Shown here: positions 1 through 64,000 of the stretch, one piece after another
Layout: the number at the start of each line of letters is the position of its first letter
Numbering within the stretch: position 1 is the first letter of the stretch
NCBI GenBank assembly: GCA_965225945.1
Contig: CBDDBZ010000038.1
Span: 32,001-96,000 of the forward strand
Reading direction: 5' to 3'
From: Alphaproteobacteria bacterium
GTDB taxonomy: Bacteria > Pseudomonadota > Alphaproteobacteria > GCA-2731375
Length of the DNA stretch: 64,000 nt
Position numbers and translations under genes: made by a program
Notes under the pieces: generated by a model
The model's database searches: none
Told to the model about the DNA's origin: nothing
The model's input: only the letters and a program-made list of their open reading frames with translations

Positions 1-1443
1 ATCACCCGCGATCACGGCTTCCTGGTCTTCGACACGCTGTTCGGGCGGAACGCGCGGCATCGTATCCAGCCGCAGATGGTCGAGAGCTGGGAGGTGAGCG
101 AGGACGGCCTCGCCTATAGCTTCACGCTGCGCCCGGGCCTCCGCTTCCACGACGGCGCCGAGGTGACCGCGACCGATTGCGTCGTCTCGCTTATTCGCTG
201 GGCGGCGCGCGACGCGCTCGGCCAGGCGATCATGGACCGGGTGTTGGAGCTGAAAGCGCTCGACCGGCGGCGCTTTCGCATCGTGCTGAGGGAGCCCTTC
301 GCCCTGCTGCTGTCGGCGCTCGCCAAGACCAACGCGACCGTGCCCTTCATCCTGCCCGAGCGCCTGGCCGAGACCGATCCCTTCGTCGAGATCGAGACCG
401 CCATCGGCTCCGGCCCGTTCATCGCCGAGACGGCCAGCGACCTGCCATCGCTCACCGCCGCGTATCGCCGCAACCCTGACTATCGCCCCCGCGAGGAGGC
501 GGCGAGCGGCACCGCGGGCGGCAAACGGGTTCGGATCGACCGCCTGGAATGGTACCGCGTCGAGGACGAGGATGCCGCCTTCCAGGCGCTGGTCGAGGGG
601 CGCCACGACTTCATGGCCGGCGTCCCCTTCTCGCTCCTGGCCCGCCTGTCGAAAGCGGCAAGGCAGAACGTCTTCCTGCTGGCGACGGAACCGGTGGGGC
701 ACCAGGCTTGGCTCCGCGTCAATCACCTCTATCCCCCCTTCGACGATCCACGCGCGCGCCGGTCGCTTCAAATCCTCGTCGACCAAGCGCTGTACATGCG
801 CGCCCTCGTCGGCGATCACCCCCAGTTCTTCCGAAGCTGCGCGGCGTTCTTCGGATGCGGCACGCCCTATGCGGACGACGGCGGGGGCGAGGCGGTGTTG
901 GGGCATGATCTCTCCCGGGCGCGGCGCCTACTCCGCGCCGCCGGCTACGAGGGCGAGGAGATCGTGCTGCTACGGCCGAGCGGTATTCCGGACATTGCGC
1001 GACTCTCGGAGATCACCGAGGATCTGCTGAGGCGCGCCGGCGCCGAGGTGCGGGTCGTGGCGGCGAGCTGGGAGCGCTTCGCCCGGCGTCGCGACAGCCG
1101 GGAGGCGCCGGAAAACGGCGGCTGGCACCTCTTCCACACGCTATGGAGTGCCGCCAACATCGCCGATCCGCAGACCAACGTCGGCGTCTGGGCCGGCTGC
1201 ACCGAGGGCGCCTGGTTCGGCTGGCCGTGCGACGACGAGATCGAGGCGCTGCGCCGGCGCTTCGTGGGCACGATGGACGGAAAAGCACGGGTCGACATCG
1301 CGCGGCGTATCCAGGCCCGCGCGCACGAGGTGGTAACCTACGTGCCCTTGGGCGAGTTCCGTCGCCCGAGTGCCTATCGCGGCAACCTGTCAGGCATGGT
1401 CGAGGCGCCGGTGCCGGTGTTCTGGAATATCGAGAAGCGGTGA
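1..1443 (+). CDS. ABC transporter substrate-binding protein, family 5 (OppA/DppA-like), 5'-partial
   Basis: Frame open from base 1 (ITRDHGFLVFDTLF..QPQM); motifs FTLRPGLRFHDG, IGSGPF, PVFWNIEK. Confidence 0.9.
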   Translation: MTRDHGFLVFDTLFGRNARHRIQPQMVESWEVSEDGLAYSFTLRPGLRFHDGAEVTATDCVVSLIRWAARDALGQAIMDRVLELKALDRRRFRIVLREPFALLLSALAKTNATVPFILPERLAETDPFVEIETAIGSGPFIAETASDLPSLTAAYRRNPDYRPREEAASGTAGGKRVRIDRLEWYRVEDEDAAFQALVEGRHDFMAGVPFSLLARLSKAARQNVFLLATEPVGHQAWLRVNHLYPPFDDPRARRSLQILVDQALYMRALVGDHPQFFRSCAAFFGCGTPYADDGGGEAVLGHDLSRARRLLRAAGYEGEEIVLLRPSGIPDIARLSEITEDLLRRAGAEVRVVAASWERFARRRDSREAPENGGWHLFHTLWSAANIADPQTNVGVWAGCTEGAWFGWPCDDEIEALRRRFVGTMDGKARVDIARRIQARAHEVVTYVPLGEFRRPSAYRGNLSGMVEAPVPVFWNIEKR

Positions 1444-1473
1444 GGCCTCGCCGCGCGAGTCGGAGAACCGAAA

Positions 1474-1905
1474 ATGAGCAGCGACGAGATCAGAGCGAGG
1501 GGCGGCTGTCACTGCGGCGCCGTCCGCTTCGAGATCAGGGGTCCACTCCGCGATGTCATGATCTGCCACTGCGCCGATTGCCGGCGCATCCACGGCCATG
1601 TCGGCGCCCACACGGCGACGAAATGGAGCGATCTCGCCTTCACCGAGGAACGCGGGGTGAGGTGGTACGCCTCCTCGGAGAGCGCGCGCCGCGCCTTCTG
1701 CCGCCAGTGCGGCGCGGGCCTATTATTCGACATGCACGGGCGCGACATCGTCTCGATCTGCGTCGGCACGCTCGACGGCGCGACCGGTCTCAATACGGCC
1801 TTGCACATCTTCCAGGGAAGTGCCGCGGACTACGAGGCCGGCGACGGAAGCGCGCCGCGCCGCCAGGGCTGGCCCGAAGACGGCGACGACGTCGCCTTCC
1901 GCTAG
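1474..1905 (+). CDS. GFA/CENP-V family protein
   Basis: GGCHCGAVRF, CHCADCRR, FCRQCG Zn motifs. Confidence 0.9.
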   Translation: MSSDEIRARGGCHCGAVRFEIRGPLRDVMICHCADCRRIHGHVGAHTATKWSDLAFTEERGVRWYASSESARRAFCRQCGAGLLFDMHGRDIVSICVGTLDGATGLNTALHIFQGSAADYEAGDGSAPRRQGWPEDGDDVAFR

Positions 1906-2723
1906 CCTCGCGCGGCGGTGGGATGGCCGATGGTGAAGTCGTTTCGCCCGTCGCTTCTGTCCTCGCCGCGCATCAGGATCAACGGCCGGGTGTGATGGCC
2001 GGAGCCCCGCGAATCCTCGATCGGGATATCGTGGTGGTCGTAGTGGCTCGTCGCCGGCATGAACCTGAGCGCATAGCCGACGCGGCGCGTGTCGCCGACG
2101 TTGGCGTTGGAGCCGTGCGCGGTGTAGATGTCGAAGATCACCATCTCTCCCGGCTCCAGCAACACGTCCACGGCGTCCGCCTCGTCGTACTGGTCCTGGC
2201 GCAGGGTCTCGGGGATGGTGACGGTGTCGCCATGGTCCCGGTAGTGCTCGCCGATCTCCCGTGCCCGGTGCGAGCCCCGGATTATGCGCAGGCAGCCGTT
2301 CTCCCGGGTCGTGTCCTCGACGGCGATCCAGACCGAGGTCGTGGCCAGCGGCTTGATCGGCCAATAGCGGCCGTCGCGATGCCAGGGCACGATACGGCCG
2401 GTGCCGGGGGGTTTATGGAACAGCGTGGAGCCCCAGAGGATGACGTCGGGGCCGATCACCTGAGAGACCATGTCGAGGATCTCGGGATGGCCGGCGATAT
2501 CCAACCAGCCGTCCTCGGACCGGAGCCCCTGAACGCCCGAGCCCGGCACGTGGGGCGAGGCCATGGGCTCGTCGCCCTCGAGGTGTCGGTTGCTCTCGAT
2601 CAGGCGATCGGTGAGTTCCCGCAAGCGCGCGCGCGTAGCCTCGGGCAGCCGGTATTTCGGCTTCAGAAAGCCGTCGCGCCGATAGGCCTCGATCTCGCCC
2701 GCATCCACAATCGCGTTCGCCAT
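1902..2723 (-). CDS. Phytanoyl-CoA dioxygenase (PhyH) family 2OG-Fe(II) oxygenase
   Basis: PWHRD (HxD), WIAVED..ENGCL, HGS..N, RR. Confidence 0.9.
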   Translation of the reverse strand: MANAIVDAGEIEAYRRDGFLKPKYRLPEATRARLRELTDRLIESNRHLEGDEPMASPHVPGSGVQGLRSEDGWLDIAGHPEILDMVSQVIGPDVILWGSTLFHKPPGTGRIVPWHRDGRYWPIKPLATTSVWIAVEDTTRENGCLRIIRGSHRAREIGEHYRDHGDTVTIPETLRQDQYDEADAVDVLLEPGEMVIFDIYTAHGSNANVGDTRRVGYALRFMPATSHYDHHDIPIEDSRGSGHHTRPLILMRGEDRSDGRNDFTIGHPTAARG

Positions 2724-2742
2724 GTCCGCGCACTACGCTTTG

Positions 2743-3300
2743 TCAGGCGGCTTGAATTCGCGCGTTCGATTCCTCGAACAGGCGCATGTTCTTCTCAAGG
2801 TCATACTCGCCCTCGCGCAACGTCTCGTGGTCCCATTCGCTCCGGGCCGTGTCGAAGAACAGGCCGCCATAGACATGGATCGCGCCGGTCAGACGGGGAA
2901 GCGGATTGGTCACCGAATGGATGATGTCACGCCCCAGCGGCGCGCAATCGCGGGGCCCGAGCGAGCGGGCGCCCGCCGCCTCGATCAGGCCGTCCTCGCG
3001 ATTCGCAAGGCGGCGCCAGAAGATGTTGTCTTCCCGGCCCGTATAGATGCCGATCACCGCCCACATTTCGTGATTGTGCGGCATGATGGACATGCCCGGG
3101 CCCCAGACCACGTTGATGATGGTGAGGCTGTCGGAGCTATAAATTTCTCCGACCTCGGCCCGGGTCGGCTCGCCCAATCCCGCCAATACCGCCGCGGGCT
3201 CCGAGACGGCGCGGGCCACAACCTCGCGCGCGGCCTTGTGACTGTCGTCCGCGGCGATCGCCCGCTTGCAGTCCTCGATGAATTGGTCGCGCTCGAACAT
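2743..3300 (-). CDS. Cupin, cysteine dioxygenase-like metal-dependent protein
   Basis: PHNHEMWAVIGIYTGRE, IHSVTNP, AIHVYG. Confidence 0.75.
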   Translation of the reverse strand: MFERDQFIEDCKRAIAADDSHKAAREVVARAVSEPAAVLAGLGEPTRAEVGEIYSSDSLTIINVVWGPGMSIMPHNHEMWAVIGIYTGREDNIFWRRLANREDGLIEAAGARSLGPRDCAPLGRDIIHSVTNPLPRLTGAIHVYGGLFFDTARSEWDHETLREGEYDLEKNMRLFEESNARIQAA

Positions 3301-3360
3301 CGCTGCCTCCTTCTCGCCGGTTCTCGCCGGCGCCCCGCCGACATCGGTTGATATTACGCT

Positions 3361-4332
3361 CTAAGCGCCGCCCACGCCAACCGGAGCCGAGGATGGTGGC
3401 GCTCGACGATTGAGGTAGTTGAGGGCCAGGCCCGGGCGGGGCCATGGCATGGCGAGGAGGGTGCCGCTCGACGATAGCGTGATGTAGGCGGTGCGGAGGT
3501 CGGGGCCGCCGAAGCAGATGTTGGTCGCGAGATCGTCCATCGGCGTGGCGACGAATTCGACGATCCCGCCTTCCGGCGAGATCACGGTGATGCCGCCCTT
3601 CAGGAGCGTGCCCACACAGATGTTGCCGGCCGAATCCACCGCCAGCGAATCGAAGAAGCGGAAATCGTCGACGCCGGCCAGCAGCGTGGCGTGCCACCAG
3701 CGCTGCTCGCCCCGGCCCTTGACGATCCGGCCCGGCGCCTCGATCTCGAAAGCCCACATCCGGCCCGCGTGGGTCTCGGCGACATAGAGGAAGCGCTCGT
3801 CGGCGGAAAGCCCGATGCCGTTCGGATCCTCGATCGGATGCACCATCTCGACGATTCCCGAGCCGTCGGCGCGGGCGTAATAGACGCTGCCCCGGTCGCG
3901 AGTCCGCCAGCGGGCCTTGCCGTGGTCGGTGAACCAGAAGCCGGCTCGGGAATCGAAGACGATGTCGTTCGGCCCCTTCAGCGGCTCGCCCTCGCACTCG
4001 GCGTAGAGCACCTCGACCCGGCCGGTCTCGACGTCCACCCGCTCGATCCGGCCGCCTTCGTATTCCTCGCCCGAAAGGCCCGGCACCAGGCGGCCGTCCC
4101 GCTCGTGCCAGCGGAAGCCGCCGTTGTTGCAGGTATAGACCTTGCCGTCCGGCCCCATGGCGGCGCCGTTCGGCCCACCGCCGGTCTCGGCGACCACGGT
4201 GATCTCGCCCCCGGGCGTGACCCGGGAGAGCGTCCCCCGCTCGATTTCCACCAGCAGGACATCACGGTTGGGCAGCGCGATCGGCCCCTCGGGAAAGCGC
4301 AGCCCGGTCGCGACGACCTGCTGCTCGCTCAT
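3361..4332 (-). CDS. SMP-30/gluconolactonase family protein
   Basis: FPEGP, GPNG, GPND, PNGIGLS, FDSLAVD, TNICFGG. Confidence 0.9.
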   Translation of the reverse strand: MSEQQVVATGLRFPEGPIALPNRDVLLVEIERGTLSRVTPGGEITVVAETGGGPNGAAMGPDGKVYTCNNGGFRWHERDGRLVPGLSGEEYEGGRIERVDVETGRVEVLYAECEGEPLKGPNDIVFDSRAGFWFTDHGKARWRTRDRGSVYYARADGSGIVEMVHPIEDPNGIGLSADERFLYVAETHAGRMWAFEIEAPGRIVKGRGEQRWWHATLLAGVDDFRFFDSLAVDSAGNICVGTLLKGGITVISPEGGIVEFVATPMDDLATNICFGGPDLRTAYITLSSSGTLLAMPWPRPGLALNYLNRRAPPSSAPVGVGGA

Positions 4333-4364
4333 GGCTCACCTCAAGTTCATTGCTTATCGGGCGT

Positions 4365-4826
4365 TCAGTAGGCGACGCCCTGCTTGTTGGAAAAGACGTT
4401 GGCGCCGGTACCGACGCGCATGTGCAGATCGATATCCGGGTAATGACACTGATCGCCCGGCGCGCGGTCGCCGACGACGAGCAAGACCACCGGCGCGTCG
4501 GTCCGGTTGAGAAAATGATGGCCGTCGCCGTCGCCGGCCGGAAAGCCCGCGACCATGCCGGGCGAGAGCTCTTGCGCGCCGGCATCGCTCACCAGGGTCG
4601 CCCGGCCCTCCAGCACCTGGACGAACTCGTCCTGCTTGGTATGCCAGTGGCGCTGGGACGAGCCCGCGCCGGGGTCGAGCGTCACGATGTTGACGGCGAA
4701 GTTGACGAGGCCCAGCGGATCGGTGAGGCGGCGCACGCGGCGCCCCTCGCAGACCGACCTGAAAGCCTCGGGATAGGAGGAGCCCGTGGTCTCCGGAATC
4801 GTCGATGAATTCAACACCGTGCCCAT
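4365..4826 (-). CDS. Cupin domain protein
   Basis: SSQRHWHTKQDEFVQVLEG, GDGHHFLN, YPDID. Confidence 0.85.
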   Translation of the reverse strand: MGTVLNSSTIPETTGSSYPEAFRSVCEGRRVRRLTDPLGLVNFAVNIVTLDPGAGSSQRHWHTKQDEFVQVLEGRATLVSDAGAQELSPGMVAGFPAGDGDGHHFLNRTDAPVVLLVVGDRAPGDQCHYPDIDLHMRVGTGANVFSNKQGVAY

Positions 4827-4889
4827 GTCTCGCCTCCCGCCCTTGGCCATGTCGGGCGGCAGCCTAGACCATTCCCGGCCTTGGCGAAA

Positions 4890-5792
4890 TTATCCGAACG
4901 CGCCTCGGGCGGCGGAGACCTCGGGCTCGGCCACCAAGTCGGCGACCACGCTGTCGACGTCGGGCTGGTGGATCCCGTAGCGCTCAAACTCCATTGCCAT
5001 GTCGAGGCTGCTATGCGGCGGGCGCACCTCGGGCGGGTGGCGTTGGGGATCGGCGGCGACGCAACGGATCAGATCGTCCGGGGCGCCGAAAGCCCGCGCG
5101 AGCCGGCGGGCGAAGTCCGCATAGCTCAGATCGCGGAGGCCGCTCGCGTGATGGATCCCGACCGCCTCGGCCTCGATCATTCGGGCGATCAGACGACAGA
5201 CCAGCGAGAGCGGCACCGGCGCCAGATACATGTCGACGAACGGCTGGATCGCGCGGCCCCGGGCGAGCGCGTCGAGCCAGTCCCGCATCAGCGATTCCGA
5301 GCGGTCGATCACCTTGCTCAGCCGCAAGATGGCGCCAGCGGTGCCGAGCCCCCGGAGCCCCGCCTCGCCTAGCGCCTTCTGCCGGCCGTATTCGGTGATC
5401 GGCGAGACCGCGTCGCCATGCCCACGCCGCGCCACCGTGCCGTCGAACACCTTGTCGCTCGACAGCAGCAGCACGCGGGTGCCGCGGGCCTGAAACGCCC
5501 GGGACAGCGCCACGGTGCCCTCGACGTTGACCCGGGACGAGGCGGCCGGATCAGCTGCGCAATCGCGCAGCCGGGCGATCGCCGCGGCGAGCACCGCGAC
5601 GTCGATCCGGGGCAAGGCCTCGAGGCAATCCTCGACGCGTTCCAGGTTGAGAAACGGTCGCGCGGCCGACGCCGCCTCCAGGCGTCGCGTGGTCGCCCGG
5701 ACCCACCATCCGAGGCCGCGGAGATGGCCGACCAGGGCGCGGCCGATCCAGCCGTCGCCGCCGACCACCAGCACGCGTGGCGCCTCTCTCAT
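4890..5792 (-). CDS. RmlD-like NDP-sugar reductase (SDR)
   Basis: Start MREAPRVLVVGGDGWIG; SSDKVFDG; YGRQK (YxxxK); ATGA overlap with upstream gene. Confidence 0.85.
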   Translation of the reverse strand: MREAPRVLVVGGDGWIGRALVGHLRGLGWWVRATTRRLEAASAARPFLNLERVEDCLEALPRIDVAVLAAAIARLRDCAADPAASSRVNVEGTVALSRAFQARGTRVLLLSSDKVFDGTVARRGHGDAVSPITEYGRQKALGEAGLRGLGTAGAILRLSKVIDRSESLMRDWLDALARGRAIQPFVDMYLAPVPLSLVCRLIARMIEAEAVGIHHASGLRDLSYADFARRLARAFGAPDDLIRCVAADPQRHPPEVRPPHSSLDMAMEFERYGIHQPDVDSVVADLVAEPEVSAARGAFG

Positions 5793-6469
5793 GACCGAAA
5801 CGGCCCGCAGCAGAGTCCGAGATAGTAGTGCGCCATCGGCCAATAGCCGGTGTGCACCACCTCGTCGTTCATCGAGAAGACGAAGACGTTGCGGAAGTGG
5901 CGCCCGAGCACCGTCTTCAGCGCCGCGCCCTCCTTGCAGTTCACGTGGCCGACGACGCTCTGCGGCGAGGCGTGGGCCTGGCTCGCCAGCGAGGGCATGC
6001 CGATGATGGCGACGCCGGCGGGATCGAGGGAAGCGGCGAGGTTGGCGAGGAAGCGATCCTCGTCCTCGGGCGCGATGTGCTCCAGGACGTCGAGGCCGTA
6101 GGCCGCGTCGAACCCGCCGGAATAGGGCGCGGCGAGCATATCGTGCACCTCGAGCTCGAGCGGCCAGTCGGCGTGGCGCCGGGCCCGGGCGTCCTCGATG
6201 AAGATCGGGTCCATGTCGATTCCCGTGACCGCGCCGACCTCTTGCTGCACGATCCGGGTGGCGAAGGCGTCGGCGCAACCGATTTCCAGCACTGCCTCGG
6301 CGCCCGACAGCATCTTGGCGACGAACTTGTAGCGCGCCAGGACGAAGCCGAGCCGTTTGGGGTCCTCGTGCCAGACCTGATTGCTCATCATGCCGAGCCG
6401 CGCGATCCCCACCTCGTCGGCGAGGCGCAGACAGTCCTCGTATTGGACCTCCTTGGTCCGCGCGCTCAT
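5789..6469 (-). CDS. Class I SAM-dependent methyltransferase
   Basis: VLEIGCADAF, DVLEHI. Confidence 0.85.
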   Translation of the reverse strand: MSARTKEVQYEDCLRLADEVGIARLGMMSNQVWHEDPKRLGFVLARYKFVAKMLSGAEAVLEIGCADAFATRIVQQEVGAVTGIDMDPIFIEDARARRHADWPLELEVHDMLAAPYSGGFDAAYGLDVLEHIAPEDEDRFLANLAASLDPAGVAIIGMPSLASQAHASPQSVVGHVNCKEGAALKTVLGRHFRNVFVFSMNDEVVHTGYWPMAHYYLGLCCGPFRS

Positions 6470-6488
6470 GTCGCCTTCCCCCCGCCGC

Positions 6489-7151
6489 TCATTCGAAATA
6501 GATGCAACCGTAATCGCCGTCGTAGCCCGACTGGGTGAAGGCGAACTCCCATTCCTCGGGCTCGAGGAAGGCGCGGCAGGTGAGCTGCCAATAGAGCAGG
6601 TTCACCTTCTCGCGCTCGTTCCGGTAGGATTCGATGGTGACGTGCTTCGGGCCCCGCGCGACCCGCTGCATCTCGGCCAGCGCCTGGTGCAGATCGAAGT
6701 TGTAGAGATTGTGGAGCACGTTGATCGAGTAGACGAAGTCGAACGTGTCGTCGGGCCAGGGCAAGCGGCTGGCATGGCCCAGGTGGAGCGAATCGCGAAT
6801 TTCCGGCTTGGCGTGGCGGAGCGCATAGTCGGAGATGTCTAGCCCCGCGACCTCGACCTCGTCCAAAACTCGGGTGAACTCGTAGAGCAGGAAGCCCTTG
6901 CCGCAGCCGACGTCCAGAATCCGCGCGCCCGGCTTCAGATCGTAATGCGCCACCATCGCCTCGGCCACGACGCGCCAGCGGCCATCATAGCGATAGCCGC
7001 CATAGCCGTGCCGTCGCTCGCCGTCCCAATAGGCCTCGCCGTAGCGGGTGGCGATCTCGGCGCAGGCGGCCTTGTCGTATTCGACCACGCGCTCGAGATA
7101 ATCGCGCGCTGTCGAGGTATGCAGACGACCGACGAAATCGACGTAGCTCAT
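6489..7151 (-). CDS. Class I SAM-dependent methyltransferase
   Basis: Start MSYVDF; GYGGYRYDGRW; ILDVGCGKGFLL. Confidence 0.85.
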   Translation of the reverse strand: MSYVDFVGRLHTSTARDYLERVVEYDKAACAEIATRYGEAYWDGERRHGYGGYRYDGRWRVVAEAMVAHYDLKPGARILDVGCGKGFLLYEFTRVLDEVEVAGLDISDYALRHAKPEIRDSLHLGHASRLPWPDDTFDFVYSINVLHNLYNFDLHQALAEMQRVARGPKHVTIESYRNEREKVNLLYWQLTCRAFLEPEEWEFAFTQSGYDGDYGCIYFE

Positions 7152-7591
7152 AGCGCCACCTCCACCGGGGGTGCCGCGGCGGTCAGCGAAGCGAGCACGA
7201 GGATGTCCTCGAGACGTAGGACATCTTGCGCGTCGCGGATCGCCATCCCCTCCAGCGCACCGTGCAGTTCGGCGCCCGCGCGAAGCACCCGGTCGTAGAT
7301 TTCCCAACGCCGCTCCGCCCGCCCGGGCAGCATGAAGACACTGAACAGGATGATGCCGGCCAAGCGGTCGAGCTCGTTCAGCACCGTCTCCAAATTCATG
7401 TAGCAGCCGCCCATGGCGTATTCGGTGGCGCTCAGGCGATAGTCGAGGCCGTGCCGCCGTGCGTGTTCCCGCACCACCAGGTTCTGCACGTGCTGCGGCC
7501 AGAGTTGCCCGCGCACCGGGCGAGAGGCGATGTAGCCGCGATGTCCGCGGCGAGCCGCGGGCAGCACCCGGTAATTCACCGCCTCATTCAT
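7148..7591 (-). CDS. Sporadic carbohydrate cluster protein (LIC12192/TIGR04323-like)
   Basis: RGYIASRP..PQHVQNLVVR..LSATEY..FSVFMLP; adjacent to the cognate oxygenase. Confidence 0.75.
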   Translation of the reverse strand: MNEAVNYRVLPAARRGHRGYIASRPVRGQLWPQHVQNLVVREHARRHGLDYRLSATEYAMGGCYMNLETVLNELDRLAGIILFSVFMLPGRAERRWEIYDRVLRAGAELHGALEGMAIRDAQDVLRLEDILVLASLTAAAPPVEVAL

Positions 7592-8411
7592 CGAAGTCTC
7601 CGGGCAATTGGTGGCTCATGGCGAACCGGGTCGCGGCGCGGATGGTGATCGGCTCGAAAAATTCGCCCAGCCGCTTGCCGGCATAGGGCGAGAACAGGCT
7701 CTTGAAGCGGCAGTTCATCGACCAGCGCGTCTCCGCCTCCGCGTTGACGACGTTGCCGTGCATCAGGTTCTGGCTAAATAGCAGCGCCCGGCCGTAGGGC
7801 ACGTCGAGCCAGACCACGTCCGGTTGGATCGCCTCGAACAACTCGTCCGTGCCGGCGCCCTCGAAGCGCTCGAAGCTCGCCTCGACGCGCCGGGCGGCGG
7901 CGGGCGGCAGCAGATACATGCTCTTGGTCCTGTGGCAGTCGACCAGCGGCAACCAGACCACCACCTCGAAGGGAGAATCCCCATCCCAGACGTCGGCGTG
8001 GACCGGCAGCAGGGCGCTGTCGTCGTCCGGCAACTGAACCGAAAGATTGAGCCGGCGCTGCATTGCCAGCTCGTTGCCGACCAGGAGCTCGAGGCAAGGC
8101 CGCGCCAGTTCGAAATAGTCGCGCCGGACCGTGTCGTCCGCCTGCAATCCTTCGATGACCGCGAGTTTGAGGGCATTGAGCGCATCCGGCTCGACGAGGT
8201 GATGAATGTCGTTCAGGAAGCGGTCCGGATCGCCCGGCGCGGGACAGCCCAGATGGGCCGCCGCCAGCCCGGCGACGGCCGCCCGCAGCCGGTCGAGTCC
8301 GGCCCTGTCGGCGACCGGCCGGATCACGTGGCCGTCGCGCAGGAAATCGCGATGGAGATCGACTTCCGGGGCCGACAAGTAGCCGGTGGGGGCGCTTTCG
8401 AGCGCGAGCAT
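7584..8411 (-). CDS. Sporadic carbohydrate cluster 2OG-Fe(II) oxygenase (TIGR04324-like)
   Basis: VGNELAMQRRLNLSVQLP, HADVWDGDSPFEVV, HGNVVN..TRWSMNCRFKSLFSPY. Confidence 0.75.
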   Translation of the reverse strand: MLALESAPTGYLSAPEVDLHRDFLRDGHVIRPVADRAGLDRLRAAVAGLAAAHLGCPAPGDPDRFLNDIHHLVEPDALNALKLAVIEGLQADDTVRRDYFELARPCLELLVGNELAMQRRLNLSVQLPDDDSALLPVHADVWDGDSPFEVVVWLPLVDCHRTKSMYLLPPAAARRVEASFERFEGAGTDELFEAIQPDVVWLDVPYGRALLFSQNLMHGNVVNAEAETRWSMNCRFKSLFSPYAGKRLGEFFEPITIRAATRFAMSHQLPGDFDE

Positions 8412-9349
8412 CAGGCGGCCCGCCTGGCTATGAGGAAGCCGGAGACGCTGTCGGCGATGGCTGCAGGCGTGAGGCCGGCGTCGGCCAGGAGTTCGTCCTG
8501 AGTGCCGTAGTGCGCGGCGAAGCGGTCCGGCAGACCGAGGCGCAAAAGCGGCGGCACCGAGCCTGGCAGCGAATCGATCATGATCTCGCCGACCGCGCTG
8601 CCGAGGCCGCCGACGAGCGTGTGCTCCTCCACGGTGACGATCGCCCGCGCGGCGGACGCGTGACGCAGCAGGGCCGCCTCGTCGAGCGGCTTCACCGTGT
8701 GCAGGTGCAGGAGTCCGGCCGAAACACCACGCGCTTCCAACAGTTGCGCGGCGGCGAGCGCGCGGGTGGTGGCGATCCCCGTCGCCACCAGCAGCACCTC
8801 GCCCATGGGCCGCATCAAGATGGCCCGGCCGATCTCGAAGCCAGCCGCGTCGTCGGAGACGATCTCGTCGCCCCCCTTGGCGAGGCGGATGTAGCACGGT
8901 CCCTCGAGTTCCAGGGTCGCGGCCATGAAGCGCGTCATTTCGTCCCCATCGCAGGGTGCCACGACGGTCATGCCCGGCAGCGCGCGCATCAGCGCGATGT
9001 CTTCCACCGCCAGGTGGGTGGGCCCGAGCGGCGCATAGACCAGGCCGCCGCCGTTGGCGATCAGGCGCACCGGCAGTCGATGCATGCAGAGGTCGACGGC
9101 GATCTGCTCGTAGCAGCGCCGCGTCAGGAAGGTCGCGATGGTATTGACATAGGGGATATAGCCTTCCATCGCCAGGCCGGCCGCCATGCCGATCAGGTTC
9201 TGCTCGGCCACCCCTTCCATGAAGAAACGCTCCGGCATCTCCTCGCGGAACGCGTCCAGCGTGCCGACGCCGAGGTCGGAGCCGACGAAGACGACGCGCG
9301 GGTCGCGCTTGGCCAATTCATGGACATTGTCGAGGCAGGTCCTACGCAT
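8411..9349 (-). CDS. Transketolase C-terminal subunit (split type)
   Basis: GVAEQNLIGMAAGLA, GPTHLAVED, VEEH..GGLGS. Confidence 0.9.
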   Translation of the reverse strand: MRRTCLDNVHELAKRDPRVVFVGSDLGVGTLDAFREEMPERFFMEGVAEQNLIGMAAGLAMEGYIPYVNTIATFLTRRCYEQIAVDLCMHRLPVRLIANGGGLVYAPLGPTHLAVEDIALMRALPGMTVVAPCDGDEMTRFMAATLELEGPCYIRLAKGGDEIVSDDAAGFEIGRAILMRPMGEVLLVATGIATTRALAAAQLLEARGVSAGLLHLHTVKPLDEAALLRHASAARAIVTVEEHTLVGGLGSAVGEIMIDSLPGSVPPLLRLGLPDRFAAHYGTQDELLADAGLTPAAIADSVSGFLIARRAA

Positions 9350-10220
9350 TTGCCTCACTCCCGAGCTCCGCCAGCAGGGCATCGAGCTCCGCCGCCGGCA
9401 GCCGTGACTTGTGATGCCATTCGGGATTGTTCTCGGCGAATCTGACGCCCTTGCCCTTGACGGTGTGGGCGATGATCGCGCTGGGCCGCCCGGCCTCGAG
9501 GGGGAGCGCGGCCAGGGTCCGGTGCAAACCCCCGACGTCGTGGCCGTCGACCTCCGCCGTCGCGAAGCCGAAGCTCTCCCACTTGTCGACCAGCGGCTCC
9601 AGATCCTGCACCTCGGCGGTGCTGGCGTAGGACTGCTGCTTGTTGTAGTCGACGATGATCGTGAGGTTGTCGAGCCGATGCTTGCCGGCCATCATCGCCG
9701 CTTCCCAGACCGCGCCCTCGTTGATCTCGCCGTCGCCGGTAACGACGAAGACCCGCCATGGTGCCCCTTTCATCCGGGCGGCGAGCGCGAGACCCACGCC
9801 GATCGAGGGGCCGTGCCCCAGCGCGCCGGTCGAGGCCTCCACTCCCGGCACTTTGTTGGCGTCGGGATGGCCGCCGAGGATGCCGTCGTGATGGCAGAAA
9901 CGGTCCAGTTCCTCGCTCGGGAAATAGCCCTTGTCGGCGAGCACGGCATAGAGCGCGAGGCAGCCGTGCCCCTTGGAGAGCAGAAATCGATCGCGCGCCG
10001 CCCAGCCGGGCTCGCCCGGCCGGTGCGCCATCACCTCGTCATAGAGCACGCGCAGGATCTCGATCGCCGAAAAGGCGGAACCGAGGTGTCCGCGCCCGCC
10101 GCCGACGAGGCCCCGCACCGCGAGGCGGCGGAGCGCGCGGGAGCGCGCATCGAGCGGCGGCAGTGCCAGGCGCGCCTCCAGCGCGTCATACATACGAAGC
10201 GGTTCGGGAATCATGGTCAT
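9342..10220 (-). CDS. Transketolase N-terminal (TPP-binding) subunit
   Basis: GHLGS, LSKGH, GDGEINEG, HTVKGKG. Confidence 0.9.
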   Translation of the reverse strand: MTMIPEPLRMYDALEARLALPPLDARSRALRRLAVRGLVGGGRGHLGSAFSAIEILRVLYDEVMAHRPGEPGWAARDRFLLSKGHGCLALYAVLADKGYFPSEELDRFCHHDGILGGHPDANKVPGVEASTGALGHGPSIGVGLALAARMKGAPWRVFVVTGDGEINEGAVWEAAMMAGKHRLDNLTIIVDYNKQQSYASTAEVQDLEPLVDKWESFGFATAEVDGHDVGGLHRTLAALPLEAGRPSAIIAHTVKGKGVRFAENNPEWHHKSRLPAAELDALLAELGSEANA

Positions 10221-11235
10221 GGCCTTCGAGCAGAAGGGCGAAACGGTCGAGCATCCGGCCCGCGTCTTCCAGACGTCGCCGCGCGATGCCGTCGGCGACC
10301 TCGGCAGAACGGACATGGACGAGCCGCCGTCGGCCCTCGGGCAGGAACGGGTTCAGCATGATCAGGCACCAACGAAGCGCGAACAGCGGCAGCAGCGCCT
10401 CCAGCCGGCTGGCGAGCCCGGGCTGATCCTCGAACAGCGCCAAGGCGTCGGCGCGGAAACGTGCCCGGAGCGGCGGCGCCAGGCGCATCGCCGGATGCAG
10501 TTCGAAGTCGGCGATCAGCTTCACCGGATCGTCCCAGCCGAAATATTCGAAATCGAGGAACACCAGGCTCCGGTCGGGGCGGCGGAGCGCGTTGTGAAAA
10601 CCGAAATCGGAGGGCGAGAGAACGCGGTCCCCCAGGGCGATTTCGCCATCGAAGTCGATGCCGGCGCGCTCCAGCCAGCGCCGGGCCTGGGCCACCAGGT
10701 CGTCGCGCGCGGGCCCTAGGCGGTGCTGGAGGAAGGCGTCGAGGTCGCGGTCGCCGACGGCCTCAAAGCGCCTGCGTCGTCGATCGATCTGGCACACGAT
10801 CTCGGCCCCGGACAGGCAGGCTTCCGAGGCGAGCGGTAGGTCCAGCGCGCCCGCTTCACCGCCCACCCTTCGAAGCGCCCGGATGAAGCCGATCACCGCG
10901 CGGAAGTCCCGTTCGCTCGGCGCGGCGACCGTCTCGCCGTCGATCCAGTCGTAGATCGCCGCTCCCTCGCCGGCGTCGGCGGCGACGGGGCGTGGGACCT
11001 GCCTGACGCCGTGGCGCCAGAGGAAATCCAGGCCGCCGAACTCGACCCCCAGGCGGTCGCGTCGGTCGGCGGCCTCCCGGAGATAGGTCTTGAGGGCATA
11101 GCGCCGGCCGTCGCCGGCGTGCAGCGAATAGAGCCGATTGTTGCCGCCGGCGCCGATCCGGGTCAGGCCGCGAACCTCGGCGCCGAGCAGCGCCTCGGCC
11201 CGGCGTCTCAAGTCCTCGCCCTCAAGCGGCGGCAT
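10186..11235 (-). CDS. APH/choline-kinase-like phosphotransferase
   Basis: GGNNRLY, LSPSDFGFHN, FLDFEYFGWDDP. Confidence 0.85.
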   Translation of the reverse strand: MPPLEGEDLRRRAEALLGAEVRGLTRIGAGGNNRLYSLHAGDGRRYALKTYLREAADRRDRLGVEFGGLDFLWRHGVRQVPRPVAADAGEGAAIYDWIDGETVAAPSERDFRAVIGFIRALRRVGGEAGALDLPLASEACLSGAEIVCQIDRRRRRFEAVGDRDLDAFLQHRLGPARDDLVAQARRWLERAGIDFDGEIALGDRVLSPSDFGFHNALRRPDRSLVFLDFEYFGWDDPVKLIADFELHPAMRLAPPLRARFRADALALFEDQPGLASRLEALLPLFALRWCLIMLNPFLPEGRRRLVHVRSAEVADGIARRRLEDAGRMLDRFALLLEGHDHDSRTASYV

Positions 11236-11841
11236 CGAAAAGCTCCAAGTCCGCGATCTCGCGCCATCCGCGCACCCGGCGCCAAGGGCGCTGGCCACCG
11301 ATGCCGTGAGGGTCGAATAGGATTGCCGTCGTCTCCGTCGGGAAACCGGGCTCCAGGAAGACTTCCTCCAAATCGTCGATGAAGACGTCGCAGTCGAGGC
11401 GCCGGATGCAGGCGAGTTCTCGTCGCGGGTGTCGTTGAAGTGAATGTCGGAGGGCCGCAGCGGGGCGCCCTCGCCGCCGACGAGACCGCTGGCGGAAAGC
11501 CAGTCGCGGGCCGTCCGGCGTAGATCGACGGCGAGCGGATCGTCGGGCGAGATCCGGGTCTTGTGGCTGGCGACGAAGATATCCGCGCCGGCCCGCCGCC
11601 AGACGCCCAGCACCTCGGCGGCGCCGTCGAAGAGGGTGGCGCGGCGCATATGTCGGCCGTAAGCCAGCGCCTGCAGCCGGCGCCACGACATCTCGCCCTC
11701 CGGCAACGCGCGAACCGCCTCGCACACGCCCCGCTTGCCGCCCGCCGGCGGCACGCCCAGCAGCCCTTGCTCCACGGCGAGCTCGCCGAAGAGCACATCG
11801 TAGCGAGCGAGCGTATTGTCGAAATCGACGCCGATCCGCAT
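11222..11841 (-). pseudogene. HAD-like hydrolase with 1-nt frameshift near 11417
   Basis: N-terminal IGVDFDNT in one frame, FIDDLEEVF in another; GAG AAC TC reads as GAG AAA CTC with one A missing. Confidence 0.75.
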
Positions 11842-11860
11842 CTCCGCCCCGCGAAGCCGG

Positions 11861-11905
11861 TTAACCATGCCCGAAGCTACGGGCGCGCGGTTAAGAAGGG
11901 CTTAA
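11861..11905 (-). promoter_or_regulatory. CtrA box TTAA-N7-TTAAC (11890-11905) plus TTAACCAT half-site (11861-11868)
   Basis: Minus strand TTAAGCCCTTCTTAAC about 50 bp upstream of the operon's first codon; TTAA is rare at this GC content. Confidence 0.7.
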
Positions 11906-11983
11906 GGGCGGGAGAGAGGGCCGGCGATGGCGCCAAAAGCCGGAGATGGCCACGTTTCGATCGGTCCCCGAGCCCCTCGCCCG

Positions 11984-13207
11984 TCACTCGCCGCGCAGGA
12001 GATCGCAAAGCGCGAGCGCCACCACCCGGGTCGCCGCGTCGAGATCGGCCAGCGACAGCTTTTCGTCCGCCCGGTGGGCGTTGGCCTCGAGCAAGCTGCG
12101 CGGCCCGGCCCCGTAGAGCACGGTGGGGATGCCGCGCTCGGCGTAGTGGCGGGCATCGCTGTAGAGCGGCACGCCGCAGGTTCGGACCTCGAGGCCGAGA
12201 ATTTCCCGGGCCCGCGCCGCCAGGGGGTCGACCAGCCGTTCGTGACCGGGAAGCGGCGTCAGCGGCCGGGCCAGCATCACCCGGCGGATCGTCGTCTCCA
12301 CGCCCGGGACCCCACGCGCCGCGGCCTCGATGAGGCGCTGGAGTTCGGCCTCGACGGCCTCCGCGTCCTCCTCGGGGATGATCCGTCGGTCGAGCCGCAA
12401 GGTCACCTTGTCCGGCACCACGTTGGTGTTGATGCCGCCCTCGATCAGCCCGACGACGAGATTGGGTTGCCCGATCCCGGGGACGGCGGAAGCCCGTTCG
12501 CCATAGCCGCGTCGTTCCGCGTATAGGGCACCGAGGACGGCGCTGGCGGCTTCCAGCGCGTCGACGCCGGAGGACGGATCGGCGGCGTGGGCGGAGCGGC
12601 CGCGAAGCTCGACCTCGAGATGAAGACAGCCGTTGTGGGCGGAGACGACGGCATAGGAGAAACCGGCGCAGAGCGCCAGGTCCGGGGCGCTGATCGCTTC
12701 GTCAAGCAACCATTTCGGCCCGATCGCGCCGCCCGCCTCTTCGTCGTAGGTGACGTGGATCTCAATTCCGCCGCCGAGCCGTTCGGCCACCCCCTCCAGC
12801 GCCAGGAGGGCGAAGACGTAGGTCGCGATATCGGACTTGGAGACCGCGACGCCACGGCCGTACATCTCGCCCTCGACGACCTCGGCGCCGTAGGGATCCA
12901 GGCTCCAGCCCTCGCCCGGCGGCACGACGTCGCCATGGGCGTTGAGCGCCACCGTCGGCCCGTCGCCGAAGCGCCGGCGGACGATGAGGTTGGTGGCGCT
13001 CTCCATGCCATGGGCGCGGCAGAGCGCCGCCGGCACCGGGTGGCTTTCGACCTCGAGGCCCAGCGCCGCGATCAGCTCGGCCGTGCGTGCGCCGTGCCGG
13101 GCACAGTCGCCCGGCGGGTTGTCGGACGCCACGCGCACCAATTCGGCCAGGAACGCCACTTGCTCACCCGCCCGCGCATCGATCCGCGCCAGGATCTCGT
13201 CTTCCAT
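11984..13207 (-). CDS. M20 family metallopeptidase/deacylase (ArgE/DapE-like)
   Basis: NAHGDVVPPG, YGRG, DEE, AHRADE. Confidence 0.9.
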   Translation of the reverse strand: MEDEILARIDARAGEQVAFLAELVRVASDNPPGDCARHGARTAELIAALGLEVESHPVPAALCRAHGMESATNLIVRRRFGDGPTVALNAHGDVVPPGEGWSLDPYGAEVVEGEMYGRGVAVSKSDIATYVFALLALEGVAERLGGGIEIHVTYDEEAGGAIGPKWLLDEAISAPDLALCAGFSYAVVSAHNGCLHLEVELRGRSAHAADPSSGVDALEAASAVLGALYAERRGYGERASAVPGIGQPNLVVGLIEGGINTNVVPDKVTLRLDRRIIPEEDAEAVEAELQRLIEAAARGVPGVETTIRRVMLARPLTPLPGHERLVDPLAARAREILGLEVRTCGVPLYSDARHYAERGIPTVLYGAGPRSLLEANAHRADEKLSLADLDAATRVVALALCDLLRGE

Positions 13208-13385
13208 GCCCCCACCGGTCACCGTCATGCCCCGAAGCGCGGGTGGGCGAGTCTATATGTCTGGCCGAAATGTCGCCATCGGCGACTTTATGGGGCGCTC
13301 GCCGCCAACAGCACGCCACGCGCGCAAATGTATAGTGTCGGCGAACGCGGTAGCATGCGACGGCACGTGGGGGGCGAAGCTGGCC

Positions 13386-14984
13386 ATGGAATTCGATTAC
13401 ATCGTCGTCGGCACCGGCTCGGCCGGGTCCGTGGTGGCGGCCCGCCTCGCCGAGTTGCGCGACGCCACAATCCTGGTGCTGGAGGCGGGCGGCAAGGATC
13501 TCGACCCTTGGATCCATATCCCCGTCGGCTTCGTCAAGACGCTCAACAGCAAGCGGGTCAATTGGGGCTTCGAAATCGCGCCCGAGGCCTATACCGGCGA
13601 GCGGACGATGTTTCTGGCGCGCGGCAAGGTCCTGGGCGGCTCCAGCTCGATCAACGGCATGCTCTATGTCCGGGGCAACGCCCGCGACTACGACGATTGG
13701 GCGCAGATGGGAAACCAGGGCTGGTCCTACGAGGACGTGCTGCCCTATTTCAAGAAGACCGAGCGGCGCAAGGAGGGCGCCGACGCCTACCGGGGCGGCG
13801 AGGGCCCGCTCGCCATCACCGAGTTTCCGGAACGCTACGAGCTGATGGACGCCGTGCTACGGGCGGGCGAGGAACTGGGCTATCCCGCCAACCCCGACTA
13901 CAACGGCGAACGCCAGGAGGGCTTCGCCTACTACCAGGTGACGCAGAAGAACGGCGTCCGGCACAGCGCCTATCGAGCGTTCCTGAAGCCGGCGCTCGAG
14001 CGCGGCAATATCGAGCTCGTGACCAATGCCATGGCGCTCCGCGTGGTGCTGGCGGAAGGCCGCGCCAGCGCTGTCGTCTTCGAGCGGGGTGGTGCCATCG
14101 AGATCGCCACGGCGCGGCGCGAGGTGATCGTCTGCGCCGGCGCGGTGCAGTCGCCGCAGTTGCTGGAACTCTCCGGCATCGGTGATCCGGCGCGGCTGTC
14201 GGCGATCGGCATCACGCCGAAGCATGAGCTGGCGGGGGTCGGCGAAAACTATATCGACCACTACATGGTCCGGCCGAGCTGGCGGATCAATCGGCCCATC
14301 ACCCTGAACGAAGTCCGCCGCCCCTTGCCCCTGCTGAAGGAGGCGTTGCGCTATGCCTTCGCCCGCAAGGGCCTGCTGACGGTGCCGACGGCGCTGATCG
14401 CCGGCTTCGTCAAGAGCCGGCCCGAGTTGGAAGCCCCCGACGTCCAGTTCCACATCGCGCACGCGAGCTACGGCGATCCGATTCTGCGGGATTTCGAAAA
14501 CCAGCCTGGCCTGACCATCGGCGTCTACCAGACCCGGCCGGAAAGCAAGGGCTCGATGCACATCGCCTCGCCCGACCCCCGGACCCAGCCCGTCATCGTC
14601 GGCAATTATCTATCGCTCGACTACGACCGGCAGGTGACCGTGGCGGGCGTTCGGCTCGCCCGCGCGGTGATGGAAACGGTGGCGATGCGCGGCTACGTCG
14701 AGCATGAGGTGACGCCCGGGCCCGAGGTCCGGAGCGACGACGAGATCCTCGACTATTGCCGCCGGGTGGGCATGGCGGTCTACCATCCCGTCGGCACCTG
14801 CAAGATGGGCTCCGACCCGATGGCGGTGGTCGACGACCAGCTTCGGGTGCGCGGGCTGGACGGGCTGCGGGTGATCGACGCCTCGGTGATGCCGACCATA
14901 ACCAACGGCAACACCCACGCGCCGACCATGATGATCGCCGAGCGTGGCGCCGATCTGATCAAGGCGGCGGCGCGGGGCGGCTGA
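13386..14984 (+). CDS. GMC family oxidoreductase (choline dehydrogenase-like)
   Basis: VGTGSAG, GGSSSINGMLYVRG, YHPVGTCKMG, GNTHAP. Confidence 0.92.
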   Translation: MEFDYIVVGTGSAGSVVAARLAELRDATILVLEAGGKDLDPWIHIPVGFVKTLNSKRVNWGFEIAPEAYTGERTMFLARGKVLGGSSSINGMLYVRGNARDYDDWAQMGNQGWSYEDVLPYFKKTERRKEGADAYRGGEGPLAITEFPERYELMDAVLRAGEELGYPANPDYNGERQEGFAYYQVTQKNGVRHSAYRAFLKPALERGNIELVTNAMALRVVLAEGRASAVVFERGGAIEIATARREVIVCAGAVQSPQLLELSGIGDPARLSAIGITPKHELAGVGENYIDHYMVRPSWRINRPITLNEVRRPLPLLKEALRYAFARKGLLTVPTALIAGFVKSRPELEAPDVQFHIAHASYGDPILRDFENQPGLTIGVYQTRPESKGSMHIASPDPRTQPVIVGNYLSLDYDRQVTVAGVRLARAVMETVAMRGYVEHEVTPGPEVRSDDEILDYCRRVGMAVYHPVGTCKMGSDPMAVVDDQLRVRGLDGLRVIDASVMPTITNGNTHAPTMMIAERGADLIKAAARGG

Positions 14985-15029
14985 GGCACCGTCCCGCGCG
15001 CCGGCCTCGGGGGTTTTCGAGTCGGACCG

Positions 15030-15356
15030 TCAGGTCACGGAGGAGAAGCTGGTCGGCAGCAGGATCTGGTTGGCGACGGAGGCGACGATGGCGCCGTCCT
15101 TCTCCGTCTCGGCCCGCTTCTCCTGCCATTCCGGGTCGGCCATGAAGGCGGTCCACTTTTCGTCCCGCTCGGCGAGCGAAACCCAGGCGAGCAGGTAATA
15201 GAGGTCCTGATTGCTCTCGCCGATGCCGACGGTCCAGAAGCCGGCCTGGCGGATGCCGTGGCGTTCCCAGATTCCGAGCGTGATGGTGTCGAAACGATTG
15301 AGCAGCGCCGGCAGCCGTCCCGGCACGCAGTGGTAAACGCGCAGTTCGTAGATCAT
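15030..15356 (-). CDS. NIPSNAP family protein
   Basis: MIYELRVY..PGRLPALLNRF..W..F..DPEW. Confidence 0.9.
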   Translation of the reverse strand: MIYELRVYHCVPGRLPALLNRFDTITLGIWERHGIRQAGFWTVGIGESNQDLYYLLAWVSLAERDEKWTAFMADPEWQEKRAETEKDGAIVASVANQILLPTSFSSVT

Positions 15357-15480
15357 TCGTCCTTCCCTCCCGAAGCGTGGTCTCGTCCGACGCGGTTATG
15401 TTGATCGCCGGGTCGACAAATTGATAGTGTTATTCCTGAGCTTCACGCCGCCCTCGGCGGCAACCGGAGGAACATGGGGT

Positions 15481-16311
15481 ATGCGCATCGAGGAATCGCG
15501 TTTTGAGGCGGGCGGGGTCGCCTTCATCGTGCGTCACGAGCAGTGGGACGCCAACATTCACAGCCACGCCGACCAGGGCGCCATCATCGAGGTGACCGGG
15601 CCCCTCGACGGGCGCGAGGTGGCGCTGCTGCGCTTCAACTGCTGCGACGTCGAGCGGAGCTACGTCTACGATCCCGAGGGCGAGAACAAGATCTGTCGCA
15701 TGGACCCGATCGTCGACGGCAACCCCGTCGGCTGGTCGGTGCGCCAAATGCGGGAGCGGCTCGGCGCCATGCTGCGCCGCGCCGGCCACGAGGCGGTGGC
15801 CGACGGCCTCGACGCTCGCGCCATCGCCTCCGTCCTGGACGAGGTCGAGGGCGCCGCCCGCGAGGCCTACATCAAGGGGCGGCAGACGGTGAAGCACAAC
15901 CGGGGCACCGATATCTTCGAGGCCGGCAACATCCGCTTCGGCCTGGAGCTGCGCGACCTCGCCAATGGCGACGGCGGCCTGGCGATCCACGTGCTGTCGG
16001 ACCTGGTCGGCACGACCGGCGACGCTTACGCCGAGGAGACCGAGATCCTGGCCTTCGACTGCTTCCGCGAGGAGCCGCACTACCACTACGGGCCGCGCAA
16101 CAAGAACCACCGGATTTACTTCGACAAGACGGTGATCCCGGATCCGTTGGAGTGGACGCTCGACGTCCTCAAGTCCGGCAAGTTGAAGCCGATGATCGAC
16201 GCCGCCGGCTATCCGGGCGTCGCCGCCGACCTGGACGAGGGCCTGGTCGGCTCGCTGCTGCCGGCGCTCGAGACCCGCGCGCGCGAGATGCAGCCCAAGG
16301 CCGAGGCATAG
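15481..16311 (+). CDS. Hypothetical protein with two tandem homologous domains
   Basis: LLRFNCCDVERSYVYDP vs ILAFDCFREEPHYHYGP; clean host-like codon usage. Confidence 0.7.
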   Translation: MRIEESRFEAGGVAFIVRHEQWDANIHSHADQGAIIEVTGPLDGREVALLRFNCCDVERSYVYDPEGENKICRMDPIVDGNPVGWSVRQMRERLGAMLRRAGHEAVADGLDARAIASVLDEVEGAAREAYIKGRQTVKHNRGTDIFEAGNIRFGLELRDLANGDGGLAIHVLSDLVGTTGDAYAEETEILAFDCFREEPHYHYGPRNKNHRIYFDKTVIPDPLEWTLDVLKSGKLKPMIDAAGYPGVAADLDEGLVGSLLPALETRAREMQPKAEA

Positions 16312-16334
16312 GGCCAGCTACGGGGGCTTTCGAG

Positions 16335-17606
16335 TTAGCCTCCGAGGGCCGGGCCTCGAGCCTCCCGCAACAGCGCCTCCGCCGCCGTCCGGCCCGAGCG
16401 GGCGGCGGCCTCGATGGTTGCCGGCAGCGCCGTCGCCGTCCAATCGCCCGCCAACACGAGATTTTCGAACCTGGTCTCGCTCGGCGGGCGTCGCCGCTCC
16501 ATCGCCGGCGTCTGGACGATGGTGGCGCGGCGTTCCTTGACCACGCGGTAGGGGGGCGGTGGCTCTCCCGCATCACGGCCGAGCGCCGCCGCGACGTCGC
16601 GCCAGATCTCGGCGGCGAGATCCTCCGCGCGCTCGTCGAGCAGACGGTTGCCGGCGCTGACGGAGACGGAAATCACATCGTCGCGCTGGAACAGCCACTC
16701 CGCCGTGCCGCCGAGGAGGCCGAGGAAGGGCAGTTCCGGGTCGAGCCCGTCGCCGTCTTCCAGCAGGTAATGGATGTTGATGATGGCGCTGAAGGCGTCG
16801 GGATAGCCGCCCTGGCCCAAGAGCGCCGCCGCGACGGCCGCCGGAACCGCGAGGACCACGGCGTCGCCCAGCGCGACCGCGACCCGGTCCTCGGCGAAGT
16901 CCAGCGTCTCGACCCGCCCGGCGCTGGTCTCGATGGCGCGGAGCCGGACGCCGAAGCGGACTTCGGCTCCGCGCGCCCGGAGCAGCGCGACCACCGGCTC
17001 GGCGATCGCCGCCGAAAGACCACCCGGGGCCAGGATCGGCCGCGAGGCGGCCTCCCCCTTCCCCAGGGTCTCGCGCACCACCGCCCAGAGCCCGCGCGCG
17101 CTGCCCGCCGCCGCCTCGACGTTGAGCACGGCGTGCGCCAGCGGCTCCCAGAGACGCGTGAACCGGGCCGAGCGGATATCGAGGCGATCGCCCACCGCGT
17201 CGTCCGGGCCCGAGCGGGCCAAGCGGAACATGTCGAACGCCAAGCCCCAGGGACCGACGTCGGGCGGCAGGCGGTCGCTCTCGAACAGCGCGGCGAGGCC
17301 CGGGGCCAGCGTCCAACGCACGCCGCTCGCCAGATCGAGGAAAGGAAAGCGGGCGGGCCTGAGTTCGCGAATGTGCTCGCCCGCGCCGGCGGAAGCGATC
17401 AATCCGAGCACCGTCCGGTTGCCGGAGAGGATCAGATGGCTGCCGTTGTCGATAACCCGGCCGAGACGGGGGTCGAAATAGGAGCGACAGCGCCCGCCCG
17501 CTCGGCTCGCCGCTTCGTGCAGGACGACCGGGCGGCCGGCGGCGCTCAAGCGCTCGGCGGCGGCGAGGCCGGCGATGCCCGCGCCGACGACGTGGACCCG
17601 GCTCAC
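16335..17606 (-). CDS. hpnE: Hydroxysqualene dehydroxylase HpnE
   Basis: VGAGIAGL, GGRCRSY, IDNGSHL, LAGDWT..LPATIE; GTGA overlap with hpnC. Confidence 0.85.
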   Translation of the reverse strand: MSRVHVVGAGIAGLAAAERLSAAGRPVVLHEAASRAGGRCRSYFDPRLGRVIDNGSHLILSGNRTVLGLIASAGAGEHIRELRPARFPFLDLASGVRWTLAPGLAALFESDRLPPDVGPWGLAFDMFRLARSGPDDAVGDRLDIRSARFTRLWEPLAHAVLNVEAAAGSARGLWAVVRETLGKGEAASRPILAPGGLSAAIAEPVVALLRARGAEVRFGVRLRAIETSAGRVETLDFAEDRVAVALGDAVVLAVPAAVAAALLGQGGYPDAFSAIINIHYLLEDGDGLDPELPFLGLLGGTAEWLFQRDDVISVSVSAGNRLLDERAEDLAAEIWRDVAAALGRDAGEPPPPYRVVKERRATIVQTPAMERRRPPSETRFENLVLAGDWTATALPATIEAAARSGRTAAEALLREARGPALGG

Positions 17607-18454
17607 CGACGCAGGATGCCGGCGAGGATGCCGGCGAGGCCGGCGGCGAGGCGCGCCGGCCCGGCCAACTCCACCCGCTCGGCCAGGGGATCGCGCCGGC
17701 GCAACGCATCGCGCAGCCGCTCCGCCAAGCTCACGATCACTGCCGATTCGAGTGCCAAGCGACGGTGGCGCATACGCCTCGCCAACGGCGCCGCCTCGAT
17801 GAGCAGCGCGTCGACGCGATCCAAGACCAGGTCGAGGACGCGGCGAAGCTGCTCGTCGGCGCGCGGGGCCAGCAGATCGTCGGGCGTCAGCCCTTCTGCC
17901 GTAAGCCAATCGAGCGGGATGTAGAGGCGCCTGATTTGGCGCCAATCCTCGCCACAATCCTGCAGGTGATTGAGGATCTGCAAGGCCGTGCAGAGCGCGT
18001 CGGAGGCCGTGACCGGCGCCTCGGTCTCGCCGTGGAGCGCCATCAGGTAGCGACCGACCGGCACCGCCGAATAGCGGCAGTATTCGATCAAGTCGTCCCA
18101 ATTCCGGCAGGGCTCGTTGATCGCGTCGCGTCGAAAGGCGGTGAGCAGCCGGCGGGCGAAGCTGGCGTCGACGCCGCTCGCCGCCAGGCTCTCGGCGAGC
18201 CGGACGGCGGGCAGGCACCAGTCCTCGGCCGTCTCCGTGCCGACCAGCGCCGCTTCCAAGCGGTCGAGATAGCCGAGCTTCTCCTCCCGCTCCAAATCGG
18301 GGTTGTCAGCGATGTCGTCCGCCAGGCGCACGAAGCGATAGAAGGCCATGACATGCGGTCGTAGCGCCGCCGGCAGCAATAGGGAGGCGACGGGAAAGTT
18401 CTCTTCCCCGTGCGTCTTCACGGCTATTGGGCCGTCGCCGGCGATGACGCTCAT
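17603..18454 (-). CDS. hpnC: Squalene synthase HpnC
   Basis: ENFPVAS, ADDIAD, YCRYSA.PVGR, LQILNHLQD. Confidence 0.9.
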   Translation of the reverse strand: MSVIAGDGPIAVKTHGEENFPVASLLLPAALRPHVMAFYRFVRLADDIADNPDLEREEKLGYLDRLEAALVGTETAEDWCLPAVRLAESLAASGVDASFARRLLTAFRRDAINEPCRNWDDLIEYCRYSAVPVGRYLMALHGETEAPVTASDALCTALQILNHLQDCGEDWRQIRRLYIPLDWLTAEGLTPDDLLAPRADEQLRRVLDLVLDRVDALLIEAAPLARRMRHRRLALESAVIVSLAERLRDALRRRDPLAERVELAGPARLAAGLAGILAGILRR

Positions 18455-18871
18455 GACCCGCTCCAATGGCCGTCCGGGAGGGCGCGCATCATAGCGCCAA
18501 ATTATCGAGATGCGCTGTTGCTTTGCGACCACGCGGCCCGACGAGGCATGATCGCGGAGATTTGAGGTTGCGGTATCGGCAATCTCTCGGCAATACTCCC
18601 GCCGGCGTGCGAGCTTCACTCGGGTTCGGGGGCGTGCACGCGGCGCGCGACGGGGGGTTTCTCCCGCGCGGGGGGCGGCCGGCCGGAATTCCTTGGAAGA
18701 TCTCGGCGCGCGTTGCGGTGCTGGAACCCGAGTGGGAGGAACATGCGAGGGGCGTGATCGAGACGTCGAGTGTCGTGGTCGAAAGCCGATCCGAGGGCCC
18801 GTGTCGTCAGATACCTCGTAGGTGCCTCCTCGCCATATAGGCGATCCGACGACAACAGCGAGGGTGGCGAG

Positions 18872-20251
18872 ATGGAGGCACTGCAGTACTTTATCGAGGA
18901 TTACCTGCCGATCTTCATGTTCGCCACCCTGGCGATGCTGCTGTTCACCGGCTATCCGGTCGCCTTCATCCTGGGTGGCGTGGCCTTCGTGTTCGGCATG
19001 CTCGGTTGGTTCTTCGATATGTTCGCCCTGATCGAGTTCTTCAACTTCGTGCCTCGAATCTGGGGCACGGCGGCGGAGAACCTGGTGCTGGTCGCGGTGC
19101 CGTGCTTCGTCTTCATGGGCATCATGATGGAACGAAGCGGTATCGCCAACGATCTGCTCTATACCTGTCAGGTGCTGTTGAAGCGGGTGCCGGGCGGGCT
19201 CGCGCTCTCGGTCACGATCATGGGCACGATCCTGGCCGCGATGACCGGCATCATCGGCGCCTCGGTGACGATGATGACGGCGCTGGCGCTGCCGACCATG
19301 CTGCGCCAGCGCTACAGCCACGGTCTGGCGACGGGCGTGATCGCGGCGTCGGGGACGCTCGGCATCCTCATACCGCCCTCGATCATGCTGATCATCATGG
19401 CCGACCTGTTGTCGATTTCGGTCGGCACCCTCTTCATGTCGGCGCTGATACCCGGCCTCTGTCTCGCCGTGCTTTATTTGATTTACGTCACGACGATCGC
19501 CTGCCTGCGGCCCAGCGTGGCGCCGCCGCTGCCGCCCGATCTGCTCTACGTGCCGCGCAACGAGTTGCCGAAGCTCCTGTTCAGGAGCTTCTTCCCGCCG
19601 GTATTTCTGATCGGTATGATCAAGGGGGCGATTCTGTTCGGCTGGGCGACGCCCAGCGAGGCCGGCGCGGTCGGGGCCTTCGGCGCGAGCCTGCTCGCTT
19701 TCATGAACGGCCGGCTGGGCTTTGAGACGATCAAGGGCGTGTGCTTATCGGCGGCCCTGACGATTTCCTTCATCTTCTTCATCGTCATCAGCGCCACCTG
19801 CTTCGCCTATGTCTTCCGCTCGCTGGGCGGCGACGACATCGTGGAGGGGTTGATCTTCGCCGCCGGTCTGGATTCCTGGGGCCTTCTGTTCCTTATCATG
19901 GGCGTCGTCTTCGCCCTCGGCTTCTTCCTCGACTGGCTGGAGATCACGCTGATCATCCTGCCCGTCTTCGCCGGCATGATCGTCGAAATGGAATTCGGCG
20001 ATCACGTGCCCGAGGCGGCGATGGTTTACTGGTTCACGGTGCTGATCGCGATCAACCTGCAGACCTCGTTCCTGACCCCGCCGTTCGGCTTCGCGCTGTT
20101 TTACCTGAAGGGCATCGCGCCGAAGGAGATCAAGATCGAGAGTATCTATCTGGGCATCATTCCCTTCGTCCTGCTGCAACTTGTGGGTCTGATCGTCGTC
20201 ATCACGTTCCCCCAGGTGGCTCTCTGGCTGCCACACGTGGTTTACGGCTGA
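18872..20251 (+). CDS. dctM: TRAP transporter large permease
   Basis: GTLGILIPPS, NLQTSFLTPPFG. Confidence 0.9.
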   Translation: MEALQYFIEDYLPIFMFATLAMLLFTGYPVAFILGGVAFVFGMLGWFFDMFALIEFFNFVPRIWGTAAENLVLVAVPCFVFMGIMMERSGIANDLLYTCQVLLKRVPGGLALSVTIMGTILAAMTGIIGASVTMMTALALPTMLRQRYSHGLATGVIAASGTLGILIPPSIMLIIMADLLSISVGTLFMSALIPGLCLAVLYLIYVTTIACLRPSVAPPLPPDLLYVPRNELPKLLFRSFFPPVFLIGMIKGAILFGWATPSEAGAVGAFGASLLAFMNGRLGFETIKGVCLSAALTISFIFFIVISATCFAYVFRSLGGDDIVEGLIFAAGLDSWGLLFLIMGVVFALGFFLDWLEITLIILPVFAGMIVEMEFGDHVPEAAMVYWFTVLIAINLQTSFLTPPFGFALFYLKGIAPKEIKIESIYLGIIPFVLLQLVGLIVVITFPQVALWLPHVVYG

Positions 20252-20266
20252 TAGGAGGGCATCGCG

Positions 20267-21010
20267 ATGACCATGATGGAACGCACCTATGGGTCGGAAT
20301 TGGAGCTGCCGGCAATCGTGCGCGTCAGCCTGTTTTTGCGCCGCTTCGTCCAAATCGTCGGGTCGTGGGCCTCCTTCCTGATCATCCCCCTGGTCCTCAC
20401 CACCATCTTCGACGTCACCGCGCGCAAGATAATAGTGATCCAGATCTTCCTGGTGGAGCACGTCAGCAGGTTCTTCGAATCGACTCTGCTGCAAGAACTC
20501 GAATGGCACTTCCACACCGCGCTGTTCGCCCTCCTTCTCGGCTTCGGTACCGTCTACAACCGTCATGTGCGGGTGGACCTGGTGCGGGAAAGGCTGAAGT
20601 TCCGCAGGCAGGTCTGGATCGAGTTCATCGGCACCACGATCGGCATGCTCCCCTACACGGCGATCGTGATCTATTTCGCCTTCGACTTCGCCTTGGACTC
20701 CTGGAAGATGGACGAGATTTCCGCCTCCCAGGTCGGTTTGACGCACCGCTGGATCATCAAGACGATTCTCCTCGTGGGTTTGGTGATCGCCTTCACTTCC
20801 GGGGTCGCGGTCTGGTTGCAAATGGTGGTTGTTCTCTTCGGGCCCAGGAACCTGCGCTTCCAGTTGATGACCATGGACTGGCCGGAAGAGCGGGACGACC
20901 ACCGAATACAGGTCGAGGACTTGGACGGGGAGGACAGCGAAGAGGCGGTCGTCGCCGTCTCCACTGGCGGCGGCGATTCGGGCGCGCGAGAGGGCGAAGG
21001 ATCCGGCTGA
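20267..21010 (+). CDS. dctQ: TRAP transporter small permease
   Basis: LQELEWH, HVRVDL, about 4 TM segments. Confidence 0.85.
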   Translation: MTMMERTYGSELELPAIVRVSLFLRRFVQIVGSWASFLIIPLVLTTIFDVTARKIIVIQIFLVEHVSRFFESTLLQELEWHFHTALFALLLGFGTVYNRHVRVDLVRERLKFRRQVWIEFIGTTIGMLPYTAIVIYFAFDFALDSWKMDEISASQVGLTHRWIIKTILLVGLVIAFTSGVAVWLQMVVVLFGPRNLRFQLMTMDWPEERDDHRIQVEDLDGEDSEEAVVAVSTGGGDSGAREGEGSG

Positions 21011-21216
21011 GGCGGATCGTTCTTCGCCACCACGCCACCGGCTGGCCCGCCTCGAGGCCCCGGGTAGCGGGTCGATCGGGAAACGGCCCCTCCGCTTCGA
21101 CGACTACGAATATGCGGCGCCGGGCCGCCCCAAATGGTATTTTCGCCGTATCGAGAATGTAAAAAAGGACACGTGACGCGAAGCGAAGGACTTTTTTGCA
21201 GGGAACTACCGGCTGA

Positions 21217-21714
21217 ATGGACTGGTATCACTACGTCAAGAAGTACGTCTGGGACGAGCGGAAGACGCCCTATCTGGTCGCCGTGGCCAAGCTCGACCGG
21301 GGCCAGGCGAACAGCGAGATCTTCCTCTACGCGATGTTCCTGGGCGTGCCTGGCGCGCTGGTCGCCACCGCCGCGACGACGAGCGTGCTGGAAAGCGGCT
21401 CGACGCTCTCGGCCGCGGTCGGCGCCTACGCCCTCACCATCTGCATCGCCGCGGGCACGCTCCACGCCCGCAAGCTGGTCCACGCCGCCTATTACTCGAT
21501 CACGCTGCCCTTGGCGCTGTTGGTCTACCTCTACTACCAGAAGTTCGGCCCGGACATTTCGCTCCTCGACAAGACGGTTCTGGTGATCGTGCTGCTGCTC
21601 TGGCTGCGCTACACGATCCGTGTCGCGGCGATCTGCAAGGCTTACCCGGGCCTGCCCGAGCAGCGCTTCGAGGACGACGCCGAGACGGATAGCGACACCG
21701 GAACCGAGGAATAG
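21217..21714 (+). CDS. Hypothetical membrane protein
   Basis: About 4 hydrophobic segments, host-like codon usage. Confidence 0.65.
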   Translation: MDWYHYVKKYVWDERKTPYLVAVAKLDRGQANSEIFLYAMFLGVPGALVATAATTSVLESGSTLSAAVGAYALTICIAAGTLHARKLVHAAYYSITLPLALLVYLYYQKFGPDISLLDKTVLVIVLLLWLRYTIRVAAICKAYPGLPEQRFEDDAETDSDTGTEE

Positions 21715-21733
21715 TAAGGGGCGCCTTGTTGCC

Positions 21734-22144
21734 CTAACCCTCGGGCTTCTCGTCGTCGTTACCGTGGTCCGTCGAGTGGCTGCCGGGCATGGTGCCGGTT
21801 TTGTAGGACTGTTCGATGGTCCGCATGTGGTCGATGTCGTAGCTCTTGGCCTTGACCCACATACCGCGCTCCTCGATCCAGCGATGGTCAGGATCGAGAC
21901 TCTTCACCAGAAAGAAGTGGCAGGCGAGCAGGATGGTGGTGGCGAACATCGGCCAGAAGCTCCACCAGTAGTCGGAGACCAGCCAATTGATCAGGGCGAG
22001 CCCGCCGTTGAGTGCCAGATAGGCGTAGAGATGTGGCCGCCACAAGTGGCGCGCCTGGTTCGCCAGGCGGATGGCCAGATCGCCGTCCCCGCCGGCCCCC
22101 TCCGACTCGCCTTCCGTTTGCGAACTGGTCTGGTCGTCTTCCAT
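21734..22144 (-). CDS. 2TM domain protein
   Basis: HLYAY..N..L..IN..WW..WP..H; KSYDIDH. Confidence 0.7.
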   Translation of the reverse strand: MEDDQTSSQTEGESEGAGGDGDLAIRLANQARHLWRPHLYAYLALNGGLALINWLVSDYWWSFWPMFATTILLACHFFLVKSLDPDHRWIEERGMWVKAKSYDIDHMRTIEQSYKTGTMPGSHSTDHGNDDEKPEG

Positions 22145-22222
22145 GGGGAGCGGAGTATAGTTTGGTTTGCGCCGGGGGACGAGTCGCCGGCCGTGTAAAG
22201 GACTGTCGGGGAGGATGGGGCC

Positions 22223-22681
22223 ATGGGCGCGGAAGCCAAGTTGGCTGAGTTGGGGATCGAATTGCCGGAGGCGCCGTCGCCGGCCGGCAACTATGTAGGC
22301 GCGGTCGCGGTCGGTGATCTCGTGTTCCTCTCCGGGATGGGGCCTCGGCGGGCCGATGGTGGCTCGATCGCCGGCAAGGTCGGTGACGCGCTCTCGGTGG
22401 AGGAGGGCTACCAGGTGGCTCGCCTGGTCGGCCTCAACGCGCTGGCCACGCTGCGGCGCGAGATCGGCGATCTCGATCGGGTTCGGCGCGTGGTGAAGGT
22501 TCTGGGAATGGTGAACGCGGCGCCCGACTTTCGCGACCATCCCAAGGTGATCAACGGCTTTTCCGATCTGATGGTCGAAGTCTTCGGCGAGGCCGGTCGC
22601 GGTGCGCGCTCCGCCGTCGGCATGGGCTCGCTCCCCTTCCAGATCCCCGTCGAGGTCGAGATGATCGTCGAGGTGGGGTGA
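22223..22681 (+). CDS. RidA/YjgF family protein
   Basis: PAGNY, INGFSDL, ARSAVG, PVEVE. Confidence 0.9.
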   Translation: MGAEAKLAELGIELPEAPSPAGNYVGAVAVGDLVFLSGMGPRRADGGSIAGKVGDALSVEEGYQVARLVGLNALATLRREIGDLDRVRRVVKVLGMVNAAPDFRDHPKVINGFSDLMVEVFGEAGRGARSAVGMGSLPFQIPVEVEMIVEVG

Positions 22682-22808
22682 GGATGGTTCTAGTCCGGGA
22701 GGGTAATCGATTGTTTATCGTTTTCCCGCAAACATCCCTCTGGCCGCGTTCATTCGCCGAAATTCCGCCAAGAATGAGCCGCGCCCGGAATTCAGCGATT
22801 GACGAAGC

Positions 22809-23177
22809 ATGCCAAGTGACGAAAATCTCGAAGTGGTAGAGCCGTCCCCGGATATGGAAGGGGTGCAAAGGGTGGTTGTCGAGAAACGAATTCAGGCCCG
22901 TATTCAGGTCGACATTCCGATTATTGTCGAGATCGATTCAGGTCGCTACGATTGTCGGCTGGAGGACGTCAGCATCGATGGCGCCGGGGCCTACGTCACC
23001 GGTGGCACCGTCCGCGTCGAACTCGGTAAACACGTCCGCCTGGTTTTGCCCGAGCGCGAGGTCTCCGGCACCGCCGGCGTCCGGCGGGTCGACGAGGACG
23101 GCAAGGGCTTCGGCTTGGAATTCGACGACGCCACGATCGGCGCCATCGTCGCCGGCTGGGCGCGCGGCGTCGGCTAA
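22809..23177 (+). CDS. PilZ domain protein
   Basis: EKRIQAR (RxxxR), DVSIDG (DxSxxG), FGLEF. Confidence 0.8.
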   Translation: MPSDENLEVVEPSPDMEGVQRVVVEKRIQARIQVDIPIIVEIDSGRYDCRLEDVSIDGAGAYVTGGTVRVELGKHVRLVLPEREVSGTAGVRRVDEDGKGFGLEFDDATIGAIVAGWARGVG

Positions 23178-23358
23178 CGGCCCGTCCCCATTCGCGGCTG
23201 TCCTCGAGCCGTCGGCGGCGCGAGGATGGACGTCTGTTCGTCGCACCCGGCGAGGCCGTTCCGTGTCCGATCCCCGCATGCCCTTTTGGCCGCCTTCGGA
23301 CCGACCGGCGTCGAGCTCGCCTACCGCCGCCTGAACCCGACGAGGAAGGAGAGGGCAC

Positions 23359-24252
23359 ATGACGCAACTCTATCCGAACGGCATCGCCTTCGTGGAGGGG
23401 GAGTATGTGCCGGTCGAGGAGGCCAAGGTCTCGCTGCTGGATTTCGGCTTCCTCCGCTCGGACGCCAATCAGGACACGGTCTCGGTCTGGCATGGCAATT
23501 TTTTCCGCCTGGAAGACCATCTCGACCGCTTCCAGCGCAACGTCGCGCGCCTGCGCATGACGTCGCCCTTGGACCGTGACGGCCAGCGCGAGGTGTTGCT
23601 GGAATGCGTGCGGCGCACCGGCCTCGGCGATGCCTACGTGCAGATGCTGATGACCCGGGGCCGCCCGCCGAGCGGCAGCCGCGACCTCCGGCTCTGCGAG
23701 AACAAGTACTTCGTCTTCTGCCTGCCCTACATCTGGATCGCCAGTCCCGAAAAGCAGGAGGAGGGGCTGGATATCGCCGTCTCTTCGACCTGGCGCATCC
23801 CGCCCGAGAGCGTCGATCCGACGATCAAGCACTACCACTGGCTGGATTTTCAGATGTCGCTCTTCGCCGCCTATGACGAGGGCCGCGATACCACGGTGCT
23901 GGTCGACCGGCACGGCAATCTGACCGAGGGACCGGGCTTCAACATTTTCGTGGTCGAGGGAGGCGAGTTGCTGACGCCCGACGACGGCGTCTTGGACGGC
24001 ATGACGCGGCGCACGGTCTGGGATCTCTGCGTCGAGACCAACTTGCGCCACCGCGCGACGGCGCTTCCCGCCGAGCGGCTGGGCGCGGCCGACGAGGTCT
24101 TCATCTGCAGCACGGCCGGCGGGATCATGGCGGTGACACGGGTCGATGGCGATCCCGTGGCCAACGCCACCCCCGGCCCCGTGACCATGCGTCTCCGCGA
24201 CCTCTACTGGTCCAAGCGCGAAGCCGGCTGGCACGCAACGCCGGTCTATTAG
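23359..24252 (+). CDS. Class IV PLP aminotransferase, (R)-amine transaminase-like
   Basis: FFRLEDHLDRF, DPTIKH (PLP Lys), EGPGFN, LDGMTR, STAGG. Confidence 0.88.
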   Translation: MTQLYPNGIAFVEGEYVPVEEAKVSLLDFGFLRSDANQDTVSVWHGNFFRLEDHLDRFQRNVARLRMTSPLDRDGQREVLLECVRRTGLGDAYVQMLMTRGRPPSGSRDLRLCENKYFVFCLPYIWIASPEKQEEGLDIAVSSTWRIPPESVDPTIKHYHWLDFQMSLFAAYDEGRDTTVLVDRHGNLTEGPGFNIFVVEGGELLTPDDGVLDGMTRRTVWDLCVETNLRHRATALPAERLGAADEVFICSTAGGIMAVTRVDGDPVANATPGPVTMRLRDLYWSKREAGWHATPVY

Positions 24253-24384
24253 TCAGCTGAAGTATCCGGAACTCGGCGGCTCGAGGAGATCGGACGACAC
24301 CCTGGACCGTCACCGCAAGGATCGGATATCGCCGCGCATCGCCCGCCCGTAGCCTCGCTTCCTCGAGGGACGGGGAGCGCGGCC

Positions 24385-25329
24385 ATGACGCCAGCGATCA
24401 ACACCACGATGACACCCTTGGAATGGGCATTTCTCGTGGCACTGTCGGTTCTCTGGGGCTGCTCGTTCTTCTTCGTCGGCGTCGTCGTCGAGGCGCTGCC
24501 GCCCTTCACCATCGTCGTTCTTCGCGTCGGGATCTCGGCCTTGATCCTATGGCCGGTCGCGGCGTTTTGGGGGGCTCGCGGATTGCGCGACCGGCGCGCC
24601 TGGCCGGCCTTCGTGGCGATGGGGCTCTTGAACAACGTCGTGCCCTTCTCGCTCATCGTCTGGGGGCAAAGCCATATCGCGAGCGGCCTCGCCTCGATTT
24701 TGAACGCGGCGACGCCGCTTCTCACCGTCGTCGTGGCGCGCCGGCTCACGCGCGACGAACGGATGACGCCCGCGCGTCTCACCGGCGTCGTCCTGGGGCT
24801 AGCGGGCGTCGTGGCGATGATCGGGCCGGGCGCGTTCGACGGTTTCGGCGCCGCCGTGCTGGCGCAACTCGCCGTCGTTGCGGCGACGGTCTGCTACGCC
24901 TTCGCCGGCGTCTATGGCCGCCGCTTCCGACGGATCGGCACCTCGTCGCTCGCCACCGCCACCGGGCAGGTGACGGCCTCGGCGGTTCTGTTGGCGCCGG
25001 TAGCGCTGGTCGTCGAGCGGCCGTGGGAGATCGCGATGCCGGGACCGGAGATCTGGGCCGCAATCGTGGGTCTCGCCGCGCTCTCCACCGCGCTCGGCTA
25101 CGTCCTCTACTTCCGCATTCTGGCGACGGCGGGGGCGACGAACCTGTTGCTGGTGACCCTGTTGATACCGGTCACGGGAATTTTGCTCGGCGTGGCCGTG
25201 CTGGGCGAGCGGCTGGCCTCGGAGCATGCCCTCGGCATGGGGTTGATCACACTCGGCCTGGCGGCGATCGACGGACGCCTCGCGCGCCGCCTTCCCGCTA
25301 TTGTTTCGCCCGCTCGGCGCGGGCGCTGA
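24385..25329 (+). CDS. DMT/EamA family transporter
   Basis: LWGCSF, NNVVPF, about 10 TM segments. Confidence 0.9.
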   Translation: MTPAINTTMTPLEWAFLVALSVLWGCSFFFVGVVVEALPPFTIVVLRVGISALILWPVAAFWGARGLRDRRAWPAFVAMGLLNNVVPFSLIVWGQSHIASGLASILNAATPLLTVVVARRLTRDERMTPARLTGVVLGLAGVVAMIGPGAFDGFGAAVLAQLAVVAATVCYAFAGVYGRRFRRIGTSSLATATGQVTASAVLLAPVALVVERPWEIAMPGPEIWAAIVGLAALSTALGYVLYFRILATAGATNLLLVTLLIPVTGILLGVAVLGERLASEHALGMGLITLGLAAIDGRLARRLPAIVSPARRGR

Positions 25330-26071
25330 GAAAGGCGTCTATGACCGCCTGCGGCTCACCCTTGGCGAAAGCCTCCTGCTGGCCCAACACACCGGCGCGG
25401 AAGGCTTCGTCGAAGCCGGCGAGCGCGATTTCTCGGAATCGCGCCTTGGTCCGCTTCCAGGCGGTCGCGGGCTTGGCGGCGAAGGCCTCCGCCACCTCAC
25501 GCGCCTTGGGGATCAATTCCTCGCGCGCCACCATGTGGTTGATCAGGCCGAGCCGGTCGGCCTCCTCGGCGTCGAGCAGGCGGCCGGTCATCGACAGCTC
25601 CTGGTTCTTCGACCAACCGAGGTGCAGGCTCATCCAGTAAGCGCCCATGATGGAGGGGATGGCGGCGTTAATCTCCGGCTGGCCCATGCGGGTCTCGGGG
25701 TGCGCCACCCGCTGGTCCGAGACCAGGGCGATTTGAAAGCCGCCGCCGGCGGCGATGCCGTTCAAGGCGGCGATCACCGGCTTCTCGGTCAGCAGGATCT
25801 GGCGGTAGACGTTGCAGACGGCGCCGAACCATTCCTCGACCTCGGCCACCTGGATGGCGCGCGCCTCGCGCAAGTCGACCCCGGCGCAGAAGGCCCGCTC
25901 GCCCGCGCCCGTCAGCACGATCCCGCGCACCGTGTCGTCGCCGTCCAACGCCACCAGGCCCGCCGCGAGCCTGAGCGCGAGCTCCCGCGTCAACGCGTTC
26001 AGCGCCTCCGGCCGGTTCAAGCGCAGGATGGCGATGCCATCCAGCCGTTCGATATCGACGACCTCGGTCAT
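25298..26071 (-). CDS. Enoyl-CoA hydratase/isomerase family
   Basis: LNRPEALNAL, FCAGVDL, GGGFQ, PEI. Confidence 0.9.
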   Translation of the reverse strand: MTEVVDIERLDGIAILRLNRPEALNALTRELALRLAAGLVALDGDDTVRGIVLTGAGERAFCAGVDLREARAIQVAEVEEWFGAVCNVYRQILLTEKPVIAALNGIAAGGGFQIALVSDQRVAHPETRMGQPEINAAIPSIMGAYWMSLHLGWSKNQELSMTGRLLDAEEADRLGLINHMVAREELIPKAREVAEAFAAKPATAWKRTKARFREIALAGFDEAFRAGVLGQQEAFAKGEPQAVIDAFLSARAERAKQ

Positions 26072-26097
26072 GGCGAGGTCCTTTGCGTATGTCGGCG

Positions 26098-26769
26098 TCA
26101 CTCGGTCGCCACCGCCAGAATCATCGAAAGATGGGCCAGCGGCCGGCCGGTCTCCTCGGCCCAGGCGTTGAACACCTGCTCCGCGGCCGGCCGGCCCTTC
26201 TTGCCCTTGGGCTCGGACTCCAGCGCAGCCCTCGCGACCAACCCGCGCATCACATGGGGCGAAAGCATGAAGGTGTCCTTGCCCACCATGCGCAGAAAAT
26301 AGGCGCCGGAGTTGCCGCCGAGCTGGCTGAAGCGCTTGGTGAGGTCGTCCCACAGCCCGACGACGTCGTCCCCCGGCCAGCCGGCGAGATAGGCCCCCAT
26401 GGCGCCCTCGGTCTCGGCGATCTCGACCATGGCGGCGGCATTGGCGCGGACCGACTTCAGCTTGCCCCAATGGCGGATCAGCCGGGCGTCGGAGAGCAGC
26501 GCCTCCATCTCCTCGTCGCTGAAGGCGCGGACCCGACGCGGCTCGAAGCCGTGGAAGGCGGTCTCGAAGGCCGGCCACTTGCCGTCGACGAGGGAATGCT
26601 TGAGGCCGGCGCGAAAGATCCTGAGGCACATTTGGCTGAGATAGCGGTCGTCCGGAAATTTTCTCAAGCCGGCCGCCGTCGCGACTTTGGGCAGCCGCGC
26701 CTTCAGCGCCGCCTCGCCGCCCGTGCGCCGGCGCGCATCGTCCAGGATCGGTTGGAAGGAAATCATCAC
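26098..26769 (-). CDS. DNA-3-methyladenine glycosylase I family protein
   Basis: DDRYLS, FRAGL, KWPAFETAF, LIRHWGKL, LGGNSG.YFLR..GKD. Confidence 0.8.
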   Translation of the reverse strand: MMISFQPILDDARRRTGGEAALKARLPKVATAAGLRKFPDDRYLSQMCLRIFRAGLKHSLVDGKWPAFETAFHGFEPRRVRAFSDEEMEALLSDARLIRHWGKLKSVRANAAAMVEIAETEGAMGAYLAGWPGDDVVGLWDDLTKRFSQLGGNSGAYFLRMVGKDTFMLSPHVMRGLVARAALESEPKGKKGRPAAEQVFNAWAEETGRPLAHLSMILAVATE

Positions 26770-26897
26770 CTCGTCCTCGCCGCTCGGATCTTTCCCTCGG
26801 AACGAGTTGGATTGTGCCCCAGGCGCGGCCGGCGATCGAGTCGCCCCGGGGGGCTGCGCGGCGTATCCTTCATGGTTCGACGCGGGGGAGCGGGGCG

Positions 26898-27434
26898 ATG
26901 AGCAGGATCTTCGGCGCTATTCGGCAGAACGGCTATGTCGTGCACGACATCGAGGCGGCGATGCGCCACTGGGCGGAGGTGCTGGGGATCGGTCCCTGGT
27001 TTTATGTCGAGCATGCGCCGTTCCGGAACTTCCGCTATCGCGGCCAGCCGTCGGACGTCGACGTCGCCATCGCGCTGGCCAACTCCGGGCCCTTGCAGAT
27101 CGAGCTCATTCAGCAGCACAACGACGCACCCTCGCTCTATCGCGATTTTTTGCAGGCCGGCAACGAGGGTCTGCAGCACGTCGCCTATTGGACCGAGAGC
27201 TTCGACGCCGATTACGCCCGCGCGCTCGCCGCCGGCTACCGGGTCGGCCACGAGGGGGTGACGGGCCGCTTCGGCCCCTTCGCCTATTTCGACACCGAGA
27301 GCCATCCGGGAACGGTGGTGGAGTTGTCGGACATCGGCGGCCCGAAGCGCGCGCTGTTCAAGACCATCGCGGAAGCCGCCGACGGCTGGGACGGCACCGT
27401 GCCCATCCGCCCCTTCCCGGCGGTCGAAGAATAA
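26898..27434 (+). CDS. VOC/glyoxalase family protein
   Basis: RQNGYVV, QIELIQ, GLQHVAY, VVEL. Confidence 0.85.
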   Translation: MSRIFGAIRQNGYVVHDIEAAMRHWAEVLGIGPWFYVEHAPFRNFRYRGQPSDVDVAIALANSGPLQIELIQQHNDAPSLYRDFLQAGNEGLQHVAYWTESFDADYARALAAGYRVGHEGVTGRFGPFAYFDTESHPGTVVELSDIGGPKRALFKTIAEAADGWDGTVPIRPFPAVEE

Positions 27435-27443
27435 GCTGGCGCG

Positions 27444-28220
27444 CTACGCCTCCAGGAAGTCCGCGAGGGCCTGTGCCGGGGGCTTGGCGTAGCCGCCGGC
27501 GCGGCTCGTGGCGGTGCCGTTGATGCGCTGCAGCTTGATCGCCATCTCGGCCAGCTTGACGACCAGCGGGATGCCGCTCAGCACCGGGGCGCCGTCGATT
27601 TCGAAGCCCATCTCGCGGGCGAACAGCAGCATCGGGATGCCGCCGGCCGGGATCACCACCTCGGCGCCGTCGGCCACCAGGGGCGCCACCTGCTCGGCGA
27701 ACCGGTTCTTGACGGCCTCGAAGGCCGCCGGATCGGCGAAGGCGCGCATGAACTCCTCGAGGCTGGTGTCGATGGCGCGGACCCCGGTGACCCGCTGGCC
27801 GAGGCCGTAACGGGCGACCTGGTCCTCGTGCCAGGGAATGAACACGCGGTCGATGGTGACGAGGCCGATGCGCCGCCCGAGCATGCACGCGTGCAGCATC
27901 GTCGCCTCGCCCAGGCCGATCACGGGGATGTCGAGCGAGGCCTTGATCTCGGCCAGTCCGGCGTCCTGGAAGTGGCCGAGAATGAAGGCGTCATGGCCCT
28001 GCCGTTCGGCCTCGATGGCGTTGCGGATGGCCTGGCCGGCGCAGCGGAACTCGGTGAGCCCATGGGCGTGCTTTGCCGAGGGCACGACGCCGTGACATTC
28101 GACCGCGACGCCGGGATCGGCAACCTCGCTCACCAGGGCCTGCAGCCGGGAGAAATATTCGTGATGCTCCACCGGATCGGTGAAGCCCTGATACCAGATG
28201 CGTGTCGTCTCGCCGGTCAT
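27444..28220 (-). CDS. Asp/Glu/hydantoin racemase family
   Basis: GHFQDAGL, IPVIGLGE, GAEVVIPAGG. Confidence 0.8.
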   Translation of the reverse strand: MTGETTRIWYQGFTDPVEHHEYFSRLQALVSEVADPGVAVECHGVVPSAKHAHGLTEFRCAGQAIRNAIEAERQGHDAFILGHFQDAGLAEIKASLDIPVIGLGEATMLHACMLGRRIGLVTIDRVFIPWHEDQVARYGLGQRVTGVRAIDTSLEEFMRAFADPAAFEAVKNRFAEQVAPLVADGAEVVIPAGGIPMLLFAREMGFEIDGAPVLSGIPLVVKLAEMAIKLQRINGTATSRAGGYAKPPAQALADFLEA

Positions 28221-28363
28221 GGTGATGTCTCCCGCCTGTTTTCGCGCCCATGGGCGATAGAATAGCGAAGCCGGCCGCGCGCCGCGCCGTCCCTTGGCTC
28301 CGCGACGTCATGTCAGGCCGCGGGATGATTTAGGATCGCGGGCGGGGAGAGGGGGAATCGCAC

Positions 28364-29260
28364 ATGGCTACCGAACTCACGCTCGTCTCGCTCGCCAAGG
28401 AGGCCTGGCGCGAGAAGCGCGCGCGACTTCGTACCCTGCTCCGGGCGACGATGTTCTTGCCCGTGTTCGCCATGGCGACGAGCGCCTGGGCCTCGAATTC
28501 GACCAGCGGGCGGGCGCCCGTCGACGATCCAGCGAGGCGCGACGTCCAAGCCGACCCCGCCATCGTCCTGGTCGCCGACGGGGAGCGGACAAAACCGCCG
28601 AGCGAGCTTCGCTCCCCGGCGCTGAACCGGTTTCTGGAATACCTGAAGATTGCGCACGTATCGGATTACCGGGCCTTCGCCGTCGATCTCGAAAGCGGCA
28701 AGTGGGGGCTGGGCGAAAGCCCGAGCCAGCCGAAAATCGCGATTCGGAAATCGCTCGAGGACTGTCGCGAGCAAAGAGCGCGCGACTGCCGGAGCTATGC
28801 CGTCGGGGACATCGTCGTCCATGGCTTGGCCGATCGGCGGGCCGAGGTCGCGATCATTCTCTATCAGGTGAAACGCGGCGCCACCAACCAAGACCTCGCG
28901 GCGCTTGTCGCCGAGGACGGCGGCGCGGCGATCATGGCGCTCAGGCGGGCCGTGTTTTACACCGCCGCGATTGGGGGAAGCCCGGAGACGGTGGCGGCCA
29001 TGCTCGAGCGGGGAATCAACGTCGACGCTAGATCGGATGCCGGCGTGACGGCGCTGTTGTACGCAGCGAGCCGGGGACGCGCCGAGGTCGTGGCGCTGCT
29101 GTTGAAGCGCGGCGCCGATGTCAACGCCCGCAACGGCGTCGGCAAGACCGCGCTCGCCATGGCCCTGCACGCGTTGAGTTTCGTGCAGCCGCGCCACTAT
29201 CGAACGGCGGAACACGAGGCGGTGATCCGCCTGCTGAAGGACGCCGGCGCGAGGGAGTAA
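28364..29260 (+). CDS. Putatively exported ankyrin-repeat protein
   Basis: Signal-like segment ending AWA; GVTALLYAA..VALLLKRGADVNA..GKTAL. Confidence 0.8.
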   Translation: MATELTLVSLAKEAWREKRARLRTLLRATMFLPVFAMATSAWASNSTSGRAPVDDPARRDVQADPAIVLVADGERTKPPSELRSPALNRFLEYLKIAHVSDYRAFAVDLESGKWGLGESPSQPKIAIRKSLEDCREQRARDCRSYAVGDIVVHGLADRRAEVAIILYQVKRGATNQDLAALVAEDGGAAIMALRRAVFYTAAIGGSPETVAAMLERGINVDARSDAGVTALLYAASRGRAEVVALLLKRGADVNARNGVGKTALAMALHALSFVQPRHYRTAEHEAVIRLLKDAGARE

Positions 29261-29947
29261 GCGCAATTGACGCGGTATGCGTGCAGAGGCCCACCCGTGA
29301 TTCATATCGCCAAGACGGCTCTCGCGCTACTCGCCTTCGCCCTCGTGGCCACGACCCTTGCCGCGCGCGCGAGTGGCGGGGCCGAAGCCGGTCCGTTATC
29401 GGACAAGCCGACGATCGTCGTCCTCCCCTTCACCAGCCTCGGCGGCGACGCGCACGATGCCTATCTCGTCGACGGATGGACGGACGGCCTCATCGCGGAT
29501 CTGTCCGGCGTCTCGGGTCTGTTCTCGATCGCGCGAAACTCGTCCTTCCCCTATCGAGGCCGGGAATTCAATCCATCGAAGATATCGCGTGAGCTCGGGG
29601 TCCGGTGGCTGGTGACGGGGGCTGTCCGAAACCTCGGTGGCAGGCTCCGCGTCGCGATCCGAATCTTGGACGGGCACTAGGGCAAGGCCACCTGGAGCCA
29701 AGTCCACGAAGGTTCTGGGCAAGAGAATTTGGCGTTGCGGCGGCAAATCCTCGCAGAGCTGTTGAGGGCGCTAGGGGTGAGGTTGAGCGAGGACGAGTCG
29801 GCTGATCTCGGGCAGCCGGAAACCGGTAATTCCCAAGCCTATGACGCCTACCTGAAGGGGCTATATCACTACCATCGCTCGACACCGGACGACTTCGCCC
29901 AGGCGGTACCCGCGTTTTTGCGAGCGATCGAGCTGGATCCCGGGTAT

Positions 29948-31025
29948 CGTCCCTATCTGGTTAAAGCAGGATGGGCTCCGAATGTTCTTGATATGTTCTC
30001 CATAGAGGTGTAGGCTGATCGCATCGGCTGGAGCTTTTGGAGGACTATTCGATGAGCGGGATATTGGAGTTCCTCGAACGCCATGGATCGGAGGCGGACT
30101 GCATCGAGGCGCTGGCTCGGCTGCGCTGGCCGCAAGGCTACGTCTGCGCGCGTTGCGGCGAGAGGCGGAACTACCAATTGAAGACGCGGCCGCGGGTCTT
30201 CGAATGCGCCGGTTGCGGCCATCAGGAATCGGTGACCGCGGGCACGGTCTTCCACCGCACCCGCACACCGTTGCGCAAATGGTTCCTGGCGGCGTGGTGG
30301 ATGGGGCGCGACAAGCGCGGGGTCTCGGCGCTGTTTCTGTCGCGAGAGTTGAGCCTGCGCTACGACACCGCCTGGCTGATGGCCCACAAGCTGCGCCATG
30401 CCCTGACGGAGCGCCCGGAGTTCCCGCTGGAGGGCTTGGTCGAGGTCGACGAGAGCTATTACGGCGGGCGGGGCAAGCCGGAGAGCCGGGGGCGCGGGCT
30501 TTCCAACCCGAACAAGAGCCTGTTGGTGATGGCGGTCGAGAAGTGGCCGGTCGGGTCGGGCAAGGGCATCAAGGGGAGCGGCTTCGCCGCCGGCGCCGCG
30601 CGGCTCGCCATCCTGCCCGAGGCCACCGCCCGTGAGTTGGGCGACTTCGTGCGCGCCTCGGTGAAGCCGGGAAGCCGCCTCGACAGCGACGCTTTCAAGA
30701 GTTACGCCAAGCTTGGCGATACTTATCGCCACCAGCCCGTCGTTCAAGGCCAAGGCAAGAACGCCGAGCAGCTCATGCCGGTCGTCCATGTCCTGTTTTC
30801 CAACGTGAAGACGTGGCTCAACGGAACCTACCACGGGGTGAGCGCCAAGCATTTGCCGCGCTACGTCCGGGAATGGAACTACCGCTTCAACCGGCGCAAA
30901 CGCATCTTCGACCTTGCCGATTTCGTGTTGCACCGCGCCATGACCCGACCGACCATCACCTAAAGGGAACTGGTCGACGGTATACAATCGCAGGGAGCGC
31001 TGCCTGCCTTAACCGGATAGGGACG
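29948..31025 (+). mobile_element. IS1595-family element (1078 bp)
   Basis: 23-bp inverted repeats CGTCCCTATC(T/C)GGTTAA(A/G)GCAGG; 8-bp duplication CCGGGTAT at 29940-29947 and 31026-31033. Confidence 0.95.
30052..30963 (+). CDS. IS1595 transposase
   Basis: Zn ribbon CARC/CAGC, VEVDESYYGG, HGVSAKHL..Y..E..YRFN. Confidence 0.92.
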   Translation: MSGILEFLERHGSEADCIEALARLRWPQGYVCARCGERRNYQLKTRPRVFECAGCGHQESVTAGTVFHRTRTPLRKWFLAAWWMGRDKRGVSALFLSRELSLRYDTAWLMAHKLRHALTERPEFPLEGLVEVDESYYGGRGKPESRGRGLSNPNKSLLVMAVEKWPVGSGKGIKGSGFAAGAARLAILPEATARELGDFVRASVKPGSRLDSDAFKSYAKLGDTYRHQPVVQGQGKNAEQLMPVVHVLFSNVKTWLNGTYHGVSAKHLPRYVREWNYRFNRRKRIFDLADFVLHRAMTRPTIT

Positions 31026-31711
31026 CCGGGTATACCCGGGCGCACGCCATTCTCGCGGCGCTCTATATCCACGCTTGGCGCTCGGCATGGCATGTCGCCC
31101 TCGGCTTCGCCAACGCCGATCGGTCTCGCCCCCGGGAGTTGGCGGAGGACCATATCGAGGCGGCGATGTCTCGGCCCAACGCGATCGCATTGCGATGGAA
31201 GGCGCGGTTGCTGACCTTCGAGGCGCGTGCCTACGAGCGGGCCGTCGCGTTGGCGCGACTGGCGATCGCGGTGGAGCCGAATTCGCCCGAAGGCTATGTG
31301 GGACTGAACTACGTCTTGGGATATATGCATGAACTCGACGAAGCGGAGCGGGCCATAAGAACCGCTATTCGACTGGACCCACATAATCCGGAGTATGGCG
31401 CGCGACTCGCCTGGATCGATTTCTATCGAGGCGACTTCGATAAGGCGGTATCGCGGTTGAGGACGGCGATTTCGCGAGATCCGAACAATTACCTCTACTA
31501 CGTCACGATGACGTCGGCGCTCGGTCACTTGGGTCGCGGGGAAGAGGCCGCCCGCGCCATCGCCGAGATGCAGGCCACGCGCGCGCGCCTCGCCATGACG
31601 CCCGTCCTTCTCTATTACCTGAGATATTGGCCCTATAAATACGATGCCGACCGCGACCTGATGCGCGAAGGGCTGGAGAAGGCGGGACTGCGGGAATGAC
31701 GCGCCCGCCCC

Positions 31712-32941
31712 TCACCCCTCGCTCGCCACCGTTTCGATCAGCACTTCGGCATGCAGCGTGCGGTGGACGGGGCATTTGTCGGCGATTTCCAGCAGCTTGG
31801 CCCGCTCCTCGGGCGTAAGCTGGCCGGTGAGCGTGATCTCGCGGCGGATGCGGTCGATCCGACCGGTCCTCGTCTCGCAGTTCTCGCAGTCCTCGGCGTG
31901 GATCTTGTCGTGGCGCAGCGCGACGCGGACCTTGTCCAGCGCCAGTCCCTTGCGCCCGGCGTACATCCGGATGGTCATCGCCGTGCAGGCGCCGAGCCCG
32001 GCGCTGAGCAGATCGTAGGGCGTCGGACCGCTATCGCCGCCGCCCACCGAAGCCGGCTCGTCCGCCCGCAAGGCGTGGGCGCCCGCGGCGATGGCCTGGG
32101 CGAAGGGGTTCTCGCCGGTTTCCACCACCACCACCTCGCCGGCTTGCGCGCGGGGCGGGGCCGCCGCCTCAGGCGCCGTCCCGCCGACATAGCGCGAGGC
32201 CCAACCGGCGATCACCTCGGCCGCGTAGGTCGCATCCTCGATTCGGCTCAACAGATGGTCGGCGGCGTCCAACGAGACGAAACTCTTCGGGTGCTTGGCC
32301 GCCTGGAAGATGGCGCCCGCGTTCTCGATCCCGACCGTGTCGTCGGTGGCTGCGTGCAGTACCAGGAGGGCACGGCGAAGCCCGGCGAGGCACCCCTCCA
32401 GGCTCTGCGCCGCGATATCGTCGAGGAAAGCTTTGCGGATGCGAAACGGGCGGCCGCCGAGTTCGACCACGGCTTCGCCCCGAGCCTCGATCTCCGGCGT
32501 CGCGTCGGCGAAGAGATGGCTGACGTGGGCCGGGTCGGCCGGCGCGCCGAGGGTGGCGACCGCCTTGATCTCGTCCAACTCGCCGGCCGCCGCCAGGGCC
32601 GCGGCCCCGCCCAGGCTGTGGCCGATCAGCAGCGCCGGCGCGCGCCCCGTCGCCGTCATGTGGCGGACGGCCGCGACGAGGTCGCCGACGTTGGAGGAGA
32701 AGTCGGTGTTGGCGAAATCCCCCTCGGAGCCGCCGAGGCCGGTGAAGTCGAAGCGGAGCGTGGCGATGCCTCGGGCGGCGAGCGCGCGGGAGATCACCGT
32801 CGCCCCGCGCGAGGCCTTGGAGCAGGTGAAGCAATGGGCGAAGACGGCGTGGGCGCGGGGCGGCCCCTCCGGCAGTTCCAGCCGCGCGTCGAGCTCGCCG
32901 CCGCGTGCGCCCGGAAAGCGAACTCTCTCGCTCTTGGCCAT
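31712..32941 (-). CDS. Bifunctional alpha/beta hydrolase / OsmC family protein
   Basis: AHCFTCSK, GHSLGG, ADEP, GACT, KCPVHRTL. Confidence 0.92.
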   Translation of the reverse strand: MAKSERVRFPGARGGELDARLELPEGPPRAHAVFAHCFTCSKASRGATVISRALAARGIATLRFDFTGLGGSEGDFANTDFSSNVGDLVAAVRHMTATGRAPALLIGHSLGGAAALAAAGELDEIKAVATLGAPADPAHVSHLFADATPEIEARGEAVVELGGRPFRIRKAFLDDIAAQSLEGCLAGLRRALLVLHAATDDTVGIENAGAIFQAAKHPKSFVSLDAADHLLSRIEDATYAAEVIAGWASRYVGGTAPEAAAPPRAQAGEVVVVETGENPFAQAIAAGAHALRADEPASVGGGDSGPTPYDLLSAGLGACTAMTIRMYAGRKGLALDKVRVALRHDKIHAEDCENCETRTGRIDRIRREITLTGQLTPEERAKLLEIADKCPVHRTLHAEVLIETVASEG

Positions 32942-32961
32942 GGCCGTTCTCCCGTTTTCGC

Positions 32962-34590
32962 TCACTCGCGTCTGACGACGTAGCCGACGCTCTCCCGGTC
33001 CCAGGTCGTGTCGGTGACGCCCGCCAGGCGCAGTTCCTGCTTCTGGATCTTTCCGGTGGCGGTTTTGGGCAACGCCTCCACCAGATCCAAAAAACGCGGC
33101 ACGGCATGGCGCGGCATCCGCTCGACGCAGTAGTCGAGGAGGGCGACGGAATCGATCTCGCCGCCGTCGACGGCGACAAGGCAGGCCTTGACCTCTTCCT
33201 CGCCGCCCGATTCCGCCGTCCTGATACCGACCACGGCGCTCTCCGCCACGAGATCGTGGTTGTTCAGCACCTGCTCCACCTCGAAGGAAGAGATGTTCTC
33301 GCCCCGCCGGCGAATGCAGTCCTTGATCCGGTCGACGAAGTGATAGCGCCCCGAGGAATCCCGGAAGGCCGCGTCGCCGGTGTGGAACCAGAGGTTCCGC
33401 CACGCCTCCACCGTCTTCTCCGCCATCTTGTAGTAGCCGGCCATGAAGGCACCCGGCAGCTTGGGCCGGATCACGATCTCACCCACCGTGTCGTCGCCCA
33501 GGGCCGCGTCGGTTTCGGGGTCGAAGATGTCCATTTCGTAGAATTCGTCCAGCAGATGGCCGGCGCAGCCCGGTATCAGTTCGTCCTCGGGCCGCCCGTA
33601 GAGCGGGATGCCGCACTCCGTCATGCCGTAGAGCTGGATGATCTTTACCCCGAAGCGGCTCTCGAAGCCCTCGCCCCATTCCGCCCCGACGGGGACGGCC
33701 GCGACGTAGCGGAGCGCGTGTCGGCGATCCTCCGGTCGCGGCGGCTGGCGGAAGACGAACTCCGGCATCACGCCGAGCCCGTTGGTCACGGTGGCGCCGA
33801 CCTCGAGGATGTCGTCGAGCCAGCGGCGGGGGCTGAACCGCTCGATCACGTGGGCCCGCGCGCCGGCGATATGGGCACCCAGGACCTGCATGAACAGGCC
33901 GTTGGCGTGAAACAGCGGCATGCAGACGTAATAGACGTCGTCCGGCGTGAGCGAGAGCGCCTCCTTGCTGCCGAGCCCCAGCAGATAGCAGTGGGCATGC
34001 GGCATCAGCACGCCCTTGGCCGGCCCCGTGGTGCCGGAGGTGTACATGATGCAGGCGATGTCGGAGGGCCCGGGCGTGACCAGCACATCCTCGCCGCTCT
34101 CGGGCAGCGCAAGAAAATCCTCGTAGGCCAGACAGCGGGTCGCCGCCAGCACCGGCGGTGGGTCTTCCGGCACGCCGCCGGCGACGAAGACGACGGTGTC
34201 GTGCGGCGGCGCCTCGGCCGGGATGCCGGCGAAGGCGCGGGCCAGGGCGGTCTCACAGAGGATCAGCTTGGGCTCGCAATTGCGTAGCTGGTGCTCCAGG
34301 AACGCGCCCTTCAGCTCGGTGTTGATGGTGGCATGGATGGCGCCCAGCTTTTGCGTCGCCAGCATCGCCACCATGAACTCGGCCCGGTTTTTCAGCAACG
34401 CCAGCACGCGGTCGCCCGGACCGATGCCGAAGGTGGCGAGGATGCGGGCGATGCGGTCGGATTCCGCATCCAGGCCCGCGAAGGTGAGACGGGTGCCGTC
34501 CTCGAAGCTCAGGAACTCGCGCTCGCTATGCCGCACCGCCTGGCGGCGGCAGAGGCCGGTCAGCGTCCAATCCTGGTAATCGTCACGCAT
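32962..34590 (-). CDS. AMP-dependent acyl-CoA ligase (CaiC-like)
   Basis: YTSGTTGPAKG, YGMTE, FHTGD, RRRGENIS. Confidence 0.9.
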   Translation of the reverse strand: MRDDYQDWTLTGLCRRQAVRHSEREFLSFEDGTRLTFAGLDAESDRIARILATFGIGPGDRVLALLKNRAEFMVAMLATQKLGAIHATINTELKGAFLEHQLRNCEPKLILCETALARAFAGIPAEAPPHDTVVFVAGGVPEDPPPVLAATRCLAYEDFLALPESGEDVLVTPGPSDIACIMYTSGTTGPAKGVLMPHAHCYLLGLGSKEALSLTPDDVYYVCMPLFHANGLFMQVLGAHIAGARAHVIERFSPRRWLDDILEVGATVTNGLGVMPEFVFRQPPRPEDRRHALRYVAAVPVGAEWGEGFESRFGVKIIQLYGMTECGIPLYGRPEDELIPGCAGHLLDEFYEMDIFDPETDAALGDDTVGEIVIRPKLPGAFMAGYYKMAEKTVEAWRNLWFHTGDAAFRDSSGRYHFVDRIKDCIRRRGENISSFEVEQVLNNHDLVAESAVVGIRTAESGGEEEVKACLVAVDGGEIDSVALLDYCVERMPRHAVPRFLDLVEALPKTATGKIQKQELRLAGVTDTTWDRESVGYVVRRE

Positions 34591-34599
34591 CCGGCGGCC

Positions 34600-36363
34600 T
34601 TACCAACCGAGCGCGTAGCAGGCGCGGCGGTAGTCCGCGGCCCCCGTCAGGATCCCGCTCTCGATGTCGCGGCGCACCAGGCACATGGCGCCGGCCTTGC
34701 CTTCGCCCGCCGGCCACCACTGAACGTCGTGGCCCTTCTCGGCCAGCGCCTCGCCCGTCGCTTGCTCGATCGAGCCCTCCAGCATCAGCCGGCCCGGGTA
34801 GTGGTTGTGCGGCTCGAACGAGTTGGGGAAGCTCGCGGTGGCGAAGCGCGGCGCCTCGATCGCCGCCTGCGGTTCCATGGCGAAGACCTCGATGTTGATC
34901 AGGGTCTGCACCATCGCCTGCACCTGCACGTCGCCGCCGGGGGTGCCGAAGGGCATGATGCTCTTGCCCGGCCGGATCGCCATCGCCGGATTGGGCGTGA
35001 GCCGCGGCCGCTTGCCGGGCTCGATCACGGCGGGGGAGTCCGGCTCGGTCCAGCCTTGCGAGCCGCGCGTCGAGGGGCAGAGGCCGGTCCCCGGCAGCAC
35101 CGGTCCGGTGTGGGCGGTATCGCTCGGCGTTGCCGAAAAGGCGTTGCCGTGCTTGTCGATCACCGCGACGTAGGAGGTGTCGAGCGCCGCCGTGAGCTCG
35201 TCGCGGGGCGGGATCAGCCCGCCGCTCGCCGCCCGCTCCGCCGCCGGCACCAGCGGATCGCCGGCGGGCGGCATGTCGGGCCAGGCAGCGTCGGGATCGA
35301 TGCGATCGCGCCGGAGCGCGGAATAGGCGCTCGACATCAGCCCGTCCAGCGGCACCTCGACAAAGCGGGGGTCGCCATAGTGGTGATGGCGGTCGGCGAA
35401 GGCGAGCTTCAGCGCCTCGGTCACATGGTGGATATAGGCCGGCGAGTTGTGCCCCATCGCCGCCAGGTCGATGCCGTCCAGGATGTTGAGGGTCTGGCCG
35501 AGCGCCGGGCCCTGGCACCAAGGGCGACAGGCGTGGATCTCCATGTCGCGGAAGTGCGATCTCACCGGGCTCTCGACCTCGACCGAGAATCCGGCCAGGT
35601 CATCGCGGGTCATGAAGCCGCCGTTCTCGGCGTGATAGCGGGCGAGCCGCTCGGCGATGTCGCCCTTGTAGAAGGCGTCCCGCGCGGCGTTCAGGCCCGC
35701 CTCGCGGCCCCGGCCGGCGGCCGCATGCTCCTCGTCGACGAGATATTGGAGGGTGCGGGCGAGATCCGCTTGGACGAAGAGATCGCCGGCCTTCGGCGGC
35801 TGGCCGCCCGGCAGATAGATCTCCGCGTTCTGGGGCCAGCGGCGGTAGCCGTCCGCGGCTCCGGCGATCAGCTCCGCCATCCGGGGATACATGACGAAGC
35901 CCTCGCCTGAGAAACGGATGGCGGCGCCCGCGACCTCGCCGAAACTCATGGTGCCGAAGCGCCGGAGCGCGGTGATCCAAGCATCCGGCGCGGCGGGGAC
36001 GACCACGCGCTCGACGCTCTCGGGGATCGCGCCGCCGTGTTCACGGCGGAAATATTCCGCGTCGACCGCGCTCGGCCAGGTGCCGAGGCCGCTGATGACC
36101 ACCGTCTCGTTCCGTTCGGCGAGGTGGATCATGATCGGCGCGACGCCGGCGATATTGACCAGCTCGCTCTGCACCACGCCCAGCACCAGGCCGGCCGCGA
36201 CCCCGGCGTCGACGGCGTTGCCGCCCGCCTCCAGGACCTCGAAGCCGGCGTGGGAGGCCAGGTAGTGGCCGGCAGCGATCATGTGCCGGGTGCCGACGAT
36301 CGCCGGCCTCAGGCTCGGCGCCGCCATCTCGCCGCGCAACACGCCTTCGAATATGGTGGGCAT
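34600..36363 (-). CDS. Gamma-glutamyltransferase family (Ntn hydrolase)
   Basis: GGNAVDA, DTSY (Thr nucleophile), PGKRP, GTPGGD. Confidence 0.9.
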   Translation of the reverse strand: MPTIFEGVLRGEMAAPSLRPAIVGTRHMIAAGHYLASHAGFEVLEAGGNAVDAGVAAGLVLGVVQSELVNIAGVAPIMIHLAERNETVVISGLGTWPSAVDAEYFRREHGGAIPESVERVVVPAAPDAWITALRRFGTMSFGEVAGAAIRFSGEGFVMYPRMAELIAGAADGYRRWPQNAEIYLPGGQPPKAGDLFVQADLARTLQYLVDEEHAAAGRGREAGLNAARDAFYKGDIAERLARYHAENGGFMTRDDLAGFSVEVESPVRSHFRDMEIHACRPWCQGPALGQTLNILDGIDLAAMGHNSPAYIHHVTEALKLAFADRHHHYGDPRFVEVPLDGLMSSAYSALRRDRIDPDAAWPDMPPAGDPLVPAAERAASGGLIPPRDELTAALDTSYVAVIDKHGNAFSATPSDTAHTGPVLPGTGLCPSTRGSQGWTEPDSPAVIEPGKRPRLTPNPAMAIRPGKSIMPFGTPGGDVQVQAMVQTLINIEVFAMEPQAAIEAPRFATASFPNSFEPHNHYPGRLMLEGSIEQATGEALAEKGHDVQWWPAGEGKAGAMCLVRRDIESGILTGAADYRRACYALGW

Positions 36364-36448
36364 GGTCTCCTCCCTGCTTGGCTTCCAGGCCGAGAATAGG
36401 ACATTTCACGCTCGATCACGTAACCAACTGATACTGCGGGGCGTCTGA

Positions 36449-37969
36449 ATGTCCGTCGCCGAGGTCGAACGCACCGAAATCGGATGGATCCGCAAATGGC
36501 TGATCCTGTTCACGGTGACGCTGGCGACCACGCTTTATTCGACGACGGTGCTGGTGGTCTCGGTGATCCTGCCGCAGATGCAGGGCTCGATGTCGGCGAC
36601 CCAAGATCAGATCGCCTGGGTGGTCACCTTCAACATCCTGGCGACCGCCGTGGTGACGCCGATGACCGGCTGGCTGGAGGCCAAGTTCGGCCGCCGGCGG
36701 GTAATGATTTACGGCCTGGCGCTGTTCACACTCGCGACGATGGCCTGCGGCATGGCGGAAAGTCTGTTGCCGCTGGTGCTCTACCGTATCGCTCAGGGTG
36801 CGACCGGCGCGCCGCTGATTCCGCTCGGCCAGGCGATCGTGCTCGACAGCTTTCCCCGCCACGAGCACCGCCTCGCGACCTCCGTCTTCGGCATGGGCGT
36901 CGTGATCGGGCCGATCATCGGGCCGACCCTCGGCGGCTATCTGGCGGAGCTCTACAACTGGCGCTGGGCCTTCTTCATGCTGGCGCCGGTCGGCGCGGCG
37001 GCACTGCTGATGCTGATCGTGATGATCCGCGATGGTCCCAAGCGTTCGGGGGTTCGCCTCGACTGGATGGGCTTTCTCTCGCTCTCGCTCGGCCTCATCT
37101 CGCTGCAATTGATGCTCGACCGCGGCGAACGGCACGACTGGTTCAACTCGACCGAGATCCTACTCGAGGCCTGCATCGCCGTCATCTGCTTCCACGTCTT
37201 CGTGGTCCACAGCCTGACCTCCAAGCACCCCTTCCTCAATCCCAGGCTGCTGCTCAACTGGAACTATTCGCTCGGCCTAATCCTGGTGCTGATTTACGGC
37301 ATGCTGAATTTCACGCCGATCATCCTGTTGCCGCCGATGCTGCAGAAGCTGATGGGCTATCCGGACTCGATCATCGGCACGCTGCTGGCCGCGCGCGGGG
37401 CGGGTGCCGCGATCGGCTTCTTCCTCGCCATGTGGGTCGGCAAGCTCGATCCCCGCATCGGCATGGGAATCGGCTTCGCCGGCATGGCGGCGTCCGGCGT
37501 CTACATGGCGAGCTTCGACATCAACGTCACCACCTTCGACGTCGCGATCAACAGCTTCACGCAGGGGATCTGCGTGGGCCTGATCTGGGTGCCGCTGACG
37601 GTCGCGACCTTCGCCCGCGTCCGCTCGGAGGACTTGGCCGAATGCTCGGCGGTCTATCACCTGCTGCGCAACCTCGGCAGCTCTATCTTCATATCGCTGA
37701 GCGTGACGACTGTGATCCGCACCTCCAAGATCAACTATGCGGAGCTCTCGGAGCGAATCTCCCCCTTCAACGAGAACCTGGCCTATTCGGGCCTGTTGGG
37801 CGCCTGGAACGTCGACACCGTGCGCGGCTTGGCGGCGGTCAGCGGCGAGATTCAGCGCCAGGCCCTGATGATCGGCTACATCAACGCCTTCGGCCTCTAT
37901 ACACTCGCCTCGCTCGCCGTGCTGCTGCTGGTTATTCTGGTGCGCGGCAAACCGCCCGCCCGGAGCTGA
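36449..37969 (+). CDS. DHA2 family MFS efflux transporter (EmrB-like)
   Basis: WVVTFN, GPTLGGYL, LDRGE..DWF, RNLGSS. Confidence 0.9.
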   Translation: MSVAEVERTEIGWIRKWLILFTVTLATTLYSTTVLVVSVILPQMQGSMSATQDQIAWVVTFNILATAVVTPMTGWLEAKFGRRRVMIYGLALFTLATMACGMAESLLPLVLYRIAQGATGAPLIPLGQAIVLDSFPRHEHRLATSVFGMGVVIGPIIGPTLGGYLAELYNWRWAFFMLAPVGAAALLMLIVMIRDGPKRSGVRLDWMGFLSLSLGLISLQLMLDRGERHDWFNSTEILLEACIAVICFHVFVVHSLTSKHPFLNPRLLLNWNYSLGLILVLIYGMLNFTPIILLPPMLQKLMGYPDSIIGTLLAARGAGAAIGFFLAMWVGKLDPRIGMGIGFAGMAASGVYMASFDINVTTFDVAINSFTQGICVGLIWVPLTVATFARVRSEDLAECSAVYHLLRNLGSSIFISLSVTTVIRTSKINYAELSERISPFNENLAYSGLLGAWNVDTVRGLAAVSGEIQRQALMIGYINAFGLYTLASLAVLLLVILVRGKPPARS

Positions 37970-38105
37970 TCCACGCCGGCCATTTCCACCTTCACTGCCG
38001 GGCAGGATCTGCCCAGTTCGCGGATCCGCCACCGATTTCGAACGATTCTTTGTGGCACGGAACTTGCGGCATGATTCCCGAATTCACCAAACTTGGAGCA
38101 CGGGA

Positions 38106-38705
38106 ATGAAGATCGAGGGATTGGCGGCACAGGTCCGGAACGCGCATGCGATGCCCCGCGAGACGACGGCGCCCGAGGATACCCCCAGGGCCGGTGGCGC
38201 GGGCCGGGGCGCGACGCCGCCGAGCGTGATCGTCGACATCACCGACGCGGCCGACCAGCCGCTCGGCGCGCCGGGCAAGAGCGCCGAGTCCCCCGCGCAT
38301 CGCGCCCGCGCCATGATCGAGAGCTACGTGGCCATGGGTGCCGAGACGGGCGGCCTGCATTTCGGCCAGGTCGTCTCCCGCATCGCCCGGGGCCTCGACG
38401 CGAGCGAACTCTTCGTCCTGCCGGCGCCGCCGGCGGAGGAAGAGCCGACCGAGCCCGCCGGGCCGCTCGTCGAGGGCGAGGGCGAGGGCGCGACGTCCGC
38501 CCTGGTCGAAACACCGCTGGCGCCGCCGGAGCCGGAAATCGATCCGGATCTCGCCGTGGCCTCCCTACTGCTGGAAGAGACGGCGGAGGAGAGCGACACG
38601 CCGACGATCCTCGTCGAGCCGCTGGCGCCGCCGGAGCCGGAAATCGATCCGGATCTCGCCGTGGCCTCTCTACTGCTGGAAGAGACGGCGGACGAGAGCA
38701 GCTGA
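38106..38705 (+). CDS. Hypothetical acidic/Pro-rich protein with duplicated C-terminal motif
   Basis: PLAPPEPEIDPDLAVASLLLEETA(E/D)ES twice. Confidence 0.55.
   Translation: MKIEGLAAQVRNAHAMPRETTAPEDTPRAGGAGRGATPPSVIVDITDAADQPLGAPGKSAESPAHRARAMIESYVAMGAETGGLHFGQVVSRIARGLDASELFVLPAPPAEEEPTEPAGPLVEGEGEGATSALVETPLAPPEPEIDPDLAVASLLLEETAEESDTPTILVEPLAPPEPEIDPDLAVASLLLEETADESS
38514..38699 (+). repeat. Direct repeat, 2 x about 81 bp, period 105 bp
   Basis: CCGCTGGCGCCGCCGGAGCCGGAAATCGATCC.. at 38514 and 38619. Confidence 0.9.
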
Positions 38706-38800
38706 CGCGGTCATTCGGACGGCCCGGGCTCGATAAGGCTCGCGGGATAAACCTCGAAGCGCTGCTTGCCGATGGCGCCGGAGTGGTCCGCCGCGACCGC

Positions 38801-39187
38801 TTACCCGGCTCCATTTGCGCTTCCCCAGGTATCGAGGACGAGCTTGGCCGCCGCCATGTCCATGCTCGCCACGCCGACTGCATCGAAGACCGTGATACGG
38901 CCCTCCGGCACGCTCTTGGTGCCTCATGGGATCTCGTCGATCTCGGCGAGGATCTCGGCGCCCGCGACCACCAGTTTGCCGGATTGGTCGAGCGCGGCGT
39001 CACCCGATTCGACGATCACGATGTTGCGCATCGTGGCATCGTCCAGCTCGCGGCCTTCCCGGGTGTTCCAGCCGACGGAGCCGACGAAGGCGCGCTCCAT
39101 GGCCTCGATCAGCGCGTCGTGGTCGAGATGGCGCTCGACCGTCGCCTCTTCGAGGAAGGCGATGTCTCCGATCGCGGCACCACTCAT
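38801..39187 (-). pseudogene. Ornithine cyclodeaminase/mu-crystallin remnant
   Basis: N-terminus (LIEAMERAF) joined to C-terminal part (SVG..RELDD; ITVFDAVGVASMDMAAA); in-frame TGA at 38924. Confidence 0.7.
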
Positions 39188-39203
39188 CGTCGTCTCCCGC
39201 CGT

Positions 39204-40127
39204 TCAGCGGACGCCCGATTCCTCGATCGCCTGGGCGATCTGGGCTTCCGCGCTCGGCCCCATCAGGTGGGCGCCGGCGACGCCCTCCGTCGCTTTCAGT
39301 CGGTGCAACAACTCGCCGGCGATGCGGCGTCCCTCGGCGCTCGGGTCGTCCGCGCCCTCCAGTCGCGAGAGCACGGCGTCGGGTATGATGGTGCCGAACA
39401 GGTTGTCGCGCATCCAGGCGCCCTGGCGCGCCGAGGTGAGGGCGGCGATACCGACCAGGACCTTGAGCCCGGGCAGGAGGCCCGCTTCGGCAAGCCGGGC
39501 CAGGTAGCGTTCCAACAGCTCCATGTCGAAGCAGAACTGGGTCTGCACGAAGCTCGCCCCCGCCGCGACCTTGGCCGCGAGGCCGTTCGGTCGCCAATCG
39601 GCTGAGGGATCGAGCGGTGCGTCGGCGGCGCCGACCAGATAGGCGGGCGGCGGCGTGATCTCCCGACCCGACGGTAGCCGGCCTTCGTCCCTGAGCGAGA
39701 CGGCGAGCGCCACCAGGCCGGTACTGTCCAGGTCGTTCACCGCCTTCGCCTCCGGCGCGTCGCCCCGCTCGACGGGATCGCCCGAGAGGCAGAGGATGTT
39801 GGGGATGGCGAAGGCGGTGGCGCCGATCAGATCGCGTTCCAGCGCCAGCGTGTTGCGGTCGCGGGTGGTGAACTGCAGCACCGCCTCGATACCGTTCTCC
39901 CGGGTCATGAAATAGGCCGCCGCGGAGGAGGCAAGATGCGCCCTGGCGCCGGCGCCGTCGGTGACGTTCACCGCCTCCACCAAGCCCGCGAGCGGTGCCG
40001 TGCGCTCGACCACGCGCATCGGGTCGGTCGTCAAGGGCGGCGTCGTCTCGGCCGTGATGGCGAAGCGCCCCTCGGCGAACGCGGCGGCCAGGCGGCCGGG
40101 GTGGGCGGCGATTCCGTCGGTGCTCAT
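39204..40127 (-). CDS. metF: Methylenetetrahydrofolate reductase
   Basis: ITAETTPP, VNVTD, TRDRN, LSGD, GASFVQTQ. Confidence 0.85.
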   Translation of the reverse strand: MSTDGIAAHPGRLAAAFAEGRFAITAETTPPLTTDPMRVVERTAPLAGLVEAVNVTDGAGARAHLASSAAAYFMTRENGIEAVLQFTTRDRNTLALERDLIGATAFAIPNILCLSGDPVERGDAPEAKAVNDLDSTGLVALAVSLRDEGRLPSGREITPPPAYLVGAADAPLDPSADWRPNGLAAKVAAGASFVQTQFCFDMELLERYLARLAEAGLLPGLKVLVGIAALTSARQGAWMRDNLFGTIIPDAVLSRLEGADDPSAEGRRIAGELLHRLKATEGVAGAHLMGPSAEAQIAQAIEESGVR

Positions 40128-40142
40128 GGCTGGGAACTCCGT

Positions 40143-41375
40143 TTACGCGGTGGTGTCGTGCCCACGCGAGCTGAAGCGGATGGGAAGTGCCGAGAGCCCG
40201 CGCAGAACCAGACTGTCGATCCGAGCGGGGCCGTCGAGGTCGCATTCGATCTCGCCCAGCCGCTCGACGATGCGGGCGAGCGCGATCCGCCCCTCGAGCC
40301 GGGCGAGCGGGGCGCCGAGACAGAAGTGGATGCCATGGCCGAAGCCGATCTGGCGGTTGGGCCGGCGGGTGATGTCGAATTCCTCGGCGTTCTCGAAGGC
40401 GCGGGGATCGCGGTTGGCGGCGTTCAGCATGGCGAAAATCCTGGCGCCTTCCGGAATCGTCCGGCCGGCGATTTCGATTTGCTCGGTGGCGATCCGGACC
40501 ATCGCGTTGATCGGGCCATCGTAGCGCAGCACCTCCTCGACGCAGTGTTCCGCCAACGACGGCTCGGCGACGAGGCGCGCCATCTGCTCGGGATGGCGCG
40601 TCAGGTGCCAGAGGCCGCTTCCCAACAGGTTGGTCGTGGTCTCGTGCCCGGCGAACAGCAGGAACATGCAGGAGGCCGCGAGCTCCGCCTCGTCCAGGCC
40701 ATCCTCGGCGCCCTCGCGTCGCAGCAGCTCGCTGATCAGGTCGTCCTCGGGCGAACTCCGCCGGGCTCGGATCAGCGTGGCGAAGTAGGCGTTCATCTCC
40801 GCCGTGGCGCGTTCGGCACGGGCGTATTTGTCCGGCGTCGCCTGCGCGCTACCGACGAAGAGCGCGAGATCGTCCGACCATGTCTTGAAGCGATCGAGAT
40901 CCTCCAGCGACACGCCCAGCATCACCATCACGACGGAGGCAGGGAGGGGGTAGGCGAAGTCGGCGATGAATTCCATTTCTCCCCTGCCAGCCGTCGAATC
41001 GAGCAGGCCGTCGACGATCTCGGCGACCCGTCGTTCCATCCGCACCAGGGCCCGCGAGGTGAAGCCGGGCGCCAGCAGTCGGCGTAGGCGGGTGTGCGGC
41101 GGCGGATCGAGGAAGACCGACCAGCGGCCGAGCGAGGCCTCGAGGTTCCGCACGCGCGCCCGCTCCTCCGCCGGCAGTTGGGCGAAGAAGGGGCCGAGCC
41201 GGTCGGCCGAGAAGCGGGGATCGTTCAACACCCGCCGGCAATCCTCGTAGCGGGTCACGATCCAGCCCCGAAGCGGCGGGCACCAGTGCACCGGGTCCTC
41301 GTCCTGGAGCCGGCGGTAGACGGGGAAGGGATCGTGGAGGATTGCCGGGTCCCGGGGATCGTAGCTGACACTCAT
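40143..41375 (-). CDS. Cytochrome P450
   Basis: AGHETT, EEVLR, FGHGIHFCLG. Confidence 0.95.
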   Translation of the reverse strand: MSVSYDPRDPAILHDPFPVYRRLQDEDPVHWCPPLRGWIVTRYEDCRRVLNDPRFSADRLGPFFAQLPAEERARVRNLEASLGRWSVFLDPPPHTRLRRLLAPGFTSRALVRMERRVAEIVDGLLDSTAGRGEMEFIADFAYPLPASVVMVMLGVSLEDLDRFKTWSDDLALFVGSAQATPDKYARAERATAEMNAYFATLIRARRSSPEDDLISELLRREGAEDGLDEAELAASCMFLLFAGHETTTNLLGSGLWHLTRHPEQMARLVAEPSLAEHCVEEVLRYDGPINAMVRIATEQIEIAGRTIPEGARIFAMLNAANRDPRAFENAEEFDITRRPNRQIGFGHGIHFCLGAPLARLEGRIALARIVERLGEIECDLDGPARIDSLVLRGLSALPIRFSSRGHDTTA

Positions 41376-41684
41376 CTTTGTCCTGCCTCGCCCATACGCT
41401 CGACGGCGCCCGCTTAGCACACCCGCCGGTTCGGGAACAACCGTATGTCGGGGAGTAGATGCGAGGCATGAGTTGGCGAAGTGCTTACCCATCGGCACGG
41501 CGAGCCGCGCGGGCTCCGGCGCCTCGAAGGCGCGCATTCCGCCCGAAACCGGCGGCCGGGAGGAAGCCGCGATGCCGGTGGCCCGTGCGAGGTCGGGGTA
41601 TCAGGTGCGGTGATCGGGGCTGTGTCGCTTGCGTGATGTTCCGCTCTCGTCGCAAAGCCTCGACCCGGTCCAATAAAATCGATA

Positions 41685-44551
<2,867 letters not shown>

Positions 44552-44679
44552 TCTCAGCGGAAAGGTCTTTGGGGGCTTCTAGAGCGCAGCCGCGACTGGG
44601 CATCGGGCGATCAGGATTGAGTGGCGGGTTCCTCGCGTTACCGGTTGACCCGATCTCAATGGCGATGACCTGCTCCCTT

Positions 44680-46130
44680 GGCGATGTCCCGCCCAATGTT
44701 GAAAAGTGCGAGATAGGCATCGTCTGATCGAGAGGCTACGCGGCCACCTCGATGTCTTCAATGACGGACTTTGCTCCGGCCTTTCTCACCGCCTCCCGCA
44801 GGGCGGCGTCAAGGACGGGGAGCTGGCGGTAGGCCTTGAGGCGGCGGAAGGTCTTTTGCGCCTCCAAGAGGCCGGCGGCGGTCCAACGCAGCGCCATCTC
44901 GGCGTTGCGCCAGCGCTTGACGTTCCGCTGCACCGTCCGGACGGTGCCGATCGCGTTCTCGATGGCGTTGGTGCAAGCCAGCGAGTGTCGAAGTTGCGGC
45001 GGGAGGCCGAGCCGGATCACGGTCAGGATCTCGTCCAGGCCCTCCAGGATCGAGCCCGAGACGCCGGGTGCGTCATGCTCCAGACGGCGGGCGAGGTTGC
45101 GCAAGAGCCGTTCGGCCTTGGCCGCGTCGTCCTGCTGCCAGGCCTGCCGCAAGACCTTCCTGACGCCGGCATGGAGGCTCTCGTCCAGCCGGTCCGTGAT
45201 GTTGCGCCCCTTGTGCACCTGGCAGCGCTGGAGGGCCGCCGCCCGCCCGAAGGTCCGCCGGATCGCCTTCGAGAGCGCCTTGGCGCCGTCGACGATGTAG
45301 AGCCGAGGCCGTTCGGGATCGAGACCGCGCTCGATCAGGTTGTCGAGCATGGCTTGCACCGTGGCCGCGTTCTCCGTCGCGCCCTCGGCCAGGCCCAGCA
45401 CGTGCTTCGCGCCGCCGGTGTCGATGCCGATCGCCGCCACCATCAGGTGATCGCCGACATGGAGCCCGTCGATCTGGAGCACCACGAGATCGAGATCGTC
45501 GAGCGGGCTCGCCAGCCAGGCCTTCAGCTTGCTTCGCGTCAACGCCACGAAACGGCGCGAGACCGCCGACTTCGAGGTTGCGTCACCCGATGCCGCCGGC
45601 AGATCGCCGCCCGCATCGTCCGGCAGGCGCACCGCGCGGGCATACTTGCGGGTCGAGACGTTGATCACCATCAGATTCATCGCCCAGGCTTGCAAGAGTT
45701 CGGGTTCCGACAGCAGCTCCCAACTCGGCAGGCTCATCTCCCGACCCGCGAAGTCCCGCACCCGAGGGCGCTCGACCTTCACTTTGCCGCCGTGGTAGGC
45801 GATCTCGCTCCGGGTCGTGCCCCATCGATGGCCCTTGCGCTCGCCCGAGCGGGCGTGGCGCGAACCGCACAAGGCTTCCGCGTCCGCCGACATCATCTCG
45901 TTCAAAGACTCGAGGCCCGCCAAAAGGCAGAAGCGATCGACGCTCATGCGCAGATCGTCGAAGGCCTCCGGCATCGATGGCAAGAGCCGACAGGATGGTT
46001 CCGAGGAACGGTCGTTGCGTGTAGTCTTGGTCATGGCGTCGTTCTCCTTGATGGAATCAGCACCCAGAGCCTAGCGGCTCCAGGCGGACGACGCCTACTT
46101 CAGCTTTTCAACAGAGCCCGGGACATCCCC
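44680..46130 (-). mobile_element. IS256-family element (1451 bp)
   Basis: Inverted repeats GG(C/G)GATGTCCCG-N5-TGTTGAAAAG; 8-bp duplication GCTCCCTT at 44672-44679 and 46131-46138. Confidence 0.93.
44736..46034 (-). CDS. IS256 transposase
   Basis: LQIDG, IVDGAKAL, QRCQVHK.RN, TNAIE. Confidence 0.93.
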   Translation of the reverse strand: MTKTTRNDRSSEPSCRLLPSMPEAFDDLRMSVDRFCLLAGLESLNEMMSADAEALCGSRHARSGERKGHRWGTTRSEIAYHGGKVKVERPRVRDFAGREMSLPSWELLSEPELLQAWAMNLMVINVSTRKYARAVRLPDDAGGDLPAASGDATSKSAVSRRFVALTRSKLKAWLASPLDDLDLVVLQIDGLHVGDHLMVAAIGIDTGGAKHVLGLAEGATENAATVQAMLDNLIERGLDPERPRLYIVDGAKALSKAIRRTFGRAAALQRCQVHKGRNITDRLDESLHAGVRKVLRQAWQQDDAAKAERLLRNLARRLEHDAPGVSGSILEGLDEILTVIRLGLPPQLRHSLACTNAIENAIGTVRTVQRNVKRWRNAEMALRWTAAGLLEAQKTFRRLKAYRQLPVLDAALREAVRKAGAKSVIEDIEVAA

Positions 46131-46189
46131 GCTCCCTTCGCTCCAGCCCCATTACAGGGCCTTCATCACGACTACGAAGCAGTCCGCCC

Positions 46190-46252
46190 CTAGTGGATAG
46201 AATCCAACATCTGGTACCCCTACGATCCCCTATCCTGGATTTTATCCACTAG
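46190..46252. mobile_element. 55-bp MITE-like element with CTAG duplication
   Basis: CTAG-TGGATAGAATCCA ... TGGATTTTATCCA-CTAG. Confidence 0.75.
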
Positions 46253-46421
46253 CCGGCGCATCGGTACTTTCGGCCTCGTGGATTAGCCACTTGTGCTTTT
46301 TTTCCCTTGGCATCGCCGGTCAGGTTCTCACGTTCCGTACTAGAGCCTGGTTGAGCTTCGCGCCACCTACACGCCGGATGTCGCTCGGGCAGTATCAGGT
46401 CATTCCCCAAACTGATCCCGG

Positions 46422-46916
46422 ATCAATCCAGCAGTCACCTTCGGGGCATTCATCACCGGCAAGATCAGTTTGATAAAGGGGCTCATGTATGTGGTGGCCC
46501 AAATCGTCGGAGCCGTCGTCGGCGCCCTGTTGTTGGCGGCGGCTATACCAGAGGCTGCACAAGGCAACCTTGGTGCCCATGGCCTCGGTCCCGACGTCAC
46601 TGTGGGCGGCGGTATGATCGCCGAAATTGTTCTCACCTTTGTCCTGGTGTTCGTCGTCTTTGCGACGGCGATGGACCCAAAAGGGCTAGCTCATCTTGCG
46701 CCAATTGCGATCGGCATTGCCTTCCTGGTCGACCACCTCCTTGGCGTGCCCCTTACCGGCGCCTCGATGAACCCGGCCCGGAGCTTTGGTCCTGCCTTGA
46801 TCGCGGGAGCCTGGGAGAACCACTGGATCTTCTGGGTCGGTCCCTTGATCGGAGGTGGCGGGGCCACCCTGGTATACGAGCTCGTCTTTCTTCGCGGAAA
46901 CGAAACGGCCGAGTAA
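46422..46916 (+). pseudogene. Aquaporin (MIP), 5'-truncated
   Basis: Begins abruptly at INPAVT (NPA1); second motif SMNPARSFG. Confidence 0.85.
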
Positions 46917-46987
46917 GGGTCTATGAGCGCCGCCGACGAGGACCGCCGACGAGGACCAGGGAATAGCCCCGCGCGAGCTTTAGATTT

Positions 46988-48012
46988 GGCTCAATTCGTG
47001 AATTGTATGCGTCACCTTGTTACGGCGGCGGCGAGGCAGGCTCGGTCATTGGCGCCGGGGGCGAGGCCGACGAGGTGGAACCAGCTCAGGTAGTTGTCCA
47101 GATAGCGGGTGGCGATGCCGCGGCGGGGACGCAGGAAGTCCTTCAACCGGCTGTGGCGGCTGTTCACCGTCTGCACATGCAGATCGCCCCGAACCCGTTC
47201 CCCCATCGAGCGGTTGAGTGCTTCGTGGCTCACCCCGAGCGCGGCGGCGCACGGTGGGTAGCTCGCGCCGCCGTCGGAGACCAGCAGGGCGTCCTTCGCG
47301 ACCACCGGGTCGAGGGCAGCCGTGAGCGCCGCCGCATCGACCCTGGGCAGCACCGCGCTGACCGTCGTTCCGCTCCGGTCCGCCGCCATGAGAACCGGTA
47401 CCTGCTCGCGCGAGAGGCCGCGCTTCTTCGCCTTGCCGCCCCGCCGCCGTGCCTTGCGCCCCAGCCCGCGCGCGCCCTTCCGGCTCTCCAGGACGTAGGT
47501 CTCGTCCGCTTCCACGATCCCCTTGAGCACCTCCGAATCGCTCCGCGCCGCCGCCAGAAACCGGTGACGCCAGCGGAACGCCGTGCTCACCGCCACGTCG
47601 CAGCGCGCCGCCGACGCCTTCACCGTCTCCCCCTTCGCCAGCGACGCCCCGAACGACAGCCAGCGTTCCTTGTGGTGCAAGCCCGACAGCGGCGTACCGC
47701 TCAGCGCGTTGAAGGTCCTGCCGCAGCCCTTGCACTGGTAGCGCCGCAGACCCCGCGCCATACCGCGCGAAACCGCCCCTTCGCTCGCGCAGTGCGGACA
47801 GCGCCGGGCCTCGTCCACACCAAGCTCGATCGCGGCCTTCGATGCCTCGCCCTCGCTCCGGCCCGACAGCACCGCGAGCGCCTCGCGCCGCTGCGCGCGC
47901 GTCAGCCCGCGCGCCGCCGAAAGCCACACCTGGAAACCCTTGCCGTCCATAACCCAACCTCCTGACGTTCCAGGCACTCTATCACTAATGCATACAATTC
48001 ACGAATTGAGCC
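46988..48012 (-). mobile_element. IS1595-family element (1025 bp)
   Basis: Perfect 23-bp inverted repeats GGCTCAATTCGTGAATTGTATGC; 8-bp duplication TTAGATTT. Confidence 0.95.
47012..47950 (-). CDS. IS1595 transposase
   Basis: CPHC/CKGC, VEADETY, VSDG, HVQTVN, GIATRYL. Confidence 0.92.
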   Translation of the reverse strand: MDGKGFQVWLSAARGLTRAQRREALAVLSGRSEGEASKAAIELGVDEARRCPHCASEGAVSRGMARGLRRYQCKGCGRTFNALSGTPLSGLHHKERWLSFGASLAKGETVKASAARCDVAVSTAFRWRHRFLAAARSDSEVLKGIVEADETYVLESRKGARGLGRKARRRGGKAKKRGLSREQVPVLMAADRSGTTVSAVLPRVDAAALTAALDPVVAKDALLVSDGGASYPPCAAALGVSHEALNRSMGERVRGDLHVQTVNSRHSRLKDFLRPRRGIATRYLDNYLSWFHLVGLAPGANDRACLAAAVTR

Positions 48013-48081
48013 TTAGATTTTGCCTCGATACCGGCCTCGTTTGGGTCGTTCCGTCGACCCAGGCTACGGGTCGAGTGCGCT

Positions 48082-48366
48082 TTGCGGTCGACCGCCGCGG
48101 GCGAGACCGGGCATGCGCACGGCCTTCTCGACTTCCTCGCCGAGGTCGGTGACCCGGTGACGGGCAAGGCGATAGGCACGACCGCCGACGACCTCGAGAC
48201 GGCGATCACCAGTGAGACGCACGATTACACCGACATGTACCCTGGCATGGCGCGCGCCGCGCGCGACGAGGGGTTCGACGAGAGCGCCGAGGGGTTCGAG
48301 ACCCTGGCGAAGGCGGAGAAGTCGCACGCCAGGCGCTTCCAGAAGGCGCTCGACACGCTCGATCAA
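48082..48366 (+). pseudogene. Rubrerythrin remnant (5'-truncated)
   Basis: [40 protein letters not shown]. Confidence 0.8.
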
Positions 48367-48837
48367 GCGTACCCTTTACGGGGTTGCCCTGTGCGGGCAC
48401 CGAAGGGTTTGGGCGCACCGGCTTTGAAGGCGCCGAGACTGCCCATGTCCGTGCTCCCTGGATGGCGGAAAATCTGGACAAATGGCCCACCAAACGAGGG
48501 CCGATCTCCAAAATTAGGCCATCGAACTCATCTTGAGCGGCCAGCCGATCCTCCAGTCGGGTTGAGCAGTTACTCGATGTTTTCGTGCAACTGGAGCACC
48601 AAGCCATCGACCCGTCCGCCCGAGCGCTTGATTAGCGAAGCGTATTCCGAACGCAGTTGTGAGCGCCATGCCGACACCCTCGGCGCCGCCGATGATGCGG
48701 ATACGGGAGCGTTCGTTCATCGGCCCGTAGTTACGATCAAGCCACCGGCGCGGTCAAACACAAAGATGGGCTGGCCGGCGGTATTCGGGGCGGCGGGGGC
48801 CAGATTCCACTCCGGGGCCGGAATCGCGGCCGGAAAC

Positions 48838-50417
48838 CTCACCACCCATCAATTTCTCCAGACTTCCCAGAGGGGCGGGAGGGGGATGAGTCGCTGGAGG
48901 CAGGTCTGGATGCGGCGGATGCCACGTTTGAACAGCGATGTCAGGCTGCGTAGCAGGTTGCGGGGTCGCTTTTCCGGCGGTTTTTTCGCCCGGGGTGGCC
49001 TTGTTGACCACGTCCCACATGCCGACGGACACGGCCCAGAACAGCGCCAGCGCCATGACCAGGATAAGGCGACCCAAGCGGTCGGTGCGTTGGATGTGGC
49101 TGTCCTCAATACCGAAGCCTCGGGTTTTGAAGTCGGAGAACATGGGTTCAATGCCCCACCGGAGCCCGTAATCGAAGGCCCGATGTTTGGTGGGGGCTTC
49201 GGACAGCGCGATGATCCAGGGCTCCGGGTGGCCCGCCTCGTGCACCATGGCGACGTTGGTGGCGACCCGCTTCTCGGTGAGGTCGATGCCGGTGAGCATG
49301 TGCTCGCCCCGGGCGAAACACTCGGCCAGGGTGGTCTCCCCACCGTCCTCGAACACCAACAGGTGCTGCTTGAGCCGCAAGCGCCAGTCCCAGCCCTGGT
49401 CCCGGCACCAGGCGATCAAGGCGGGCGAACCGTAGAAACGGTCGCCCATCAGCACAGGCTTGGCGCTGGCGGGCAGCAACGCCACGACCGCCTCCAATGC
49501 CTCGCGCTGCTCGCCAAAGCCGATCGCCCCTCGGGTCTCCTTGATCCGCCATGACAGCGGCAACGCCCGCCCGGCGATCCGCACCGCCACCATCACCGCC
49601 TGATGGCGGGCCGTCAACTGGGTCTGGTCCATGATCAGGACAATTTGTTGCCCGCCTGCCCCGACCCGCGCCAGAACGTCGCGTCCGTAAGGCGCCATCA
49701 CCGCGTCGACCTCGATCAAGTCGTTGCCCAAAAGCCGGCTGATCCACTGATAGCGCATGTCCAGCCGTTCTGCCGCACGCGGCAGGCGCGCGGCAGGGAC
49801 GCCGCCAAGTCCATCAGGTTCTCTGCCGCGCGCGGCAGGCCATCAGGTTCTCTGCCGCGCGCGGCAGGTCCATCAGGTTCTCTGCCGCGCGCGGCAGGGA
49901 CGCCGCCAAGTCCATCAGGTTCGCGGTCCAGCATCGTCGCCACCAAAAGCGACAGTCCCTCGCGCTGCTTCTTGTTCTGCCCGGCAAGACGTCAGCATCT
50001 CGATACCAACCAACTCCGCCTGTCGGATCATCAAGTTCTCTGCCGCGCGCGGCAGGTCCATCAGGTTCTCTGCCGCGCGCGGCAGGCGCGATCACGCCGC
50101 CAAGTCCATCAGGTTGCGGGGCAGGTGACGCTCTGCCGCGCCGGCAACGTCAGCGAGGTGAGGCTCCAGCATCGTCGCCGCGGCAGGGAAAGTCCATCAG
50201 GTTCGCGCTCCGAACGTCCAGCATCGTCGCCACCAAAAGCGACAGTCCCTCGCGCTGCTTCTTGTTCTGCCCGGCAAGACGCCCCAGCATGTCCTCACCG
50301 ATCGTCCCCGACAGCATCTCGATACCAACCATCCGTCGAACTCCGCCTGTGAAAAGGGCGGATTCCTTGAATCACATCAAGATTCTACAAGGCAAGCAAA
50401 ATCTGATGGGTGGTAAG
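48838..50417 (-). mobile_element. IS4-like (DDE_Tnp_1) element; transposase (50332 to about 48849) disrupted by scrambled duplications
   Basis: Inverted repeats CT(C/T)ACCACCCATCA; 9-bp duplication GCCGGAAAC; IMDQT, MGDRFY, YGLRWGIEPMFSDFK. Confidence 0.88.
49770..50204. repeat. Irregular tandem copies of an approximately 30-bp unit containing the palindrome CTGCCGCGCGCGGCAG
   Basis: At least 5 exact palindrome copies plus a partial duplication of 50217-50350. Confidence 0.85.
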
Positions 50418-52034
50418 GCCGGAAACCCCCGCCGCTTGACTTGCCGGGACAGCGGGGCCATAGTTGTGATTCGGCCCGAACCACTAGCGCCCACTCGGGA
50501 GCCCCGAATTGCCCGCTGCCCCGTCCGCCGGTCCCCACGCATCCTGGCTGGCCGGGGCGATGATCCAGGCGGCGCAACTGCACCGCGGGGGCCGTCTGGC
50601 CGAGGCGATCGCCGTTTACCGCCGGGTGATCAAGGCAACGCCGAAGACGGCGGAGGCGCACGACAACCTGGCCGTCGCCCTGCGCGCCGCCAGGCGGCCG
50701 CGGGAGGCGGTCGCCAGCTATCGCCGCGCCGTCAAGCTGCGCCCCCTACGCCATCGCCCAGTCCAACCTGGGGGCGCTGCTGGTCGGGCTGGGCAAGACC
50801 GAAGAGGGACTGGAGCACCTTGCCGGCGCCTATATGCATGCCGCCGGCGGCCCGGTGGCGCGCGATCGCCTGCTCGCCAACCTGGCGCCGCTGGCGCTGC
50901 CGCGCGCCGGTTCGCGGCTGCGCCGCGCCCTGGAGCGCCTGGCCGCCGATCCGGAGATCGACCCGCAGCGCCTGGCCCAACCCGGCGTCGCCCTGTTGCG
51001 GCGGCAGCCACCGGTGGCGAAGCTGCTGGAGCAACTGGCGGCGGACAGCACCGCCGCGCTGGTCGCCGGGACGCTGCCGCGCGGCCTCTATGAGGCGCTC
51101 GCCGCACCCTTGCCGCTCGTGCTGCTGAGCGACGCGCTGATCGCCGATGCCGGGATCGAGGCGCTGCTGGTGGCGCTGCGGCGACTGTGGCTGGCGCAGG
51201 CCTGCGGCGCCGCGGACGGAGCGCCGCCGCCGCACGGGCTGTTCGCCGCCGTCGCGTTGCAGGCGGCGGCCGGCGAGTGGGTCTGGCCGGAAAGCGCGCC
51301 GGAGCGTGACCAGGTGGACCTGCTGGCCGGGCGCCTGGCCGCCCGTGGCGGGAACGCGGCGCTCGACGAGACGCTGCTCGCCCATGCCCTCTACCGACCG
51401 CTGGAGACCCTGCCGGAGGCGCAGACAGCGGCGCTGCGCGAGCTGGGCGGGACATTGCCGGCGGGACCGGCCCGCGATCTGCTCGCGCGCCACCTGACGG
51501 AGCCGCGCGAGGAGGCCACCCTAGCCGCCGCGCTGCCGCGGCTGACCGAGGTCGCTGACGCCACTTCGCGGCGGGTGCAGGCGCAGTACGAGGAGAACGC
51601 CTACCCGCGCTGGCGGCGGCTGACCCGGCGCCCGGCGCGGCCGCTGGCCGAGGTGCTGCGTGAACAGTTGCCGGGCGCGCCGCTGGCGGTGCCGCTGGCC
51701 GAGGCGCCCCGCGTGCTGGTCGCCGGCTGCGGCACCGGCCACCACGCGCTGGCCACCGCCACCCGCTTTGCCGGCGCCCGGGTGCTGGCAATCGACCTCA
51801 GCCGCGCCGCGCTCGGCTTCGCCGCCCGCCAGGCGCGCGACCTCGGTATCGGGGGTATCGAGTTCGCGCAGGCCGATATCCTCGGCCTCGCGGCGCTGGA
51901 GCAGCGCTTCGACCTGATCGAATGCTCCGGCTGTCGGTGGCGATGAAAAACCGCGCTTAGATGGTGATTTCAGCGACATCGGGCATCGTGGCGCTGTAGC
52001 TGCGTGGTTTGCAGGCGGGAGTTGGCTCGGCGCA

Positions 52035-52102
52035 GCGGTGGGTAAGTAGCCCGCCGCAGCGACCGCCAAGAGTCTGGCGGCGGCGGGCTGCTTATCCACC
52101 GC
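52035..52102 (+). other. Long hairpin (23-bp stem with two G-U pairs plus 5-bp inner stem)
   Basis: GCGGTGGGTAAGTAGCCCGCCGC pairs with GCGGCGGGCTGCTTATCCACCGC. Confidence 0.75.
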
Positions 52103-52156
52103 GGGCGGGCGTCTCGATTCCTGTTTTGGCTGGCTGGCGGCGGCGGTTCCGCGGAC

Positions 52157-52184
52157 CTGACAAGGGGAGCCGCGGGAGTACACT
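52157..52184 (+). promoter_or_regulatory. Putative sigma70 promoter CTGACA-N16-TACACT
   Basis: Near-consensus -35/-10 pointing into the element operon. Confidence 0.5.
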
Positions 52185-52187
52185 CGG

Positions 52188-52326
52188 GCCGCTGAGAACG
52201 ATGCGGCGCCGGCCCCGTTTGCTTGCTGGCAACGACCGGCACCGCACCCCCCGAGCCATGCAAGGCACGACCCATATGCGCAGTATCGTGCGGGTTTGGG
52301 CGTGGGTCCACCCCGTTCTCATCGGC
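52188..52326 (+). ncRNA. Putative structured RNA or 5' leader (three-way junction)
   Basis: Stems TGAGAACG/CGTTCTCA, TGCGGCGCCGG/CCGGCACCGCA, CCCGAGCC/GGTTTGGG, GCACGA/TCGTGC. Confidence 0.5.
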
Positions 52327-52332
52327 TGCGCG

Positions 52333-52773
52333 ATGAAGAACACCGCCCGCCTGTTCAACTGCGCCTCGTGCCATCAACAGGTGGTTCTCTGCCGGCACTG
52401 CGACCACGGCAACATCTACTGTTCACGGAGCTGCAGCGATCGGGTGCGCCGGCGATCGCAGCGCCATGCCGGGCAGCGCTACCAGAACAGCCGGCGGGGC
52501 CGTCACAAGCATGCTGAGCGCCAGCGGCGCTATCGCGAACGCCGGCGGCGCCGGACGCCGGTGAATCGGCGCCGCGGGCAGGAAGTGACGCATCACCCTT
52601 TGACCGCCGCGCGGCGGCGTCCTGTTGTGGCGCGGACGCCGGCAGGGCGTCCCGGAACACGGCCCTTCGGGCACGAGCGGCCCGCCAGGGTCTTCCGCTG
52701 CGATCGCTGCGGCCGGTTCTGCGGGCAGGCGGTCTATCCGGGGCTGCGCCCGACGGGAAAGGGGGTGAGATGA
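52333..52773 (+). CDS. Cys-rich Zn-finger, Arg-rich hypothetical protein (IS21 accessory)
   Basis: CASC, CRHC, CSRSC, CDRC..C; basic helix; ATGA overlap with istA. Confidence 0.75.
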
Positions 52774-54275
52774 CCATCGACAAGGAGACCCGCGCGGAGA
52801 TCCTGCGCCTGTATCACGTCGAGAAGTGGACGGTCGGCACGATCACACGCCAGCTCGGCGTGCATCGCTACACCGTCGAGCGCCTCCTCACCGCGGCCGG
52901 CGAGCCCCGGGACGCGAGGTCGCCCAGGCCGTCGATGATCGATCCATACGTGCCGTTCATCGCCGAGACGCTGGCATCCTGGCCGACGCTGCCCGCCAGC
53001 CGGCTCTACCAGATGGTGCGCGAACGCGGCTATCCGGGCGGCGGCGACCACTTCCGTCATCTGCTCAGCCACTTCAGGCCCAGGCCCGTGGCCGAGGCCT
53101 ATCTGCGCCTCAAGACCCTTCCCGGCGAGCAGGCCCAGGTCGACTGGGGACACTTCGGCAAGGTGACGATCGGCCGCGCGGAGCGCCGCCTGATGGGCTT
53201 CGTGATGGTTCTCAGCTACTCGCGGCGGATCTTCCTGCGCTTCTACCTCGACGCCGGGATGAGCAACTTCCTGCGCGGCCATGTCGAAGCCTTCGAGGCG
53301 TGGCAGGGCGTGCCCCGCGAGCTCTGGTACGACAACCTGAAGAGCGTCGTGCTGGAGCGCCGCGGCGCCGCCATCCGGTTCAATCCCCGGATCCTCGACC
53401 TCGCCGGCCACTACCACTTCCTGCCCAAGCCCGTCGCGGTCGCGCGCGGCAACGAGAAGGGGCGCGTGGAGCGGGCGATTCGCTATGTCCGGACCAGCTT
53501 CTTCGCCGCCCGCCGGTGGCGCGATATCGACGATCTCAACGCCCAGGCCCTGGCCTGGTGCCACGGCATCGCCGCCGACCGCCCCTGGCCCGAAGACCGC
53601 TCGATCACCGTGCGCGAGGCCTTCGAGCGGGAACGCGGCTCTCTCATCGCGCTGCCCGGCGATCCCTTCCCCGACCACGACCGGGTCGAGGTCGCCATCG
53701 GCAAGACCCCCTACGCCCGCTTCGATCTCAACGATTACAGCGTGCCGCACACCCATGTGCGGCGCACCCTCGTCGTGGTCGCGACGCTCGACGAGGTGCG
53801 CATCCTCGACGGTGTGGACGTCATCGCCAGCCATCCGCGCAGCTTCGACAAGGCGGCCCGCATCGAGAACCCCGAGCACATCGCCGAGCTGGTCAGGCGC
53901 AAGAGCCATGCCCGCCGCCTTCGCGGCCAGGACCGGCTGGTCCAGGCCGCGCCCAACAGCGAGCGCCTGCTCGCCGAGGCCGCCCAGCGCGGCGGCTATA
54001 TAGGCGCCACCGTCGCCGCCCTGTTGCGCCTCCTCGACGCCTACGGCGCCGCCGAGCTCGAGGCGGCCATCGACGAGGCCCTGAAGCGGGACGTTCCCCA
54101 TCCCAACGCCGTGCGCCTGAGCCTGACCCGGCGGCGCGAGCTGCGGCACCAACCCCCGCCCATCCCCGTCGAACTGCCCGGCGATCCGAGAGTGCGCGAC
54201 ATCACTGTCCGCGATCACGACCTCGTCGGATACGACGGGCTGGCCGGCGAACCCGAGGAGGACAGCGAGCAATGA
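52770..54275 (+). CDS. istA: IS21 transposase
   Basis: N-terminal HTH, QAQVDWG, YDNLKS, KGRVER. Confidence 0.95.
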
Positions 54276-55060
54276 ACGATACCCTCATGGGCCGTGCCCG
54301 GGCGCTCGGCCTGCACGGCCTCGCCGCCCACTGGGGCGAGGTCGCCGGGCATGACTGGCCCGCTGCGCTGGTCGCCTGGGAAGAGGAGGAACGGCGAAGC
54401 CGCAGCCTCAAGCGCCGCCTCGGCGACGCCCGCCTCGGACAGTTCAAGCCGCTCGCCGACTTCGACTGGGCATGGCCGCGCCGCTGCGACCGCATGGCCG
54501 TCGAGGATCTCATGAGCCTCGAGTTCCTCAACGAGGCCGCCAACGTCGTCCTGGTCGGCCCAAACGGCGTCGGCAAGTCGACCATCGCCGCCAATATCGC
54601 CCACCGCGCCGTCCTCGAGGGCCACACCGTGCGCTTCGCCACCGCGGCCAGCATGCTCGGCGAGCTCGCCGCCCTCGACAGCGACACCCTGCTTCAGCGC
54701 AGGCTGCGCTTCTACGCCCGCCAGCACCTGCTGGTGATCGACGAGGTCGGATACCTGTCCTACAGCAACCGCCATGCCGATCTGCTGTTCAACATCGTCT
54801 CCAGCCGCAGCCAGCAGAACTCCACCATAATCACCACCAACCGGCCCTTCGCCGAGTGGGGTGAGGCCTTCCCCAACGCCGCCTGCCTCGTCGCCCTGGT
54901 CGACCGCCTCGTCCACAACGCCGAGATCATCGCCATCGACGCCGAGTCCTGGCGCCGCAAGGAGGCCGAGGAACGCCAGAAGCAGCGCAGCGCCGAGCGC
55001 CGCCGGCGGCGAGCCGGCAAGGCCGGCGCGCAGGACCGCGGGGAACCGCCGCCGGCGTAG
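54272..55060 (+). CDS. istB: IS21 helper ATPase
   Basis: [26 protein letters not shown]. Confidence 0.95.
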
Positions 55061-55062
55061 CC

Positions 55063-55959
55063 ATGGATGGTCCCCGCCTCTGGGACCGGCGGGTGCGGGC
55101 CGAGGCCCTGCGAGGCTATCCCCTCGAAGACGTCGTCCGCCGCCTCGGCTACCGCCGCGATCCCACCGATGCCGCGCGCTGGAGGCGTCCCGGATCCGTC
55201 GTCAGCATCAACGGCTTTATGTTCTACGAACATCTGCGCGGCGAGGGCGGGGGCGGAGCGATCGACCTGGTAATCCATGCCTGCCGGTGCACCGTGCCCG
55301 AGGCCCTCGGCTTCTTCTCGGAACTGCCGTGCCGTGACCGGTTCCCGGCCGATCGCCACCCGAAGCCGCCGTGCCCGGACCGCCACTGGCCCGCCATCCA
55401 GAGCTACCTCGTCGAGCAGCGCGGCCTCGCGGATGTGCTCGTCGCCCTGTGCCGCGACCTCGGCTTGCTCTACGCCGACCGCCACGGCAACGCCGTGTTC
55501 GTCCGCCGAAACGCGGCCGGCGAGGCTCTCGGCGCCGAGATCGTCCCTGCCGCGGCGCCACGCCGCCTCGCGCCGACCGGCGCCGCCGCGCGCGGCGGCT
55601 TCTGGATATCGTGGGAACCCGACTGGCCGAACTCCGTCATCCTCGCCAAGAACGCAATCGACGCCCTGTCGGTCCTCTCCCTCCACCTCGTCCCGGCCGG
55701 GCGCAAGGGATGCGCCGTGGTCTCAACCGGCGGCGCCACCGCAAGCCTCCCCGAATGGATCGAGGCCTGGAACCCCGGCCGGATCTTCTGCGCCTACGAC
55801 GCCACCCGCCAGGGCGATGACGCCGCGGCACGGCTCATCCGAAACGACAGCAGGGTCGTCCGCCTGCGCCCTGCCCTCGACGGCCTGGACTGGAACGACA
55901 TGCTCATGCGCGACCGCGCCGGCGAACCGCTCCAGATCGATGACCGGCCCCTCGACTGA
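55063..55959 (+). CDS. Primase-like protein (DUF3991/Toprim-like) with degenerate active site
   Basis: GGGGAIDLV, YL..RGL, LYAD..NAVF, AIDALS, STGG, AYD, DWND. Confidence 0.7.
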   Translation: MDGPRLWDRRVRAEALRGYPLEDVVRRLGYRRDPTDAARWRRPGSVVSINGFMFYEHLRGEGGGGAIDLVIHACRCTVPEALGFFSELPCRDRFPADRHPKPPCPDRHWPAIQSYLVEQRGLADVLVALCRDLGLLYADRHGNAVFVRRNAAGEALGAEIVPAAAPRRLAPTGAAARGGFWISWEPDWPNSVILAKNAIDALSVLSLHLVPAGRKGCAVVSTGGATASLPEWIEAWNPGRIFCAYDATRQGDDAAARLIRNDSRVVRLRPALDGLDWNDMLMRDRAGEPLQIDDRPLD

Positions 55960-56210
55960 ATAGCCACAGCGCGAAACAAAATCAGCCAAGCCCAAAAGCA
56001 TCCCGTCAGCCAACCGCCACCGACCGCTCAAAAAGAGCACCATATAAGCGCACCCTGGAACCACCGCTAACACCGGCACGCTGCACCACATGGCGGACCC
56101 GGAGGCCGGCTGGCGGGTGCTGCGCGGCCTGCTCGCACGGCGCGGCCTGATGCGCATCGGCCTCTACAGCGAGCGCGGGCGCGCCGATGTAGTGGCGCTG
56201 CAGGAGCTAA

Positions 56211-57380
56211 TACCAATCGGCATTAACCAGAACTCATGCGCCCATTTACGCCGCCCGATGGACGTGATGTTCCATGGTTGATCGATGAGCTTGTTCCAGG
56301 CTTCGCAGCAGGAGGTGATGATCTGCTCGTCGGATTGGAAGACCAAGTTGGACAGCCAGTTGTCGCGCATGAACTGCCAGATGTTTTCGGTCGGATTGAG
56401 CTCCGGCGAGCGTGGTGGCAGGGGCAGGAGGGTAACGTTGGCGGGGATCTTCAGCTTGTCCGTGGTGTGCCAACCCGCCTGATCGAGGAGCAGGAGGGCA
56501 TGCGCGCGCGCGCCTACCCGGGAGGAGATCTCCTCCAGATGCAGCTGCATGGCCTGGGTGTCGCAGTGGGGGAGCACGAGGGCGGCGCCGACGCCGCGTT
56601 CGGGACAGATGGCGCCGAAGATATAGGCTGATTTGGTGCGCTGGTCATGCGGTGCGCGGGGCCGGGTTCCGCGCCGCGCCCAGCGCCGAGTGATCTTGTT
56701 CTTCTGGCCGACACGGGCTTCGTCCTGCCACCAGATTTCTATCTCGGTGCCGTCGGGCAGGCGCCGGCGAGCTTGCGCCACCAGCTCGGGGAATTTTTTT
56801 AAAATCCTCGATGACGCCCTCCTCCTGGGCATGGTGGCGCGGACGCGCCGTCATCTTCGTGAAGCCCGTCGCCTTCAATTCCCGGCTCACCGTGGTCTCG
56901 TCGAGCGAGATCGCGAACATATCCCGGATCCAGCCCGCCAGATCCTTCAGCCGCCAGCGCACCACGCCGTCGACCGCCGGGTTCGGCCCCGCATCGACGC
57001 GTGCCCCCAGCGCCTGGCGTTGTGCATCGTCGAGCTTCGCCACCGCACCGGGCGCCTTGCGATCGATCAAGCCGTCCGGGCCCTCGGCGTTGAAATGCAA
57101 CACCCAATCTCGGATCACCTGAAGCCCCACGTGGCCGGTCCGTGCCGCATCCGTCCGCCGCCCACCGTCATAGATCACCGCGAGAGCCAAGAGCCGGCGG
57201 CTCTGGCCGGCATCCTTGGAAAGCTTCGCCAAGCGACGCAGCTCCGCCGCATCGAAATCCTCTCGTAACCCGATCGCCGCTCCCATGGTGAACCTCCTCA
57301 ACTCCGAATCACCGGAATTGAGTCAGAAATCATCCACCATGGGAATCCTCAAAGTGAGTCTCCCTCAAGGCCGATTGGTA
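56211..57380 (-). mobile_element. IS630-family element; transposase from 57286 with slippery site near 56794-56804
   Basis: Inverted repeats TACCAATCGGC; TA(A) duplication; WQDEAR, LDQAGWH, SPELNPTENIW; TTTTAAAAAAA between orfA and orfB. Confidence 0.92.
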
Positions 57381-57874
57381 TAATCGCCCGCGAGGGCTGG
57401 CAGCCGACGGCCGAGGGCATCCGCGCGGTGCGTGCGGCGTGGCGCGATCCACCCGCCGGTTCGTCGGCGCCGCCGTTGACCGAGAGCCCTGATTTCTTCT
57501 CGCTGAGCGGCTGCCGCGACATGCTGTTCCACGTGCGGGAGGTGCGCTTCGATCCGCCGCGCATAGCCCGCGCCCTGGCGGAGCTGGATCTCGTCTTCGC
57601 CGGTTTCGAGCTGCCGGACGAGTCGATCCGCCGCGCCTTCGCACAGCACTTTCCGGCGCCCGAGGCGCGGCACGACCTCGCCGCCTGGGACCAGTTCGAG
57701 GCGGAGAACCCGGCGGTATTCGCCGCGATGTACCAGTTCTGGTGCCAGGCCGGATAAGTCTCCCGCCATTCTACCCCCCACCGCCATGCGCACAGCATAG
57801 GCGATGACGGCGCAGACGCCGCCGACGCCCACGGTCTCGCCGACGCGGCGGGTGAACGCCTGCGCCTTCGTCAG

Positions 57875-57914
57875 CGCCTTCTCCTCTGCCGGCATGCCGG
57901 CAGAGGAGAAGGCG
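57875..57914. repeat. Perfect 40-bp palindrome
   Basis: CGCCTTCTCCTCTGCCGGCATGCCGGCAGAGGAGAAGGCG. Confidence 0.9.
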
Positions 57915-58022
57915 GAGCGGAACCTGCGGCTGTTCTCGGAGACGGTGCTACCGCGCTTGCACACCCATGACGCGGGCGGCGCCATCGACCGTTCCGACGA
58001 ATTCGCCCAGGCCGCCGAATAG
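57888..58022 (+). pseudogene. C-terminal fragment of an LLM-class monooxygenase
   Basis: GMPAEEKAERNLRLFSETVLPRL resembles LLM C-termini. Confidence 0.5.
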
Positions 58023-58115
58023 TCCCGATCCCGGCTCGGGCGCTCTCCGCGCGAGGCCATGCCACCGAACCGCCCCGACCGGCGCCGCCCCGGCCGCCCA
58101 TCGGGGTCGCCGCGA

Positions 58116-59840
58116 TCAGATATCGGCGTAGCAGTGGGTCTCCGCCGCAGCCCCGGGGTGCGTCACCGCGCCCTTGTGGGCGGGGCCGACGGCCTGGGCG
58201 TATTTCCACAGCGCGCCCGACTGATAGTCCGTCCGGCGCGGCTGCCAGGCGGCCCGCCGCGCGGCCATCTCCGCCTCCGAGATCCGGACGTCGATCGTGC
58301 CGGCTTCGGCGTCGATATGGATCTCGTCGCCGTCCTGCAACAGTCCGATCGGACCGCCGACCGCGGCCTCTGGCCCGACATGGCCGACGCAGAAGCCGCG
58401 CGTCCCGCCGGAAAAGCGACCGTCGGTGATCAGCGCCACCTTCTCGCCCATGCCCTGGCCGTAGATCGCCGCCGTGGTCGCCAGCATCTCCCGCATGCCA
58501 GGGCCGCCCTTCGGTCCCTCGTAGCGGATGATGATGATGTCGCCTTCCTCGTAGTTGCGCGCGCGGACCGCCGCGAAGGCTTCCTCCTCGTTGTCGAAGC
58601 AGAGCGCGACGCCGGTGAATTGCTGGCGCTCCATGCCGGCCACCTTCACGATCGCGCCGTCCGGCGCGAGATTGCCCTCGAGGCCGACGACACCGCCCGT
58701 GGCCGAGATCGCCCGGCTCACCGGATAGACCACGTCCTGATCCTCGGGGAAGACCACGTCGGCCAGGTTCTCCGCGATGGTCTTGCCGGTGACCGTCAGG
58801 CAGTCGCCGTTCAGGTGGCCGCCGTCCAGCAACGCCTTCATCAACACCGGTACGCCGCCGATGTCGTAGAGGTCCTTGGCGACGTATTTGCCGCTCGGCT
58901 TCAGGTCGGCGATGTAGGGCGTCTGCTTGAAGATCCGGCAGACCTCTTCCATGTCGAAGTCGATACCCACCTCGTGCGCGATCGCCGGCAGATGCAGGCC
59001 AGCGTTGGTCGAGCCGCCGGAGGCGGCGACCACGACGGCCGAATTGCGCAGCGCTTCCCGCGTGATGATGTCGCGCGGCCGAATGCCCTGGGCCAGCAGC
59101 TCCATCACTTGCTCGCCCGAAGCCACGGCGAAGGCGTCGCGACTCTCGTAGGACGCGGGCGGGCCCGCGGATCCGGGGAGTGCTATTCCCATCGCTTCCG
59201 AAACGGTCGCCATGGTGTTGGCGGTGAACTGGCCGCCGCAGGAGCCCGCCGAGGGGCAGGCCACGCACTCCAGCTCGTGCAGGTCCGCCTCGCTCCAATT
59301 GCCCGCCGCGACCTGGCCCACGCCCTCGAAGACGTCGACCACGGTGACATCCTGGTCGCGGAACCTGCCGGGCAGGATGGAGCCACCATAGAGGAAGATC
59401 GCCGGCACGTTGAGCCTGGCCATCGCCATCATGATGCCGGGCAGCGACTTGTCGCAGCCGGCGATGCCGATCATCGCGTCGTAGCAGTGGCCGCGCATGG
59501 TGAGTTCGGTGGAATCGGCGATCGCCTCGCGGCTCGCGAGAGAAGACTTCATGCCCTGATGGCCCATGGCGATGCCGTCGGTGACGGTGATGGTGGTGAA
59601 TTCGCGTGGGCTGCCGTGCCCGTTCTTGACCCCGAGCTTGGCCGACTGTGCCTGGCGGCCGAGCGAGATGTTGCACGGCGCGGCCTCGTTCCAGGTGGTG
59701 ACCACGCCGACGAGGGGTTGGTGGATCTCCTCCTCCGTCATGCCCATGGCGTAGTAGTAGGACCTGGCCGGCGCCCGCTCGAAGCCCTCGGTGACGTGGC
59801 GGCTCGGCAGCTTGGATTTGTCGAAGGTCTTGACGTCCAT
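58116..59840 (-). CDS. ilvD: Dihydroxy-acid dehydratase
   Basis: [29 protein letters not shown]. Confidence 0.96.
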
Positions 59841-59929
59841 GGTCTCGCGTCTCCTCCCGGAATGGCGTTGCTTCGCGTCACTCTTAGCACAAGGCCCAGG
59901 CGGCGCGCATGCCCCGCGCGCCGCTTGCG

Positions 59930-60952
59930 TCAGCCGGAGATCAGTGGCCGGACCCGCTCCGCCAGCAGCTCGATGGTGCGGAGCACCAGGCGCTGTTCCA
60001 TGCCCAGCCATTGCACGCGGGCGATCAGGCGGGTGGCGCCGGTCGCCTCGGCCAGCGCCGACAGCTGCTGGGCGCAATCCTCGGGCGAGCCGATGATGAC
60101 GCGCCCCTCGAGCAGCTCGGCCAGATCGAGCTGCGCCTTGGGGGCGCCGACCACCTCGGTAAAGAGGCCCCAGTCGCCGAAGATCCGGTAACTCGCCTCC
60201 AGATAGGGCGCGGCGTCGCGAACCGCGGTCTCGCGATTCCGCGCCACGACGATGTTACGCAAGATCGGGAAGTCCGTCGGGAACGGTTTCCCGGCCGCTG
60301 CCAGCGCCGCGCGGTAGATCTCCGCCTGTTCGACAATGGTCGGCTGCGTCAGGTGCGAGGAGGCGACCCAACTGTCGCCGAATTGCGTCTCCGAAAGCCG
60401 TGCCGCCCGTTTCACCGCCTTGGCCACGCTACCGCCGAACCAGAACGGGGGGCGTGGATCCTGGATCGGCTTCAGGGCCAGGCTGGTGTCCTCGACCTGG
60501 TAATGCCGGCCCGCGAAGCTGACGGCCTCCTCCCGCCACAGCCGGCGGATGATTTCGTGGCTCTCCAGGAAGCGGCCGAGACGCGTGCGATGGTCGAGGC
60601 CCAAGTGCCTCGACTCGTCCTCCTGCCAGCCGGGTGCCACGCCGAGGATCAAACGGCCGGCCGAGGCGAGGTCGAGAAATGCCGCCTGCTGCGCCACGTG
60701 CCGCGGATCGAAGAGCGGCAGGACCAGCATGCAGGTGGCGATCGACAGGCCGTCGGCCTCGGGCGCCAGGCGGGCCAGCGTCTCCAGCGGCGGGAACCAG
60801 GCGGCGGGCCCAAAGGAGAGGTGATGGCCGATGGCGATTCCGTCGTAGCCGAGCGCGCGGGCGAGGCGGACCTGCTCGACATGCTCGTCGAGCCGGCGGG
60901 CGAGATCGTCGGCGGCGGGGTGTTCGGGATTGATGAAGAGCGTGAGTTTCAC
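59930..60952 (-). CDS. LLM class flavin-dependent oxidoreductase
   Basis: GHH, LDLASAGRLILG, KPIQDPRPP, IGSPE. Confidence 0.88.
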   Translation of the reverse strand: MKLTLFINPEHPAADDLARRLDEHVEQVRLARALGYDGIAIGHHLSFGPAAWFPPLETLARLAPEADGLSIATCMLVLPLFDPRHVAQQAAFLDLASAGRLILGVAPGWQEDESRHLGLDHRTRLGRFLESHEIIRRLWREEAVSFAGRHYQVEDTSLALKPIQDPRPPFWFGGSVAKAVKRAARLSETQFGDSWVASSHLTQPTIVEQAEIYRAALAAAGKPFPTDFPILRNIVVARNRETAVRDAAPYLEASYRIFGDWGLFTEVVGAPKAQLDLAELLEGRVIIGSPEDCAQQLSALAEATGATRLIARVQWLGMEQRLVLRTIELLAERVRPLISG

Positions 60953-60980
60953 CGCGCGGCGCCCCCGCCTCGCCGCTGTT

Positions 60981-63632
<2,652 letters not shown>

Positions 63633-63718
63633 CGCCGAACCCTTCCTCGTCGCGCGCCGGCGCAGCATCGCGCCAGCGACCGTTTGCGCCGCTTATAGCG
63701 GGGAAGGGGGGAGGGCCG

Positions 63719-64000
63719 TCAATCCTCGTCCGCGCGTCCGGAGATCCGATTGATTTCGCGCTCGACCAGGCGTTGCACCAGCGTCGGCAGATTGTCGTCG
63801 AGCCAATCCTTGAGCATCGGGCGCAAGAGATCCTTGACCAGTGCCTCCAGCGTCGTGGCGCCGGTGCCGAGTTGCACGCCCCGCGAATCCATCACCGCGC
63901 CGGCGAGATCGGAGAGAGAGGTCGCCGCCACGAAGGCGGCGGGATCGGAAACGATGGTGGCCGGCCCGCCCTCCGGTCGCGTCTCCAGAACCACCGGTTC
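63719..64000 (-). CDS. popZ: DUF2497/PopZ-like protein, 5'-partial
   Basis: LRPMLKDWLDDNLP.LV..LV.REI.R; sits upstream of valS as in other alphaproteobacteria. Confidence 0.8.
   Translation of the reverse strand, partial: EPVVLETRPEGGPATIVSDPAAFVAATSLSDLAGAVMDSRGVQLGTGATTLEALVKDLLRPMLKDWLDDNLPTLVQRLVEREINRISGRADED

Follow-up and report, generated by a model that had tools for sequence, protein, structure and literature searches.

A conserved RNA structure in the left end of an IS21-family element and a possible sense/antisense RNA pair controlling its transposase operon

In this work, we describe an RNA structure in the left end of an IS21-family element that, as judged by comparison of relatives, is real and functional. 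The structure represents a new RNA family, outside Rfam, that shows strong covariation and is tied to an uncharacterized zinc-finger (ZnF) gene of a widespread IS21 subgroup. With moderate confidence, we favor the interpretation that an IS10-like pair of sense and antisense RNAs controls translation of the transposase operon; this interpretation draws on the conservation, covariation, strand asymmetry, motif geometry, and alternative pairings seen among the related sequences.

The element interrupts a methyltransferase ORF in the window (the whole 64,000-nucleotide stretch of DNA that was analyzed). The element and its first gene are placed as follows.

51932 to 56072, plus strand: IS21-family element of 4141 bp, carrying the ZnF ORF, IstA, IstB, and a DUF3991/Toprim ORF
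51927 to 51931 and 56073 to 56077: target duplication of the window copy (CCGGC, 5 bp)
52333 to 52773, plus strand: ZnF ORF of 146 aa, with Cys-rich N and C termini and an Arg-rich middle

Assignment to the IS21 family is based on an IstA DDE transposase (NF033546, IS21 transposase; 249.1 bits against a cutoff of 160) encoded in tandem with an IstB AAA+ helper (NF038214, 204.3 bits against a cutoff of 200; PF01695, E value of 1.7e-53) and on TGT-starting terminal inverted repeats accompanied by short direct target repeats. The element begins with TGTCGGTGG at its left end, and its right end, read as the complement, begins with TGTTAGCGGTGG. A DNA search of the element's own genome recovered 22 copies at 99 to 100% identity: 19 full-length copies, two interrupted copies, and one fragment. 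Ten loci were examined for element ends, which were located in eight copies; seven of these carry direct repeats of 5 to 7 bp that are mutually unrelated, and the eighth (L007) carries none. The region studied here lies 255 to 400 nt inside the element end and is the inner part of a 400-nt noncoding left end. The first-pass annotation had speculated about a guide role for an RNA from this region, an idea that found no support: the target repeats are unrelated in seven of the eight copies although the RNA region, by covariance model score, does not differ among 21 of the 22 copies.

The true start of the ZnF gene is the ATG at 52333, since M1 is invariant in all 33 aligned homologues. The ZnF frame is open upstream as far as 52009, yet this shared start methionine led us to reject the leader as coding sequence. 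In total, 218 homologues were found, typically of 144 to 151 aa, and the gene is present in 270 of 307 candidate stretches of species-representative genomes; among metagenomes, it was recovered from 583 of the 600 stretches listed, a lower bound. Eleven loci gave no pattern match for the ZnF start. Among the 47 loci long enough for gene order to be read, ZnF is followed by IstA in 44, both IstA and IstB are present in 37, and a Toprim gene is present in 22; the Toprim-bearing loci that were individually inspected are all alphaproteobacterial. The ZnF stop codon overlaps the IstA start (ATGA). Searches of Pfam, NCBIfam, PDB profiles, and the Atlas returned no family for the ZnF protein; in Pfam, Com included, there was no match at an E value of ≤0.01, and the sole hint of RNA binding was a resemblance to uS14 (E value of 0.08).

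Upstream of this gene, the following promoter, leader segments, and hairpins were delineated.

52157 to 52184, plus strand: sense promoter P-in (−35 CTGACA, 16-bp spacer, −10 TACACT), with a predicted start at about 52190 to 52192
52190 to 52332, plus strand: noncoding 5′ leader of the ZnF-istA-istB operon, about 140 nt, matched by the covariance model
52187 to 52200, plus strand: segment A (GGCCG-c-UGAGAACG), the 5′ strand of closing stem P1
52314 to 52327, plus strand: segment B (CGUUCUCAUCGGCU), which pairs with A (P1) or with C (AUG hairpin)
52331 to 52341, plus strand: segment C (CGAUGAAGAAC), the 3′ strand of the sequestering hairpin, containing the ZnF start codon at 52333 to 52335
52202 to 52246, minus strand: hairpin P2/P2′, an 11- to 13-bp stem with an apical stem
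52255 to 52271, minus strand: hairpin P3/P3′, 7 bp with a triloop
52267 to 52303, plus strand: hairpin P4 of the sense leader, taken from the minimum-energy fold and from helices in relatives

P-in had been proposed from the window sequence, and it stood up to our scan (cutoff of 9/12), in which it was the only sigma-70-like site between 51850 and 52450; it scored 9/12, and 0.0 such sites were expected from shuffles. In 66 of 85 relatives, TGACA occurs at a fixed distance, with TA 16 to 17 bp further on, a position from which the sense RNA would begin at or just before GGCCG. Segment A resembles the start-codon region in sequence. For P4, the helices found in relatives include CCCGAG/CTCGGG and CCCGTC/GACGGG.

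A covariance model (R1) with P1 (9 bp), P2 (13 bp), and P3 (6 bp) was built from 47 leaders. This seed (A4) was picked by eye from 96 nonredundant representatives, which had been drawn by a k-mer filter from 111 distinct upstream sequences; a deleted copy, L045, was excluded from alignment A2. The model matched 85 of the 96 nonredundant ZnF loci, from many phyla, at an E value of ≤5e-5, and all of the matches lie on the strand of the gene and end at ATG+9. The window match extends from 52182 to 52341 (109.7 bits; E value of 1.6e-28), and the genome of the window contains 22 matches. The model missed L071, L072, L075 to L077, L079, and L081 (the L071 family), as well as L084, L106, and L147, and it matched L114 only at an E value of 3e-4; by eye, the architecture of the L071 family is the same despite this miss. 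Leader DNA is 75 to 91% identical among alphaproteobacterial relatives. In L017 and L018, the DNA over 52159 to 52325 is 89 to 91% identical, versus 77 to 78% for the protein; for L051, protein identity is 74%, over 62 residues only. The order of the motifs is kept in distant relatives from the Gammaproteobacteria, Gemmatimonadota, Legionellaceae, Limisphaerales, and metagenomes.

Covariation across homologues, on which the candidate RNA of the first-pass annotation depended, was found in two alignments. In the model-fitted plus-strand alignment, 88.8% of the cells are paired, compensatory change occurs at 23 of 28 pairs, and there are 219 double-change cells, compared with 66.5 ± 6.9 in shuffled alignments (0 of 500 reach the observed number) and 14 to 40 with slid partners. 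A model-fitted alignment leans toward its own model; therefore, the test was repeated for the reverse strand with a MAFFT alignment not fitted to any model (A7), which comprised 82 of the 85 matches after exclusion of L073 (truncated) and of L057 and L153 (among the three weakest). In this alignment, 91.2 to 91.4% of the cells are paired, 22 to 23 of 25 pairs show compensatory change, and 203 to 210 double-change cells stand against about 65 ± 9 in shuffles (0 of 500) and 16 to 67 with slid partners. P1 is paired in 91.3% of cells and shows double changes at seven of nine pairs, in few cells; its A:B pairs include 16:243 (GC in 75, AU in 8) and 14:245 (GC in 74, AU in 5).

In Rfam 15, a scan of positions 50000 to 58000 gave no match at an E value of ≤1 that overlapped 52157 to 52341 on either strand, and in six diverse relatives no Rfam match overlapped the leader region. 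A mir-B6 match at 52034 to 52103 (31 bits against a gathering threshold of 89) falls on an upstream palindrome and was discarded as a chance match.

Folding of the window sequence by itself was less informative than the comparison of relatives. Over 52186 to 52332, the plus strand folds at −73.2 kcal/mol (z score of −2.66; 3 of 200 shuffles as good), a modest margin that is not strand specific, and the minus strand folds at −77.1 kcal/mol (z score of −2.70; 1 of 200 as good). Single-sequence folds are therefore weak and alike on both strands, and the window alone decides nothing. The plus-strand fold retained the closing stem first drawn there (about 52187 to 52200 with 52314 to 52327) and the first hairpin (52202 to 52246), but the single second hairpin drawn at 52249 to 52300 was lost, resolving into a short hairpin, the hairpin at 52267 to 52303, and a small GGG/CCC hairpin. 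The structure ends 5 to 6 nt before the ATG at 52333, and inspection of the window by eye revealed no Shine-Dalgarno sequence. The early observation that some pairs work as G-U on the plus strand only is accurate for the closing stem (G52187-U52327) and for the hairpin at 52267 to 52303; for P2 and P3, which are the best conserved of the hairpins, the reverse is true.

This reversal is apparent in the window itself, where P2 is perfect on the minus strand (with one G-U pair) but mismatched on the plus strand at C52207/A52241, and where the two plus-strand mismatches of P3 (C52256/A52270 and A52258/C52268) become G-U pairs on the minus strand. It is also apparent across the relatives. On the plus strand, P2 contains 120 A-C versus 2 G-U cells and P3 contains 45 A-C versus 9 G-U cells; on the minus strand, P2′ contains 136 G-U versus 6 A-C cells, and P2 cells are paired at 95.2% on the minus strand versus 82.8% on the plus strand. 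In the MAFFT alignment, all 10 pairs of the P2 core covary, and 96.4% of its cells pair on the minus strand. For P3, the minus strand is paired in 96.3% of cells, and four of six pairs covary, as can be seen directly in the rows (CATG/CATG, CGCG/CGCG, and CGTG/CACG). The minus-strand G-U cells fall at 10 or more different pairs and so are not one inherited accident. Furthermore, folding of the 92-nt overlap region gave −51.0 kcal/mol for the minus strand (z score of −3.36; 0 of 200 shuffles as good) versus −35.4 kcal/mol for the plus strand (z score of −1.07; 29 of 200 as good). Taken together, the wobble asymmetry of P2 and P3 and the minus-only significance of the fold argue that these two hairpins have been selected in a minus-strand RNA; that is, a conserved structure is selected opposite the 5′ end of the transposase mRNA, as in IS10-type antisense systems.

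The other helices behave differently. P1 has no strand preference (G-U in 35 cells, A-C in 33), the AUG hairpin leans toward the plus strand (47 versus 35), and P4 also leans toward the plus strand (G-U in 96, A-C in 66), in a noisy count that we read as strand neutral. P1, the AUG hairpin, and P4 could form only in a plus-strand transcript that spans the whole region. The suggestion of a translation-control leader was partly borne out: there is a conserved, structured noncoding region after a conserved promoter, with a hairpin that occludes the AUG, but it is not simply a plus-strand RNA, since P2 and P3 are selected on the minus strand. Counting G-U versus A-C cells across homologues can, as here, move a "leader structure" to the opposite strand.

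The start codon lies within a conserved hairpin, as is expected of a translation-control leader. In the B:C core, CAUCGGC/GCCGAUG, the seven pairs are complementary in 51 to 84 of 85 relatives and the five inner pairs in 79 to 84. The hairpin is present in the RNAalifold consensus and in the minimum-energy folds of L049, L053, L083, and L071, and its rare variants compensate (CATCGT/ACGATG in L153 and TCAGC/GCTGA in L084). In several families, the loop of the hairpin contains a Shine-Dalgarno-like AGGAG. In the L071 family, A, B, and C are altered together, with TAATGAAACC/GGTTTCATTA recorded at segment A; the segments of this family are as follows.

Segment A of the L071 family: CTAATGAAACC
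Segment B of the L071 family: GGTTTCATTAG
Segment C of the L071 family: GCTATGGAAC

Segment B can pair with either A or C. When the 5′ part of the window leader was removed in silico, B closed on the AUG, and the computed probability that the AUG is unpaired fell from 0.47 to 0.22. In L049, L083, and L071, the sequestering hairpin is already formed in the full-length leader, and L119 is unchanged by truncation; P1 appears in none of the minimum-energy folds of these four relatives (L049, L083, L071, and L119). The folds thus give the switch no thermodynamic support in the four relatives from outside the family of the window, and in L049, L083, and L071, these models imply that the "on" state would need to be kinetic.

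Just upstream of P2 and P3 on the minus strand lies a promoter-like motif that could produce the RNA in which these hairpins were selected. The candidate features are placed as follows.

52282 to 52310, minus strand: candidate antisense promoter P-out (−35 TGGACC, 52310 to 52305; 17-bp spacer; −10 GATACT, 52287 to 52282), with a predicted start at about 52275
52186 to 52275, minus strand: putative antisense RNA of about 90 nt, consisting of P0′, then P3′ and P2′
52273 to 52268 with 52191 to 52186, minus strand: terminal stem P0′, which would pair the two ends of the 90-nt RNA

Two plus-strand motifs in this region are nearly invariant among the 85 relatives, A[G/T]TAT (A in 83, T in 75, A in 75, and T in 84) and TCCAG (TCCA in 76 to 84). 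Read on the minus strand, they give TGGAYY-N17-nATA[C/A]T (nATAMT), in which the −10-like motif has A at −11 in 84 of 85 and T at −7 in 83 of 85. The −11A and −7T are the most conserved positions of sigma-70 −10 elements. The sequence of the 17-bp spacer varies, yet just 1 of 85 relatives shows an indel there. The site departs from consensus at two points: position −12 is occupied by G in 62 of 85 relatives and by T in 1 of 85, and the −35 reads TGGAYY instead of TTGACA. In the window the site scores 8/12 by our own count and was absent from the promoter scan, which had a cutoff of 9/12. The loop of P4 contains AGUAUC, the complement of the antisense −10, and the conserved AGUAU and UCCAG letters could instead be motifs of the sense RNA.

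From this geometry, we infer an antisense RNA and its two ends. The predicted start at about 52275 lies about 7 nt downstream of the −10 and 2 to 3 nt before P0′. In a per-sequence search, P0 was found with at least 5 bp in 58 of 85 relatives, and in most relatives with P0, its 3′ strand lies 7 to 9 nt from the −10, so that the RNA would start at the foot of the terminal stem. On fixed alignment columns (A6), P0 is noisy. A terminator scan of the window found no canonical terminator after the antisense hairpins. The tail after P0′ is 43% T, versus 22% in the body, and a T-rich tail occurs in 31 of 82 relatives; this tail is ambiguous because it overlaps the sense −10.

RNA libraries contain the left end, joined there to flanking sequence. 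The sequence occurs in four metatranscriptome runs, all from one study, as contigs that give no strand, start, or end; unstranded contigs covering 51931 to 52236, 52070 to 52222, and 51932 to 52201 run into three different flanks. One run (X1) contains a single 4171-nt contig across the whole element, which could be DNA. Contigs of the other three runs (X2 to X4) lack cover at about 52240 to 52380 and show ORF pieces at lower depth; these gaps and depths carry no evidential weight.

We infer a regulatory outcome along the following lines. The weak internal promoter at 52157 to 52184 would produce the ZnF-istA-istB mRNA with its leader of about 140 nt. In one fold of this leader, B would pair with A (P1), and the AUG would be free; in the other, B would pair with C (52331 to 52341), and the AUG would be hidden. 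The minus-strand promoter would direct a small antisense RNA leftward from about 52275, with P3′ and P2′ closed by P0′, that would match in full complementarity roughly the first 85 nt of the leader, segment A included. The start codon lies outside this overlap, so any effect would have to be indirect: pairing, which would probably begin at loop contacts of P2 and of P3, would take away A, so that B would close on the AUG and ZnF translation would be turned off. IstA would also be turned off through ZnF-IstA coupling, which the ATG/stop overlap suggests. Transposition would thereby be limited with rising copy number, as RNA-OUT does for IS10.

Other explanations of these patterns have to be weighed against the sense/antisense pair. 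If the leader were a sense-only cis element, P1 enclosing P2, P3, and P4 would be one plus-strand 5′ untranslated structure acting alone or by means of a protein or ligand, and there would be no antisense RNA. Such an element would account for the conserved sense promoter, for model matches that always end at the ATG, for P1 and the AUG hairpin being possible only in the plus RNA, and for the lean of P4 toward plus-strand G-U pairs; however, P2 and P3 together carry 165 A-C versus 11 G-U cells on the plus strand, the plus-strand fold of the overlap is no better than shuffles, and a purely sense RNA would not keep minus-only wobbles at 10 or more positions, so we regard this explanation as unlikely. 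The inverted repeats might also act at the DNA level, as double-stranded protein-binding palindromes or bottom-strand single-stranded hairpins, and not as RNA. G-T pairs are tolerated in DNA hairpins too, and strand asymmetry alone is therefore no proof of RNA; moreover, the CATCGGC-N7-GCCGATG palindrome is nearly invariant. Nevertheless, the compensatory changes at 22 to 23 of 25 pairs keep pairing and not sequence, and the site, at 255 to 400 bp from the end, is located farther inward than the terminal repeats to which proteins usually bind. Transposition of IS21 proceeds through double-stranded DNA and a DDE transposase with IstB, which also counts against a DNA-level signal, and we consider such a signal highly improbable.

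It is also conceivable, albeit doubtful, that the minus-strand RNA is a structured noncoding RNA with a function of its own, either as a partner of ZnF or the transposition complex or as the product of an outward promoter that acts on flanking genes. The RNA always co-occurs with the ZnF gene, its ends pair through P0′ like those of a discrete stable RNA, its sequence is better conserved than the protein (L017 and L018), and contigs from RNA libraries extend across the left end into three different flanks. Overlapping promoters and two functional strands suffice for that degree of conservation, though, and such a role sits poorly with the lack of a target-site preference fitting a guide and with a ZnF protein whose one link to RNA-binding families is the uS14 hint. 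A bolder proposal, which we put forward as a long shot, is that the 90-nt minus RNA (P0′-P3′-P2′) would be, besides a repressor, the dedicated structured partner of ZnF, the Arg-rich protein by which this IS21 subgroup is defined; the resulting ribonucleoprotein might gate translation, opening or closing the AUG hairpin in a Com-like manner, or might join IstA and IstB in transposition. If true, a family of DDE/AAA+ transposons regarded as protein only would turn out to include an RNA component.

The sense/antisense interpretation that we favor has parallels among other mobile elements. IS10 belongs to the IS4 family. In IS10/Tn10, the RNA-IN/RNA-OUT system has face-to-face promoters (pIN and pOUT) close to the left end and an antisense RNA with a stem-loop that is directed against the 5′ end of the mRNA for the transposase. 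Its outward promoter can read into the flanks, and control responds to copy number (PMC9330008, section 4.5). Likewise, the element described here is predicted to have opposed promoters in its left end and a stem-loop antisense RNA. Unlike IS10, this element belongs to another IS family and has no sequence or Rfam relation to RNA-IN/RNA-OUT, its first gene encodes the ZnF protein and not the transposase, and its overlap spans about 85 nt and two or three helices. Some 58 nt separate this overlap from the start codon, and any block would therefore be indirect.

In IS200, a stem-loop in the tnpA 5′ untranslated region hides the translation start, and a cis-encoded antisense RNA, art200, is also present. 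IS200 is cited in PMC9330008 (reference 127), section 4.5 of which lists antisense-RNA control or antisense promoters for IS10, IS1999, IS30, and IS200; that review brings in IS21 only for fusion promoters and tandem dimers. Our full-text literature searches on IS21 surfaced no paper describing antisense-RNA control. The start-hiding mRNA hairpin and the predicted cis-encoded antisense RNA of our element resemble IS200; in contrast to IS200, one segment here pairs with either A or C, the antisense RNA would target the alternative partner, and the transposase family is unrelated. The module works like the control of IS10 and IS200, yet it lies outside any described RNA family.

A further parallel is found in plasmid copy-number systems that work through mRNA structure, namely, CopA/CopT of R1 and the Inc RNA of IncI/IncB with the repZ activator pairing: the antisense RNA binds upstream of a start closed by structure and blocks the long-range pairing that opens it. 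An antisense RNA acting upstream of a structure-closed start site is likewise what we propose; those systems, however, concern replication initiators and involve leader peptides and a pseudoknot, and no leader peptide is evident here. In phage Mu, the small zinc-finger protein Com acts with a start-hiding hairpin in the mom mRNA. The combination of a small zinc-finger protein and a start-hiding hairpin gives a lead for the role of ZnF, although here it is the ZnF gene itself that stands behind the hairpin and the protein has no Com match in Pfam at the threshold given above.

IS21 is a current structural model system, and the left end described here offers a testable case of an antisense RNA that would act on a structural switch and not on the ribosome-binding site itself. 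Control of this kind may help to explain the restraint of an element that is present at 22 copies in one genome.

The features listed here lie within the IS21-like element or adjoin its right end (window coordinates).

52030-52107: long, near-perfect hairpin with 26-nt arms that are 88% complementary
52333-52773: ZnF ORF, the additional gene by which this IS21 subgroup is defined
55063-55959: DUF3991/Toprim (primase-like) ORF, within the element and 3' of IstB
56164-57301, minus strand: a second repeated element, distinct from the IS21-like one, whose right end it adjoins

The ZnF protein carries a CxxC...CxxC arrangement at its N terminus, an Arg-rich center, an invariant KVTH motif, and a further CxxC at its C terminus. 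No family assignment for this protein was found in Pfam, NCBIfam, PDB, or Atlas; the sole hint was a match to the ribosomal protein uS14, with an E value of 0.08. One relative, a Defluviicoccus MAG (L045, positions 4790-5010), contains a decayed copy, in which a deletion has removed the 5' half of the leader, comprising the 5' strand of the closing stem (segment A) together with the upstream arm of hairpin P2; the ZnF ATG is also missing. The Toprim ORF was present in 22 of the 47 loci long enough for the genes downstream of ZnF to be judged, and a downstream Toprim match was absent from the other 25, 15 of which had IstA and IstB only.

The hairpin at 52030-52107 is located 5' of the element's sense promoter. 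In the window, it was more stable on the plus strand than on the minus strand (-62.2 versus -51.8 kcal/mol); in the window and in all 10 alphaproteobacterial relatives tested, the plus-strand hairpin was favored by 4 to 13 kcal/mol and contained more G-U pairs. This hairpin may act on transcripts that enter from outside the element.

The first ~195 nt of the second element were found at 18 further sites in the genome, with 98 to 100% identity. Elsewhere in the window, ORF translations of positions 49700-50330 revealed tandem-looking, repeated coding-like motifs; the peptides PRAAG, HQVLCRARQV, and SARDCRFWWRRCW recur in several frames, which suggests a repeat array 5' of the methyltransferase gene.
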